A stretch of 64,000 bases of DNA from Schizochytrium sp. TIO01. Its lineage: Eukaryota > Protista > Bigyra: Labyrinthulomycetes. The notes under the pieces were generated by a model. That model was not told where the DNA came from and did not search any database. It saw nothing but the letters and a program-made list of their open reading frames with translations. The translations under genes and the position numbers were made by a program. Location: positions 3,690,483-3,754,482 of the forward strand of contig SMSO01000032.1 of the NCBI GenBank assembly GCA_004764695.1, written 5' to 3'. This document shows, piece by piece, positions 1 through 64,000 of the stretch (its first letter is position 1; every line of letters begins with the position of its first letter).

Positions 1-980
1 TTATACTCCTCATAGAGAGCTCGCTTACGTTGTAAGGTACCAGCCCACTCGTTTATGTCTGGTGGAAGATACCCAAGAAGGACTCGCCAATACACAGGAC
101 GATACTTTTCTGCAAGGCCATGAAAGCTAACATGGCGTATAATGTCAAGAGACCCAGACTCCAAGGCATCCACATGACGCTCCAAGATCTGTTCTTGGCG
201 CGATTTACTGCTAACCATTACAAATGTGTCCGTTCCAGCTGGCCCGGATGTGGTTGCCGTTCCCAGTTCAGACTTGTCATCAAAATTTCGAAGTGCTGGA
301 GGAGGGCCATCTTTTCGCAGGAAGGTTAGTTCAAGAGGTCTTTCGTCGCGCAGCTTGGCAAGAACATGTTTGTAGCTTGCATATGTTTCAACGGGCGTAT
401 CATCAATCATAATTAACTGATCATACTTCTGCAGACCACACTCGTGTGCAAGACCTCCAGCTGATACTGATGTGATGAGCACGATGAAGAGCTCCTCTAG
501 TTTATCTGCTCCAGCTGTACGACCATCGATTTCTTGCTGCGCTAGTCCGCGCCCTGGAACTTGTTCATCTTTTCCTTGGCTTTTCCGGTCGTCTTGGTTC
601 TTCGATCCTTGCATGGAATCCTCAAGACAATTAGAGCTCGGTGGCTCTTTAGCAGTAACATTGAGCCTCGCCATCGGTGATGCTCCATTCTTTTTCGCAA
701 TAGCCAATAATTTCCTCGCATCAGGATGTGGGAATGATTTTACTTTGGCTCCAAGTTTGGCATCACGAACGAGCTCGAGTCGTACCAGGGTATCCGGTTT
801 CAGACTTTCGTCAAGCGTTGCACTACTGTTGCTACTGCTGCTGTTGCTACTGCTGCTGTCACTTGCCATTGCGTCTATCGCACTTTTTCCATTCGCAGTT
901 TCACCAGTGGGTTGACTTCTGACAGATTCATCATTCGCAGAGTCCTGCGCAGCCGAATCTCTCTCAACAGTGGTCGTCAT
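1..980 (-). CDS. PDZ-domain + Rab-GAP TBC-domain protein (TBC1D13/TBC1D22-like), 3'-partial, runs off the window
   Basis: Not in the ORF track because there is no stop inside the window. Manual translation from ATG at 980 is open to position 1: MTTTVERDSAAQD...LVRLELVRDAKLGAKV...VLITSVSAGGLAHECGLQKYDQLIMIDDTPVETYASYKHVLAKLRDERPLELTFLR (PDZ-like)...HGLAEKYRPVYWRVLLGYLPPDINEWAGTLQRKRALYEEY (start of a TBC domain, RxxxWxxLLGYLP). Confidence 0.85.
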   Translation of the reverse strand, partial: MTTTVERDSAAQDSANDESVRSQPTGETANGKSAIDAMASDSSSSNSSSSNSSATLDESLKPDTLVRLELVRDAKLGAKVKSFPHPDARKLLAIAKKNGASPMARLNVTAKEPPSSNCLEDSMQGSKNQDDRKSQGKDEQVPGRGLAQQEIDGRTAGADKLEELFIVLITSVSAGGLAHECGLQKYDQLIMIDDTPVETYASYKHVLAKLRDERPLELTFLRKDGPPPALRNFDDKSELGTATTSGPAGTDTFVMVSSKSRQEQILERHVDALESGSLDIIRHVSFHGLAEKYRPVYWRVLLGYLPPDINEWAGTLQRKRALYEEY

Positions 981-1509
981 GGCGCTCTCCTGTTGCCTTG
1001 TTAGCACGATTACTGGCTATTCGAAGTTCCCGGAGTCCTCCAAGCGAGTCGGAGCTCCACGCGCCGACTCAAGCGAACGAGTCTCTGGCTGAAGAGGCGC
1101 AGAGCCAAGGGAGACCCCGGCTGCGCTGTCGTTATGTACTGGCCGCAGCAAAGAAAATGCCGCAGAGGGAGATTCTGAGATTTGATTGCTTTTTCGCAAC
1201 AATGTTATTTTATTTTTTTTCTGTATGTTACTACACTGGATAATTTATTTTTAAAGCATTAAGAGTAAGTCACATAAATAGGGAAATACGTATAACCTAT
1301 TGTACATTTCTAATGATTGTTTGGATTTGCGTGGACTTATTGTATTATTGCTCACCCATATCGCGTTGCAAACTACAGAACTGCTTGCAGCGATCATGAA
1401 AGTGGCGACGCCAATCACACCATCACAATAGCTGAAAGCGAGAGGCATTGTGCGACAGAATCTTTTGCTGAAAAGACCTCAAAACATACGACTCGGTTGC
1501 CGGCGAAAG

Positions 1510-2280
1510 ATGTTTGTACAAGGCGAACTCGATGCAAAAGATGGACCTAGGAGGCATCTTCGAGAGGCAGCAAAAAGGGCTGAGAGCGGGGATCGTGCGG
1601 AAACATTTGTGGGGAATGCAAAACAGGGAACACCCGCTACTTTGAACATCATGCTACCTGAAGTCGTCTCTGAGAACTCTGAAGAGAACCTAAGCAAGGC
1701 ACTCAAGAAAGCAATTGCGATCCTCAGACAAAAATGTGATCTTGTGCAGCAAGATCGAGACCAAGATCAAGGCCTAATTGAGAAACAGGTCGAACGACAA
1801 CAAGCTACATCTCAGCCTGATGACGATAAAGCAGTGACGTGTATATATTTGCTAGCTCGCGAAGCGCTACGCAAACGTACTTCGAGGGAAACCATGCGAA
1901 CAGACCTTCGAGAAATGGGCTTTGATGAGGTATTCGCAAATAAGTTTAGTGAAGGCGTCTATATTTTACAGAGAGATCTCGAAACCAAAGCATTTGCATG
2001 CCGAGTGGGGCATCCACACATTGATGATCTAGCTTGGCAAATTATACCACCAACAACACCACCTGGGAGCGGCGAAACGGGACGGAGCCTTGAAGCAAAA
2101 GTCCATCTTACGATTCGTCTGAGCGACGGGTCAACCAGGTCCCTTGTAGCTGACACCAATGCTCTCCAAGAGCTTCGGTATGCCACAGCAAAGGCACTCG
2201 AACAAGTTCATGAGCTTGAAGCGCATCCAATGATGAGAATTATGGCCTCTATCGAGGCCGATGAGCGACAAGCTCTATAG
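1510..2280 (+). CDS. COMMD5: COMM domain-containing protein, COMMD5-like
   Basis: First ATG of ORF 1450..2280 is at 1510. The C-terminus HPHIDDLAWQI...RSLEAKVHLTIRLSDGSTRSLVADTNALQELRYATAKALEQVHELE matches the COMM domain; LSDG and QELRY are characteristic of COMMD5. Confidence 0.75.
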   Translation: MFVQGELDAKDGPRRHLREAAKRAESGDRAETFVGNAKQGTPATLNIMLPEVVSENSEENLSKALKKAIAILRQKCDLVQQDRDQDQGLIEKQVERQQATSQPDDDKAVTCIYLLAREALRKRTSRETMRTDLREMGFDEVFANKFSEGVYILQRDLETKAFACRVGHPHIDDLAWQIIPPTTPPGSGETGRSLEAKVHLTIRLSDGSTRSLVADTNALQELRYATAKALEQVHELEAHPMMRIMASIEADERQAL

Positions 2281-4562
2281 AGTAAGAATCGCAGTAGATA
2301 CTCAATTCACCAAAGGGTCTGCCCTTGAACCTCATCCAGGCTTCTCAGACTGGGGCAGGTCAGGTCATGATTAGAAACATTCCCAAATCAATCATGGTCT
2401 TGTATTTTGTGATTTCTTTTTGTGAAAAAACGTGTTGTAGACTTTCACTTGAAGCGCGGAGTAGTGCACTGCACGATAATCTCATTTCAGTTTCAAATCC
2501 TTTCCTCATGGCAGAGTCCCTCTTGCAGTAAATGAAGGATATGCAAACGAAACAGCCTTGGTAGATGGCCCGATGATGATTACGGGGGATGCCGACCCAT
2601 GACGCTATTAACTAGTAGCCACTACCTGTAAGGTACTGCCTTTTCAAGTGCCTCGCATCCTGGTGTAGCAACAAAGTAATGCAGTGTCCAGCGCAGATTG
2701 CAGTCGTACAGCAGACATAATTGAATGCTGGTTTCGGCGGTTTCGAGTATTACAAGTTGATATTTATTACTTCTTGACGGAAGTAAGTAAGCGTAGATAG
2801 TTGATTAAAAAATGACTTGAAATCTTTCTAAACGAACCAGCCGTGAGAAGTGCAATGTGGACAATCATCCAAAGTACAAGGTACAATTAAAGAATGAGCG
2901 AAACGCATTCGTGGGATATATGCCAGTGCAATTCTACGTCTCCTGGTAAAGAATCAGTACTTTCCAACCTAGGCGGACAAATCTGGCCACCACCCCAGAA
3001 CTCGAGATCTACTTCTGCCCATGAGAACTTGAGCGGCACGCCTCCGAAAAATCTATCGCAAGTTACTTTAAATTTGCCCCTCGCTCTTCTCCTCCTCCTC
3101 CCAAGCATCTCTCTCAAGTTGCATTCCATACGTTACTCTTCAACGCCTCCGATCACAAGGCCTTCAATAAGACGGTTTTCTTCATCTTCTTCTTCTCACT
3201 TCCATATCAGAACAAGAACATTCAACTTTCAGGAGAACACCGGTAAGTAGAACGATAAGAACGAAGACATCAATCTGGATGTCCTGCTGTATTATATATT
3301 TCAGTCCTAAGAGGCTGGTGTGTACGCTGAAGACGACTCTGTAATAGGAGGCCTTATCAGTATCCAGTAGTGAGTTGAGATGACAATTGCCTACCTCAGA
3401 GTTTCCATGTTCAAGGTTTCGATGGGCAAAACCTTGGCCCAGATCGATCATCATTCATAAACTTCATGGGAATTTGCCTGTGGAGAGTGATATCCTCTCA
3501 GCGTCGTGCCTAATCTCAAAATGCCAGACTGCCTGTCTGGCTAGTTGGCTCGTAAGGCTTGACAGCGGTGGCCACGGAGCGTGCGTCTTGAATTTCTCAC
3601 GACCTTTATACGGGACATCGCCGTTGGAACTGAGACTTGTACCCGATCACTGGAATGGCCAACCGCGTGCACGATTTCCTCTCACGCATTGCTCTGCGAA
3701 CGCCTCACGAAGCCGAGTCGACCTTCAAGTTGCCTGCACACTGTCTCTCCCGTCTTCGACGCCGTTTCTTTAGGCGACCCGAGCTCAGCTCCACGAGTCG
3801 AGGTGAGTTGGCTTGCATGGGTGAGTCTTGAGTCATCAACATCGTTTTGCAGGCACTTCAGAGTGTCTGAACCGGCAAGCCTGTATCGCCAGCCTTTTTC
3901 CACGACAGCTCTCCGAGGTTCCCTCTTTTGAAGAATCTTGGACGTCTTGCAAACTTGTTTATTCTTCATTCAATGATCGTTGGCGCATTTTTTGAGATCT
4001 CATCGCGATCCCTCCCAAGCTTTCATAGCGGGACTTCTTCGCATGTGCCTTCAGCTGCACCGAACGATGGTTTCTGCACATCTTTGAAAAACGACTACAG
4101 CTGTTTGACAAGCAAATTCTCATAGAAAGCTAGTTTACTTTGGCCGGCTCGCCAATCATCCAGCCTGCATCTTCAACTATTAGTTGAGGCTTCCGTATCT
4201 GCAAGTTGGAATTACCAGTTACCTTTAAGGACTCGGTCTGCTTCTGCAGGTAGGTAGGTACCCCCGTCTGGAGTCCTTAGCACCTACATGGTTCAAACTC
4301 ATAGAGATCTGCACTTGTAAGAACTTTGGCTTATTAGGTATATTGGGCTGGCCATCTGACCATAGGAGCAAAAGTTCTCATCAAGAACAAATGCCTTTTA
4401 GGGGCCAGCAAAACCGCAACGAACGGAGCAGCTTAGGTCGAAAGAAGCAAACTAGCAAACAGACCTTGAATTAACATTGTAGGGAACAACACGCTAGCCG
4501 CAGAACAGAAACCAGATTAGGGCCGACCGATTCGTACTTGCGAAAGTCTGCTGCTGAAGAAG

Positions 4563-4826
4563 ATGACTCGCCGACTTGCTGTGAACACAAGCGCACCGTT
4601 GCAGAGGCGCAAGTCGCTCCAGGAGTGCGATGAGCAGTGCCTTGGTAAGATTAGGGTAACACCCAAAATGATCTGCTTGACTGGAGATGCACGCCTTGTG
4701 CCCCTCAAAGCACGACGCATTCTAGGCATTGACGACTCTGTGCAAAGCCCGCGCTCTGCACGCGGTGATCGTCGACTCTCACGGTTTCTTCGATCCCTCT
4801 CAGGTGCCACTCCTGCTGCTGCTTGA
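4563..4826 (+). CDS. Possible small hypothetical protein (87 aa)
   Basis: ATG-initiated ORF in a GC-richer patch with protein-like sequence (...LVPLKARRILGIDDS...). No family recognised. Confidence 0.3.
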   Translation: MTRRLAVNTSAPLQRRKSLQECDEQCLGKIRVTPKMICLTGDARLVPLKARRILGIDDSVQSPRSARGDRRLSRFLRSLSGATPAAA

Positions 4827-7800
4827 GCTCGGGCCTCACGTACCGTGACAAGAGTATTGTAGTACCTAGCTCAAATTGTGTTACCGGTGTTCCCCTTCAT
4901 CCCATGATACAATAGGACATGAGGAACTCATGTTGAAGAGAAAGAAAGTTCATGAGTCTCGTCTCGTGACATTGTGTTCCGGCAAACCGCTCGCTGTCTA
5001 CTACTACAATGCATTCATCCGTAGCTCACTTGCAACTGGCATTTTAAGGTCACAGCAAATTAATCATCTGTTCACAATAGCAATTCAACACTCGTCAGTA
5101 TCCTAAATTCTAGCTGTTCCACTTTTCTATCATTTGACAAATATTATTTTCCTTTCTTTAAAACTAAATCAACGCTTTGCATTTTATTAAGCCTTGCATA
5201 TGTGTTCCCCAATATGGCATTTTCTTTAAAATCTATAAATTTGTGAATTGTCAATTCGTTGTACATTCATTCATTCATCTTGTGCGTCATCATAGAGTTG
5301 TTGCTGTTCGTTCTCAGCAAGCACATGATTTGCACAAGACAGGAGCCGATATAAGCTTGAGCAAACAACGGTGAATAAGGATAGGCAGGATTAGAATAAT
5401 CAAATACTGAAGTGGCACTGACTTGGTCAACTTTAACTGTATTCTGATACGCCTCTTGAATTAGAGAATAGGGTTTAAGGATAGTTTTCATGAATAAATG
5501 AATTTCAAAGTCTTGCATGTGACTTACATAGCTGACCACACAATTCGACGTGCTCCTCCTCGGATGACCAGTAAGCTCATACCGAAGACAAGTGCAGAAT
5601 TTGGATACCTATCTCCCACACGCTACTACAGCAAGTGAAACAGAATACTAGTTGTGATTGCGTTCTCAAAATTGCACTTCAGCGAAAAGTGCAGATGCCA
5701 GAAGCTATGTGGAGGTTAGCATCAGCCATGGGTGTTACTTAAACTTTTATGACTTAGTCATTCCTTGTTGCGTTATTATGCATCGCCTGTAGCCGTGGAA
5801 TACTGGTATACTTAAAAATAACAACTCAAGCGCGTGGGAGGGGGAAATCTTAGATTCAAAATTCTTTGGCCGGGTGCAGTCAGTGGCTTTCCACCTGTTT
5901 ACCATCACGGTGTTCGTTTTAATTTCTCTGCATAGTTTTACTGCTTTCAAGTCCAAGCAACAATCTTTCAACTTGGTGTTCAGTTCTGGTTTATGTTTTA
6001 TATCCAGGTTCGCAATAACAATGCTAATAGCCTGCTGGCTAAGCCAGAGAATACACACCGGAATACCACCACGTGCTGCCGGATCAAGTTCTGAATTTCA
6101 AGTGTTCTACTCAATTCTTCCCTTCTCTGCTTTTCTTTTCGGAAAGAATGGAATTGCAAATACCAAGTGGAAAGCATACTGCACAAATACCACCCATCAT
6201 GAACAGCAGTGGCTCGAGTTGTGAAAATGGACAGCAGCATAGCAACAGGGAAGCATGGATCCTAAAATGATCTTGAGTCCTTCGTTTAATCGATTGGTTG
6301 CAAGCAACCTTTAAAAAGGTTTTGGACGATGTGCAAGAAAGAAATTACAGCGACCATACCGTCAGTATTCGACCTTTCAAACCATACTCTGTTAAAAAGT
6401 ACCTTGTTTTGTGCCAAGCTTGTCTTGCATGTCATCCGGCTGCCGAATAGTTTGTTACCAAACGTTGCTTTGGACCCATGATACTGCTTTTGACGATATT
6501 CTGGCAATCATGAAGACCATAGAATCTTTCAATCTCTTTTAAAAATCTGAAATGAAATTATAATTTATATTTTTAAAATAAACAAAAAAACTAAACTAAA
6601 TAGAAATAGTGTTATGGCTTAATGGTTGAAAATCTATAACTTTATTCGTGTTAACTGAATGTTTTTTTGTTTTTTTTTTTTTAAATTAAAATTAAATCAT
6701 CGTAGTAAAAAAGTTTACTTTTGTTGCAAAGCAAAGTGTTAGGTCCTCACAGACCATATACGTCCGGACAATCGAACGCAAGAACACAGAACTGAGAAAC
6801 CAACCAGCCACTGTTTAGAGCCGCACAGCCTCACAGGCGAGCCCTGGACGACTGCACTGTGGCCATAGAAATACGAAGAAGTCCGTCACTTCACCCTAAA
6901 CCAATCCCGGATTGCAATCTTTCGTAGCACACCATTCATTCATTGCGGTCCACTGGCAACCCAGCACGAGAGGGCATTGTACTTTAAGAAGTGGAGCTTA
7001 AATGCCATCAGATACAGTATGCATGAGTGCGTGCATTCATGCAAGTAAGTAAAGCTCTGCAAGCATTCTTGCATAGCTCAAGAGCAAGTACAGCAGCGGT
7101 GGTTTTATGTTGTGGTGAAGAAACTTGTCAACACGCCAATCGACCTTCGCGGGGGTTGCGTTCTCAGCAGACCTGACGCCGTCGAAATGGCGCTATGTAG
7201 ATAATCTGCATGTGCGCTGTCAGGAGACGGTAGGACTGCTTCAAACCATCATGCTCGGAAGTTATTCCAGGAAGAAGTCATTTATTTCATGCTGCGAGTT
7301 GGCACCTTTTCCTCCTCCCTTTCATGCTTAAGCCTGCTTTTCTGTTCTGTTCTTCTTTTCTCTTCTTTCCTTTCCTTCTCTCTGCACATGATGAGTAAGG
7401 AAGGAAGTGAATAGTTTTTCAATGAAATGAAATGAAAAGAAAAGGACTTTCTTGCTTATCTGTCTTGCAGAAGTGATTATCAATATAGTTAATCCCTTGG
7501 AGGAGGAGAAGAACGATCAGCTGCGCTCCTTCTGGGCGGCCTCAGCGATTCGTTTGGATGGTTGATTGATAGTGATAGATTGATTGATTGACCTGACCTG
7601 TTCTTCGTCGAAATCAAATGAATTGCACTACCTACAGAGACACGAAGAAGAAGACTTCTGCCACATCTTCATCGCCGTCGTCATCATCATCGCCGTCGCC
7701 ATTATCTCTGTGATCGTATCCAACTTCTTGAAAAGTGCTCCTCGCCCCAATCGCAGCTCCTCGCACGTATCGCCATCAGCCCTGTGCACCACAGAAGTTG

Positions 7801-8319
7801 TCCATGGCGATGCATGTCCATCTCGTGCTCCATCCACGAAAGAGGGTCTGTCACAGGTGCCATGCATGGATGATGATGATCTGATTGTTGTTGTTTACCC
7901 GTCGGTTTCTGTGTCCGTACACATCGATTGCTCCGCTTTCGTGCAAGCTCGTGAAGGAGGCCTCGCTCGCTCGCTCGCTCCCTCGCCATGGCGCATGCCG
8001 TCTTGGAATGCATGCTTGGGCGGTCTGCGGCTGGTGGCTGCCGGGCCCAGCGAAAGCATCGTGGATGTCGTCGATGGCAGCGTGAGGTGGTTCTTCTTCT
8101 TCTTCTTCTTCTTCTTCTGCGGGCACTTGCGCTCAGCGCATCCGCAAATGCATTTTTCTGTAGATTCGTTCGCCATTCATGCTTCACGAGTCAACTCGTG
8201 ATTCGCAATTCGCAGCAATTCACTCATTCTGCACTCATCGTCGATGGACTTTGCAATCGTTGATAAAATTGCAAAGGACAGACTTACTTATTCTAACAAC
8301 ACTTCGATCCTTAGGAACA

Positions 8320-8358
<39 letters not shown>

Positions 8359-10853
8359 TTCTCTCGGTCAAACCATCGACTTTTTGGCTTTTTTGCTGCT
8401 TTCTTCTCATCTGTCGCCTTCTTCGTCGAAGGAAAGAATCTTTCCCCGAACCATTTCGATTGCTTGATCAATCGATTGCTTTGCGGTGAGGAGGTCATGA
8501 GTGTATGTATCGTGGGTGTAAATCGCAAGCGAGGTTGAATGCTTCCAGTGCTTTTCATCGTGGTTGCCTTTTTGGAGAGCAGAGTGCCTTCTTTGTTTCA
8601 AGTCTTTTCAAAGTTCGGCGGTGTTGACGAGCGCAATGGAACATAGAGTATTATATCTAAGTTAATTAAACATGTTATTGTTGCTGTTCTTTTTTAGTGA
8701 GTTAAATGAAAAGACTACATTATTCTAAATTTAGTTTTAAATTAAAATTAAAATTAAAACGTGTTGCGGTCCCAACTAAACGAAGCCTCTTAGGATGTAG
8801 GTATCTATCTCTCTCTTCGTTGTGCTTCGAGTAGTGTGCGTTAACCTCAAGCCGCCCTGAGACCGCAGTCAGACAGGTCTTCGAGACAACCGCCGTTTCG
8901 GATTGATCGTTACCTGTCTTATTTTCAATAGGCCTCGGTAGATGAAACGCAGCGCTCACTGAGAGGAGATTCCTCGGCCTTGCACGAAGAGGTTTCACAC
9001 TCAACTGATATTATTCATGAAATTGTTATTATTATTATCATTATTTTTTATTTTTTTATTTTTTAATAGAAGTCAGGACAGAAAATGTCCGTTCTTCTGC
9101 ATCGCGCGTACTTTTGCAAGATCTCATAGCAATAAATAAACTGACACCGCCCATTACTTGCCTCAAGCACGAGAATGAACTTGGGAACGGTCTTGCGCTC
9201 AGCCAAAGCCGAGACTTATGATTTTCTTGGGCCCTCCTACTACCTACAGTGTTGCGTAGATCATCTTCTCGCATTTCGTCTCCCCTCATTTGTACTTGTC
9301 CGTATTTTGCCTCTTTCATCGTTTTCATATATTTTTGTTTTATTATTTAATCATCATAAAATCATTCATAATTTTCGTTTATTTTTATACGAGTGGGAGA
9401 AAAGAAAGGAACAAAAGGTATGTATACGAAGTCCGCCAGAAAAGCCAATTCATCTCACAAACAAAAACAGAACACCACGGGGACTCCCCATTACCCTCAA
9501 CTCTACCAGTTTCCGCTACGCTGCTGTTCTTTCCTTTCCTTCCTCACCATTTCGCGGCTGAATCAACAAAAGTAAAAATAGTAAGTAACCATAAATGAGG
9601 GAATCATTCTTTATTTATCTATTTATTTATTTGTTTATTTATGTAATTAATTAATTAATCGAATAATCAATTAATTAATCCCGCGGCAACGTGGCCGAAC
9701 CTCGCGAGGAATTGCAATTCAGCACAAGCGCAGACACACACGCCGCCAAGCACCGCTGCCTTCCTGGCTGCCTGCCTACTGCCTCCCTCTCTGCGCAGCC
9801 ATCCATCAGACCCTCGCGTGGCACAGATGCGCAACTTGGCTTGCATCGGCCTCGAGGCAGCCACTATGAATCGAGCTCTGCCAAACGAGGCCTCTCTCTC
9901 TCTGCGGAGAGCTATGGACAGCTAAATAAATAAATAAATAAATAAACCAATAAATAAATAAACAAATAAATGAACAAATAAATGAATAAATGTGTGACAC
10001 ATGATATGCGATACATATAAACATACTTTTACATATATATATGTACATTCATAAGTATATATATCGTAAGTTATGAATTGTACAGCGCATTCTGTGATTA
10101 TCTTGTTTTGTAAATATTGTGTACGATCGCCATTCTTGTCGATGAAGGTGTTCTACGCTTCGAAGAACCAGATGGTCTTGAGGTTGAGAGGATGGCCGGG
10201 ATAAGAGCTGAGAACAGACTCCTGTGTAGGCGGACCTGCTCTGTGAAGACCCACTCACTCGCTCCTCGAGGGTGAGGGAAACAGCTTGCGAGGTTATGTT
10301 GTTTGTGTAATTAATCTTATGTTATTTGTGAGCCGCAGAAAGCAAGGGCTCGGACTCGGACTTGGAATGAATCAACTGCGAGCTGCTGCCTGGCTAGCGA
10401 AGGAACCGTGAAAAGCAGCGTTGGTGTGTGCAAACCAAGGTACGTGAGCAGCGGTGAGCGTGAGTTTGTTTCTTCACTTAGCTATTCATTCATTTATCCA
10501 TTTATTCATTTATTCATTTGTTCATTTATTCATTTATTCATGAATTCATCCGTTCGTTTATAAAAGAGAAGCTTGTTTTGGATTAGTTGAACGCAATAGG
10601 GCACCAGTACGATGGGGAAAGAAGAAGAACAGTGGGAGTGGCGTGGCTAGAGTAGACGTTAGGGGCTCTCTAGCGCGGTCGGTCTGGCGAGGCTCAGAGG
10701 ACTATTTTGAAATTGCGTTCTCTAAGGTTGAGGCGTCTTAAGGAGGGCCCGTTCTCTCGCCGTTCTCTCCGGGTCCTCGCTCTGGCAGTAGGTAGCACTC
10801 ACTAGTGGTAGCCTAAGCTAGCTAGCTACCTTCCTAAGAGATTTTAACTTCCT

Positions 10854-10854
<1 letters not shown>

Positions 10855-10890
<36 letters not shown>
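10855..10890. repeat. (TCAA)9 microsatellite
   Basis: Read directly from the sequence. Confidence 0.95.
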
Positions 10891-10891
<1 letters not shown>

Positions 10892-13800
10892 GACCTCTGT
10901 TTATTGCTGAGAGTGGCTTCGAAGTCGTGCTGCAAAACGATGAGGAAGAGGGCCATGGGCGTGGCATCGGGCAAGGGCACCTCGGCGGCTAGGCGGGTAG
11001 AGACAGAGGCAGACAGACAGAGGCAGCTGCCACTGCTAGATCGCCAGCCGCGGGGCGGGATCAGTGCCGCTCAGCCAAGTACGCTGTCCTCTTTTGGGGG
11101 TTCTCACATTAAAGACTGCGCCGAATGCAGAATAACGGGAAGTCGAAGAACTTCAGAGATTGGCATTCGCTGTGACAGATATTGTGCAACCAAACCTTGA
11201 ACAAAGCAATTTCCAAACAGCCGAAGTTCCTCCTCCTGCGCAGTGGCACCTGCTGCAGTCAGCTCGGTTTACGGAGGCGCGCGCACCACGGAGAGAACGA
11301 TGCAGCGGGTTCTGGCCACGAGCCACGATGGTGTTTTGCACATGAGTGGGGAAGAATCGGCTGGCAAAGAAGATGGATTTACATCTTTGACAGCGTTGAC
11401 ATCGTTGGCATCTTTGAGATCATAGCAACTTCATTGTCTGAGCTGGGCTTGAGTGGAATTGACTGACGCCACACGCAGCTCCATGAACAACTCGTTCTCT
11501 TCGCTGCTCCAGACCGCGCCGCTGGCCTCAAGCCGCTGCGATGAATTCCGTTCGCCGTTCAACTCCACGTTAGGGGAGCCTCGCGATGAGATCGCCATTG
11601 GTTGGACTTATCTGCCTCGCAAAGGCTGCCATGACAAAGAGAGGAATAGTTATGAATGGCGTCTGGTGATCTGAAACGAAACAGTCGTGAGTGACGTTCC
11701 CGACAACGATTCCGTGGAATATAGGAAATACTAGTAGTGCTGTCTCTTGTTCTAGTTCTACAAAAAGAATAACTTTGAGAGGCTGAGAACGTCTGGTGGG
11801 AACATCAAAGCGCCTCGTCCGGAAATACCCAGAAGGAGTGAAGGTCCACTACCTTGACAATGGCGCCAGCATATTTTAGATAAGTGGAATTGCCTAACGT
11901 GAGGAAGAGTGGGATGATCTTCAAGGTACGAGCAGCGTCACTTCTTTTCTCTTCTCTAAGGAAACTTAGTTACGCCCAACTTGGTTTTATTTATACACGT
12001 AAGTGAAATAGACGGAGCACTGCAGAACTGGAGATGCAGTAATCTGTGAACCAGGCGGAACTGACAAGGATCAGTGAACCACGTCGGCATAATATACATT
12101 ATAACTATGTACCTATATTAGATCAAAACAGAGTTGAAGTTCAATTTCCACTCTGCTGCTACCGAATGGTCGATCTTAATTCAGTTCTCTCATCGGAAAG
12201 GTCTCAAACCCGACAAGGCCAAGCAATCGATGCAGGTTGCCTGTGTGAAGTTAGTTCTAGGATCTGGTCTTTACGAAAACGAAGATTGCTTTTTACCCCG
12301 AATTGGCTAAATGATCATCCCATCAGTGCCTAAACCTCACAGCAGAACTGTAGTGCGTTGTTTGGCGACTGCGCATCCAAGACCTCGCAGAACACCATGC
12401 GTAGATGCCTCGTAATGCTTGGAGGGCCTGGTTCTGCTGTGTTCAAGCAACGTCGTGCCAGAACCGCCGCCGTGTTATGGGCCTATCCTTCATGTTTCAC
12501 GCACACGGGAAACGCCCGGATTCTGAAACGTAGCAGCAAAGCAGAAGCAAATTGTTCGTAGAAGAAGAGAGGAAGAACCTCAACTTTCTTTGCCTTTCTG
12601 TTCTTTTCTTTCATTATAAGCTTCTCGTATTATCTCATCATCTTTCCTTTCCTTTTCTTTTCGCTGTTCTATTTTCACCTCGCTTTCCACCACGTTGAAT
12701 ATATCTTCATTATGAGACCTCTCCGTCATCGCCGTCATCTCCCCATTCATAAAACGAAGTTACAAAATCGCCAACGTCGATTTGTTATCACTTCATTAAC
12801 TATCGCCACCACCACCACCACCACCACCATCATCTCTTTCTTCATCTGCATCATCATCTTCATCACCAATGTGGAGAACAGCTTCCTTTTCTCTGACATC
12901 ATGATATAATTCATTTTAAAGAAACAATAACATGACAATTTAAAATATGATTAGTTTCAACAGGTTAGCAGTAGTGTCTTTTAGGTAAATGTTTTATTTG
13001 TTTTAACTTATAATTTTTAATTTTTAATTTTTAATAACATATATAGAAAAAAAAAAATACACGAGAACAGAAAATAATTTCAACATTAAAGTTTCCATAA
13101 CCCATCGAAGTCTCGCTGTACCACTTCAAGAACGTCACTTGTGCAAGATCTTATGACAACTCCTTGCTTCGCTCTCCCGCGAGCGCGCTCGAGACACCCT
13201 CTGCTCGACTCCCGCTCCTAGGCAGCAGCAACCCACGCACCTACCTGAATTCGAGGTCTGGAGTTCTGTAGGTGTTTGACGGCGTCTCTTGAGCGTGTCC
13301 TGCTTGCTGCTCATGGCTTTCCCATCCGCTGCGAGGTCGGCGAGCGAGTGAAAGACGTGGGTTGGCGAGTGGGTGGCGACTTCTGCGAGCGCGGTAGGGA
13401 CTCGAAAGTAGTACTTGTCTTTGCTCGCTAGCTCAGGCTGGTGGAGACTGTTCAGCGCTGCTCGTTCGTTCTGTTGATGAAGTTCTCGATGATGTCATTC
13501 TCAAGATCGATAAAACTTTGTCGCATCCATCGGCGACGCCCATGAAGCGAAGAACAGAACAAAACAGAATAGAACAGAATAGAAGTTAGTAAGAGGTTAG
13601 CAGGAGACAGCACCAGTGGGAAAACCGCATTGAGGACCGAAGAGAGGCCTCAGAGAACGAGAAATGCGGGAAAGAAGGTGAAAGAGGCTGGCTGCTGAGG
13701 CTTTCGAGGTTTGCATTCCCTGTGCTTGATCTCTTGGGTTGCTATGCGTGGCTTCAACGAAGGACATAAGTTTATGAAGTAGATGCATGTTCGAAGTTGT

Positions 13801-15095
13801 CGAGGTGTTCTTTTACATAATTCCCACATATATTGGAACCCTATTTCATTAAAAGTGACTTTTTTGGATTAGTGTTTTTTTTTTTTTTTTTTTTTCAAAT
13901 ATATATTTTAAAAAATAAAATTATATGGTCATTTCCATTTACGTTCTTTTTATTTCTATTGCATATTTATTTTGATGAGTATTATTTTTATTTTTATTTT
14001 TTAGTGCTTCAGAAAGGAACGATTTTTTTACGGCCAGATATAATTGGTCTTTCATGGCGGGGGAGAGTACATTACAGGCAAAGACGAACATAATCGACCA
14101 CAGAAATGTGCGAATGGCTCTGTCTTCATCAACTTGGATTGTGTGCTGCTGCGCGCTGCTTCTTCGAAAGTCAGGTTTCCTCACCTGACGGCATTCAACA
14201 ACATCCCCTACAATCTAACTCACTCCATAAATAACAGAAAACCAAAAACAGAGAACGAGAACACCGATGGACATCGACAAACATGTTTGCGCCGCTTCTT
14301 GCAATACTTACATTACCGATGGCGAAGTATTGGTGACTCTTTGTCAGAGCTCTTGAACCTAATAAGATTGTGGGAACACTCATCGGAGCTTAGTTGCCCC
14401 TCGAGTTTAATTGCTCATTCGAGGTTGACGTATGCATATGCATGTTCGTATGTATATGAATGTATGTGAATGTATATAAAAGGAGCTAGAATCGCTTCCT
14501 CTTCAGGAAAACATTACTTTACATTCTTTTTTCTTTTTCTTTCTTTAAAATCAAATTTAGAAGAGCTCAGTATCATTTATACTTTAATTAATAATTAAAA
14601 AATCATATTGGAGGGAAGTAGAAAACCCGGAGATCCAGGAAAACGCATCTCCTTTCGGGCCGAGAAGAAGCAACGCCAAACAAACAAAGCCAACAAAGAA
14701 TACAAAATGCTATGCATCGATCGATAAACCAATCACTCATTCACCTATTCACTCACTCACTCACTCACTCACTCAGTCAGTTAGTCAGTGAGACTGTTCT
14801 TCAAGTGCAACATGGCATTGCATCAGCTCTGCATATATCGCACACCTGAAAGAACCGCTCTTCGAATACAGCGCAATCAATACCTATATTAATAATCACT
14901 GCGAAACAAATAAATGAAAACCAAGATGGAGACGTGACAGAAACATGGAACGATTCGAGACGAAATCATCCGAGACGCCAAGACGACAAGGCGGAGCAAC
15001 GAGGCCATGGCCTCCAGCGCTGCGATGAAATCATAGCTATAAACTTGAAGCAACTACAATAAGGTCGTCGGCGTTCTCATGCAAGAAACGATCCC

Positions 15096-15179
15096 GAAGA
15101 AGAAGAAGAAGAAGAAGAAGAAGAAGAAGAAGAAGAAGAAGAAGAAGAAGAAGAAGAAGAAGAAGAAGAAGAAGAAGAA

Positions 15180-15227
<48 letters not shown>
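15096..15227. repeat. Compound microsatellite (GAA)28(GAT)16
   Basis: Read directly; it explains the poly-S, poly-L and poly-H ORFs in the track. Confidence 0.95.
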
Positions 15228-16029
15228 AGAGGAGATTTGAGAAAAAAGGCAAAGAACGCCACCGCAGAAGTAGATGAAGCATGACAGAAAGAAACTAAAG
15301 ATCGTTTAATTGATTGATTGTTTGCTTGCTTGCTTGGAACTTCAAGAGTCGAGAAAGAATAAAAAGACGTTCGTTTTCGAAGAAGGAAGAAGAACGAAAA
15401 TAAATTAACAAAAAACAAGGAAAAGCTTCAAAAAGAACGCAAAGAAAAAAGAGAAGAAAAGAAAGAAAGAAAAAAAAAAGCAGAAAGCAGAAAGAGAAAA
15501 GAAAATGATCAATCGACGTCGATCATCATCGAATAAATCGAAAACAAACCAACAAACAAACAACTCAACGAGAAATCAAATAAACCCGCCAAGAGCCTCC
15601 TCGTCGTTGCAGGACGGAGTGAGGACCGCGGCGACCGCAGCAAGGACGACAGTAGCGCAAAGGGATCTTCTTGGACGCACAAGTTCACAGCGTCGGGACC
15701 CGCGAGGTCCCCTTAAGCCGGATCTATTGTTGATTCGCAGATCCGGGCACACGGACGCACAAGGGGACTGGACTACTCCGCGATACATATATATACATAT
15801 ATATATATATACACATTGGCACAGAAACGAAGAGGAAACCTCTCCCCAGTCAAAGACTTTGAGCCGAGGGTTTCATTCCCTTCCGCTGGAATAGCCACTT
15901 CTCCCTTCACGACGAGAATCTTCCGAAGTATTCCCTCAAAAGAACAACAAGAATTCTCTCTCAACAAGAAAGGGAAGGCTGGCCTTGACTTTCTATCATT
16001 GCTCCTCTTTTAGAAGAGCTGAGAGGAAT

Positions 16030-16060
16030 TTGCTAATTTACTTTTCGGCGTTGTTGCAGA
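16030..16060 (+). promoter_or_regulatory. Putative branch point and 3' splice acceptor of a 5'-UTR intron of the antiporter gene
   Basis: gctaat...pyrimidine-rich...ttgcag lies 15 nt upstream of the ATG at 16076, like the CTAAC/YAG signals of the coding introns in this window. The donor was not located. Confidence 0.35.
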
Positions 16061-16075
16061 CACTTGCCACTAAAG

Positions 16076-18481
16076 ATGAGTGAGGAACAAGAGGAAGTTG
16101 AGAGTGTCGAAAATGGCATCGTGAGCGTCATCGTGCTCATTGGCCTCGGCCTCGTTGTAGCAGGACTCGTGGAGGCTCTCCCACCCAAGATCTTGGAGAG
16201 GTTCCCACAATCCGTCCTGGTGCTCATCCTTGGTCTTGTTGCAGGCCTGCTCGGTATTCACTTCAGTAATGTCACAGGTAACACACGCATGGCAGAACTC
16301 ATCTCTGGATTAGAGATTGACCCAGAAGGCATCCAGCTTATCTTTCTCCCCCCACTTATCTTCAGTGAGCTCTTCAAAATGAACGTCCACGTGTTTCTTA
16401 ACGTTAGCTGGCAAGCAATCCTGCTTGCCTTCCCAGGTGTCTTGATCTCCATGTGTCTCACTGCGCTTTTCCCTATATACATTCTCCCCAACGAGTGGGG
16501 CTGGTATGAAGCCCTCGCCTTTGGTGGCATGTTGGCCGCTACTGATCCCGTAGCAGTACTTGCTATTCTTCACTCACTCAATGCATCCAAGCACTTATCG
16601 ACAATTATTGCAGGTGAAAGTGTTCTCAACGATGGTTCAGCCATCGTGGTTGTCACTCTCTTTCTCAATCTTCAGGCTGGCCAGGTATATTATGCCGGAG
16701 ATGTCATCGCTTTTTCTTTTCGCGAAACCCTCGGATCTGTCGCACTTGGTACAGCCTGTGGATTGGCAATGATGGCAATCTTCCCGCTCCTCAAAAACAA
16801 CCCAACCCCTCTTGTTGCACTCACCTTTGGTGTACCATACCTTTGTTTTGCTGCTGCCCTGGCAATCGACATGAGTGGTGTGCTCTCCCTCGTGCCATTG
16901 GGTCTCATCTGTAACGCATGGGGACGTGCTACCATTGTCGGCGCTGTGGCTGATCGCATGGAACATTTCTGGGACCAAGCTGAATTTTTTGCCAACTCTG
17001 TTCTCTTCGGTATCGCTGGTCTTTATATTGCAGATGATCTCCTCGAAGGTTTAATTAAGGGCTACGATTGGGGCTTTCTGTTCTTGCTCTATGTTCTCCT
17101 CATGGTGATTCGTGGCATCGCAGTAACCATGCTCTATCCGGCAATGTACAAGCTTGGATATGGCTTCAACGTGAAAGAAGCTATTGTTACAACATGGGGT
17201 GGTCTTCGTGGTGCTGTTGGTCTTACTCTTTCTTTTGCAATTCGTGGCACTCAGAATGTATCTGACCAGGTGGGTCAACAAGCAACATTTTACATGGGTG
17301 GTATTGTGATTCTCACTCTTATGGTAAATGCCACCACAAGTGGACCCCTTATCCAGTACTTCAACCTTCAGCGCTCAGGTGATAAGCGTATCCTTGCAGA
17401 GCTGGAGAATGATTTCAAGGGTGTTGCTGAAAAGTCTCTTCTCTTTGCTGGTGCAACTGATGAGCAAATTGAGTCTGTAACTGGATCTAGCCATTCAAGC
17501 GAACCTGCGCACCATGCAGAACAGTCCGATAACAAAGTTGAGGAAACTTTGGCTGCGAAGAGGAGACATTTTCTCTTGGCTCAAGCAGTTACCTTTGATC
17601 ACCTCCTCAGTCGTGGTGTCATTCCACGGGGTGCTTGGTTTCTTGCTATGCAATCTATTGATGTTGAGCTTGATAAACGTGATTCAGAGATTGCTCAGTG
17701 GCGTACTGTCGTTAAGCAGCCTCTTCTCAAGCTCTTCGTTAAGTCGATCAGCGATGAAACGCTCAAAAAGTTTCTCAGCGCCAAGAATGTCAAGGACGAA
17801 GAATTTCTCGAGAAGGAAAGCCATGACCACCCAGACCCTCCTACTGAACTCGGCCGCCATGCCAGATATTCCCTCACCTTGATTTCATACATTGCATTTG
17901 CCTACCTTCGCGCTCATGAAGATGCACGTGCAGCTCTGGACGCAATGGCTAGCGAGGCAGATTTGCTTGGACAACAACGCGCGGCTCTGCATAGGGAATC
18001 CTTGCAGGATTGCCGTGCCCCTGCCAAATTTCTATCTCTGGTTCGTGCTCGGCACCCTGATATTTTGCAGAGCATCAAAGCCGTGCAACTCTCAACAGCA
18101 ATTCGCTGGGATCTTCTCGATCGTGCTGCTCGTCTTGCTGACCTTGGTCTTCTTGAGCACAGTGAGCTGCACCCACTCGTGGAGCTCGCCGATCATATTT
18201 CACAAAAATGTTCCGCGCTGAACCTCGCGCTAAAAGCTGACAAGACCACTAACGCTTCAGGGGACTTCTCGAAGAACCCTGATTTCTATCCGTTTCCCGC
18301 TCTTGCATCCCCTATCAAATCACGCGGGAGCATCGCAGATATTGAGCTCAGCCTTACCGACGTCTCCGAACCTGATCGCATCACAGCAACAACCTCAGCT
18401 CGTGGAGGAACAGATATTCGCGGATTGGAGTCACGGATTCTTGATGAAGTGCGCAACCAGAGTCACTGGTATGGCTCCTAA
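16076..18481 (+). CDS. Na+/H+ antiporter, CPA1 family, SOS1/NHX7-like
   Basis: About 12-13 hydrophobic segments; motifs FLPPLIF, LAATDPVAV, IIAGESVLNDG, WGGLRGAVGL and TLMVNATT; helical cytosolic C-terminal region. First ATG at 16076. Confidence 0.93.
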   Translation: MSEEQEEVESVENGIVSVIVLIGLGLVVAGLVEALPPKILERFPQSVLVLILGLVAGLLGIHFSNVTGNTRMAELISGLEIDPEGIQLIFLPPLIFSELFKMNVHVFLNVSWQAILLAFPGVLISMCLTALFPIYILPNEWGWYEALAFGGMLAATDPVAVLAILHSLNASKHLSTIIAGESVLNDGSAIVVVTLFLNLQAGQVYYAGDVIAFSFRETLGSVALGTACGLAMMAIFPLLKNNPTPLVALTFGVPYLCFAAALAIDMSGVLSLVPLGLICNAWGRATIVGAVADRMEHFWDQAEFFANSVLFGIAGLYIADDLLEGLIKGYDWGFLFLLYVLLMVIRGIAVTMLYPAMYKLGYGFNVKEAIVTTWGGLRGAVGLTLSFAIRGTQNVSDQVGQQATFYMGGIVILTLMVNATTSGPLIQYFNLQRSGDKRILAELENDFKGVAEKSLLFAGATDEQIESVTGSSHSSEPAHHAEQSDNKVEETLAAKRRHFLLAQAVTFDHLLSRGVIPRGAWFLAMQSIDVELDKRDSEIAQWRTVVKQPLLKLFVKSISDETLKKFLSAKNVKDEEFLEKESHDHPDPPTELGRHARYSLTLISYIAFAYLRAHEDARAALDAMASEADLLGQQRAALHRESLQDCRAPAKFLSLVRARHPDILQSIKAVQLSTAIRWDLLDRAARLADLGLLEHSELHPLVELADHISQKCSALNLALKADKTTNASGDFSKNPDFYPFPALASPIKSRGSIADIELSLTDVSEPDRITATTSARGGTDIRGLESRILDEVRNQSHWYGS

Positions 18482-19271
18482 GTATTGCACACGTTTGCTG
18501 CAGTCCTCTTCTGTTCTGTCAACCTTTCTATACAACTTTCGTTTTCTCATTTCTTTGGCAGCATGTTAAGCTATGGCCCATCATAAAACTGTTTCGTCGC
18601 TGTCTGTACTTTCATCATGAACTGTTGGCAGCTGTCGTCAAATGTCTTTGTACTGTTATTTCTCTTTGTGTTTTTAATGTGAATCTCATATGTACAACAA
18701 TCGATACAAGCACATATACGCGATTCTTCTCTGTGGCGGGAAGCGCGTGTTGGACATGCCTCCTCATCAGTATCCGAGGGATACCGTGTTCATTTCAATT
18801 CATAAACCACATCCCACCCCCTTTCTGCGAAGTGCGCTTTATTATCTATCCCACCATGGCTCCAGTTGTACCGCCTTTATTCCGTTATAAATTTGATCTT
18901 CTCGCAAGCCCAATTAAATAAACAATTAAAGTTCTTACGGCTACCAATTCAGTATGAGTAGAACGCTGTTGTCTTTTGTGCACATCTTCTCTCGAAATCG
19001 CAGCATTTTGGCAATAATGAGGCCATAAAGCGTACAGTCACTTTCGTACAGGCTGAAGAGATCGGCATAAGGCAGTACTTCGAAGAAAGGTCCTTGCAAG
19101 CCATCAAAATAACTAACTCACATTTTCTTTCAGCCATTCTGAAGCACAAAACTGGAAGAAGAAAAGCACATCTGTAGAAATAATACTTTGGACGTTCATA
19201 CGAATCTATTCCTTGTTTTTACAATGGATAATTCTAAAATCAAAGACACAAAATTAGATTTTTATATATAG

Positions 19272-19988
19272 TTACGCTACGAGCTCTAGCCGCGCTGTAC
19301 CGACCTCACGCTGGTGCTTCAATGCACGACCCGATGTGCATAACCAGCGTGATACCTCGAGTAGATCTCGTGTGGTTCCCTCTTTGCGGGCTTCTTCCAT
19401 CTTTGCACGTTGCTTATCAACTTGATCACGAACAGAACAACATACATCAGAAGCCTTTGCTTCAAATTGTACGCTAAGACTTGCAGTCATGGCTCTCGCT
19501 GATTCTTCCCGCTCGGCTTGACCAAGTTCTGCACGATCTGCATCGAAACGGTAAGAGTGACTGTCCTCTTTTCGCTGCAGTCTTACAGGTCTCACTAATC
19601 CAGTTTTGAGTTTTCCTGAGCAATGTCTTGATATGCGTCCACTTTGACGTGCCTGGTAGGCTCGGCCTATGTGCATGTTTCTACTGAGAGCCATAGAGTC
19701 ACCTGTCTGGCCTTGATGCATTTCACGAATGCGATCTCGTGCAGGTAAACAAACGCGTTCTTCTTCATGCCAAGCCGGTAGCCGCCAAAGTGCACGCGTA
19801 GGTTGCTCCTCATAAGGGCGCACTTCGTACATACGTAAACCTCTCGTGCGCACGGGCGAAATGGGCTCCACATTACATCTTTCTGTGATCACATGTTTTC
19901 CGTCAGTAAACAAAGGGTATTCTCCACGCCATAGCTTTTCCACATTCACAACCTTCTCTGATTTAACGCTCTTATATTCGCCACCCAT
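19272..19988 (-). CDS. Hypothetical protein (238 aa, basic, C-terminal helical/coiled-coil)
   Basis: ATG-initiated 238-aa ORF (AAAATGG context) with normal composition, followed by an AT-rich 3' region. No family recognised. Confidence 0.6.
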   Translation of the reverse strand: MGGEYKSVKSEKVVNVEKLWRGEYPLFTDGKHVITERCNVEPISPVRTRGLRMYEVRPYEEQPTRALWRLPAWHEEERVCLPARDRIREMHQGQTGDSMALSRNMHIGRAYQARQSGRISRHCSGKLKTGLVRPVRLQRKEDSHSYRFDADRAELGQAEREESARAMTASLSVQFEAKASDVCCSVRDQVDKQRAKMEEARKEGTTRDLLEVSRWLCTSGRALKHQREVGTARLELVA

Positions 19989-22490
19989 TTTATCCTCCTA
20001 TTATAACTTCCCTGGGTTTACCACCTTGTAGTCGTTCCACTAATACACTGCTTCCGCGATAATGTTTCTTTGAGGTTCTGCTTTCTAGGCAAGGTCAACA
20101 AGAAAATCCCTCAAACAGCAACCCGCAGGGCGAGAGTTAGCAGCTTGCAAACTACGAATGGGGTTCCTCCTTCGTAATTTCCAAGCCTCCAGGCTCGATA
20201 GGTTTCTTTTCTGAGTCCAGGATACTCACGTCGAGTGCCCTAGTAGCCGAGAAGGCAAAGATTGCAGAATTGCGACAAACAATCTCGGACACCCAAGGAC
20301 CTGCGTATAGAATCTTCGCTGAAGAGCAAATAAAGGGCTTCCGGGCTTCCCGGTTGTTTATCTCAATCTCTCCTCCACACTGCTGACCTCCCCCGCCTCC
20401 ACTTCAAAGTCTGAGATCTACAGCCCCAACTTCGTCGTCGTCATCTAAAAAGAAGGAAAATAACTACCATTATAATATCTGCGCCTCCCTTATGACGGTT
20501 AGGTTATAGAGTCCGCACTGCTGTCCCCGCGCACACCCTACGTCCTAAATTTAATTCCTGTCCTAAATTCAAAATGGGTTCTTCGTCTTTAATTTTCATC
20601 ACAGTACTAAGGAGAACTGAAAGTCACGACACATGCGTGCATCCTACTATATCAGCATAACGTAGGTTGAGTGATTCAATTCACAGTTTCGAGTGCTTGT
20701 GGAGATTTGTCAAGCTCGGTTTATTTAAACATAATGTGCAAATGGATGAACTTCATGCGATTTATACAGCCTTGGATTGCTGAAGTCACCCGGGCGATGG
20801 TGTAATGTCACCACCAGGTTTGCGGAAGGGTTTGGCTGGTGTGGATAAGAGGAAGGGCAGGCTTACAGCTTACAGCTGTGCAGGTTGGCCGTAAACCTCG
20901 GGACCAGATCATAAGCTGCGTTATCTGGCGCTGGCCCGTGAAGTGTAAGTAAATGCAAGCGTTGTACACATGGTACCTCACGTAAGCAATGCTGCAGTCT
21001 AATATTTCTTGAAGGTGGAAGTGCAAGTGAGTCCAAGTATGTTGTTTACAATGGTTCCCTTTTTGCAAAATGAGTGTGGCCCCCTACGAGTAGAACCAGT
21101 TACAACATCACTCATTCCTAATACTGCAACGTGTATGCAAGTAACGAAAGTGTGACGGAGCAGTATGCCTTGAAACACATTGTGAAAATCATATGCAGAA
21201 AATGAGGCTTCTAATATTGCAGATTCTCCACAAAGACAGCTCGCTAATCGATATAAAGAAGTGAGGGAGTTTTTACTTTTGCAGCTTCCTCCAGCGGTTT
21301 AGCTGAGATAAACTTTTGGAGGGACTGATCCAGCATTGTTGATAACGGTGTTGTGGTTACTGGATTATTTTTGGAGCAAGCTAGCTAGTGAGAACCTCCA
21401 ACTCAATCCAATTTTTTAGAGTGTCGCAAAAAAACCTTTACTCCAAATGCTAGGTTTAGTAGGTAGCTAGCTACCTCATGCTGACAAAGGTCTATCTTCC
21501 ATCTGAGCAAAAAAGCTAGCGCTTAGAACGACCTTAAATTAGTATGGAGGGTAGATGAGACGTTCTAGAACAGTGTTCTGTTCTAAACCAACCAAACATG
21601 TAATTTCTCACCTTGATAATTTGGAATCCTATTCCCTAGGTAGTTTATTTAGACATACCAGGTTCACTATTGATTTCTATCTCACTTTACTTCACATAAT
21701 TGAAGATTTGCTATGTAGAATTCACAAACAAGATAGTAGCACTTCCTAAAATGTGGTTTTTCTAGGCTCTGCGGTTGATATTGAATTAAGAAATCCACGA
21801 AATAAGCCTATAAATATAGGCGTCCCAACTTTTCTTCTATATAGTTCATTCACAGCTAGTCTTTTCCAAATTATTCACAAAAATGATGCACACGAGCCTC
21901 AGTCCATGTCATTTTAGTGGTTGCTAAATATGATTTATATATATATCTATTGAACATAATAGCAGCTGATCACATCATGATGGTAAACTTTCAAGTGCAC
22001 TTTATTCGAGGATTTTCTAAAAGGAAGGGTTATTAATGTCAAGAGCAATAATGCATACACACATTATACTGCTTAGTGTTACCAAAAAAGAGATAGAAGA
22101 GCCTATCAGTAGGTAGTGTAACACATTTGAGACCTGAGAATGGCTTTCTTCTCTCTTAGAACAGTCCTTTTATCCTTTTACTGAGTAATAACTCAAGCTG
22201 AAGTATAGGAGGGCTTTGCAAGAACTAGCTCTGATGAGTCTCTCAAAAACAGGGATGTACTAGGAATGAGAAGCTTTGTCTTCTTGGTGAGATGGGCGCA
22301 TTGCGTTTCTTTGAAGCCAAACCAAGAGAACCTATTTGACTTGAGTATTTTCTCCAAGATTTCAACAAATAACCTTTGACTGGTGAGAGTAGCTTAATTT
22401 GAATATTTTCTCAAAAATGAAAACAACAAAAAAACCAAAATAAAAAACGGACTTCCTAGTGTGCAACCATAGTAGTCCATAGCACCTTTA

Positions 22491-22530
22491 CATAATCCAA
22501 TTAGTAATGACATAATCCAATTAGTAATGA
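22491..22530. repeat. Perfect 20-bp tandem duplication (cataatccaattagtaatga)x2
   Basis: Read directly from the sequence. Confidence 0.9.
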
Positions 22531-23083
22531 CAATCAGTCATGGCTGACAAACTGAATAGATTATCGATTTACGATACTATGATTGCTTGGAGATGATTGA
22601 AGATTGTCGGAGATTGTTGCGTTTAGTTGTTGTTAAAGCTAGTGTTGGTACTTATCTTGGCTAGACATGCTCTAGTTGAATCGATTTTATCGATTCGGGT
22701 TGATTTAAATCTGTTGTTTGATAGCTTTGATAGCTTTCTCTTTTGGAGACTTGCTTCGTTCCCATCATTCCCGTATGGGTCACTCCCAAACGAAGTTCTG
22801 TTTAGGTGGAGTACCATACAAATGGATTGGCCAATGGATTGTCATGTGCAAGTCAGCAAGGCGTCCCTCTAAGGCTCGCAAGTTCAATACGTTGTGTTGA
22901 TCCATTTCCCTTCTTGGTTAGGCAGTCAGCAGTTAGTAGGCAACAGGCTGTGCAGGCTGACCAAGGTCATGCCAAGTTGAAACCATACTTTTATTGCTCA
23001 TAGACCATCCTGGCATCAGCCTTACAGATATCATAGAAGGCCGTGCTGGGACGCGCAGCCAGCGACGAACGCTGCAAGAGTAT

Positions 23084-26000
23084 ATGAGTGCACTGCGAGA
23101 AACCCAAGAGCCTGAGATGGCCACAATTCCAAGAGAAAAGGTCACCATCGATTATCCAGAACATATCCTCGGTGAAGGCAGCTTTGGACAAGTCCTATCA
23201 GGTGTGCTGCAAGGGGAAGATGGTGAGAATATATCAGTTGCTATTAAGAGAGTTCGTCAAAAACGTGATCAACTTCAATTTGCTGAGCAAAATGCATTGA
23301 TTGAAGAGGCCCAAAGTTGGCATGGGTTAAATCACAAAAACATCGTCTGCCTGCTTGGGACATGCATCATTCAGAACCGGTTTCATTTGGTCATGGACAA
23401 GTGCGACTTATCTCTAGATAAGTTACTGTATGAAACTAAACCGAGTGGCACATGCACTATCCTTGGACTAGATGATAAAGAGGCCATTTTGCTCGGTGTC
23501 ATACGAGGGCTCTGCTATCTCCATAGTCAAAATGTAATTCATCGTGATCTGAAACCTGCCAATGTGCTCCTCAGTCAAGACCTGGGCCTGATAAAGCTCG
23601 CAGACTTTCGTCTTGCAGTCAGGACAAGCCCGAATGCAACTTTGGCAGAGACTATTTCTGTGGCTGGAACCCCTGTGTACATGGCTCCAGAAGTACTTCA
23701 AGCTCCTGCTCGTTGGACAACAAAGGCAGACATATATTCTCTAGGCGTGATCATGTGGGAGATATACCACGAGGAGACGCCATACGGGCGTTCCTTGCAT
23801 CATTTAGAAGCGCTTAAAAACAGGGTTCTCGCAGGCGAGCGTCCTGTAATATCTGATCAAGTACCTGTCAAACTCTGGATAGTCCGCACCATGGAATCTT
23901 GTTGGGACGAGGACCCTGCAAACAGACCAGCTGCTGAGGAGGCTCTAACGAGGTTGCAGTCTTCAGGTGCTGAACGCCGATCGAGCCTCCTCATTCGTGG
24001 ACTTGTGACTGCATTTATACAGAGAAACCACCGCACACCTGCAAAACAAAATGTGAATGTCGAAACGGTGCGGAGTCTAGTTCGAGACCTGTCTGATCGA
24101 GGCGAGAGGAGTGATCTGTTACGAACACTACAAATCTTGCACAATGCTTTGGAAGCTGAATTCAAAACTGCTGAGACCGCAGATGGTCATGATGACCTGA
24201 GGAGAGCTGTTCGTGAACGGGATATTCTTGTTCATTTGCAGAGAATCGTAAAGGAAGAGGAACACGATGCCGACGTGGTTTCTGAAGCACTTTGGATCTT
24301 TCATTTCGCCTTTCATCGTGAAGCTACCTGTGAGTATACTAAGGCTGCAATGAAGACCTATGGTCTAGGTCCTGTACTAATTAGTATTATGCAAGAGCAA
24401 GCGAGCGAATCAGAAGTGCAGGCTGCAGCATGTGCTTGTGTCAGAACCCTCGCGTACAGAAACACAGAAAGCGCGATTACTCTAGCAATAGATTTAAATG
24501 TGGGCGCAAAGATTGTGGCCGCCACACGCGCGCATCGAACGAATGCAGACGTGCAAAAAGAAGCATGTGCGGCATTGCAAGATCTTGCTTCAAATGATCG
24601 CAACAGAGACATCCTGGGACAAGATTTGAATGTGGGCGCAGAGATTGTGGCCGCCATGAGCACACATCGAACCAATGCAATCGTGCAAGAAAAAGCATGT
24701 GGAGCATTGATGAAACTTGCTCTCAACACTCGCAACAAAGAGATCCTGGGACATGATTTGAATGTGGGCGCAGAGATTGTGGCCGCCATGAGCGCACATC
24801 GAATGAATGCAGGCGTGCAAGAAAAAGCATGTGGGGCATTGAGGAGGCTTGCTCTCAACACTCGCAACCAAGAGATCCTGGGACATGATTTGAATGTGGG
24901 CGCAGAGATTGTGGCCGCCATGAGCACACATCGAATGAATGCAGGCGTGCAAGAAAAATCATGTGGGGCATTGAGGAATCTTTCTGTGAACACTCGCAAC
25001 AAAGAGATCCTTGGCCAAGATTTGAATGTGGGCGCAGAGATTGTGGCCGCCATGAGCGCACATGGAGCAAATGCAGGCGTGCAAGAAAAAGCATGTGGGG
25101 TACTCAGGAATCTTGCTTTAAATGATCGCAACGCAGAGATCCTTGGCCAAGATTTGAATGTGGGCGCAGAGATTGTGGCCGCCATGAGCGCACATGGAGC
25201 AAATGCAGGCGTGCAAGAAAAAGCATGTGGGGCATTAAGGAATCTTGCTTCAAATGATCGCAACGCAGAGATCCTTGGCCAAGATTTGAATGTGGGCGCA
25301 GAGATTGTGGCCGCCATGAGCACACATCGAACGAATGTTGACGTGCAAGAGCAAGCATGTGGGGCATTGAGGAATCTTGCTTCAAATGATCGCAACGCAG
25401 AGATCCTTGGCCAAGATTTGAATGTGGGCGCAGAGATTGTGGCCGCCATGAGCACACATCGAACGAATGTTGACGTGCAAGAGCAAGCATGTGGGGCATT
25501 GAGGAATCTTGCTTCAAATGATCGCAACGCAGAGATCCTTGGCCAAGATTTGAATGTGGGCGCAGAGATTGTGGCCGCCATGAGCGCACATGGAGCAAAT
25601 GCAGGCGTGCAAGAAAAAGCATGTGGGGCATTGAGGAGGCTTGCTCTCAACACTCGCAACGCAGAGATCCTGGGCCAAGATTTGAATGTGGGCACAGAGA
25701 TTGTGGCTGCCATGAGCGCACATCGAACGAATGCAGACGTGCAAGAACAAGCATGTGCGGCATTGACGAATCTTTCTGTCAACAATCGCAACGCAGAGAT
25801 CCTGGGCCAAGATTTGAATGTTGGCCCAGAGATTGTGGCCGCCATGAGCACACATCGAACGAATGCAGGCGTGCAAGAACAAGCATGTTGGGCATTGTCG
25901 GATCTTACCTACAATAATGATCGCAACGCAGAGATCCTTGGCCAAGATTTGAGTGTGGGCGCAGAGATTGTGGCTGCCATGAGCGCACATCGAACGAATG

Positions 26001-28060
26001 CAGGCGTGCAAGAACAAGCATGTGGGGCATTGACGAATCTTTCTGTCAACACTCGCAACAAAGAGATCCTTGGCCAAGATTTGAGTGTTGGCGCAGAGAT
26101 TGTGGCTGCCATGAGCGCACATCGAACGAATGCAGACGTGCAAGAAAACGCATGTGGGGCATTGTGGAATCTTGCTTCAAATGATCGCAACGCAGAGATC
26201 CTGGGCCAAGATTTGAATGTGGGCGCAGAGATTGTGGCCGCCATGAGCGCACATGGAGCAAATGCAGGCGTGCAAGAAAAAGCATGTGGGGCACTCAGGA
26301 ATCTTGCTTTAAATGATCGCAACGCAGAGATCCTGGGCCAAGATTTGAATGTGGGCGCAGAGATTGTGGCCGCCATGAGCACACATCGAACGAATGTTGA
26401 CGTGCAAGAGCAAGCATGTCGGGCATTGTGGAATCTTTCTGTCAACACTCGCAACGCAGAGATCCTTGGCCAAGATTTGAATGTGGCCGCAGAGGTTGTG
26501 GCCGCCATGAGCACACATCGAACGAATGTAGGCGTGCAAGAACAAGCATGTGGGGCATTGTTTAATCTTGCTTCCAATGATCGCAACAAAGAGATCCTGG
26601 GCCAAGATTTGAATGTGGGCGCAGAAATTGTGGCCGCCATGAGCACGCATCGAACGAATGCAGACGTGCAAGAAAGAGCATGTTGGGTATTGTGGAATCT
26701 TGCTCTCAACAATCGCAACAAAGAGATCCTGGGCCAAGATTTGAATGCGGGCCCAGAGATTGTGGCCGCCATGTGCGCGCATCCAACGAATGCAGACGTG
26801 CAAGTAAACGCATGTGGGGCATTGCGGAATCTTGCTTTAAATGATCGCAACTGTAAGGTCTTGGGCCAAGATTTGAATGTGGGCGCAAAGATTGTGGCCA
26901 CCATGCGCGCGCATCTAGCGAGTGCAGACGTGCAAAAACAAGCATGTAGTGCACTAAGTAAGCTGACTTCAAATGATCGCAACTGTGAAATCTTTGGACA
27001 AGATTTGCATGTGGGCCCAGAGATTGTGGCCGCCATGTGTGCGCATCTAACGAATGCAGACGTGCAAAAAGAAGCATGTGGGGTATTGTGCAATCTTACT
27101 GTCAATAACAATCGCAACAAAGAGATCCTGGGCCAAGATTTGAATGTGGGCGCAGAGATTGTGGCGGCCATGCGTGCACACCTAACGAATGCAGACGTGC
27201 AAGAGCAAGCATGTGCGGCATTGTGGAGTCTTTCTTTCAACAATTTCAACTATGAGATATTGGGACAAGACTTGAATGTGGGCGTAGAGATTGTGGCCGC
27301 CATGCGCGCACATCGAACTAATGCAGGCGTGCAAGAGCAAGCATGTGCGGCATTGTGGAGTCTTTCTCTTGATAACAATCGCAACTGTGAGATCTTGGGA
27401 CAGGGTTTGAATGTGGGCACAGAGATTGCGGCGGCCATGTGTGCGCATCTAACGAATGCAGACGTGCAAAAAAGAGCATGTGTCGCATTGTGGAGTCTTG
27501 CTCGCAACAATCGCAACTGTGAGATCTTGGGACAAGGTTTAAATGTGGGCGCAGATATTGCGGCGGCCATGCGCACGCATCTAACGAATGCAGATGTGCA
27601 AAATCAAGCATGTAGGGTACTAAGTAAGCTTGCTTCAAATGATCGTAACTGTGAGATCTTGGGACAAGATTTGCATGTGGGCCCAGAGATTGTGGCCGCC
27701 ATGTGCGCGCATTTAACGAATGCAGATGTGCAAGAAAATGCATGTAGGGCATTAAGTAAGCTTGCTTCAAATGATCGCAACTGTGAGATCCTGGGACAAG
27801 ATTTGAATGTGAGTGCAGAGATTGTGGCGGCCATGCGGGCGCATCTAACGAATGCAGACGTGCAAAAGGAAGCATGTGGGGCATTGTGGGGTCTTGCTCG
27901 CAATAATCGCAACAAAGAGCTTATGGGACAAGATTTGAATGTGGGCGCAGAGATTATGGTGGCCATGCGCGCGCATCTAACGAATGCAAGCGTGCAAATA
28001 CAAGGATCTGGGGCATTGTGGAGTCTTACTTCAAATGATCGCAACTGTGAGATTATGTGA
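23084..28060 (+). CDS. TKL-type protein kinase fused to a long armadillo (ARM) repeat array; possibly a decaying allele
   Basis: Frame open from 22961, first ATG at 23084. Kinase motifs LGEGSFGQV, VAIK, HRDLKPANVLL, DFR (for DFG), GTPVYMAPE, DIYSLG and CWDEDPANRP. These are followed by degenerate ARM units and 27 conserved 44-aa units (DLNVGAEIVAAMxxHxxNAxVQExACxALxxLAxNxRNxEILGQ). Confidence 0.9.
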   Translation: MSALRETQEPEMATIPREKVTIDYPEHILGEGSFGQVLSGVLQGEDGENISVAIKRVRQKRDQLQFAEQNALIEEAQSWHGLNHKNIVCLLGTCIIQNRFHLVMDKCDLSLDKLLYETKPSGTCTILGLDDKEAILLGVIRGLCYLHSQNVIHRDLKPANVLLSQDLGLIKLADFRLAVRTSPNATLAETISVAGTPVYMAPEVLQAPARWTTKADIYSLGVIMWEIYHEETPYGRSLHHLEALKNRVLAGERPVISDQVPVKLWIVRTMESCWDEDPANRPAAEEALTRLQSSGAERRSSLLIRGLVTAFIQRNHRTPAKQNVNVETVRSLVRDLSDRGERSDLLRTLQILHNALEAEFKTAETADGHDDLRRAVRERDILVHLQRIVKEEEHDADVVSEALWIFHFAFHREATCEYTKAAMKTYGLGPVLISIMQEQASESEVQAAACACVRTLAYRNTESAITLAIDLNVGAKIVAATRAHRTNADVQKEACAALQDLASNDRNRDILGQDLNVGAEIVAAMSTHRTNAIVQEKACGALMKLALNTRNKEILGHDLNVGAEIVAAMSAHRMNAGVQEKACGALRRLALNTRNQEILGHDLNVGAEIVAAMSTHRMNAGVQEKSCGALRNLSVNTRNKEILGQDLNVGAEIVAAMSAHGANAGVQEKACGVLRNLALNDRNAEILGQDLNVGAEIVAAMSAHGANAGVQEKACGALRNLASNDRNAEILGQDLNVGAEIVAAMSTHRTNVDVQEQACGALRNLASNDRNAEILGQDLNVGAEIVAAMSTHRTNVDVQEQACGALRNLASNDRNAEILGQDLNVGAEIVAAMSAHGANAGVQEKACGALRRLALNTRNAEILGQDLNVGTEIVAAMSAHRTNADVQEQACAALTNLSVNNRNAEILGQDLNVGPEIVAAMSTHRTNAGVQEQACWALSDLTYNNDRNAEILGQDLSVGAEIVAAMSAHRTNAGVQEQACGALTNLSVNTRNKEILGQDLSVGAEIVAAMSAHRTNADVQENACGALWNLASNDRNAEILGQDLNVGAEIVAAMSAHGANAGVQEKACGALRNLALNDRNAEILGQDLNVGAEIVAAMSTHRTNVDVQEQACRALWNLSVNTRNAEILGQDLNVAAEVVAAMSTHRTNVGVQEQACGALFNLASNDRNKEILGQDLNVGAEIVAAMSTHRTNADVQERACWVLWNLALNNRNKEILGQDLNAGPEIVAAMCAHPTNADVQVNACGALRNLALNDRNCKVLGQDLNVGAKIVATMRAHLASADVQKQACSALSKLTSNDRNCEIFGQDLHVGPEIVAAMCAHLTNADVQKEACGVLCNLTVNNNRNKEILGQDLNVGAEIVAAMRAHLTNADVQEQACAALWSLSFNNFNYEILGQDLNVGVEIVAAMRAHRTNAGVQEQACAALWSLSLDNNRNCEILGQGLNVGTEIAAAMCAHLTNADVQKRACVALWSLARNNRNCEILGQGLNVGADIAAAMRTHLTNADVQNQACRVLSKLASNDRNCEILGQDLHVGPEIVAAMCAHLTNADVQENACRALSKLASNDRNCEILGQDLNVSAEIVAAMRAHLTNADVQKEACGALWGLARNNRNKELMGQDLNVGAEIMVAMRAHLTNASVQIQGSGALWSLTSNDRNCEIM

Positions 28061-28195
28061 TAAGATTTGAATGTGGGCGCAGAGATTGTGGCTGTCGTGC
28101 GTGCGCATCTAACGAGTGCACATGTGCAAGAAACTGCATGTGATACATTGCGTAATCTAGCTTGCAATCGTGAAGCCTTCCAGTTTCTTATCGAT
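24491..28195 (+). repeat. Coding tandem array of 28 ARM units of 132 bp (units 11, 20 and 22 are 135 bp)
   Basis: Unit 1 starts at 24491 and unit 28 at 28064; 3573 bp = 27x132 + 3x3. Units 7 and 8 (25283..25546) are identical in DNA. Confidence 0.95.
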
Positions 28196-28282
28196 GCGGG
28201 TGCACGTGACGCTGTCTTGAACGCATATCGAAGATTTCCATCATCAAGAACTTGTCAGCGAGCTTTTGCAAAGCTACTTTAA
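28064..28282 (+). pseudogene. In-frame orphaned C-terminus of the kinase-ARM gene (28th repeat plus capping helix) beyond a double stop
   Basis: ATG TGA TAA GAT TTG AAT GTG replaces the usual xTG GGA CAA GAT TTG AAT GTG. The same frame continues for 72 codons: DLNVGAEIVAVVRAH...TCQRAFAKLL*. Confidence 0.85.
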
Positions 28283-29541
28283 GTGATAACAGATAAATGA
28301 AGTACGTTTGTATTTTTAGCTGTTTTTAGCTACCACCTTAGGGACAGCAAAACCAGGAGAAATGAATTGAAACAAGAAATGCCGTAGAGAGGTATTTTCG
28401 CTCGCTTTTCTGACTAATTAGCTGCCTATGAAATCTTGTCATCTATACCCAGTTGAACTTGCAAATTGAGATGGTCACGGTCAAGAAGGCAAGCTCCTTT
28501 GGGTAGAACACCTGTAAATGATCAAGAAACCAAATTAATCATAATTTACCTGCGAAAATTTAAAGGGATATATATTAGTTTTGAGATTCTGACACAATTG
28601 CGGGCTTGTTCGAACACTTATTGAAAACGCTGTATCAATCAACAATTGGTTTGATATAAGTTTCGACTTTTAATTTTCAGTATTTGTTTCCGCTACGTCT
28701 ATGGTCAAATTCAGAACTAAAATATGGTTTGGATAGTCCCATTCGTTGCATGATACTGTGACTGTGCTTTGGATGGAGAATAACCTTCACTATTGAGCGA
28801 AATGAGAACAGAACGTTTATGTCGAGTCCTTTCGTAGCAAAAGAAAAGAACATATTAAATGCGCATCAGAACAACAAAGGAAACACGTTAGACTGAAGGT
28901 GGTGAAGAACAAAACATGTAAGGAGTTAATACTTGGTAGGAGAGCTATTGTGTAATCAGAATGGAGCATCTACTCTAGCGGCGTTAGTGTTCCTTCGCAG
29001 TGAACCTAGTTCGTCTGTAGTATATACGTGTCTGGTCTATAGCTAGAACAGAACAGCTAAGGTAAACCCTTAAGAGTGATCGCAATCTCCTAACTGATAT
29101 ACTCTTATGGTAACTGCTAAGGGTGATTAGGTGATGAAAAGGGCATAAAGAAATAAATTGTTTTCAAGGCAAAGTAAAATAAAAAGAAAGCAAGACTCAG
29201 AACCTTTCCGCTGCACGCGTGAACTCGCCCTGCGTGGAAGAGAACCCGCGGGATCGCGGGACAGGAAAGCCTCAGGACGAGGCTAGTCGTAGCACTGGAC
29301 TTCAGATCAGGTTGCGAAGCCCAATTCTTTCTGACACGAGCGAGGCCCGAAAAGGAGCGCCGACGTGGCAGCAAACAGTTCACGAGTAGGACTGCTCTTG
29401 TGGGCTTCATTTTTAAGTAAATAACTCATATACGGGGAATAAAACCCAAGCGACGACGAAACGCGTTGCTTGTTTCGTGAGTGTTCGCAACATAAAGGCG
29501 ATTTCGGAGATCGTGCAGTGGAGAGAAAGTTAAAGGTTACC

Positions 29542-31524
29542 ATGAGCTGGTCTTTCAAGAGCTTTGCGGACGTGAAGAGCTTCGCAGAATCGTCGACAAA
29601 GCTCAAGGTGCCGACCTTTGATGAGCTACGCAACACCGTATCCTCGAGTGTGCAGGCCGTAAATTCCAGTGTCCAAGAGGCGTACAAAGAAGTCAATGCA
29701 AATGTTTCTGCTGGTATGAATAGCAGCGGCAGTACAGGGCTCATGGGCAAGGTTCGCCAGGCGTTTGAACTCGACAGCTTGCATGCCGCTGTGCACCAGA
29801 GTAGTATGGATGAGGCAGACGAAATGCATTTTCCTGAGCTCGACCTAACATATATCACTGATCGTGTTATCATCATGGGGTTTCCTGCAGGCCCAAGACA
29901 TGGAAACTCTGCGAAAACTATCGCAGAGTTTTTGAACAAGCGTCATGGAAATGATTATATGGTGTGGAACATCAGTGAACGCAAGTATGACACAAGCTTT
30001 TACAAGGGCCAAGTCATGGAGTTCTCGTTTCCAGGCTACCCTGCACCACCCATCGGGATGCTCTTCAAACTTGTTATGGGTATGGAGTCTTGGCTGAAAT
30101 CAGACGATAAGAATGTCGTAGTAATCCATTGCATTACAGGCCGTGGACGCAGTGCTACTGTTGCAGCATGCCTTTTAGAATGGGTGGGGCGTGCCGCTTC
30201 ATCACGCGACGCTCTCAGTTTTGTTTGCAAGCGCCGTAAGACAACGCTGTCTCAGGCTGTTGTTCCTTCGCAATTTCGCTACATTGATATGTTCCATGAA
30301 ATTATGGACGGGATTCGGCCTCGCTACGAGCCACTTAACATGAAACGGTTCCGCGTAATTGGAATCCCGGATTTTATGTCCGCGGCAGACAAAGCCCGCT
30401 CTGACTTACCCTCAAATGGAGGTTGCAAGCCGTACCTTCAAGTATACAAGAATGGAAAATTGTTATTTACCACTGAGTGGGAGGATTCTCAAAAGGAAGG
30501 CGGTACCAAGGTCTACAACTATAAGGAGGACACTGAAATTGCAATGGATGTTGACTGTTTTGTCGACGGTGACATCCTGCTGCGACTGCGCCATATCGAC
30601 ACCACCACAGGCAGACATATCTCCATGTTTCGTTATGGATTTCACACCGGCTATGTACCGATGGGTGTTCTCGGAATTCCAAAGGAGGAATTAGATGGTG
30701 CTAGTGTCGACCCTCGCTTTGCCAAGGACTTTTCTATCGAAATTGAATTCGAGCCAACGCAAGACAAAACCGGTAAACAGACTACTGCTGATGCTATGTT
30801 TGATGCCACCATTTCCTCTAAAGCGTCCTTCTGGGATGAAATCGCACGAAAGAAGAAGCTAGCGAGAGAACGCACCCCATCAGAGCTGGACCGTTTGCTA
30901 GATGCCCCTCCCAAAAAACATGAACCTACTGATGCGTCTGATCCGACTAAAAAGCAAGCAGGATCACAGGGTGCAGCAGTAGGCGCTGGGGCTACATCGG
31001 CAGCTGCTGCTTCTAGCACCGCAGATGGCGAAACAAAAGCTCCTCGCCCAGAACCGGTTGTTGAGTTTAGTCTCCTTGATGACGAAGATGATGACTTTGA
31101 AGAGAACCCTCGCAAAAATCGTCTCGTTTCTAGTGATTCAACGTCAGCTCTCTTTAGCAGTCTTGTGGATCCGGTAGATGCCCCTTCTAATTCACATACA
31201 GTTACAGAGCAAGTAAGAGGGAACTCCTCTCCTTCACCTGAAGTACGCAGTAATGATTCCGTGACTGATGACAAAGAGGTTAAGCATGAGGCACGTGAGC
31301 TTCGCAAGGAAGACGAAGATTCTTCGGCAAAATCAAAAATGGCTGAAGATAAAGATGAAGATGTTGATGATCTAGCCGCGCTGGAACGCGATCTTGGCAT
31401 TGACGAGAGTGAAATGGACGATGAAAACGTATCACCAAAGAAATCTGCTTCCAAGTCAGCAGAAGGAGGGAATGATGACGACCCAGAGCTGGCCGAACTT
31501 GAGCAGTATCTGGAAGGTCTTTAA
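29542..31524 (+). CDS. PTEN/tensin-type phosphatase + C2 domain protein with an acidic disordered tail
   Basis: ELDLTYITDRVIIMGFP, YMVWNISERKYD, P-loop HCITGRGRS (CX5R), VPSQFRYI; PTEN-C2 motifs GCKPYLQVY, VDGDILL and MFRYGFHTGYV. First ATG at 29542. Confidence 0.92.
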   Translation: MSWSFKSFADVKSFAESSTKLKVPTFDELRNTVSSSVQAVNSSVQEAYKEVNANVSAGMNSSGSTGLMGKVRQAFELDSLHAAVHQSSMDEADEMHFPELDLTYITDRVIIMGFPAGPRHGNSAKTIAEFLNKRHGNDYMVWNISERKYDTSFYKGQVMEFSFPGYPAPPIGMLFKLVMGMESWLKSDDKNVVVIHCITGRGRSATVAACLLEWVGRAASSRDALSFVCKRRKTTLSQAVVPSQFRYIDMFHEIMDGIRPRYEPLNMKRFRVIGIPDFMSAADKARSDLPSNGGCKPYLQVYKNGKLLFTTEWEDSQKEGGTKVYNYKEDTEIAMDVDCFVDGDILLRLRHIDTTTGRHISMFRYGFHTGYVPMGVLGIPKEELDGASVDPRFAKDFSIEIEFEPTQDKTGKQTTADAMFDATISSKASFWDEIARKKKLARERTPSELDRLLDAPPKKHEPTDASDPTKKQAGSQGAAVGAGATSAAAASSTADGETKAPRPEPVVEFSLLDDEDDDFEENPRKNRLVSSDSTSALFSSLVDPVDAPSNSHTVTEQVRGNSSPSPEVRSNDSVTDDKEVKHEARELRKEDEDSSAKSKMAEDKDEDVDDLAALERDLGIDESEMDDENVSPKKSASKSAEGGNDDDPELAELEQYLEGL

Positions 31525-33836
31525 TGGCTTTGTGTTGACACACGGCATTCCCATCCTAGTGTATGTGCTGAATAAACTCTTTTCTGGTTGCTCAATTATA
31601 CACCCAACATGAAATCATGGTACTTACTAATATCATCTTAAGGGCATTCTTGAGGGCTTATTTAAAATCCCCGAGTGTCTACTTCGTTACTGAATCTAGT
31701 AAATGAAAAATTGAAACTGTGGATTAATTTGTAAACTTGCGTATGAACTTCTAGATCCCCATATTCGTCCATGAGAAATTTCACACTACTCTTCAAAGAA
31801 TTCCCAGTCAAAGCATTGTTATGCTATTGTCTGAATCACATGTCTCCAGGATTGAATCGCGTTAGAAAGGTTCTCAAGGACATTGATGGTATTAAGGTGT
31901 GCTTCTATTTTGCCTCCCAGGCGAAGCGCACGAGCCTTCTCTAATAGTTCTTCTTTTTAAAGAAATAACAAATTAACTCTTATGCATTTGGTTTCGAAGA
32001 AGCTTTTACACACTCTAGAAACATAGGAATCTCGTTGCGCGTACTCTTTTATGCTTGTTGAATTGTCACGAATGAGCAAGTTAGGATCCTCCAGATGGAC
32101 CTACCCCTCATTGGTCGCAATAGCATCCAATATTTGAAAAGAAAAATAGAAAATTAAAAAAATGATTTTTTCTATCAAATTGAGAATGTCTTGTTCTGCG
32201 AGAGCACATTTTGCGAAAGGGTTGATCTCATTCATAAACATTATGGTAGGTAATATTGTTTGTACATAGAACATTATTTATGCCATAGCGTCGCCGAGGT
32301 GGTCTTTCTGAACTGGCTGGTAAATTGTGCAAAAGCTTTGAAGTAATTCCCACGACTTGTTAGCGCCTTTCAACTTTAGATTGTGGCATTTTAATTATAT
32401 GCATGCATGGAACGTGATGAAATCAATTGGACAAAAGATGATCTTTTTCTTGCTCCGAATCTTTGCTATAGGAAAACATGAAGAAGATTTTCAATGTCTT
32501 GGTGAGTGTACTCGCAATGGGTTGCGCGCCGATGATGACTTGAGTTACTTTTTGAAACCATGGTCGAAGCATTTCTATATAATGAAAGGTCATTTAGGAA
32601 GTTCAACAAACAAAGTAGAACGAAGTAGTTTCTGCTGGATGTGGAGTCTAAGACAGGAATCCATTGGAATTTTCTTTCAAACTTAAATTAGTCATTCGCC
32701 GCTGATGGCCCTCAAGCAAGTTCGGGACGTTGGTACCGTGAGAATGTCAATCAATTTTCGCGTCAATAGAGGACGTCGAACCTTGAGAATGTTTGGACGC
32801 AAAGACTCACAGGCGAACTCTGTTACGAAAGGCGGGCTATGAATAACCCGCGACTCAAAGACATGGTCGTTTCAATCATGTCTTTGAATAGGTAGTGCAA
32901 GAAAAAGCATCTGGCTGAATATCACGATCGGCTACGTGTCTGCATTTGAGATTAGGATATTGGAAAACCTCAGATGCCCCAAGCTTATTGTGAATGGTTC
33001 CGCACTCATTGCATGTTTTGAGGTGTAACTCTCTTGGCAAATAGCAAGTTTGCACGAAAGGAAAAGTTCAGCCTTGTAAATGAGAAACTAAAATGGCGCC
33101 CCAACGACACATTGTTCGACCTGCCTTAATTTTGATTCTTAGCTTACTGACCATCTGGGAGGTCGCCGATCGCACCGTTGCGCACTCGCCATGCTGGACA
33201 TCGGGATTGGACAGAGGGTGCCGCGCGACAAGGTACTAGTCGAGCCTTGGTTGCCTTGCTCTTCTTTTATTATACCTGACAACCTATCTTCCAACAATAA
33301 ATCCTACATTAACCACTTATAAACTACTATTTAATATCGAGAACGCGGATAGTTTAGACTATCTACGTGCACACGGCGTCAAGATCTTGCTTGCGTGGTT
33401 GCGCAAGCCATAAATAAACAAAGTTTGTGTGTGAATGTATTGGAAGCGTTTTTGGCTCGCACGAACTTACGCGCTTGGGGCAAATGAATCAATTTTTTAC
33501 ATCTATGAACAGGAGGGTGGCACAAATCTAAAGAACCGGTCTTGCATTGAATACTGGCGTTGATGCGCTATACTAGGTAAAGAAAGTTACGATGTCTCTT
33601 ACCTCTGAGAATTTATTTCTTCTTTGTTAAAAGGAAGGAGACATCGGTATGATCATAAATAAAGCGTGAACATACACCAGGGATCATTTTAACTGAATGA
33701 AAGCATGATTAACCACAAGGGAATCTAACTTCGAGGAGGTCACAATGTACAAGAGACCGCTTCTTTATTCGGTCAAAGAGAAACTAGTTGACCTAAATAG
33801 TAAGCTTCTATAATAACATCACTGTTGATGGGTTCC

Positions 33837-35573
33837 TCAAAATGCTGCTGCAGATTTGGACCCAGACATGCCCTTCTTTGTGTCCGATCCATCCCCGTCA
33901 GAAGACACTGACTTTGACTTCTTGTTTTTCTTCTTGCCAGATTTCTTACCTGAACCAGATGTACCCAGAATTTTGTCAAGGTCTCCCAGCGCTCCGTACG
34001 ATTTCGTAGCTCGGACACGTTCCATAGTTTGATTAAGTCGAAACTTTCGTAGGCGCGCTTCTTGTTGGGCTTCAAGACGCTTACGAACGAGTTTTTGTTT
34101 CTGGGCTTCCATTCGTTTCGCCCGTTCTTCATTTGACTCAATCTTTTCGATGATTTGTAGCCTCTTGAACTCTGACATGCGTTTAAGACGCTCAATGTTC
34201 TCAAGTTTATCTTGCTTTCTGAGTTCCTCTTCTGTTTTCTTCAGCTGGTTTTCTTCTTCACGTTGTTTCTCAATTTCTTTCATCTTCTGTTCATGAGCTT
34301 TCATCCTATGCAAAATATCCTCAGCATTATTAGTAACGTTGTTTTTGCAATCCATAGCTGCTTTCCTTCGTCTTGCTTCAATTTCATCGCGCTGTTTCTT
34401 AAGTTCCTCAGCCTCAAGAGCAGCCTTTCGGTCGCGCTCCATTTTACGCTCCATTTCGATCTTTTGCTTGCGGGCATAATCAGATCGCTTTCTGGCCTCA
34501 TGACGCTCAGCCGCCGCCCTGGCACGCTGGAGTTTATCCTCTTGAACCTGGCGCAACCGCTCGGCCTCTCGGCGCTGCATTTCACGTTGCTTTGCAAGAA
34601 CTCTCTGACGCTTGGCATCTCCTTCCTGCATCTTTCGAAGGCGTGCCTGATTGCGCTCTTCTTGCTCCTCAAGAATAGCTTGCGTCTGCTGCTCGAACTC
34701 CTCCTTTTTTCGAATCTTTTCCTTTTCCTTCTCACGCACGTGGCGAAGACGCTCTTTCTCCTGTCGAGCAAACAGCTTCTTCATACGCTCTGCCTCGCGA
34801 AATGCAGCTCGCTCTGCTTCTACTCGCTTGCGTTCGTCTTCTTCTTCCTGGCGCTTCTTTGACAATTCGATCTCTCGTTTCTTCTCGATAGCCATTCGTC
34901 GGCGCTCATCGATCTCACGTTGTCGTAATTCTTGACGTCGTCGTGCATCATCTTCGCGCTTTTGTTTCTCAGCTGCCTGTCGCTGCATATTCAATTCATA
35001 CTCAACCATTTGCTTAATCTCCTCCTCCTGCTTGACCTTTAGTTTTTCTAGTCGCATACGCTCACGTTCAAGCTGTGCTTCGATTTCGGCACCTCCGGGA
35101 ATAGCAAAGTCCTGGTTCTTCTTGCCTTTGCCCTTCTTGCCCCCCTTTGCTTCGATTGCAAGCGCGCGCAGTGGTGATCGCGGGCTAAACATTCGCGCTG
35201 CAATTTCGGACTTTTCTTTTGCAGTAAGTGCGGCAGCGGCACTTTGCGCCGCTGCATCATCGCCTTTGGTCTCTTCAGAGTTGGACTCCTTCGGCGCGCA
35301 TTCAACCTTGAGGGAGTCCAAGAAAGCAATAATCTTGTTCCGCTCCAGTCGAACTTCATCGAGTTTCTGCTGCCGGCGGGTTTCGAAATGCTCCAGCTTG
35401 AGCTTGGCTACCTTTTTAGGGATCTTGCCGCCCTCAAGAAAGTCCGGAAGCCGCGCTGGGCGTAGCTCAACAGGGTCAATACCTTGCCGCAGACATGCCT
35501 CCAATGACCTCGGCGAATCGATGGGCTTCTCCGCTTCGAGGAAATTCTCTAAATTCACGCGCTCGCGCGACAT
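33837..35573 (-). CDS. Long coiled-coil (trichohyalin-like) protein with an N-terminal SPRSLEAC..GIDPxEL domain; probably cytoskeletal/flagellar
   Basis: 578-aa ORF with about 350 aa of E/K/R/Q-rich helix. The N-terminal IDSPRSLEACLRQGIDPVEL...FETRRQQKL resembles a motif I recall from ciliated-protist proteins. Function is inference. Confidence 0.8.
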   Translation of the reverse strand: MSRERVNLENFLEAEKPIDSPRSLEACLRQGIDPVELRPARLPDFLEGGKIPKKVAKLKLEHFETRRQQKLDEVRLERNKIIAFLDSLKVECAPKESNSEETKGDDAAAQSAAAALTAKEKSEIAARMFSPRSPLRALAIEAKGGKKGKGKKNQDFAIPGGAEIEAQLERERMRLEKLKVKQEEEIKQMVEYELNMQRQAAEKQKREDDARRRQELRQREIDERRRMAIEKKREIELSKKRQEEEDERKRVEAERAAFREAERMKKLFARQEKERLRHVREKEKEKIRKKEEFEQQTQAILEEQEERNQARLRKMQEGDAKRQRVLAKQREMQRREAERLRQVQEDKLQRARAAAERHEARKRSDYARKQKIEMERKMERDRKAALEAEELKKQRDEIEARRRKAAMDCKNNVTNNAEDILHRMKAHEQKMKEIEKQREEENQLKKTEEELRKQDKLENIERLKRMSEFKRLQIIEKIESNEERAKRMEAQKQKLVRKRLEAQQEARLRKFRLNQTMERVRATKSYGALGDLDKILGTSGSGKKSGKKKNKKSKSVSSDGDGSDTKKGMSGSKSAAAF

Positions 35574-36080
35574 TGTGAACTCCAGATTAATTCAGCGTGA
35601 TCGCTCGCTGGTCCGTGCGACGTCAAACGCCAAGGCAGACAGACTGCTGCTCGGCGCCCGCCCGGCTCAAGGTCAGCTTTGCAAAAGCGGTTTGCACAGC
35701 ACAAACTTTCTGCCAAAGCCTTAAGAGTGTTGACTCCTGTGCCGCGCCCAGCGCCTCGCCTTCTCAGACGTCCTCTGCGTACCACGACACGAGAAGCTGC
35801 CTGCTGCCGGGTCAAAGGCTTGCCGACTCCAGCAAGCGCTGTGCGTAGAGCTGGTTCTGTTCCTCAGCCTCCTCTTCCGCAGGGCTTTGCTTGAGCTAAG
35901 TTCCCGCTCCTGCGATGTTCATAATCTCTCGCTTGTGTTTTGCGCTTATTTCAAGTCTTTCATGCTCCGCGCCAAAAAGGTGTGCGCGCAGACCCTTCTA
36001 CATTTAACGATACATGTGCGTACCTACAGTCCAATCGCTGGCGAAGAAGAGAGAAATGTGGCGTTCCACATACCGAACGG

Positions 36081-36131
36081 ATCTATCTATCTATGTATCT
36101 ATCTATCTATCTATCTATGTATCTATCTATG
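36081..36131. repeat. Imperfect (ATCT/ATGT)n microsatellite
   Basis: Read directly from the sequence. Confidence 0.85.
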
Positions 36132-37107
36132 TATATAAGCAAATGTATCCATGTTTTTGTTTTGTGCGGATAATTTTGCACGTGGAAGTATGTAAAAGAG
36201 CGCAGGCGCGATTTCGACATCGATGGCATTGAAGGTGCAGGCTGGACAGAAGTAAGGCTGGGAGGTTCTTGGCAAGCAATGGCCCTAGGAAGGTGGTCCA
36301 TTTGGTCCGAGAGGCATGAGTTCTAACATTCTATATTTTGTTTAATATTTTTTATTTATTTTTTTTAAAGAATGAAATGTAGAGAAACGTTTTAGCAAAA
36401 CGTTTTCATGAAAATATTTAAATAATAGTAATCATGATGGGTTTTCTAAAACAGTTTTAAGACAAGGTCTTGAAAAAGAACCTATAAGAATAAGTAGAAG
36501 CAAAAATGAACAAAACGGAATAGGTGCCTGGTCAATGCCATCAAAAATCAAAGAGCGCAACATCTATTAAACTTAAAGCTAGAGAGGTGGTAAGTGGCTG
36601 GCCTAGCTGGTATTTTAATGCACCTCATTTCTGCAGTGTTAAGACAGCCCAAAAAGGAGGAGGGAGAATGAACATCATACTCTGTGTTCAGGACCATCGC
36701 CTGTTTACGAGAGCATGCTTCTCCGTAAGAATGGAACAAAAAGAAAAAGATAAAGGAAAAAAAATAAAGAAAAAGGAACAGGAACAGGAAACACGTGCGC
36801 AGGTAGAATGCAGAATGGTTTGCACACATGCACATGCGTGTAGAACTCTTGCAACTCAAGTTAGCTACTGAGCCAAGCACTCACCTTGCAAGCTGAGGCG
36901 AGCGAAGTTGCTTCGAGGATCGAGAGCTCTGGCGACTGGCATATGGCAAGGCCCTCCATCTGCTCGTGTTGTGTGGCCGCTTAATCCCACGGAGACCAAC
37001 ACCCCTGTCAGCAGCAGCCGCGGGGCCAAGGAGAGCGTAGGCCACAGGCGTAAACATCAAAGCTCACTGATTAGCTGCAAATTGGAGGCATCGAGCTGCG
37101 ACACCCT

Positions 37108-38832
37108 ATGGCTGAGCAAAAGGAAGCAGCGCTTGATGAAGGGAACGCTATGACAATGGACAAGAGCAATGCCCTGCAGGTACTACGCGCTGAGCTTGCA
37201 CGAGTCGACGATGAACTTGGAGAGGTACGCCGAAATGCAGCAACTAAAGGCCGCTCTCAGAAGGCAGCACGAGAAGAAAAAGATGGTTACGGTGAGGATT
37301 TTGAGGATGAGGAGGACGCCGGTGACGAAGCTTATGCAAATGATGAAGAATTCGACGAGGAAGAAAAACATGAGAACAAAGGCCTATTAGAGATCAATGA
37401 GACCACCAGAATCTCGAAACGTCAGGCCCCCAAGAGGACTAAATCACCAGCAAATAAACCAAGCAAGCCAGAAACTTCAGTGAATTCTGTAAAGTCGCGC
37501 ATTCTGCAAGGGCAACAAAGCTTGAGCTCCAAAGAAAGAACAAAGCTGAAAGGCATTGCAATGTCCATGTCTGCATCAGATATCCGTTCAATGGTAGAAA
37601 AGTCAACAATCGTGCGACAGGCCATGTTGAATATCGGAGTTCTCCTGGGTGATCTTGTCCCTGGCGGAAACGAGGCGCGATTCAAGAACGAGATGAGCGC
37701 AGAGTTAAAAAGGCAGCTGGAATTCAGACGTCAAGAAACTCTAGTTCAAGTACTTGCTGAGCGGCATCGCTTAGTAGAAAAGCTTGAGGGAAGCAAACAA
37801 AATCAGGAAGAAAAGCAGGCGCCACAGTCTCCTGTCCAACTTTTTGGGCCAAAAGGCAACACAATTAGCATTCTCAGTCAAGCGGAGCAGCGTGAGATTT
37901 TTGAAAAGAAACTTGAGGAGAGACGTGTGAAAGATGCAGAGCGGGACGCTAAAGCTGCGAAACTGCGCCAATGGCACCACGAACTTGAAACCAAGGCCCA
38001 CGAGCACCAAAGGAAGCTACATGAAGATGTGAAGGTTCATCTTGAGCGGGCTTCTGCCCAAAAAGACAAGACGAAGGATAAAACACAAAAACAAATTAGA
38101 GAGCGAGAAGCTCGGCAGGCACGAAAAATGGAGATTTGCGAAGCCATAAAGAATAGGCGTCATCGTGCAATGGCGTTACGCTCAAAAGAAACTCAAGAGC
38201 GTCTACGGGTATTAGCCGAAACCAAGGACCCATTGAAAGCTGCAGCTGCCGGAAATGGAGGAAAACTAAGCCGTACTGCTACTCTTAAACTACAGGCTCT
38301 TCAAGAGCGTGATCAACACCGACGTGAAGTTCGTATTGCTTCGCAAAAACTCAGCAATTTGAAAAAGCGAGAGCTGCGTCTAGAGCAGCATGCTAAACAA
38401 GCAAGGCTCACAGGTATCAAGGAAAAGATGGGCGAGGAAGCCCAAAGAGCCCGGGAACGTAGAGCCGCAACTGAGGTTGATCGCATGCTTAAGATGGAAA
38501 GACTTCAACGACAGCAAGATCATGAAAAGGCGCAAGCGCAGCTTCGTATAAATCGAAAAGTTGCTTTCGCCGAGAGCTTAGACCAGATGCAAGCGGAATT
38601 GACCCGAATGCGAGAGCAAGCTCGACGAGATGATTTTGCTCGTGCCGTAGCACGCGATCAAGCTCACGTTAAAAGTATGCAAGTTCTACCTGGTCCTGGT
38701 GAGTACGATGTAGGCGGAACCTTGAATAGTGTCGGTGGCAAGATTGGCTTATTTGACATTGCTAAAGTCAAAGCTGCAGAAGAACGAGCGTCTGCCGCCT
38801 CACCCGGTCCTGGAGCCTACGAGGCGTTTTGA
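37108..38832 (+). CDS. Coiled-coil protein with two C-terminal PGPGxY (SHIPPO/STPG-type) motifs; probably flagellar
   Basis: 574-aa ORF with a long charged helix, ending LPGPGEYDV...ASPGPGAYEAF. Confidence 0.82.
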   Translation: MAEQKEAALDEGNAMTMDKSNALQVLRAELARVDDELGEVRRNAATKGRSQKAAREEKDGYGEDFEDEEDAGDEAYANDEEFDEEEKHENKGLLEINETTRISKRQAPKRTKSPANKPSKPETSVNSVKSRILQGQQSLSSKERTKLKGIAMSMSASDIRSMVEKSTIVRQAMLNIGVLLGDLVPGGNEARFKNEMSAELKRQLEFRRQETLVQVLAERHRLVEKLEGSKQNQEEKQAPQSPVQLFGPKGNTISILSQAEQREIFEKKLEERRVKDAERDAKAAKLRQWHHELETKAHEHQRKLHEDVKVHLERASAQKDKTKDKTQKQIREREARQARKMEICEAIKNRRHRAMALRSKETQERLRVLAETKDPLKAAAAGNGGKLSRTATLKLQALQERDQHRREVRIASQKLSNLKKRELRLEQHAKQARLTGIKEKMGEEAQRARERRAATEVDRMLKMERLQRQQDHEKAQAQLRINRKVAFAESLDQMQAELTRMREQARRDDFARAVARDQAHVKSMQVLPGPGEYDVGGTLNSVGGKIGLFDIAKVKAAEERASAASPGPGAYEAF

Positions 38833-39600
38833 ATATTAAATCGGACACGATAACGTGAGAAGCTAAAGTAGGTGTAGCAGTGTTAATCCAAACGTCCTCA
38901 GATACTCATGGAAGGAGCAATTTGCAGTGCTTCTTTGAACAAGAGTCCCAGAAATGAAGCGGTTTCGATTAAAATGATTTTTTAAAAAGAGAACATAGTA
39001 GAAATAATGAAATGAGCAAAGCTTCAGATTGGTGCCCAAGAGACATTGATGCTTATGACGGAAAGTAGTAATTTCGAAACAAAAAATTAAAAAAAAAAAG
39101 AGAAAAGAAAAGTTACGTTTATGTATTATTGATGAGGGAAGTACCACTGGTAGGCTATTTTGATTTACCAGATATTACTCCTCAGCACTTCAAAACACAA
39201 TCTTAAAAACAAGTGAACAAAATAACTCATCTGACCCGAAGATAAGTGACCAACTTGAATCAATATGTAGGGCGCTTTCCATATTGAATGCGTAGCCTAT
39301 TTTGCATTTTGTTTTTGAATTGTATGTGAGAACAAGTTACTGAAAACTGAGAGTAGCACATGGTGAGATTGGCCACCAGAAACTTCGTGCTGTAAATAAA
39401 CAATCCTCTTATTGGCGCCCACATGCTTCTTGCCCTCGGTAATTAGTTGATTTAAGTATGACTTAGAGTTTGGGGATTCCTGTCTCTTCTGCTTGTGCCT
39501 TCGCTTCCGTCCCACAGAAAACAATCAATCAGCGCACCAAGTTCCACTAGTGTACGGGTGTCTAATCTATCATGTCGGAGGCGAAGGCTCTAAAGCTATT

Positions 39601-41577
39601 TTAGGCGAAACAACATGGTTCTCCGCAGACGCACTCCGGCTCGGGAGCAGGTACCGACGCAGGAGGCTCATTGCGGTAAAAGTACGCAACTGCAATGATA
39701 CAGTAGGAAATAATGAGCATGATACCCTCAAGCCATGTGCTTGTGCCTTGTCGTACAGTAGAGGTGACCACGAGTACACTGACGACAAGCACAATTGTCT
39801 CAAACGGATGAAAGTCAAGAGTGAGTGGCTTGTCCACAGCCCATCCAACGAGACACAATGCAGGTACTACACAAAGAGCAATTTGTACAGAAGAGCCGAG
39901 CGCGACACCAAGGGCAAGGTCCATTTTACCCTTGATGGCCACTGTGATAGCTGTAGCGTGCTCCGCAGCGTTACCAATAATCGGAAGAAGAATGAGACCA
40001 ATGAAGACCTCACTAAGGCCCCAGGAAACGGAAACATCCTCAATGGAATCGACAAGCAGCTCAGAGCAGATGGCAACAAGGAGGGTAGTAACACCGAGCA
40101 TGAAAATGGCCGCACGCAGAGTCATAGTGGCCTCTTCAGGATCCTGCTCATCATCGATATCAACCATGTGCGTGCTCATGGTTTCTCCGCTCTGGTGCAA
40201 GTCTAAGTACATTCGACGGCGAGAATCACTTCCTCCGGTGTTTGGGGACGGTGATGGCGGAGGATTGATGGAAATGCTTGGGCGTCGGGGTGCCGAAGTG
40301 TCTACTTGCAGATTTTGGCCATTGTAGTTCTCAGCAGGATCTCCTTGACTAGTACGACTCTGATTGTCTTCATAGTGCACCACAGCTGCTGCTTGCGAGG
40401 CGCTGTCATCATCAATGCCATCCTCAGCGGTGACATTCATAATGTGTGTATGTGTGTGCAATTGAAAGAGCAGAAGCATGCCATAGAGAAAGAAGAGCAT
40501 GAGGGCAGTTACGTGAGAAATGGTAGTAATACTTTCCACCTTGCATGGGACCTTGCAGTCTGAGGCAACCGTAGAGCTAAAGGCTGCTGGGATAGTGAGG
40601 CCAAGCACAGCCATGAGCAGGAGACTGCTGTCAATGGCAGCAATATGGGTGTTAAAGTGTTGCTCACTGTGATAAAATCCACCAAAGAGAAAACAACATC
40701 CGGTAACAAGGAGCTCGTTGCTAAGCACAGATCCGAGAAGCGATACCTGAACAACTCGAAGAAGGCCTTTGCGAATAGCAAAAATTGAAATAATCAGCTC
40801 TGTAGCATTTCCAAGTGTCGCGTTAAGTAAACCACCGATCGTATCGTTCGTGTATAGTGCTACCTCTTCAGTAAAATCTCCAAGAAGCTGGGCAAGAGGG
40901 AGAATTGCAAAAAAGTTGAACAAGAATACTGCTTGGTCACCCCATCCGAGCACAGAGGCGAGCACACCAAGAGGAATGCAGAGCAAACAAATGCAGACCT
41001 TGTTGCCAAGAATATACTCCCGGATGGCAAGGTAATCAGTCTCTACCGTCTTGTTGATGATGTATCCATGTTTTTGCAAAATTGACCCTGTTGCGCTAAG
41101 GTCAACGGTCCTCATGCTGCCATAATCATTCTGCAATCCTGCTGGCGGCGCAGAGTCCGGGTTAAGAAGGGGGATATCCTGGTTGAGATAGTCTGGGGTG
41201 ACACTGTCTTGTCCTGGCGTGTTATTGCCACCCAGCCTTTCGCGTCTCGCCCGAAGACGCACGTTCAAGAGTCCTTTAAATTTAAGTGCACCGGTGAGCC
41301 CAGCAGCAACTCTATTATCGCGGTCGCTGCGAGCCCCATTGTCGCTCACGTGCATAGTAGGGACACTGTACATGGAGATGCTCGAGTTTACGGGCACTAA
41401 AGACGGTCTCCGCTGTCTCTGACCGGGCGGCGCAATATAGGATCTAGATCTGGTGTTATTCTCCATTGTACGATATTTGCGTCCTGACCCACCCCCGTTA
41501 AGATTCCCAGTCCCGTTACTCTCTGTATCACTTGTGTTCTCAAAAGCAACGCTTCTCTTTGGCACGCCCTCTGACAT
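39601..41577 (-). CDS. Ca2+/H+ exchanger (CAX/VCX1 family)
   Basis: Alpha-1 repeat GGLLNATLGNATELI, alpha-2 repeat LPIIGNAAEHATA, MDLALGVALGSSVQIAL, acidic central loop and long N-terminal tail. Confidence 0.95.
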   Translation of the reverse strand: MSEGVPKRSVAFENTSDTESNGTGNLNGGGSGRKYRTMENNTRSRSYIAPPGQRQRRPSLVPVNSSISMYSVPTMHVSDNGARSDRDNRVAAGLTGALKFKGLLNVRLRARRERLGGNNTPGQDSVTPDYLNQDIPLLNPDSAPPAGLQNDYGSMRTVDLSATGSILQKHGYIINKTVETDYLAIREYILGNKVCICLLCIPLGVLASVLGWGDQAVFLFNFFAILPLAQLLGDFTEEVALYTNDTIGGLLNATLGNATELIISIFAIRKGLLRVVQVSLLGSVLSNELLVTGCCFLFGGFYHSEQHFNTHIAAIDSSLLLMAVLGLTIPAAFSSTVASDCKVPCKVESITTISHVTALMLFFLYGMLLLFQLHTHTHIMNVTAEDGIDDDSASQAAAVVHYEDNQSRTSQGDPAENYNGQNLQVDTSAPRRPSISINPPPSPSPNTGGSDSRRRMYLDLHQSGETMSTHMVDIDDEQDPEEATMTLRAAIFMLGVTTLLVAICSELLVDSIEDVSVSWGLSEVFIGLILLPIIGNAAEHATAITVAIKGKMDLALGVALGSSVQIALCVVPALCLVGWAVDKPLTLDFHPFETIVLVVSVLVVTSTVRQGTSTWLEGIMLIISYCIIAVAYFYRNEPPASVPAPEPECVCGEPCCFA

Positions 41578-43156
41578 AATTTAACTTATGCTTCCTTCTT
41601 CAGGTCGCCGAAACCTTCGCAGCTTGCGGTCTCTTCAATTCACACCCTCTGCCGTGAATGAAGAGTTTACGCTCTGATGTTGCCACTAGCGTTCCCACCA
41701 GCTAATCGAGCAACTAATCAGTCACTCACTTACGTAGCCAATCAATCAATTAACCGATCAATCTGCAATTGCTTGCAAGTCTAGCGCAAGCTTTCGGTCG
41801 TGCAGCGACAAGCGTTGTTCCAGTTGCAAATCTATTGCCTCTTATAAAATCAATCTTGTCAGTAGCATACCAACACTGGTACTAGTAGTCCACCTAAGTA
41901 AGTATTGTAATATGTGCGGTCTCGGAAGCGGACCTGAAACAAGCAATTAATTTCCAGGCACACGCAAGAAAAGAAAACAACTACTTCTCCTCCCAACAAA
42001 ACCTAATACCAGGCTGGTCAGCAAGCCAGCCTACAACCAAGCAACGCTGTTGAGGATCTACTTCAGAAGACCTCACAGCTGACCCAAGCACCGCTAATTG
42101 CGCTTTTTTGTTTCTAGCCAGTCAGTCAATTTGGTAAGTTTCACGAAGAAATTAAGAGTCTGGTAGCCTAACACGGATTAAAATGAATGACCCCAATTCC
42201 GCAATCGCAGCCACACCTGCAATGCACAACAGCTGCAAGGTTCAAAGGAGCAGCTAGTAAGAATAGCCAGCAAGTTAGGGCTCTGCAGCTTTTCGTGCTC
42301 TAGGTCCAAGCAATGCAGGCCTGATGTTGCCTCGATCTATTAAAGACCGTGGTCGCCTAAGACTCTGCTACTAGCGCCGATGGATTCCTGATAGATATCA
42401 GGATCAAAGCTCGCTTATCTTCTTGCCGCGCCGCGTGCAAGATCGAAGCCGGCCGGCACCCAGGCAGCCCAGCAAGCGAGATGACTCACGCAAGTTCTCG
42501 AGGTCTCAAGGTTCCTCGCTCGCCTTGTGCCAATCGCTTTCCTCGCAACAACTTGGCGACAGTTGAAGAGGGTTTATAAGAGAGATATAAAGGAGCTGAT
42601 TTGATTGATTGCTCCTCGATATCTCGCGACCGACGAGGGATCCTCGCCAGAAACTTTCGTCTCCGGGAAGTACCGGCAGTGGCTTTCTCAGCACTTCACA
42701 GGCCTTCTTGGCTCCTCGCTGCGCACGCGAGGCCCCAGCTTCGTGCTTTCTGGAGCGGAGTTCGCACCGCCTGAGCAGGTTTGCCTTCGCTGGCTCTGCA
42801 AAAGGGAAACAAAACAACGGGAAAATGAACGAACGAACGAATGAATGAATGAACCAACGAATGAACAAGCACAACAGCAGAGGATACCTACCAGCCAGCT
42901 CCACTCCACGTGCAAGCAACGGTGGTGCGCGAGCGGTTCTGATCCAAATTGCTGTTGATTCTCCCAAACCAAGCTCGTCTCAGCTTTTATCGCTGTTTGG
43001 ATGGGTGCTTGAATTGAGTTGGATGAATTGATTGATTCCTCGTGTTTTCATGTGCTGTTGTATTGCAATGATATGTACATTATAATTTAAGTTTAAAAGA
43101 AAAGAAAAAAGTTTTGTAAACGATAGCTTTAATCATCAATTGAGGGCACAGACAGA

Positions 43157-43448
43157 CAAACAAACAAACAAACAAACAAACAAACAAACAAACAAACAAA
43201 CAAACAAACAAACAAACAAACAAACAAACAAACAAACAAACAAACAAACAAACAAACAAACAAACAAACAAACAAACAAACAAACAAACAAACAAACAAA
43301 CAAACAAACAAACAAACAAACAAACAAACAAACAAACAAACAAACAAACAAACAAACAAACAAACAAACAAACAAACAAACAAACAAACAAACAAACAAA
43401 CAAACAAACAAACAAACAAACAAACAAACAAACAAACAAACAAACAAA
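43157..43448. repeat. (CAAA)73 perfect microsatellite
   Basis: Read directly; 292 bp uninterrupted. Confidence 0.97.
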
Positions 43449-46400
43449 CAAGGATCATCAACCGTGCATTCTGAGCAATCGACTCAATACTTCGAGTCCG
43501 CACTTTCTTATACCCTAATTCAATCGTGGACTATTCGTCCTTGGTGTCTACGAAGCTCCTGATTAGGTGGGACGGGCGAGCCCTGAACGCGAGATAGAAG
43601 AAGATGAAACCGCTCCGTGGAAAAACTTATCGGGTAGTACAGCGTACCAATATTAAAATAAAAGAAGAAAACGAAGAAAATTAAAACCTAATTAATACCA
43701 GTTTCTTGCATCAGTTGTTATCAGCATTCCTTCAACATTATCCCCAACATCCAGTTCAAGAACTAAGAACTAAGCCTTTTGACAACCTGCAGTCAGCCAA
43801 GGCCTCGAGAATAGGACTTCAGCGATCTGGTCACAAGCGGCGTTGCGGCTTAATTTCCACGAAAAGGAGCCTGAAGATGTCATTTCCATAAATAAAAAGA
43901 AACCAATACCGATTAAACGCCAGCGCGTGCGAGCATAAACTTTACAGGGGACACAATTGTTCGCAACTCAGCCATCGCCCTTCTGCACAGATATGTTGAA
44001 AGCAATTCAGTTTGAATCCAAGCGAAAACAACTCTTTATGGCATTTCAGTTTCTTCGCTTTTGCTACACTGTTGAGGAATTTATTTCAATTACTCTCACA
44101 ATTCGCTATTTTTGGTTGATAAGTTTGACAGAAAAAGAGAAAAGAACAACAACTTGAAAATTAGAGCCTAATAAAACACTGTCAGTGCTAAAGAAGTAGG
44201 TAGGAGGAGCCTATGTAGGTACTATGATTTGTAAAAGGAACAGGAATTCTGATTATTAGTTTGGACAGTTTATTTTGGAGACCTCAGAAGAAAGAAGTCA
44301 TTCGCTTGGACTTTCAGAGGGGCCATGATCAATTCGACATTTGGCTTCGTGGTGTTTCCTCAGGTGTGGTTATCAAGGCGTTGCAGACTAGCCGCCTTCC
44401 CTGTTGAGGTGCTGCTGCTTGACCACCGCGAGCAGGGCTCAGGGCAGCGGGGCAGGGAAACGTCTTCTTCGAGGGTCAATTGGTTCAAGTATTCTTAAAT
44501 TGCATCTCATAGGGAAAGTGCTCCAAATTCTTAGAGATTACTTTATTTTCTTCCTTGTAAGGCAGAATCGTAAACCTGAGAGACAGCACCAGTATTCTGA
44601 GACAGCCGTAGAATTCTATCACCGCGTAGGCGCCATATGGCCTTTTGGCGGGATGGATACGTTGGCTATTCGTCGAGTGGCCGAAGTAGGCAGCTTCAGC
44701 TCAAGGCGTGCCTTAGAACATCCCCCCTCCTTTGATCTGGCGCTGATCTCGTGAAGACAAAGACTACGTTAGAAGTGCAGCAGCTTGCCTACTGGCACTT
44801 CCCGGGTACCCGCAAAATGCTTTGATAGAGGCACGATGAAGTGGAAACACTTGCATGTTCTTCAGTTTGCATTCGTTGGCCTTGCTAGAGCTCAATCGAT
44901 TGCACTCCAATGGTCGCGATTTGCAGGAAGTCGTTGCAGTAAGGAAGGCATCAAACGCAGCGCACTTTTTTAAGAGTGAGAAAGTACTCACTACGTAATT
45001 ATGGCTAGTAGTCAATAAGAAAAAGATGGTTTGACCCATTTCACAAGAAAGTCGTTACAATGGTATCTACCTTTAACACCCTACCAAAGGTTACTCATGC
45101 GATTCCCTCAGACAGGCCACCACATTTTCACTATTGATTTTCCTGAATTGGAAGGATAAAGATGCAAAAGTCGAGCTAATAGATACCCATCATACATCAG
45201 AGAAGGCTTAATCGTATCGTCTCTGAAGGAAATACTACGAGATAATTTCGGATAAATTGTTCATTCTTTAGGTTTTTGTTTATTTGTTTGTTGTTATTTT
45301 ATTTGTATGACTTCCTTGCGTTGCTACAAATGAGAAGTGCAAGTCTATAATATGAAATAGTTGTCCCATACCTGTGACCTGATTTCTCTCGCCCTGAATA
45401 GTTGCTCTCAATGTGGATATTGCAATGTGTTTCTGCAATGCTTCTGAGCAATGTTTATCATGCTTTGCTTTTTGCTTGTCTTTCATGAAAGGAATTAAGT
45501 AAAAGCCAGGTGAGGGAGCGAACCAAAACCTCAAAATTCAAAACAAGATTCTGAGGAAAACCATCTCATTTTGTATGATATCAACTCCTTCTTTGATAAT
45601 TTGTTTTTAGTATTTACCATTGGTCTTTCTAAGTAGGTATGTGGAGGCTCAAAGTGGATACCTCGTTCTGCAACTTACCGAATGAGACCCACCTTTTTCA
45701 GATGTGTCGGGTTCAAGCGCTTATCTTGAAGAATTCGAGGATTCATGTACTTCAAGCTTATTCTTGTATTCCGAAAAAAAGTGCAAAAGGCTTGGTTTTT
45801 ATTTCTGTGGGATTGGTGTCACCACCTTATTCCCTACTGCGCTTGTAGGGGTTCCTCTGAAATAGCAAAGGCATTCAGCACGCCCAGCGTCATTCAGAAG
45901 TCACACACTTCAGACTAGCACTTCTTCAAATCACGATTACAGGCTACCTAGGTGCTGTAACTTAAATTTGCAACTTCTCAGAATACTCAATCAAAGAGGT
46001 AAGCCAGCCAGCCCGCCTTGAACGCATCTTTTTCCAAGTATTCTGAAAGAGTAGAAATAAAATCAAAATATCACAGTGGCGTAGCTTCTTCCTGCGTCTC
46101 GGAGGTTCTGCTCACCATGACGCTCTACGCGCACACTAGGTAGTTCATAAAACTCAGGTTCTGCGTCAATCTCGTTTGGTGCGTTTATCATCTAGCGCTT
46201 CGCTGGAAACTTCCCCAAGGTCTCTCTGCCAAGAGCATGTGCCGCGAGAACATGAGCAACTACAGAAGGCGTCGGTGTCTCGTCCTCGCAAACTAAGTTG
46301 TCTAAACCCCTGGCCATCCGGCAATCCCAACCGGTATTCTTGAAGGCAAAGTGCGGCCTTCTCGACTCGAAGCTTCTACATATCTTAATATCCTTATGCG

Positions 46401-47094
46401 CAATCCTCAGTTCCAATCCTCAGTTTAAGACTGCCTGGTTTCACTCAAGGTCTTGGCAAGTTTTTGTAATGCATTCAACATTTCGGCTCTCCAAGCGTGA
46501 GCCGTCGAACCTATCACTGATGAGTCGCCAATTTCCTGAGTCGCACCTCAGCCAACTAGGTACTGTATGTGTATGCTTTGCAGCACCTTGCCAACGCTGG
46601 CAAACAGCAACTCGTCAGAGATTGTCTTCAGCGAGGCGCCGAATGACGCGGGTTTTCAAGGTCGTCACCGCAATCCATTCTCAATTCCAAGGTCAGCAAC
46701 GCCCGAGGCTCAGCAGAAGCTGGTTCTGGCTAAACTCGTATCTGAAATCGTCCTCCCTGAGGCGCAACTTGCACGAGGGCCTCTGCTTACAGATCCAAGG
46801 CCCTCTCTTCAGCGGGGTTCTAGGCCTCTGCTCGAACTTGGTGTCCACTCGACTTCCTGAGCTCTGGGAAGGCGGTTAAACCCGCGATGTACGGCCCAGG
46901 GGTGTAGGGCAGCGACAGTCGCCTGTTATTAGCGAGTTTCGGGGCGCTTCAGGCTTCGTTCGAGGCAGCTATGTCGGTTTTTGGCGCCTGGCCGCCCGGG
47001 AAGATCTAGCGGCGTCCCCCATTGTATTCCTGTATGAGTTCATTCAGAGCAAACTGGAACACAAATCGGCGCACGAAAGATTGAGGAAAGAGGA

Positions 47095-47152
47095 AGAAAA
47101 GAAAAAGAAAAAGAAAAAGAAAAAGAAAAAGAGAAAGAAAAAGAAAAAGAAA
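47095..47152. repeat. (GAAAAA)n microsatellite
   Basis: Read directly; followed by short (CTGAAAA)n repeats near 47214-47248. Confidence 0.85.
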
Positions 47153-49076
47153 ACTGAGAAAACCAAAGATCTAAAATAAAAATAGTAAAACAGTTAAACG
47201 GGAATACAGAAAAACTGAAACCTGAAAACTGAAAACTGAAAACTGAAAGCTCGAATTGAAGCGACACAGGGAAAGAAAACCTGCAGTGATAAAGGGCCTC
47301 GTGGCTGTTCGACTTTTGAAGCTTCGTATAGTGGGCCGGAGGGCTGTTCTCGAGGACCGTTGTCTATCGTGGTGGCGAAAGCTTTCCTTTCAGAGCTCTT
47401 GTTTCCATAAGTTGGAAAGATTTCCATTCAAAGTTTGTGATGGGTATTATGTAAAAAAATATTATTAAAAAATGAAAAGATATGACATTTTGATTCTTTG
47501 ATTTTGCTTAGCGATAACCAGTTTAGACATCAAACAAGGCAAACCAAAGCCGGATCTTCAGGGTCCAAGCTGGTGGCTTTGTTTCCGATTTCCACGCCAA
47601 TGGCAGCGCTTTGGATATCTGTCTCATCTGCTCTGAGGTCCCCAAGTCAGTGGGTTCCCGCAAAAGGCGACGAGAAACATTACTTTTGCTACAGGTCTGT
47701 TTGTTCATTTATAAATAAATCGATCGCCCTACTAATTCCAAATGGAAGACAACTTAAAATGTCATTCTTCTCGTCTTCGTTCATTCGTGATTCTTGAAAA
47801 CACTCTTCCCAAACCAATCCCATTCTCACTGAGTCACCCGCACGCTCGCAAAACCTGCGGCACAAGCGCCACCCCATCGTCGAGTCCCTCGCCCTTGAAG
47901 CTCTTTAGAACCGATCTCCACTATCGCTGTACGCGCCTTCGACTCCTTTGACGCTGTAGGAGAAAGAGTGTACTATTCTGCTCATGAGTTGAGATGAGAT
48001 GAGATGAGATGAGATCTGCATATCTATCTACCTGAGAATCGAACGGATCACAAAGCACGAGACGAAGATCAAACAGGTCGCCTCAAGGCACTCGAAGTCA
48101 GCAGGCAGACCACGAGCAGCCTCCGCTAAGACGGCACCAGGCCACCGACGGCGGAGTGACCGGGTAGGAAGCGGCAGCATGCACAAGTTCTTCGAAGATG
48201 GCGGGCGGCCTCGACGCTCAGTGCTGGTGGGTCAGTCAGCTCAAGAAGTCCATCGCAGCCCAGGAAAGCGCATCGTCGTCGATCATGATCGAGGCTCGCG
48301 AAGATCAATCAGATCATGATCCCGCAGGTCGACGTGCCAGCGTAGCGCACCGAAGCAAGCGGACCGAGACGCAGAGGAACTCGACCCACGCACGGTCTTG
48401 AAGAAGGAATTCCTCGTCTCCTTCCTTCTGAAGAGCTCGTGAAACGAAACCTTCAGGTTACGCATCTCTTCAGGAATGCAAGATGCCCAAGCGGCTGACT
48501 CGTTCTGCACGTATGAGCGAGCCATCAGAGGATTCAGGTGCTCGTTCGCTCTGCAGATCGATCGCTGGATCGATGGATTGATTCATAGATGCATGGGAAT
48601 TAGAGACATGCACAATCGCGTGCCCCGCAATTTTCTATTGCAAAGCACCATCATAGAGAATTGCGAATGAATGCACTGAGTTTGATCGCGAGAATATCGC
48701 CATGTCCCGCTCCTTCCCGAGGTGCCTGGGCTGACGGCGTGGCGGCCTGGAGGAGTTGGCAGTGAATGCCTCAGCTTCGGAGTCTTTATCTCAGAGCCGC
48801 TCGCGATGGCGAGAGGTCTTCGAGTTGGTTGAGTTGAGTTCGTCACTTGTGTTGAACATCCTTGAAACTTCCTGGCATTTGATGAGTTGTTTCTCTGAAA
48901 TTCTTACGATTGTTGTTTTATTAATTGCCAGAAAATTAATTCATTGTAAAAAGTGTTTCTTTTTCTCTTCTCTTTTTCTTTTCTCTTTTTCTTTTCTTTT
49001 TTTAATTCGAAAGTCCATCAATCAATCAATCAATCAATGATAAGTAAACTGTAAAAATGAGAGAACTTGAACTGGA

Positions 49077-49077
49077 A

Positions 49078-49148
<71 letters not shown>
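49077..49148. repeat. (AAAG)18 microsatellite
   Basis: Read directly from the sequence. Confidence 0.95.
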
Positions 49149-49149
<1 letters not shown>

Positions 49150-49922
49150 AAAAAAACTTGACTCTAGTCTTAGCTATTCATAGCTGAGGCCTATTGAAAG
49201 CTGACTGGTAAAAAGAACTCGTATCATCGTAAAAAAGTATTCAGCTTTACAATGAGTAGGTATTAAAAAATGATTAATCGACGTCACCAATTCTGCAAAG
49301 AAGTCCCTGCGAAGCAGCCTCTTGGGAATCAGATCCTCAGCAAATCCAAATCGAAGCCTCCAAGGTAAGTCCGGCGATCTTGACAGTAGACGCCAGAGCT
49401 ACTAGCTCGCTCTGCATGCAACTGGTGCAGCAGCTATCGCCGCTCCAAGTCTGAGCCTCGCTCGAGCAGAGCAGAGCAGCTCAGTCGATTCAGGGCCAAC
49501 TCGTCCGTCCATCAGCTCGGCACCAAGGCGCGGAGTATTCACGCGGGCGACATGCGCACCGGGAACCGGGTCCAGCTTGCTTGCAGAGAGTCCGCACGAG
49601 GTCATTTTTCAAGCTGGGCCTGAAGCAGCACAATCTCCATGATCATGAATTCTTCGTTTTTGTCGCGGAGTTCTGCAATCCTTGCAACATAGCTTGACGT
49701 GAGGGAGCCATATAGTAATATAGCGATATTGCTAGCTATTAAGATCTTGTCACTTTGTTCAAGGTTGGGGAGATGCACCGTGCGAGGGGTCACCTCAAGC
49801 GAGCGGCATTGGTGCGGATAAGTGAAGAAGGAGGTACTGTGAATGAAGATTGGAATCTAACGTAGAATTCTGAGATAATGATGCATTCTTACAGATAGGA
49901 AAACACCGGTCAAATACAGAAA

Positions 49923-51074
49923 ATGGCTCCGCCCGTAAAGCATGACGCGTCGTACTATAGCAAGTGCATGGTAGGCGGTATCATTGCATGTGGTACCACG
50001 CACACATCGCTCGTGCCTTTGGATATCGCCAAGATCTCCATGCAGAGCGATCCTGCAAAGTACAAGAGTCTTGTCCAGTCAATGAACCTTATTAAGTCCA
50101 CGGAAGGTTTGGGAGGTCTCACTAAGGGATGGCTTCCTACCCTCATTGGCTACTCATTCCAGGGTTGTGGAAAGTTTGGTCTCAACGAGGTCTTCAAGGA
50201 CTTTTACGGCGGCATGCTCTCTGAGGAAAATGCGGTCAAGTACAGAGGATTGACCTGGACTGCCGCTGCCGCAAGCGCAGAGTTTTTTGCCGACATCGCG
50301 CTCTGCCCATTGGAGATGGTCAAGGTCAAGGTGCAAATCTCCCCGTACGGCACTTTTCCCACCAACTTCTTTGAGGCTACCAGGGCCATGATCGCTGATA
50401 AGTCCACCCGCTTCCCTTTTGGCAGTCTTGTCCCTCTTTGGTCTCGTCAGATTCCAGTAAGTTACTTCTCTGCCCGCAAATATCAAGGCTTATTATCAAC
50501 TCCAAGTTGTCAAGCGAAACATCTTGTCTTGCTAACTTCCAATCTCTAAATACCTCGCACTTATTTTCACCACACAGTACACCATGGCTAAGTTTGTTGG
50601 TTTCGAATTTGGTACGTTTAGAGAACAACATCTCCGTGCACCAGAGTGCATTCTGGAAGAGTCTTTCTATTTCTTTGCAACTGGGCCGTAATTTGCAGAA
50701 ACTAACATCCCTCCCTTTTTTCAATTTATATCACAGTCGCGGAACAACTCTATGGCAACGTCTTTACCAAGCCCCGTGAGCAGTACACCTCCACCCAGCA
50801 GCTTGGTGTCACGTTTATGTCTGGCTACATCGCTGGTATCTTCTGTGCAATTGTCTCGCAGCCTGCTGACAACCTCGTCTCCCAAATGGGCAAGAAGGAG
50901 AACTCTGGCAAAGGCTTTACACAAATGGCAAACGAGGTGGGCATCAAGAACTTGTTTGTTTCCGGCTTGGGAACGCGTATTCTCATGATTGGTACGCTCA
51001 CCGGTCTCCAGTTCTACATCTACGATCAGTTCCGCGTCTTCTCCGGTCTCGGCACCAGTGGTGGAGGACACTAA
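49923..51074 (+). CDS. Mitochondrial phosphate carrier (SLC25A3/MIR1-like); 3 exons: 49923-50456, 50578-50611, 50737-51074
   Basis: CGTTHTSLVPLDIAK, GWLPTLIGYSFQGCGKFG, AEFFADIALCPLEMVKV. Splicing the GT-AG introns 50457-50577 and 50612-50736 (both with CTAAC) restores PLWSRQIP|YTMAKFVGFEF|VAEQLY...AIVSQPADNLVS...RILMIGTLTGLQFYIYD. Confidence 0.95.
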
Positions 51075-51922
51075 AGAATCAATCCGCGCGAACTGGCAGT
51101 CATTTCATGTACATTCACAATTTGCGATCATACGTAGTGACATCAACAACAAAATCAAGTTTCCTTTTTTTATTTCTTCATCATTTCCCTTAAATCTTTT
51201 CCAAGTTTTTGAAACTCCTACTGACCCAAAGCCAAAACGAATTTATGATTCAATAGAAAGACCTACTTTGCAACCAGTACATGTGGAAATATGTATATCT
51301 ATAAAAAATGTGGTACACACATTATAACGGGTACCCATAGGGGTGCGCGAGTACACCGATAACCGTCATCCGACAACTGGGCTCTGCGAGTCTTCCGCTC
51401 AGGATGAAACCCCTACCGGTGACGCTGCTGCACAGCTAATCCCCTGCGGTCTTCAGCATAATCCCAACTTCAAGTCGCTTTGCGGTCTGTGGAGCTCGTT
51501 CCTCAGAGTTAGCAACGCAGCTCTAGTTGATTGCTTTCCAAAGTGCAGGTCGGGACCATCTGATCAGCGCAATTCATTTGTCAAACACTGTGTTAGAACG
51601 TAGTACCGCCTTGGGACGCGGAGGCGTACATACCTGCGATATAGTGACAAGATCAAGCTTTTAGCCTCTAGGCATTTCAGAAAGCATCCATTTGATCTCC
51701 ACAAAGAGGCTTTTGCAGTTGCACCACAACAACGTTGCGCAGGTGGCGTACATCAACTCAAGAAGATTTCCTGGCAATAGGAACAGAAAGTGGGAGCCAA
51801 CGTGGACACGTGCAGCTCGGTAAACATTTGGCAACTGCTGTTAAAAAACGGGGGGGGATCCGTGCTTTGTGTATTAATCCCTTAAACTAATTTAAAAGAA
51901 GGCAGGGATTTTCTTATAAGCA

Positions 51923-52927
51923 ATGTTCTCCAAGTCTTCGCGTTTCGATACCCCAGGGTCGGGCCGGAACTCAACACCAAGAACGAAGAAAAAGGCTGGT
52001 GAGAACTGTGCAAGCGGGGCGAATGCATTCATCTCGCAACGAACATTCACGCGCCTCATGCGTGATGCTCAGAGTGATGTGCCTTCGTACATGTGTGCTA
52101 CAACCTCAAGCACTGTGCGAAAGAACTCTAACTGCAAGAATGCAGACGACTATGAGGAGTTGCCCTTTCAGGTCGAGGAGGATGGCCCTGGATTTATGCC
52201 ACTCCCTAAGTTTGGTAAAGACACGAAAGGTTCGTCATCGATGAAACGTGGCAAACATGGACGTTTTAGCATGGCAGGCTCAGTATATACACAGTCTCGA
52301 GGAACTCACTCTGACTCATGCGGATTGGGACATGATGAAGGAAATAAAAAAGCCTATGATGCAGGTGGCTATGTACCTAACATGACAAAGAAATCCAGTG
52401 ATCGCTTTGGTAAAGGGTCCTATTTGCAAACATTATTTGAAGAAGGTGCGACATCAGTATCTGCAGGTACATACGAGGCGCCTTCCTCATTCCCAACTTC
52501 TGCAGAAATGGCCAAGGGTACTAGTGCATTCAGGAGCAAGGCAGGTTCCGATCGAAGCAATTGGATCAAAGAGAATACGTACATGCGCGATCGCGACCTC
52601 GCAGCTTGTGAGGGCTTACGCAATCAAAACAACACTTCACATAGCGACTTCGAGAGGAAGGAGGACGTCGTACCATCCTCAATCTTTAAGAATACAAAGC
52701 CTCGTTTTGCCCCCGAGCCAGTACTAGAGCAGGGCCAAGATGCTTTTGGACCTACCTCTCCGACTTCATCTAGAGACTATTTCGAGGATGATGCGCGACC
52801 AGTTAAGTCTTCTGTGGTTTACAGGCGCCCTAAACACAGCCGGTTTTCTGAATATGGTTCAATGTATAATCCACTCCCTTCTGAGCAGCACAAAGGTGGA
52901 CCCCATGCACCAACCCCCACAAAATGA
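51923..52927 (+). CDS. Hypothetical disordered protein with STPG/ODF3-like short motifs
   Basis: 334-aa ORF with recurring motifs SKSSRF, GPGF, KHGRFSMAGSVY, SSDRFGKGSYL, AGTYE, TSAFRSK, SSIFKNTKPRF and KHSRFSEYGSMY. Confidence 0.7.
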   Translation: MFSKSSRFDTPGSGRNSTPRTKKKAGENCASGANAFISQRTFTRLMRDAQSDVPSYMCATTSSTVRKNSNCKNADDYEELPFQVEEDGPGFMPLPKFGKDTKGSSSMKRGKHGRFSMAGSVYTQSRGTHSDSCGLGHDEGNKKAYDAGGYVPNMTKKSSDRFGKGSYLQTLFEEGATSVSAGTYEAPSSFPTSAEMAKGTSAFRSKAGSDRSNWIKENTYMRDRDLAACEGLRNQNNTSHSDFERKEDVVPSSIFKNTKPRFAPEPVLEQGQDAFGPTSPTSSRDYFEDDARPVKSSVVYRRPKHSRFSEYGSMYNPLPSEQHKGGPHAPTPTK

Positions 52928-53877
52928 GCACATTCAAATTTATTTGTACTAATGATCAAATGATATTTCCTCCACTGAACGTGATCACAGTTTTTCTAGA
53001 TGGGTGTATTCCCAAATCAACCTTGCGAAGTCACAGCATTCTTTAAATAGCAGCAATGATGAACTGTATCTCGCATAATCATTAAAGGACGTGAAGAGCA
53101 ACTGCATTAGTTTCTTTCTGGGCGCTAGTACCGATCTTGGCCCAAAGGATCAACATGGGAGACGTTGCCCAACAAAGTTTAATCCAGTTATTTTTACTAA
53201 AATACGCTTCAGCCCTTGACCCAGCTACATTCATCATGAGCTGATTCCTCTGCACGGTTCATGTTCATGTTCGCCCTAAGATGCTACCGTTGTACACCGA
53301 TCGCAATGTTGTTCCACTTCCACCTTTTCACCTTGGTCGCCTCACTTTCGGCATAAACCCATTCCCCCTAACCTTCCCATTTGCAAACTACATTTGACCG
53401 CGTCACTTTCGAGTCATCATTGCCACACCGGAGCGTTTCCGCTTTCTACACATCAAGTCCCGCCGCCTTTGCTCGCTGCATTGCAGCTTTCCCGAGTTGT
53501 GGCGAGGTTCGCTCGGCAAGTCGATCCGGTCAACTTCTCTTCGGTCCGTGATAACTTGGCACAACGCAGATTGACCGCAGAACAAAGAGCCAATGTGAGA
53601 ATTCTCGTTCCGATAAAACTAGTGCCGAAGCGCTCTGCATGTGCACTTGAAGAGATTCTTACAATGTAGGTTGGCGCCTCGTCGCGCAGGAATCGGAGGC
53701 CGTCGTCGCGATGCAAAATACATTAGCTAGCGAAGATGAGGGTATTACGAAGAAGTTAAATGTAGTCTAAACATTTTTAATGTGGGTACTAATATCCATT
53801 TCTTTGTTCGTACATACATACTTACTTCAGAAGAAGCCGCTTACTTTCTTCACCAGCTCCTTGGTGACTTGACATCA

Positions 53878-54983
53878 ATGATGCGGCAGGAACATACTCT
53901 CCAGCCGCGCCTCCGCAATAGATCGTCCTGGCGGCCTCGGTCGGTCTTCTTCTCTGCACTAGCTGTTCTGGCAGTCTCCGTTTGCCTCGTGGGTTTCGTC
54001 TTCTCAGGTCCTAATTCTCCTCTTCAGAAGCACAGCAAGGTCCAAAACCAAAACCAAAACCAAAACCAGAATCAAAACCAGAACTTGGACAGCCTCGGAT
54101 TGGGACTCGATATAGAAGAAGGCGACGACGAGCAGGATAACATGGGCACAGCTGGCAGCAAGACCTTTGAGGCGCCCGTTGTTATGGGTGCCGAGTCACT
54201 CATGGCCAAAAAGGCGCACGGTACTTGCTCACGTGGTGTTCAACAAGGTTTGCGCTGGAATGTAGACGCTGCGAATGCTGACAAGATCTGCTGCTTCAAT
54301 AGACACTACGCAGAGTACAGTGGCTACTTCGAAGCTCCTGAAGTGACGTGGAGAAAAGAGGTGTCCAAGACTGAGCCCACCAAGTATTATGACTCAGTCT
54401 TCGGCAAGCTCTGCTTCACAGCTCCCATTTCTCGCTCGTTCGATGAGTTTATGAGGGAATCTCGCAGTCACGGATGGCCATCTTTCCGTGATGATGAGAC
54501 CAGTAAGTTTAATCTGCAATTATTTTGAGACACCAAATACAAGCACTTTTGTGAATATGCGATTGACTAACCTTCTTCTTGATGATTTTTTGACACTGTT
54601 TTTAATCGGGGGGATATGTATTAATTGTTGGCAAATTTGATGGCCATGACTATGAACAGACTGGGATGTCGTGCGCGTTCTACCTGGCGGAGAAGCTGTG
54701 ACCGTTGATGGTGTACATTTGGGCCATAACATTCCTGATAAGAAGGGCAACCGCGTAAGTTATAGTTCGACTGTTTCACCAACTGGCTTTTGCGCTCTAG
54801 ATACTAACGTTAAATGGGAGGATTGTTTCATTATTTGTAATGCGTTAATATTTTATTTACATGGGCCCATTTTATGTTCAATTTGGGGTTGAATGTGAAC
54901 AGTATTGCATCAATCTTGTTTGTATTGCTGGCAATCCTGCCGAAGATATTAAGGAGGAAGAGGTGGAAAGTTCTGCAGAATAA
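53878..54983 (+). CDS. Divergent methionine-R-sulfoxide reductase (MsrB/SelR)-like protein with an N-terminal membrane anchor; 3 exons: 53878-54502, 54660-54754, 54903-54983
   Basis: Splicing the GT-AG introns 54503-54659 and 54755-54902 gives ...SHGWPSFRDDETNWDVVRVLPGGEAVTVDGVHLGHNIPDKKGNRYCINLVCIAGNP...*, containing the MsrB signatures GWPSF, HLGH and RYCIN. The N-terminus has a TM segment (VFFSALAVLAVSVCLVGFVF) and a (QN)n linker. Confidence 0.88.
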
Positions 54984-56102
54984 GTTTTCTGTTAATGAGC
55001 AATTATATCCATGCCATGCTTCGTTCGTTCCTCGCGGGGTCGCACAGTTTCGCACGCTCCTTGTATTGTCCTTAAAAACTCTGATCGAGCTACCTTTTTT
55101 TTTTCATTCTTCTCTGCCCCTAGCATATCATTTTATCAGTAGAAAACTTTGTTCCAAAATTATACCTTTCTTATCATCTCCACTGAGTTCTAAGAATTAG
55201 TCGTTGCGTCTCTTGGGTCTCTTTAATCCCAAGATGCTTATAGTCATCATTGCTTGTTACCACTTTGATTTACTACTAGTCCACCGCCGCAGCACTGTGT
55301 CCACACACTGCTTTGTATGCATCTAGTACTTGGTCATCTTTGCCTCAGAAATGAAAGCTTGAAACTCGCCGACTCACAACTGAAACTGGAAAATCTGGTA
55401 TTCTCATATCCTATTTCAATTCACAGGGCACATATCAAATGCATCAGAGTATGACGCGACATCTGAGATAAGAGTCGCTAACTATCCACACAGTGTGATG
55501 CATAAAACACGCAAGCAACCAGCGAGTATCCAGGTAGAATAACCATTCATTAACGAAGAGACGTGTACAGAAGGGTGAACGAAGTACAACAAAAGAGAAA
55601 GAACATAGAAGATTAAAAATTAAAAAGATTGAATCCTTAATTAAAAAGATCAAGATCATGCAATTTACTAATTTTGAGTTTCTTTTTATAATTCGCTTGA
55701 GCTTCGCTGGGATCTCGGCAGTATTTTGTAAAGAGCAAAAAGGATCAATAAAACCCTTTCGCGAGGCGGCCGCTGCCAAGGTCGGAGATCCCGGGAACGC
55801 CTGGGTCTTCACTTCTTGGTATTTGGGGCGCCGCTCGCGTAGGTCACGTGTTGCAGAACCTCCGTTGATTGCATAATTGTCGGTCGGATACCTGCCGATC
55901 ACCTCCCTGGCGATTCATCGATCAACTGACCAAGTCGCCGGACTTCAACTCATAATTTCATACTCAACTGACTCTCTGGGAGAGTACGACAGCCGTCTAT
56001 CTGCTCAGGTGGTGGTTGTATTTTGAGGTGGAACCACTCGACTCCGTTGTTTGGAAAAATCGCCTGTAATCCGCCTTGGATTTCCTCAGAACAAGCAGAA
56101 CG

Positions 56103-58100
56103 ATGTCGAGCCAACAACAAAATCGCAGAGGTAGTAATGCGTCGAGAAATGGCATGAGCGGTTATCACAGTGGAGGCAGGAGGAACTCCGAGGGACCGAG
56201 CGCTTTGGCAGCGTCCGTTCCCGGTGAGAACGCTGTGAGCTCGTGGATTCGAAGACATTTTAAGCCTCCTCGTGCGGTCTTCTTACTCACCTTCGTATTA
56301 TTTCTTAATTACGTGGATCGCGGTATTATTGCAGGTGCGGCTACCGATATCCGAGGATGTGTACCTTCAGTAGATTTTTGCGGTGATTTGCACGAAGTGG
56401 AAACTTGCGATGGTGGGCATCTCTCCCCAAACGAAACTATTTGTGAACAGTGCCGTGTCTGTGGTGAGGTATGCCATGGGGAAGCCATCAGACAAACTGG
56501 CTTTGGCATAAGTACAGCTCGTTTAGGTGTCTTGCAGAGTGTTTTTATGCTTGGATACATGTTTGGGGCAGTCCTTTTTGGCCATCTCGTGACAAAAATC
56601 AAACCCTTCCGTTTAATATCATGCGGCCTATCAATTTGGGTAGTTGCAAGTCTACTCAGTGGATTTGCAGGCTTCTCTTGTAAACCAAGTGAAGACGACT
56701 CTGTGTGCTCGTCATACTATTTGATGGTCTTTGCGCGAGCCATGAGTGGTATTGGCGAGGCATCCTTAAATACTCTCTCGTTGCCCTTTTTAGATGATAT
56801 ACTTGACCCCAAAAGCAAAGGGTTTTACATTGGTATTTTTTATACGGCAATTCCTGTGGGTACTGCTTTTGGGTTCATGTGGGCAGGAACTGTCTCTATG
56901 GTAACGGACGGCATGTGGGAATACGCATTCATTATCCAAGCCCCACTAATGGTTCCATTTGCTTTTCTTGCATGGTTTGTGCCATTTGAGTACAAACTCA
57001 ACCCAAATACTGGCCCCCTACCAAGTAGCAATAAGAGCCAAATCGATCCAGATTCAAGTAGCGACGAGGAAAGTGACTCAGAGGTGGATGATGAGGATAA
57101 TGAAGCTCTTAGTGCCATTACAGAAGGTGAGGATGAGGAACGAGCTGATCGAAGCGCTGCGAATACTCCTGTCCCTGCACCAGCACTTCGCGAACCATCA
57201 GTAAGCGTGCAGAGTCTCAACGAGCCACTATTGTCAAATGCTTCAAATCAAGAATCGACTATGGCCGGGGGCTCCAGACCAAATCCTGTTAATACTGATC
57301 GGGATATGGTGCGTCGTAATTCATCCTCACAGCGACTTTTGTCACCTAATTCACGAGCGTCTAGTAAAGCTACACGCAGGATGACCTTTCGTGCTGGTAT
57401 CAAGGCGTGTCTTGTGCGACCAGCATATGTACTGGGTGCTCTTGGTTATGCCATGTATACAGGTGTTGTGGCTGGCTTAGGATTTTACGGACCATCGTTC
57501 CTACAGAATTACCGGTCATGTGATCCTCGGTGGCAATTCTCTCAAACTCGGGCAGACATTCTCTTTGGTGTTATCATTAGTTTTTCTGGTTTGCTGGGAA
57601 CAGTGCTCGGTGGTTATATGGTGGATCAAATCAAAACAGACAGCCTGGGCCAGAAAAATAGGAATGACATGTTGCATCAAATGCTCGTCCAGGTGACGTG
57701 TGGCTTCCTTGGCTCACTGATGGCCCTTATGATGGTTGAACCACTCCTCTTTTTCATATTTCTTTTTTTTGGGGCCGTCTTCATTTTTATGGTTAGCTCT
57801 GCTATTAATATGCTTTTGATGTGGACAGTTCCCAAATCATGTAGGCCAATGGCAAATGCGCTTACTACATTAACTATTCATCTCTTTGGTGATGTTCCAT
57901 CTCCAATCTTCATTGGCTGGGTCTCGGATAACTTTTCTCCCCTTATTACTCTAGCGGTAACTATTTCCTTCTTGCTGGTTTCTGTCATACTATGGTCATG
58001 CATTCTCCCTCTTCCTGAAGAAGCAAAACGACGTAAGCAATCTTCAGCAGATGCATTGCGAGAGTTACAACGCCGTCACTCTTCTATGATCCAAGCATAA
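56103..58100 (+). CDS. MFS transporter, Spinster (SPNS) family
   Basis: FLNYVDRGIIAG, ARAMSGIGEAS, FYTAIPVGTAFG, TIHLFGDVPSPIFIGWVSD; 12 hydrophobic segments with a long acidic central loop. First ATG at 56103. Confidence 0.92.
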   Translation: MSSQQQNRRGSNASRNGMSGYHSGGRRNSEGPSALAASVPGENAVSSWIRRHFKPPRAVFLLTFVLFLNYVDRGIIAGAATDIRGCVPSVDFCGDLHEVETCDGGHLSPNETICEQCRVCGEVCHGEAIRQTGFGISTARLGVLQSVFMLGYMFGAVLFGHLVTKIKPFRLISCGLSIWVVASLLSGFAGFSCKPSEDDSVCSSYYLMVFARAMSGIGEASLNTLSLPFLDDILDPKSKGFYIGIFYTAIPVGTAFGFMWAGTVSMVTDGMWEYAFIIQAPLMVPFAFLAWFVPFEYKLNPNTGPLPSSNKSQIDPDSSSDEESDSEVDDEDNEALSAITEGEDEERADRSAANTPVPAPALREPSVSVQSLNEPLLSNASNQESTMAGGSRPNPVNTDRDMVRRNSSSQRLLSPNSRASSKATRRMTFRAGIKACLVRPAYVLGALGYAMYTGVVAGLGFYGPSFLQNYRSCDPRWQFSQTRADILFGVIISFSGLLGTVLGGYMVDQIKTDSLGQKNRNDMLHQMLVQVTCGFLGSLMALMMVEPLLFFIFLFFGAVFIFMVSSAINMLLMWTVPKSCRPMANALTTLTIHLFGDVPSPIFIGWVSDNFSPLITLAVTISFLLVSVILWSCILPLPEEAKRRKQSSADALRELQRRHSSMIQA

Positions 58101-58696
58101 AAACATTTCCTAATGTTTTTTTATACACTGTAAATTTTAAGCAGAACGATATGAATAAATAAGTCTCTCTTTTTTTCTAATCCATCACTTGTTTAATTCT
58201 TCAGAGTTAGTGTAAAAAAAATAATCCCCTGATCATTATCATCGTTATCTCTTTTTCTTTTTTCCAACTAACAAGTTAGTTCAGGTCATCACGCGTTTAT
58301 CTCTTTTGTTTGAGACACGTTATGCGAAGATATCTGTCTTATTCGTTGAATGTCAGCACCCTGTGAAGCCTATCATTTCTTTTGTCTACCCTGGCCGGCC
58401 GTTCTATTGACTTTGTGGTTTGGGTCTTGATTCGAGAGATATTGTTTGCATCACAATACTCAGATGTCAAAATTTAGGCCATTTTATTGAAATGTTTGAG
58501 TCTAACTTTTGAGTCATTCTGCTTCTTCACTAAAACAAGTTCCTACGGCCAGACTCAGACGTCTCTAAACATCACTTCTTTCATAACAAAAATAATTTTC
58601 GTCTTGATCTTAATTCCACTGCACTGAAAGTGAAATTTGAACAATATCAACAACATCTGTTTTTTAAGAGTGTTAAAATTTTTAAAAGTATAAGTA

Positions 58697-61600
58697 TTAT
58701 GAAATCTTAATTCCATTGATTGCCTCCACTATGTCCTCGAGGAATGCCTTTAAACCTTCAGGCTTACCCCTGAAAGGTATCTTTATCAATCTATGAAGTT
58801 GAGAAATTCTAGGCTGGACAATACATAGTGTGGAGGGTTTATCAATCTTTTCAATTATGATATTTTCCTGGTAAGCGACAAACTGGTCTGGGTCGAGATC
58901 CCAAAACATGCCGGCTATTTGGTTGAGTGTGGGACTTTGTGGGTGCATAGTTTGAACTTTATGCATTGCTTCTCTGTATCTTTTACGAAACTCTTGCACT
59001 CGAAGATGGCAACCTTGACAGTGTGATAAATAGTCAGATTGATATTGAATATCCAAAGCCTTGAAACATATGTCGCAAAAGAACATGCAGCTTGCATGGG
59101 TTTCACAGAAGTACTTGTGTTCATTTAATACCACCATTGCGGTGCAGCCGCCCTTTCGACACTGTCTCTGTGCTGATTTAATCCTTTTCTTGAGTCTGTC
59201 TTCTTTATCACCAAACAATTCATATTCCATCGAGTCCCTCTTTTTATTCACCCTAAATCTCTCAAATTCGATCGTCTCGATGGTTCCTTCCGCACACACT
59301 TTGCAAAACTGTGGCCCTTTATTTGCTGTGGAGCAATGGATGTAATAACAGCCATCTGAGTTACCGCTTCGCCTTGCCAGAAAAAGGGACGCATTCGGGT
59401 GTAAAGCATCGTCATTGGAGGAAACACACGCGTAACCTTCCTCTTCCTCTTCCTCCTTAGACGAAGGCACTGTTGTATTCTTTATATACGTAACTCGTAG
59501 TTCTTGCTTGCAATGGTGACAGTGAACACCTAATATTAATTGCTCCTCCGAGTGACTGCTATTTCTGTATTTATCAAAATCCGCGCTGGATACCTCCGGT
59601 TGTAAGCACAAAAGACATTTAAGATTTGGCAAAATAAGATTTTCTTGCGCAAAACAAAGGTTTTCGTGTGCGGGAGGTTCATTTTTTGACAAATGGCTAC
59701 GATCAATAGTAAAGCCGCAACGTTTTTGATTAGATTCATCACACAATGCACATGCTCGGAAAACTGCATATGGTAAACTTGCGAGCTGATGCACCAAAAG
59801 TTCAGGGCGAACGCCTCGGTATCTTTTTAGAGCTACAAAACAGGCAGGCTTCTTACAAACTGTGCAACTTATCCACCTGAAGTTCTCATCAAAATGCATT
59901 CCATGTTGGTCTTGCGTTGCATCTTCATCTTCTCTGAGTGAGCCATTTACTCCAGGTAGAAATACCACGTGTCTGTGGGCAGAGGAGTTTTCCTGGGTAT
60001 CAGACATGCTCCCCTCTTCACCCCCTTCTTTGTGTTCTTCATTTCCTTCACTTTCTAATTTCTCATCCTCATCTTCATCTTTGCCTTTGAGTTCAAGTTC
60101 ATCCTCGCTCTCGTTTTTATCGTCACTTTCCTCCTCCTCCTCTTCCTCCTCCTCCTCCTCCTCATCATCATCATCATCTTCTTCTTCTTCATCCTCATCA
60201 TCCTCATCATCCTCATCATCCTCATCATCCTCATCCTCATTTGCATCATTTTCGTCCTGATCTTCGCCATAATTTCCCCCCAACTCTTGGTATCCTTCAT
60301 CTTCACCATCACTATCTTCTGCTATGGCATTATTCAATTTAGCATTAGAAGACACCGCTTCATTTGCTTCACCTGGGTCCTGAGAAGAACTTATCGCAAT
60401 AGAGTTGGTTTCCGCTGTTGAATTTCCATCACCGATATTATGAGGCAATTCAAAAGCTGCAGAGTACGACGGAATTCTAGGATCAATACAAGGTCGATTT
60501 GAAGGGCAACGCCGTTCGTATCGCTCCTCGCCTTGTTCCATACTTTCCTCGCGGTCACTACCACCATCACCAGAATTAGCATCAAAATCATCAAATTGAT
60601 CATCACCATCATCATCATTATCGAAACTGTCGCCTGTCTTATCACTACAAGAAGTACTAACAGTATTAGCATTATCGGCAGTATCAGCATCAGCAACATC
60701 GTCAATAGCAGTGTTACTCTCTAGACTTCGTGACGCCGTGTCGGAATCTTGGTTGCTCAGGTCTTCATCTTCTTCACTAATATCGACATCAGTGGGAATG
60801 GCACACCTTGGGCAGGTGTAGATTCGATGGCCAACGATGGCTTCGATGAGGTCCTTACGAAAGTTGCCAAAAAAAAAGCTTCGTGCCACGCTTATCATCT
60901 GCTGCTTACTATCTGGGATGATCAATAGTTTGCGATGAAATTTTTGATGAGAACCACTTCCACCGATAAATGTCAAGATCTGGGCTTTCTTTTCTTCTTC
61001 AGTCCCACGTGGGGTGACCGTGGCTGTTCCATGTTTGATTTGCTTGTTCAAAATATCATAAACGCGCTCGAAATTCTTCTCATTCCGGACAACCCTTCCT
61101 TGAAACTGGGTGAGGGCGGTGGTTTTCATTGCTCTTGAGCGTAGCGCGATAGCTGCTAAAAGAAGAGGGAGATCAAATCCTCGAGCATGTTTGGAGACCA
61201 CTAAAAGCAGATTTGCTTCGCCATTTTCAAGAACATTTTTGGACTCTCGTTGCTCCAATGGGCAATCCTTGACTTTATCAAGCGGGCTTTGAAGTAAGTA
61301 TCTGCCTTCTCCAGTATCCACGATTATCTTTAAATACTGCTTACGAACGAGTTGACCATCGCCAATACAGACGTAGGTCATATCTCCATCAACCTTTTTC
61401 ATGTAGCTAGTAAACATACCGCCCCCATTGGGGTGGAAAAAGTCAAACGCCATTTGTTGAAAAGGGGAGCAATTTTCCACGTTTGCTGCAGTGACACCTG
61501 CAAGCATTCTTCGTAGGCCATTTAAGGTCCTATGCAGAGCATTACGGTTTGGGAAACTACAGATCGCATAGATAGGAGCAGTAGAATATAAAGCAGTATT

Positions 61601-63274
61601 ATAACTCTTCGCAGCCTCTGTACACTGAAAATCTTCTCCAGGAATCTGTTGAGCACGGAGAAGCACTTCATAATTGAGTTTCGCTAGTGCGGATAGAAAG
61701 TGTAGTAGACCTGTAGTTGGTTTTTCTCCACCTCCTACACAAGCAGGTCCAACAATTGGACGTATACCATCTCTATAGTATAAAACATCTGGTATTGACG
61801 AGTCGCCAGATTCCACAGAACGATTGAGCGCATATCCTGCTCGAAGCAACCCTCCAAAGATACTCCGAACTAGCCGTTTAAGGGAGCTTCGTAAGTCAAG
61901 TGTACCACTCAAATGCATCGACAAAGCAAATGCTGGTTCGACTTCGGACCGAAGTATTGTTGTGGTTTTCGTGTCATCACTACTTGCTACATCCGCCTCA
62001 TCACGAATTAATTTTGATCCGTGCCACATTCCCAACCAATGAAAAACGCCTCCTCCTGTAAATCGGTTTCGATTTTTCAGTGTTTGCCAAAGGCTTACAA
62101 TCAGCACAACTTCATGAATTTTACTCGGAGAATGACAACTCCATCCAAACTTTCCTGTGTTGATGTTTTCCTGGCATTTTGGAATGAGAGGTTGCCATCC
62201 GGCCCACCCACCAATGCAGCTCACGGTCCTTCCTAGAAACCAGGATATGAGGCAGTATGGTCGACTTCCGATTAAGACAGTGTCGTACAATGATGGATAA
62301 ACTTTACATAAGTCACAATCATTGCCGAAGAAAGTTTGATAAAGCTTTCGTGCAACAATTCTTATTTGTTGACGTCCTTGGAGGTCTGTGTACGCAATCA
62401 ACCCAGACATAAACGTGTGTATTATGAGAGTATCTAAGTCCTCCTCACTGTCAGGTAGGATTGCCCTGAAACCGGTTGCATTTTGAAACACAGATTGAAA
62501 TTTTTCGATTTTTTCTTCAATTTCCTCGCGTTCAGCTCCCATAAGCTTTTTTGTTATATTGGGAAGGCTCTGCAAGAGTGTCTCTGGTGGCTCTTTGCTA
62601 TAACCAAAATAAAGAGAGGACATCGTCAAATGCACTTTTCCATCGTTAGAGGTTCTGTATAAAGTAACGTCAGCATTGTCGTGTCGTAGCTGCTGGAAGA
62701 TTTTGTCTATTTCAGGGTCATCTGATTGCAAGTTTTCCACTAGAACCTTTTCTAACAGCTCAGCGGCTGTCAAAATTTGGCCTTGAAACTGCTGTCCAAA
62801 GCAATCCATCGGCACGGGCATTGACCCAATATCTTGCAAATACGCCGTAACGCATCCAATCAAGGTTTTGCCGGAGCCAGTGCCCAAATTCGCTTGAAGA
62901 CCTGGCTGAGTTGCCGCAAGCGGGAAAAGAGCAACCTTTGTTAGCTGCTCATCAGTGACACATCCATCGGAAGGCGTCTTGCCAGTCTGAATCTTCACCT
63001 CTCCACTGCTCAGTGCTGAGAAGACTTCTTTCTGTCCTGATCGGAATAAGTTTGAATTGCATTTTTCACGAACATAATCAGCAATGAGGCAGTGTATGCG
63101 ATCTTTGATTAATTCGCGAGATTCAATGTCTCTATGTATACGTTCGAAGAAATTCCCTTGCGGATCTTGCATTGCCTCCAAGTCCTGCACACTCAAAAGG
63201 ACTGTACCAACGTTCTCAGCGATACGTTCTGAGCTCATAGCATAAATTGGGACGGGATTGAGACTTTGCGACAT
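58697..63274 (-). CDS. Large SF2 (ResIII/DExD-like) helicase-ATPase with an acidic linker and a Cys-rich multi-zinc-finger C-terminus (1525 aa)
   Basis: Intronless ORF. Motif I GTGSGKT (62864-62884), motif II LIRDEAD (about 61991-62011), motif III SGT (61901-61909), motif V RGFDLP (about 61166-61183), motif VI QFQGRVVR (about 61085-61108); poly-D/E tract; many CxxC pairs in the last about 400 aa. Confidence 0.82.
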   Translation of the reverse strand: MSQSLNPVPIYAMSSERIAENVGTVLLSVQDLEAMQDPQGNFFERIHRDIESRELIKDRIHCLIADYVREKCNSNLFRSGQKEVFSALSSGEVKIQTGKTPSDGCVTDEQLTKVALFPLAATQPGLQANLGTGSGKTLIGCVTAYLQDIGSMPVPMDCFGQQFQGQILTAAELLEKVLVENLQSDDPEIDKIFQQLRHDNADVTLYRTSNDGKVHLTMSSLYFGYSKEPPETLLQSLPNITKKLMGAEREEIEEKIEKFQSVFQNATGFRAILPDSEEDLDTLIIHTFMSGLIAYTDLQGRQQIRIVARKLYQTFFGNDCDLCKVYPSLYDTVLIGSRPYCLISWFLGRTVSCIGGWAGWQPLIPKCQENINTGKFGWSCHSPSKIHEVVLIVSLWQTLKNRNRFTGGGVFHWLGMWHGSKLIRDEADVASSDDTKTTTILRSEVEPAFALSMHLSGTLDLRSSLKRLVRSIFGGLLRAGYALNRSVESGDSSIPDVLYYRDGIRPIVGPACVGGGEKPTTGLLHFLSALAKLNYEVLLRAQQIPGEDFQCTEAAKSYNTALYSTAPIYAICSFPNRNALHRTLNGLRRMLAGVTAANVENCSPFQQMAFDFFHPNGGGMFTSYMKKVDGDMTYVCIGDGQLVRKQYLKIIVDTGEGRYLLQSPLDKVKDCPLEQRESKNVLENGEANLLLVVSKHARGFDLPLLLAAIALRSRAMKTTALTQFQGRVVRNEKNFERVYDILNKQIKHGTATVTPRGTEEEKKAQILTFIGGSGSHQKFHRKLLIIPDSKQQMISVARSFFFGNFRKDLIEAIVGHRIYTCPRCAIPTDVDISEEDEDLSNQDSDTASRSLESNTAIDDVADADTADNANTVSTSCSDKTGDSFDNDDDGDDQFDDFDANSGDGGSDREESMEQGEERYERRCPSNRPCIDPRIPSYSAAFELPHNIGDGNSTAETNSIAISSSQDPGEANEAVSSNAKLNNAIAEDSDGEDEGYQELGGNYGEDQDENDANEDEDDEDDEDDEDDEDEEEEDDDDDEEEEEEEEEEEESDDKNESEDELELKGKDEDEDEKLESEGNEEHKEGGEEGSMSDTQENSSAHRHVVFLPGVNGSLREDEDATQDQHGMHFDENFRWISCTVCKKPACFVALKRYRGVRPELLVHQLASLPYAVFRACALCDESNQKRCGFTIDRSHLSKNEPPAHENLCFAQENLILPNLKCLLCLQPEVSSADFDKYRNSSHSEEQLILGVHCHHCKQELRVTYIKNTTVPSSKEEEEEEGYACVSSNDDALHPNASLFLARRSGNSDGCYYIHCSTANKGPQFCKVCAEGTIETIEFERFRVNKKRDSMEYELFGDKEDRLKKRIKSAQRQCRKGGCTAMVVLNEHKYFCETHASCMFFCDICFKALDIQYQSDYLSHCQGCHLRVQEFRKRYREAMHKVQTMHPQSPTLNQIAGMFWDLDPDQFVAYQENIIIEKIDKPSTLCIVQPRISQLHRLIKIPFRGKPEGLKAFLEDIVEAINGIKIS

Positions 63275-63566
63275 TGTTCCAATTGTTGAATTGAGCCTAT
63301 TCCTTGGTTTATTTCTTGAAATTTGATGCCAGCGAGTTGTGGGTTTGCTTGCGACTTTGTTAAAGCATGTGAATTCGGTTGCAATAGACTCTCACTTGTT
63401 GAAGAAAAGGCTTTGATTTGAGGGACACTGTGACAGTTGTAAACGTTGACTTGTTCTGGGTAGGTTTATCTGATAAACGCCTCTAACCTCGCATTAAATT
63501 AAAGCATGGGAGAATTGTATCTGACGAGCCGCTTATCACATGTTGAAGTTGTACGCAGTGCCAATG

Positions 63567-63608
<42 letters not shown>
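63567..63608. repeat. Compound microsatellite (AT)10(AG)11
   Basis: Read directly; about 300 bp upstream of the helicase ATG. Confidence 0.9.
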
Positions 63609-63609
<1 letters not shown>

Positions 63610-64000
63610 TGTGAATACCTATGCAGAAAGATAAACTTTTCTCAAATTTAGGATAATTACTAATGGACCTTTAAAACGTATGAATAAAAGCACTTGATTT
63701 CCCGTGTTCCTCCTTCTTTCTCCTTGTTGTCCAAAAGAGAGCCAAATCCTGACCAAACTAATTTATTATTATCATTTTTTTACTTTTCAAGTAAATTTAA
63801 ATTTAAAAAAAGAAAAAGTTTTAATCTTTAAAATCGCCGCTTGTTTCCTCTGGCTAAACTTACTCTTGGTCCTCACTCGGCAAAACATGATTACACGAAT
63901 CGAGTCAAACCAAGTCAAAACTTTTTAAAGGCAGAACAGATAGCTCCGCCACAATATTCACTTAGACATCTGGAACGGCAATACGTGAAAACCAGAGAAG

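What the first reader, a model, noticed from the sequence alone, without database searches (positions are those of the whole stretch)
24491..28195. Kinase-ARM protein with a frozen scaffold and hypervariable binding face: candidate diversifying recognition/immune receptor
Seen: across 28 units of 44 aa the framework (GAT TTG AAT GTG GGC GCA GAG ATT GTG GCC GCC ATG...) is nearly invariant even at silent sites. Radical substitutions cluster at unit positions 23 (E/K/V/N/I), 24 (E/K/Q/N/R/T), 27 (G/A/W/R/S/V/D), 30 (R/Q/M/T/S/W/F/C), 31 (N/D/K/R/S/G) and 34 (S/L/V/Y/F/R/C). This i, i+3/4, i+7, i+10/11 spacing maps to one face of a helix. Established: that is ARM helix H3, whose WxxxN ladder (positions 27 and 31 here) binds peptides in importin-alpha. 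Fungal NLRs such as HET-E have high-identity WD40/TPR/ANK repeats with positively selected surface sites. Inference: a kinase effector wired to a reprogrammable ARM sensor, i.e. an NLR-like non-self recognition system without a nucleotide-binding domain. I do not know of one described in this kind of protist.
Basis: partly seen in the sequence, partly recalled or inferred. Interest (0 to 1): 0.85.

Follow-up and report, generated by a model that had tools for sequence, protein, structure and literature searches.

The report
Truncated kinase with variable armadillo array
A marine protist (thraustochytrid) gene joins a RIPK-like kinase to 27 armadillo repeats whose binding-groove residues vary faster than silent sites; this copy has lost both ends that its relatives keep, and its suspected role as a recognition receptor is untested.

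Summary
One ORF (22994-28060, first ATG 23084) encodes a protein kinase, a helical linker and 27 tandem 44-aa armadillo (ARM) units. A 28th unit lies behind an in-frame TGA-TAA.

"Frozen even at silent sites" is overstated. Silent diversity between units is 0.23 per site.

Site models and tree-free simulations support nonsynonymous excess at unit positions 24, 30, 34 and 39. Support is weaker at 16, 20 and 27. Positions 23 and 31 are no faster than neutral.

The units fold as a canonical ARM solenoid. Position 27 is the importin/LRRK2 Trp position.

This copy is a derivative. Full-length relatives exist in about 20 loci here and in Hondaea fermentalgiana. Compared with them it lacks the roughly 160-aa N-terminal domain and the C-terminal cap, and it has DFR instead of DFG. 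Its sister copy 480 kb away is a pseudogene. Groove residues of units 19-27 barely differ between the two copies, so diversification is old or episodic. The proximal 18 units are copy-specific and recombining.

It is not an NLR. An immune role is inference only.

The scan has already reported this family on other DNA of this genome. No paper describing it was found.

The parts
22512..22972 (.). Upstream non-coding DNA with no homology to the family's N-terminal domain. It is duplicated together with the gene in sister copy B.
   Evidence: 96% identical to L037 2917-3380. tblastn of paralogue N-termini finds nothing upstream of 22973. There is no long + strand ORF in 20031-22994.
22973..23083 (+). 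Remnant of the family's pre-kinase segment. It is in frame with the ORF but lies upstream of the first ATG.
   Evidence: Homology to full-length paralogues starts at their residue ~160, which is window 22973. A 1-nt difference from copy B closes the frame further upstream.
23084..28063 (+). Coding sequence of 1658 codons from the first ATG, ending in a tandem stop TGA TAA (28058-28063).
   Evidence: ORF 22994-28060, sequence. Contigs identical to 23102-23389, 23755-24413 and several array pieces occur in two runs that look like RNA, and those runs lack the upstream 22500-22700.
23162..23950 (+). Protein kinase domain of TKL type, closest to RIPK1. VAIK, HRDLKPAN and APE are present. DFG is replaced by DFR (codon 23609-23611).
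   Evidence: Pfam Pkinase at residues 57-319 of the ORF. RIPK1 2e-28 is the best PDB match. G176R is the only exception among 10 aligned family members.
23951..24490 (+). Helical linker. Its last ~100 residues form about two degenerate ARM repeats that continue into the array.
   Evidence: AlphaFold2 model: helices 321-335, 342-365, then triplets 371-410 and 416-457, with pLDDT 73-97. dN/dS 0.53 against copy B.
24491..26869 (+). Proximal block, ARM units 1-18. It is copy-specific and contains young duplicates (u7=u8, u5~u14~u6) and mosaic units.
   Evidence: Nearest-unit identities up to 100%. No positional counterpart in copy B. 88 of 231 site pairs fail the four-gamete test, Rm>=7.
26870..28057 (+). 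Distal block, ARM units 19-27. These units are older and more diverged, and they keep the same order as in sister copy B.
   Evidence: Units 19, 20 and 22-27 are 93-99% identical to B's units in the same order. Only 3 of 22 amino-acid differences fall on hypervariable positions.
28064..28282 (+). Untranslated relic of unit 28 plus the family's C-terminal cap (72 codons still open, ending at the family's usual stop).
   Evidence: The translation '...NREAFQFLIDAGARDAVLNAYRRFPSSRTCQRAFAKLL*' matches the caps of paralogues ('...LGARECVSDAHQRFPSS..C..AF..L*'). Pfam ARM_LRRK2 0.0025.

Best explanation
The gene is a derived member of a thraustochytrid-restricted, expanded family that evolves by gene birth and death.

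Canonical family protein: an N-terminal ~160-200-aa helical domain, a RIPK-like TKL kinase, a helical linker, an array of LRRK2-type ARM repeats, and a C-terminal cap.

This copy keeps the kinase (with DFG changed to DFR), the linker and 27 ARM units. It has lost the N-terminal domain through a 5' truncation shared with two sister loci. It has lost the cap through a tandem stop shared with at least one sister locus.

The array is a canonical ARM superhelix. The groove-lining face of H3 (positions 20, 23, 24, 27, 30, 31, 34), together with H1 position 39, carries nearly all the amino-acid variation. Positions 24, 30, 34 and 39 change faster than silent sites.

New unit combinations arise by unit duplication and intra-array recombination in the proximal block. 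The distal block is stable.

Most likely mechanism (inferred, not shown): the groove binds extended peptides or protein surfaces, and each unit contributes a pocket of different specificity. Binding is coupled to the kinase or pseudokinase module. This truncated copy would then act as a sensor, adaptor or decoy lacking the family's N-terminal output domain, rather than as a complete receptor.
For: Anatomy.

Family and canonical ends:
- More than 20 loci in the 64-Mb genome.
- Full-length paralogues and Hondaea or metagenome homologues all carry the N-domain and the cap.
- Outside this genome only four proteins exceed 44% identity over kinase plus linker, two of them from Hondaea fermentalgiana. 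The neighbouring housekeeping gene is 69% identical to Hondaea.

Fold: AlphaFold2 pLDDT 90.5, pTM 0.89 for units 9-16. Foldseek TM 0.75-0.82 to designed ARM proteins, Vac8, importin-alpha and LRRK2. In designed ARM proteins the pockets are built from H3 residues 29, 30 and 33 of adjacent repeats (PMC11228518), which correspond to positions 23, 24 and 27 here.

Selection:
- M0 omega is 1.0, but M1a vs M2a LRT is 53.9, with 14% of sites at omega 4.3.
- The signal persists in units 2-17 (LRT 18.7), in units 18-27 (13.2), and with a tree from codons 23-44 only (20.3).
- Neutral simulations calibrated on silent diversity give P<=5e-4 for sites 34 and 39, P 0.001-0.01 for site 30, and top-4 P 0.01-0.02 even with free recombination.
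- The same positions are the most variable in six other arrays of the family.

Still in use:
- The 1688-codon frame is intact, while the sister copy, ~5% diverged, has 2 frameshifts and extra stops.
- Identical contigs occur in transcriptome-sized runs that lack the upstream spacer.

Domain association: related ARM arrays in other protists carry N-terminal TIR or caspase domains.
Against: - Whole-array omega is ~1, which is also what decay would give.
- Both ends are truncated, DFG is changed to DFR, and there are 6 private changes at otherwise invariant family positions.
- The closest relative is a pseudogene.
- Groove residues of units 19-27 are almost unchanged between the two copies. The selection signal may therefore be inherited from ancestral arrays rather than acting on this gene now.
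- Recombination among units is known to inflate site-model LRTs. Under the most conservative null, the top-8 statistic is not significant (P 0.07-0.10).
- The runs read as RNA are only guessed to be RNA.
- No ligand, no phenotype and no between-strain polymorphism data exist.
Confidence: 0.55

Rival explanations
1. The gene is a young pseudogene. It would be a 5'- and 3'-truncated duplicate drifting neutrally, and the hypervariable-face pattern would be a fossil of selection on ancestral functional arrays.
For: M0 omega is 1.0. The N-domain and cap are lost. DFG is changed to DFR, with 6 private changes at invariant positions. Sister copy B is clearly dead and shares the truncation and the TGATAA. 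Groove residues are static between the copies.
Against: No stop or frameshift occurs in 1688 codons. At ~2.5% divergence per lineage, roughly 5 stops would be expected under neutrality (my estimate), and copy B shows such damage. Linker dN/dS is 0.53. Contigs from probable RNA runs cover the gene. The young proximal units still show omega above 1 (LRT 18.7). The 'IM-stop' ending is shared with a much more diverged ARM-only paralogue, so it may be a regular alternative terminus.
Confidence: 0.25
2. There is no diversifying selection. Exposed groove residues would simply be unconstrained (omega about 1), while concerted evolution homogenises the rest. The array would be a generic scaffold or adaptor.
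For: Positions 23, 31, 13, 14, 17 and 33 sit at omega about 1. Silent diversity inside the hypervariable codons is also raised (pS 0.39). Recombination can create false positives. The conservative top-8 test gives P 0.07-0.10.
Against: Sites 34 and 39 exceed every or nearly every neutral simulation. The LRT survives partition-specific trees and both subsets. Seven or eight different amino acids occur at positions 30 and 34 among 28 units. The same sites top the entropy ranking in independent arrays.
Confidence: 0.15
3. The array is an assembly artefact: a collapsed or mis-joined tandem repeat, with the double stop being a sequencing error.
For: Long near-identical repeats are hard to assemble. 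Short-read contigs of public runs break inside the array.
Against: The genome is in 37 contigs, and the window lies in a 9-Mb contig. Copy B carries the same TGATAA and the same unit order in the distal block. Public DNA runs from other studies give identical contigs across the 5' boundary and the flanks, and report no difference at 28058-28063.
Confidence: 0.03

Closest known systems
Fungal NLRs with highly internally conserved WD40/ANK/TPR repeats (HET-E/HET-D type; PMC4986451, PMC12222747)
   Same: Both have a tandem array of near-identical repeats with a conserved framework. A few surface positions are hypervariable with omega above 1. Units are shuffled by intra-array recombination. Both belong to large gene families that evolve by birth and death.
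   Different: This gene has no NACHT or NB-ARC NTPase. The repeat type is ARM. The attached module is a RIPK-like kinase. Allelic polymorphism and an incompatibility or immune phenotype are not shown here.
Designed and natural peptide-binding ARM proteins (dArmRP, importin-alpha, Vac8)
   Same: The fold is the same (TM 0.75-0.82). The variable positions 23, 24, 27, 30, 31 and 34 correspond to the H3 pocket residues. Position 27 is the Trp and position 31 the Asn of the binding ladder.
   Different: Trp is present in only 2 of 28 units and Asn in 15 of 28, so a uniform basic-peptide (NLS-like) ladder is not conserved. The unit has 44 aa rather than 42. No ligand is known.
LRRK2 / ROCO kinases
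   Same: The best sequence match of the unit in the PDB is the LRRK2 ARM domain (Pfam ARM_LRRK2 2.4e-74). Both pair this ARM type with a TKL kinase related to the RIPKs.
   Different: There are no ANK, LRR, Roc-COR or WD40 domains. The domain order is reversed (kinase before ARM). The array is long and near-identical rather than made of degenerate repeats.
Kinase or pseudokinase proteins with C-terminal ARM/HEAT regions (ULK4, Fused/STK36, MAP3K-epsilon/Cdc15)
   Same: An N-terminal kinase-fold domain is followed by a C-terminal ARM solenoid.
   Different: Those proteins are single-copy, conserved and carry degenerate repeats. They belong to different kinase groups and have no hypervariable face.
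Full-length paralogues of the same family in this genome and in Hondaea fermentalgiana (earlier scan notes call the N-domain MLKL-like)
   Same: Kinase, linker, ARM unit type and cap sequence are 46-77% identical over kinase plus linker.
   Different: This copy lacks the N-terminal domain and does not translate the cap. The MLKL-likeness of the N-domain was not tested here, and Pfam finds nothing in it.

Membership tests
Protein kinase superfamily (active Ser/Thr kinase) | Kinase fold with a Gly-rich loop, VAIK Lys, alpha-C Glu, HRD Asp, catalytic Asn, DFG and APE | tested here: inconclusive
   Pfam Pkinase 3.9e-45. GEGSFG, VAIK, HRDLKPAN and APE are present, but DFG is DFR, unique among 10 family members. 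The AlphaFold2 kinase model has low confidence.
RIPK family | Kinase domain closest to the RIPKs, plus RHIM, death or CARD modules | tested here: not met
   RIPK1 is the best PDB match (2e-28, against ~1e-24 for others). Pfam finds no RHIM, DD or CARD. The kinase is RIPK-like only by similarity.
Armadillo repeat family | Units of ~42 aa with three helices forming a right-handed superhelix | tested here: met
   Pfam Arm 1.5e-55 and ARM_LRRK2 2.4e-74. The model has H2 at 4-14, H3 at 19-32 and H1 at 36-45 in each unit, with pLDDT 90.5. Foldseek matches dArmRP, importin-alpha and Vac8.
NLR / STAND receptors | Central NACHT or NB-ARC P-loop NTPase between the effector and the repeats | tested here: not met
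   Pfam finds no NTPase domain in the 1688-aa ORF or in full-length homologues P0001 and P0004.
Highly internally conserved, positively selected repeat arrays (fungal NLR type) | High repeat-to-repeat identity | tested here: met
   27.8 copies with 85% matches. Proximal units are 87-100% identical. The overall mean is 82.6%.
Highly internally conserved, positively selected repeat arrays (fungal NLR type) | Omega above 1 at a few surface positions | tested here: met
   M1a vs M2a LRT 53.9, and 20.3 with a partition tree. The sites are 24, 30, 34 and 39. The caveat is recombination.
Highly internally conserved, positively selected repeat arrays (fungal NLR type) | Allelic polymorphism in unit number or content between strains | not testable with these tools
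   Only short Logan contigs were available, and they break inside the array. Paralogous copies do differ in unit number and order.
Thraustochytrid N-domain-kinase-ARM family (canonical architecture) | N-terminal ~160-200-aa helical domain before the kinase | tested here: not met
   Homology starts at paralogue residue ~160. Nothing related lies upstream.
Thraustochytrid N-domain-kinase-ARM family (canonical architecture) | Translated C-terminal cap '...GAR..V...H.RFPS...C..A...L' | tested here: not met
   The cap sequence is present at 28064-28279 but lies behind TGA TAA.
LRRK2 / ROCO | Roc GTPase-COR tandem | tested here: not met
   There is no Roc or COR match in Pfam.

The most novel reading that the evidence does not exclude
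The family may be an NLR-independent innate recognition system of labyrinthulomycete protists. An output domain and a RIPK-like kinase would be wired directly to an ARM array whose pockets are diversified by unit duplication and recombination. N-domain-less copies such as this one would serve as decoys, regulators or a reservoir of units for gene conversion. The TIR-ARM and caspase-ARM proteins of other protists would be parallel versions of the same design.
Probability: 0.2. Interest if true: 0.85.

Novelty: new variant of a known kind. Interest (0 to 1): 0.55.

Why it matters
Repeat arrays that keep a rigid scaffold while diversifying a binding face are the hallmark of germline-encoded recognition receptors: LRRs in plants and animals, VLRs in lampreys, WD40/ANK/TPR in fungal NLRs. 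An ARM-based version joined to a necroptosis-type kinase, found in a stramenopile protist, would widen the known range of eukaryotic immune or allorecognition architectures. It would also give a natural counterpart to engineered modular ARM peptide binders.

For this particular locus the value is more modest. It documents how such arrays turn over: a stable distal block, a recombining proximal block, truncated derivatives and pseudogene sisters. It also provides testable sites (24, 30, 34, 39).

Tried and rejected
- Single-tree site models alone were not trusted, because units recombine. I added subset and partition trees and tree-free neutral simulations on the inferred tree and on Kingman trees with free recombination.
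- Mapping variable sites on coordinates was not possible, because the structure tool returns no coordinates. The mapping rests on secondary structure, helical periodicity and alignment to the LRRK2/importin Trp position.
- The kinase-plus-linker fold gave an unusable kinase model (pLDDT below 50) from a 10-row alignment. Only the linker and ARM part is used.
- Read laying returned only fragmented Logan contigs. They show presence and probable transcription, but not array polymorphism, transcript ends or expression level. The variant contig at 27840-28157 matches copy B, not an allele.
- An intron that would skip the TGATAA was rejected. There are no plausible splice sites, and the same letters stand in copy B.
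- The long antisense ORFs across the array (for example 24358-25851, minus strand, 497 aa) were rejected as genes. They are by-products of a repeat without stops in other frames.
- Literature searches for thraustochytrid or Labyrinthulomycetes with MLKL, armadillo or kinase found nothing.
- The position list of the dArmRP library could not be retrieved beyond residues 29, 30 and 33.
- The MLKL-like claim for the paralogues' N-domain, from earlier scan notes, was not tested. Pfam finds no family there.
Full report
**1. What is there**

The window is 64 kb of a 9-Mb contig in a 64-Mb, 37-contig genome. Between 24490 and 28163, Tandem Repeats Finder reports one array: period 132, 27.8 copies, 85% matches, score 4372.

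The array lies inside a single open frame, 22994-28060 on the + strand, 1688 codons. The first ATG is at 23084.

Pfam finds a protein kinase domain at ORF residues 57-319 (3.9e-45). The rest is armadillo repeats: Arm 1.5e-55 and ARM_LRRK2 2.4e-74.

Splitting the protein gives 27 units of 44 aa, three of which have 45. Then come TGA TAA at 28058-28063. After that, still in frame, comes a 28th unit that runs into a 72-codon tail.

The long ORFs on the opposite strand across the array are frame artefacts of the repeat.

**2. Check of the observation**

It also confirms that the first twelve codons are almost invariant, including third positions.

Two corrections are needed.
- Positions 13, 16, 20, 36 and 39 are equally variable.
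- Silent sites are not generally frozen. Mean pairwise nucleotide identity is 82.6% (72-100%). Pairwise silent diversity is 0.23 overall and 0.20 in framework codons, against nonsynonymous diversity of 0.07 there.

The framework is therefore under ordinary purifying selection (omega about 0.3), with some homogenisation on top. It is not freshly copied throughout.

**3. Fold and position of the variable sites**

Units 9-16 were folded with a small alignment of family arrays. The model has pLDDT 90.5 and pTM 0.89. Each unit has three helices: H2 at positions 4-14, H3 at 19-32, and H1 at 36-45.

Foldseek places the model with designed ARM proteins, Vac8, importin-alpha, APC and the LRRK2 ARM domain, at TM 0.75-0.82.

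By sequence, the nearest solved relative of the unit is LRRK2. Unit 11 'HRTNAGVQEQACWAL' aligns to LRRK2 'HRKNKHVQEAACWAL'. This fixes position 27 as the canonical Trp and position 31 as the canonical Asn of H3.

In designed ARM proteins, peptide pockets are built from H3 residues 29, 30 and 33 of neighbouring repeats, and binding perturbs mainly H3 (PMC11228518, PMC10684580). With Trp33 equal to position 27 here, these are positions 23, 24 and 27.

Positions 20, 23/24, 27, 30/31 and 34 follow an i, i+3/4, i+7 spacing. They lie opposite the invariant V21, A25, A28/L29 and L32 core stripe.

Position 39 lies in the first turn of H1. I could not measure its exposure because model coordinates are not returned.

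**4. Selection**

A codon tree of the units gives M0 omega 1.0. My own implementation reproduces IQ-TREE's likelihood of -1448.79.

M1a is much better than M0, and M2a is better again, with an LRT of 53.9. In M2a, 14% of sites have omega 4.3.
- Posterior above 0.99: positions 24, 30, 34 and 39.
- Posterior 0.55-0.74: positions 16, 20 and 27.
- Neutral class: positions 23 and 31.

The units recombine. 88 of 231 informative site pairs in units 2-17 fail the four-gamete test, and Rm is at least 7. First and second halves of units occur in different combinations. I therefore repeated the test in several ways:
- units 2-17 alone, LRT 18.7;
- units 18-27 alone, LRT 13.2;
- separate trees for the two halves of the unit. 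Codons 1-22 give LRT 3.3, not significant. Codons 23-44 give LRT 20.3, with the same four sites.

Tree-free checks used neutral codon simulations calibrated to the observed silent diversity.
- On the inferred tree, sites 34 and 39 exceed all 3000 simulations and site 30 has P=0.0013. The mean of the four highest sites exceeds all simulations.
- With Kingman genealogies, sites 39, 34 and 30 have P = 0.00025, 0.0005 and 0.011. The top-4 mean has P 0.01-0.02. The top-8 mean has P 0.07-0.10.

I conclude that a handful of sites (24, 30, 34, 39) evolve faster than silent sites. The rest of the 'hypervariable' set is compatible with relaxed constraint.

The same positions (20, 24, 27, 30, 31, 34, 39) top the entropy ranking in six other arrays of the family.

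**5. The family, and what this copy lacks**

Searching the genome with ten units or with the kinase-linker part finds more than 20 loci, many of them in tandem clusters. Open frames reach 3031 aa.

Full-length paralogues begin with a further ~160-200-aa domain ('MPS.PPSF.SSLQLAREGATLLEH...'). They end with a cap '...LGARECVSDAHQRFPSS..C..AF..L*'.

The only close relatives elsewhere are two Hondaea fermentalgiana proteins and two unnamed contigs, at 44-51% identity. They have the same ends. The neighbouring Na+/H+ exchanger gene is 69% identical to Hondaea's, and the next hit is 45%. The organism is therefore a thraustochytrid other than Hondaea.

In the gene studied here, homology to the family starts only at paralogue residue ~160 (window 22973). 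Nothing related lies upstream. The cap is present but sits behind the tandem stop.

The kinase keeps GEGSFG, VAIK, HRDLKPAN and APE. However, it has DFR where all nine aligned relatives have DFG. It carries six private changes at otherwise invariant positions, against 0-3 in most close paralogues.

RIPK1 is the best solved match of the kinase, at 2e-28.

**6. A sister copy dates the events**

A second locus lies 480 kb away on the same contig (L037). It shares the following with this gene:
- the upstream spacer (96% identity);
- the 5' truncation;
- the linker (95.6% identity, dN/dS 0.53);
- the distal units in the same order;
- the 3' flank (94% identity);
- the same 'CEIM**' stop.

It has also lost the kinase precisely. 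It carries two frameshifts and further stops, so it is a pseudogene.

Units 19, 20 and 22-27 are 93-99% identical between the two copies. Only 3 of 22 amino-acid differences fall on hypervariable positions. The unit-to-unit diversity of the distal block therefore predates the duplication and has not changed quickly since.

Units 1-18 have no positional counterpart in the sister copy. They include identical or near-identical pairs. This is where the array has been growing and recombining.

At about 2.5% divergence per lineage, I estimate that some five stop codons would be expected in a 5-kb frame drifting neutrally. There are none. Together with the state of the sister copy, this argues that the frame is kept open by selection.

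An 'IM-stop' at the same unit position also ends a much more diverged ARM-only paralogue. This terminus may therefore be a recurring variant rather than fresh damage.

**7. Expression and independent sequence**

Twelve studies hold the kinase stretch.

Laying four runs showed contigs identical to the 5' boundary and flanks in two DNA runs. In two runs with transcriptome-sized assemblies (35 Mb against 65 Mb for the DNA runs), identical contigs cover the kinase, the linker and parts of the array, but there is no cover of 22500-22700.

This fits transcription. The run type is a guess, however, and contigs cannot give transcript ends or expression levels. No difference was reported at the stop codons.

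**8. Interpretation**

The gene is not an NLR, because it has no NTPase. It is not a ROCO protein either.

Kinase-ARM fusions as such are known (ULK4, LRRK2, Cdc15/MAP3K-epsilon types; and hits). What is unusual is the long array of near-identical ARM units with a diversified groove, set in an expanded, fast-turnover family.

Related ARM arrays in other protists carry N-terminal TIR or caspase domains. This is circumstantial support for the use of this repeat type as the sensing part of death- or defence-type proteins.

For this locus, the best-supported reading is a transcribed, frame-intact but doubly truncated family member. It is a ligand-binding ARM solenoid attached to a possibly crippled kinase, and it lacks the family's N-terminal output domain.

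Receptor, decoy and early pseudogene cannot be separated without expression, polymorphism and functional data.

**9. Relation to earlier notes of this scan**

Several windows of the same genome were already reported as members of this family. Their N-domain was read as MLKL-like, and the organism as a thraustochytrid.

I confirmed that an N-terminal domain exists in paralogues and that it is absent here. I confirmed the thraustochytrid placement and the mosaic nature of the units. I did not test the MLKL likeness.

No published description of the family was found.

Noticed in passing
L037 2917-6504 (G000:C31:4195916-4199503): Pseudogene sister copy. It has the same upstream spacer and 5' truncation, a precise kinase deletion (junction PREEV|NVET), two frameshifts, and the same TGATAA before the last unit. 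The u19-u20 unit pair is duplicated.
   Followed up: yes
G000:C30:5209124-5216089 (L036/L049): A 2322-aa open frame starts with the same truncated 5' end and has the same kinase-deletion junction as the sister copy. About 45 ARM units follow, ending in a frameshifted unit. An ARM-only derivative has therefore been kept open for 7 kb.
   Followed up: partly
G000:C30:230426-232300 (L032): An ARM-only paralogue (625 aa) ends '...HECFIM*' at the same unit position (42/43) as the window gene's '...NCEIM**'. This suggests a recurring or shared alternative terminus.
   Followed up: partly
P0259, P0311, P0273 (TIR_2 + ARM); P0320, P0257, P0333 (Peptidase_C14 + ARM): In other protists (for example Pseudoscourfieldia marina) and in metagenomes, ARM arrays 33-38% identical to this one carry N-terminal TIR or caspase domains. 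These are effector-plus-ARM proteins without a NOD module.
   Followed up: partly
window 28058-28063: Two adjacent nonsense codons (TGA TAA) replace GGA CAA of the unit consensus. No other stop occurs in 1688 upstream or 72 downstream codons. Two independent hits side by side are unexpected for random decay.
   Followed up: partly
window 22490-22532: A perfect 20-bp tandem repeat (2.2 copies) lies in the upstream spacer, just before the stretch shared with the sister copy.
   Followed up: no
window 29470-31524 (+): The downstream 684-aa ORF carries an HCxxGxxR signature ('VIHCITGRGRS') and an acidic, low-complexity tail. It looks like a PTEN/tensin-type phosphatase. This was not checked with tools.
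   Followed up: no
window 16064-18481 (+): A Na+/H+ exchanger gene (Pfam PF00999) is 69% identical to Hondaea fermentalgiana 'Sodium/hydrogen exchanger 7'. It was used only to place the organism.
   Followed up: yes
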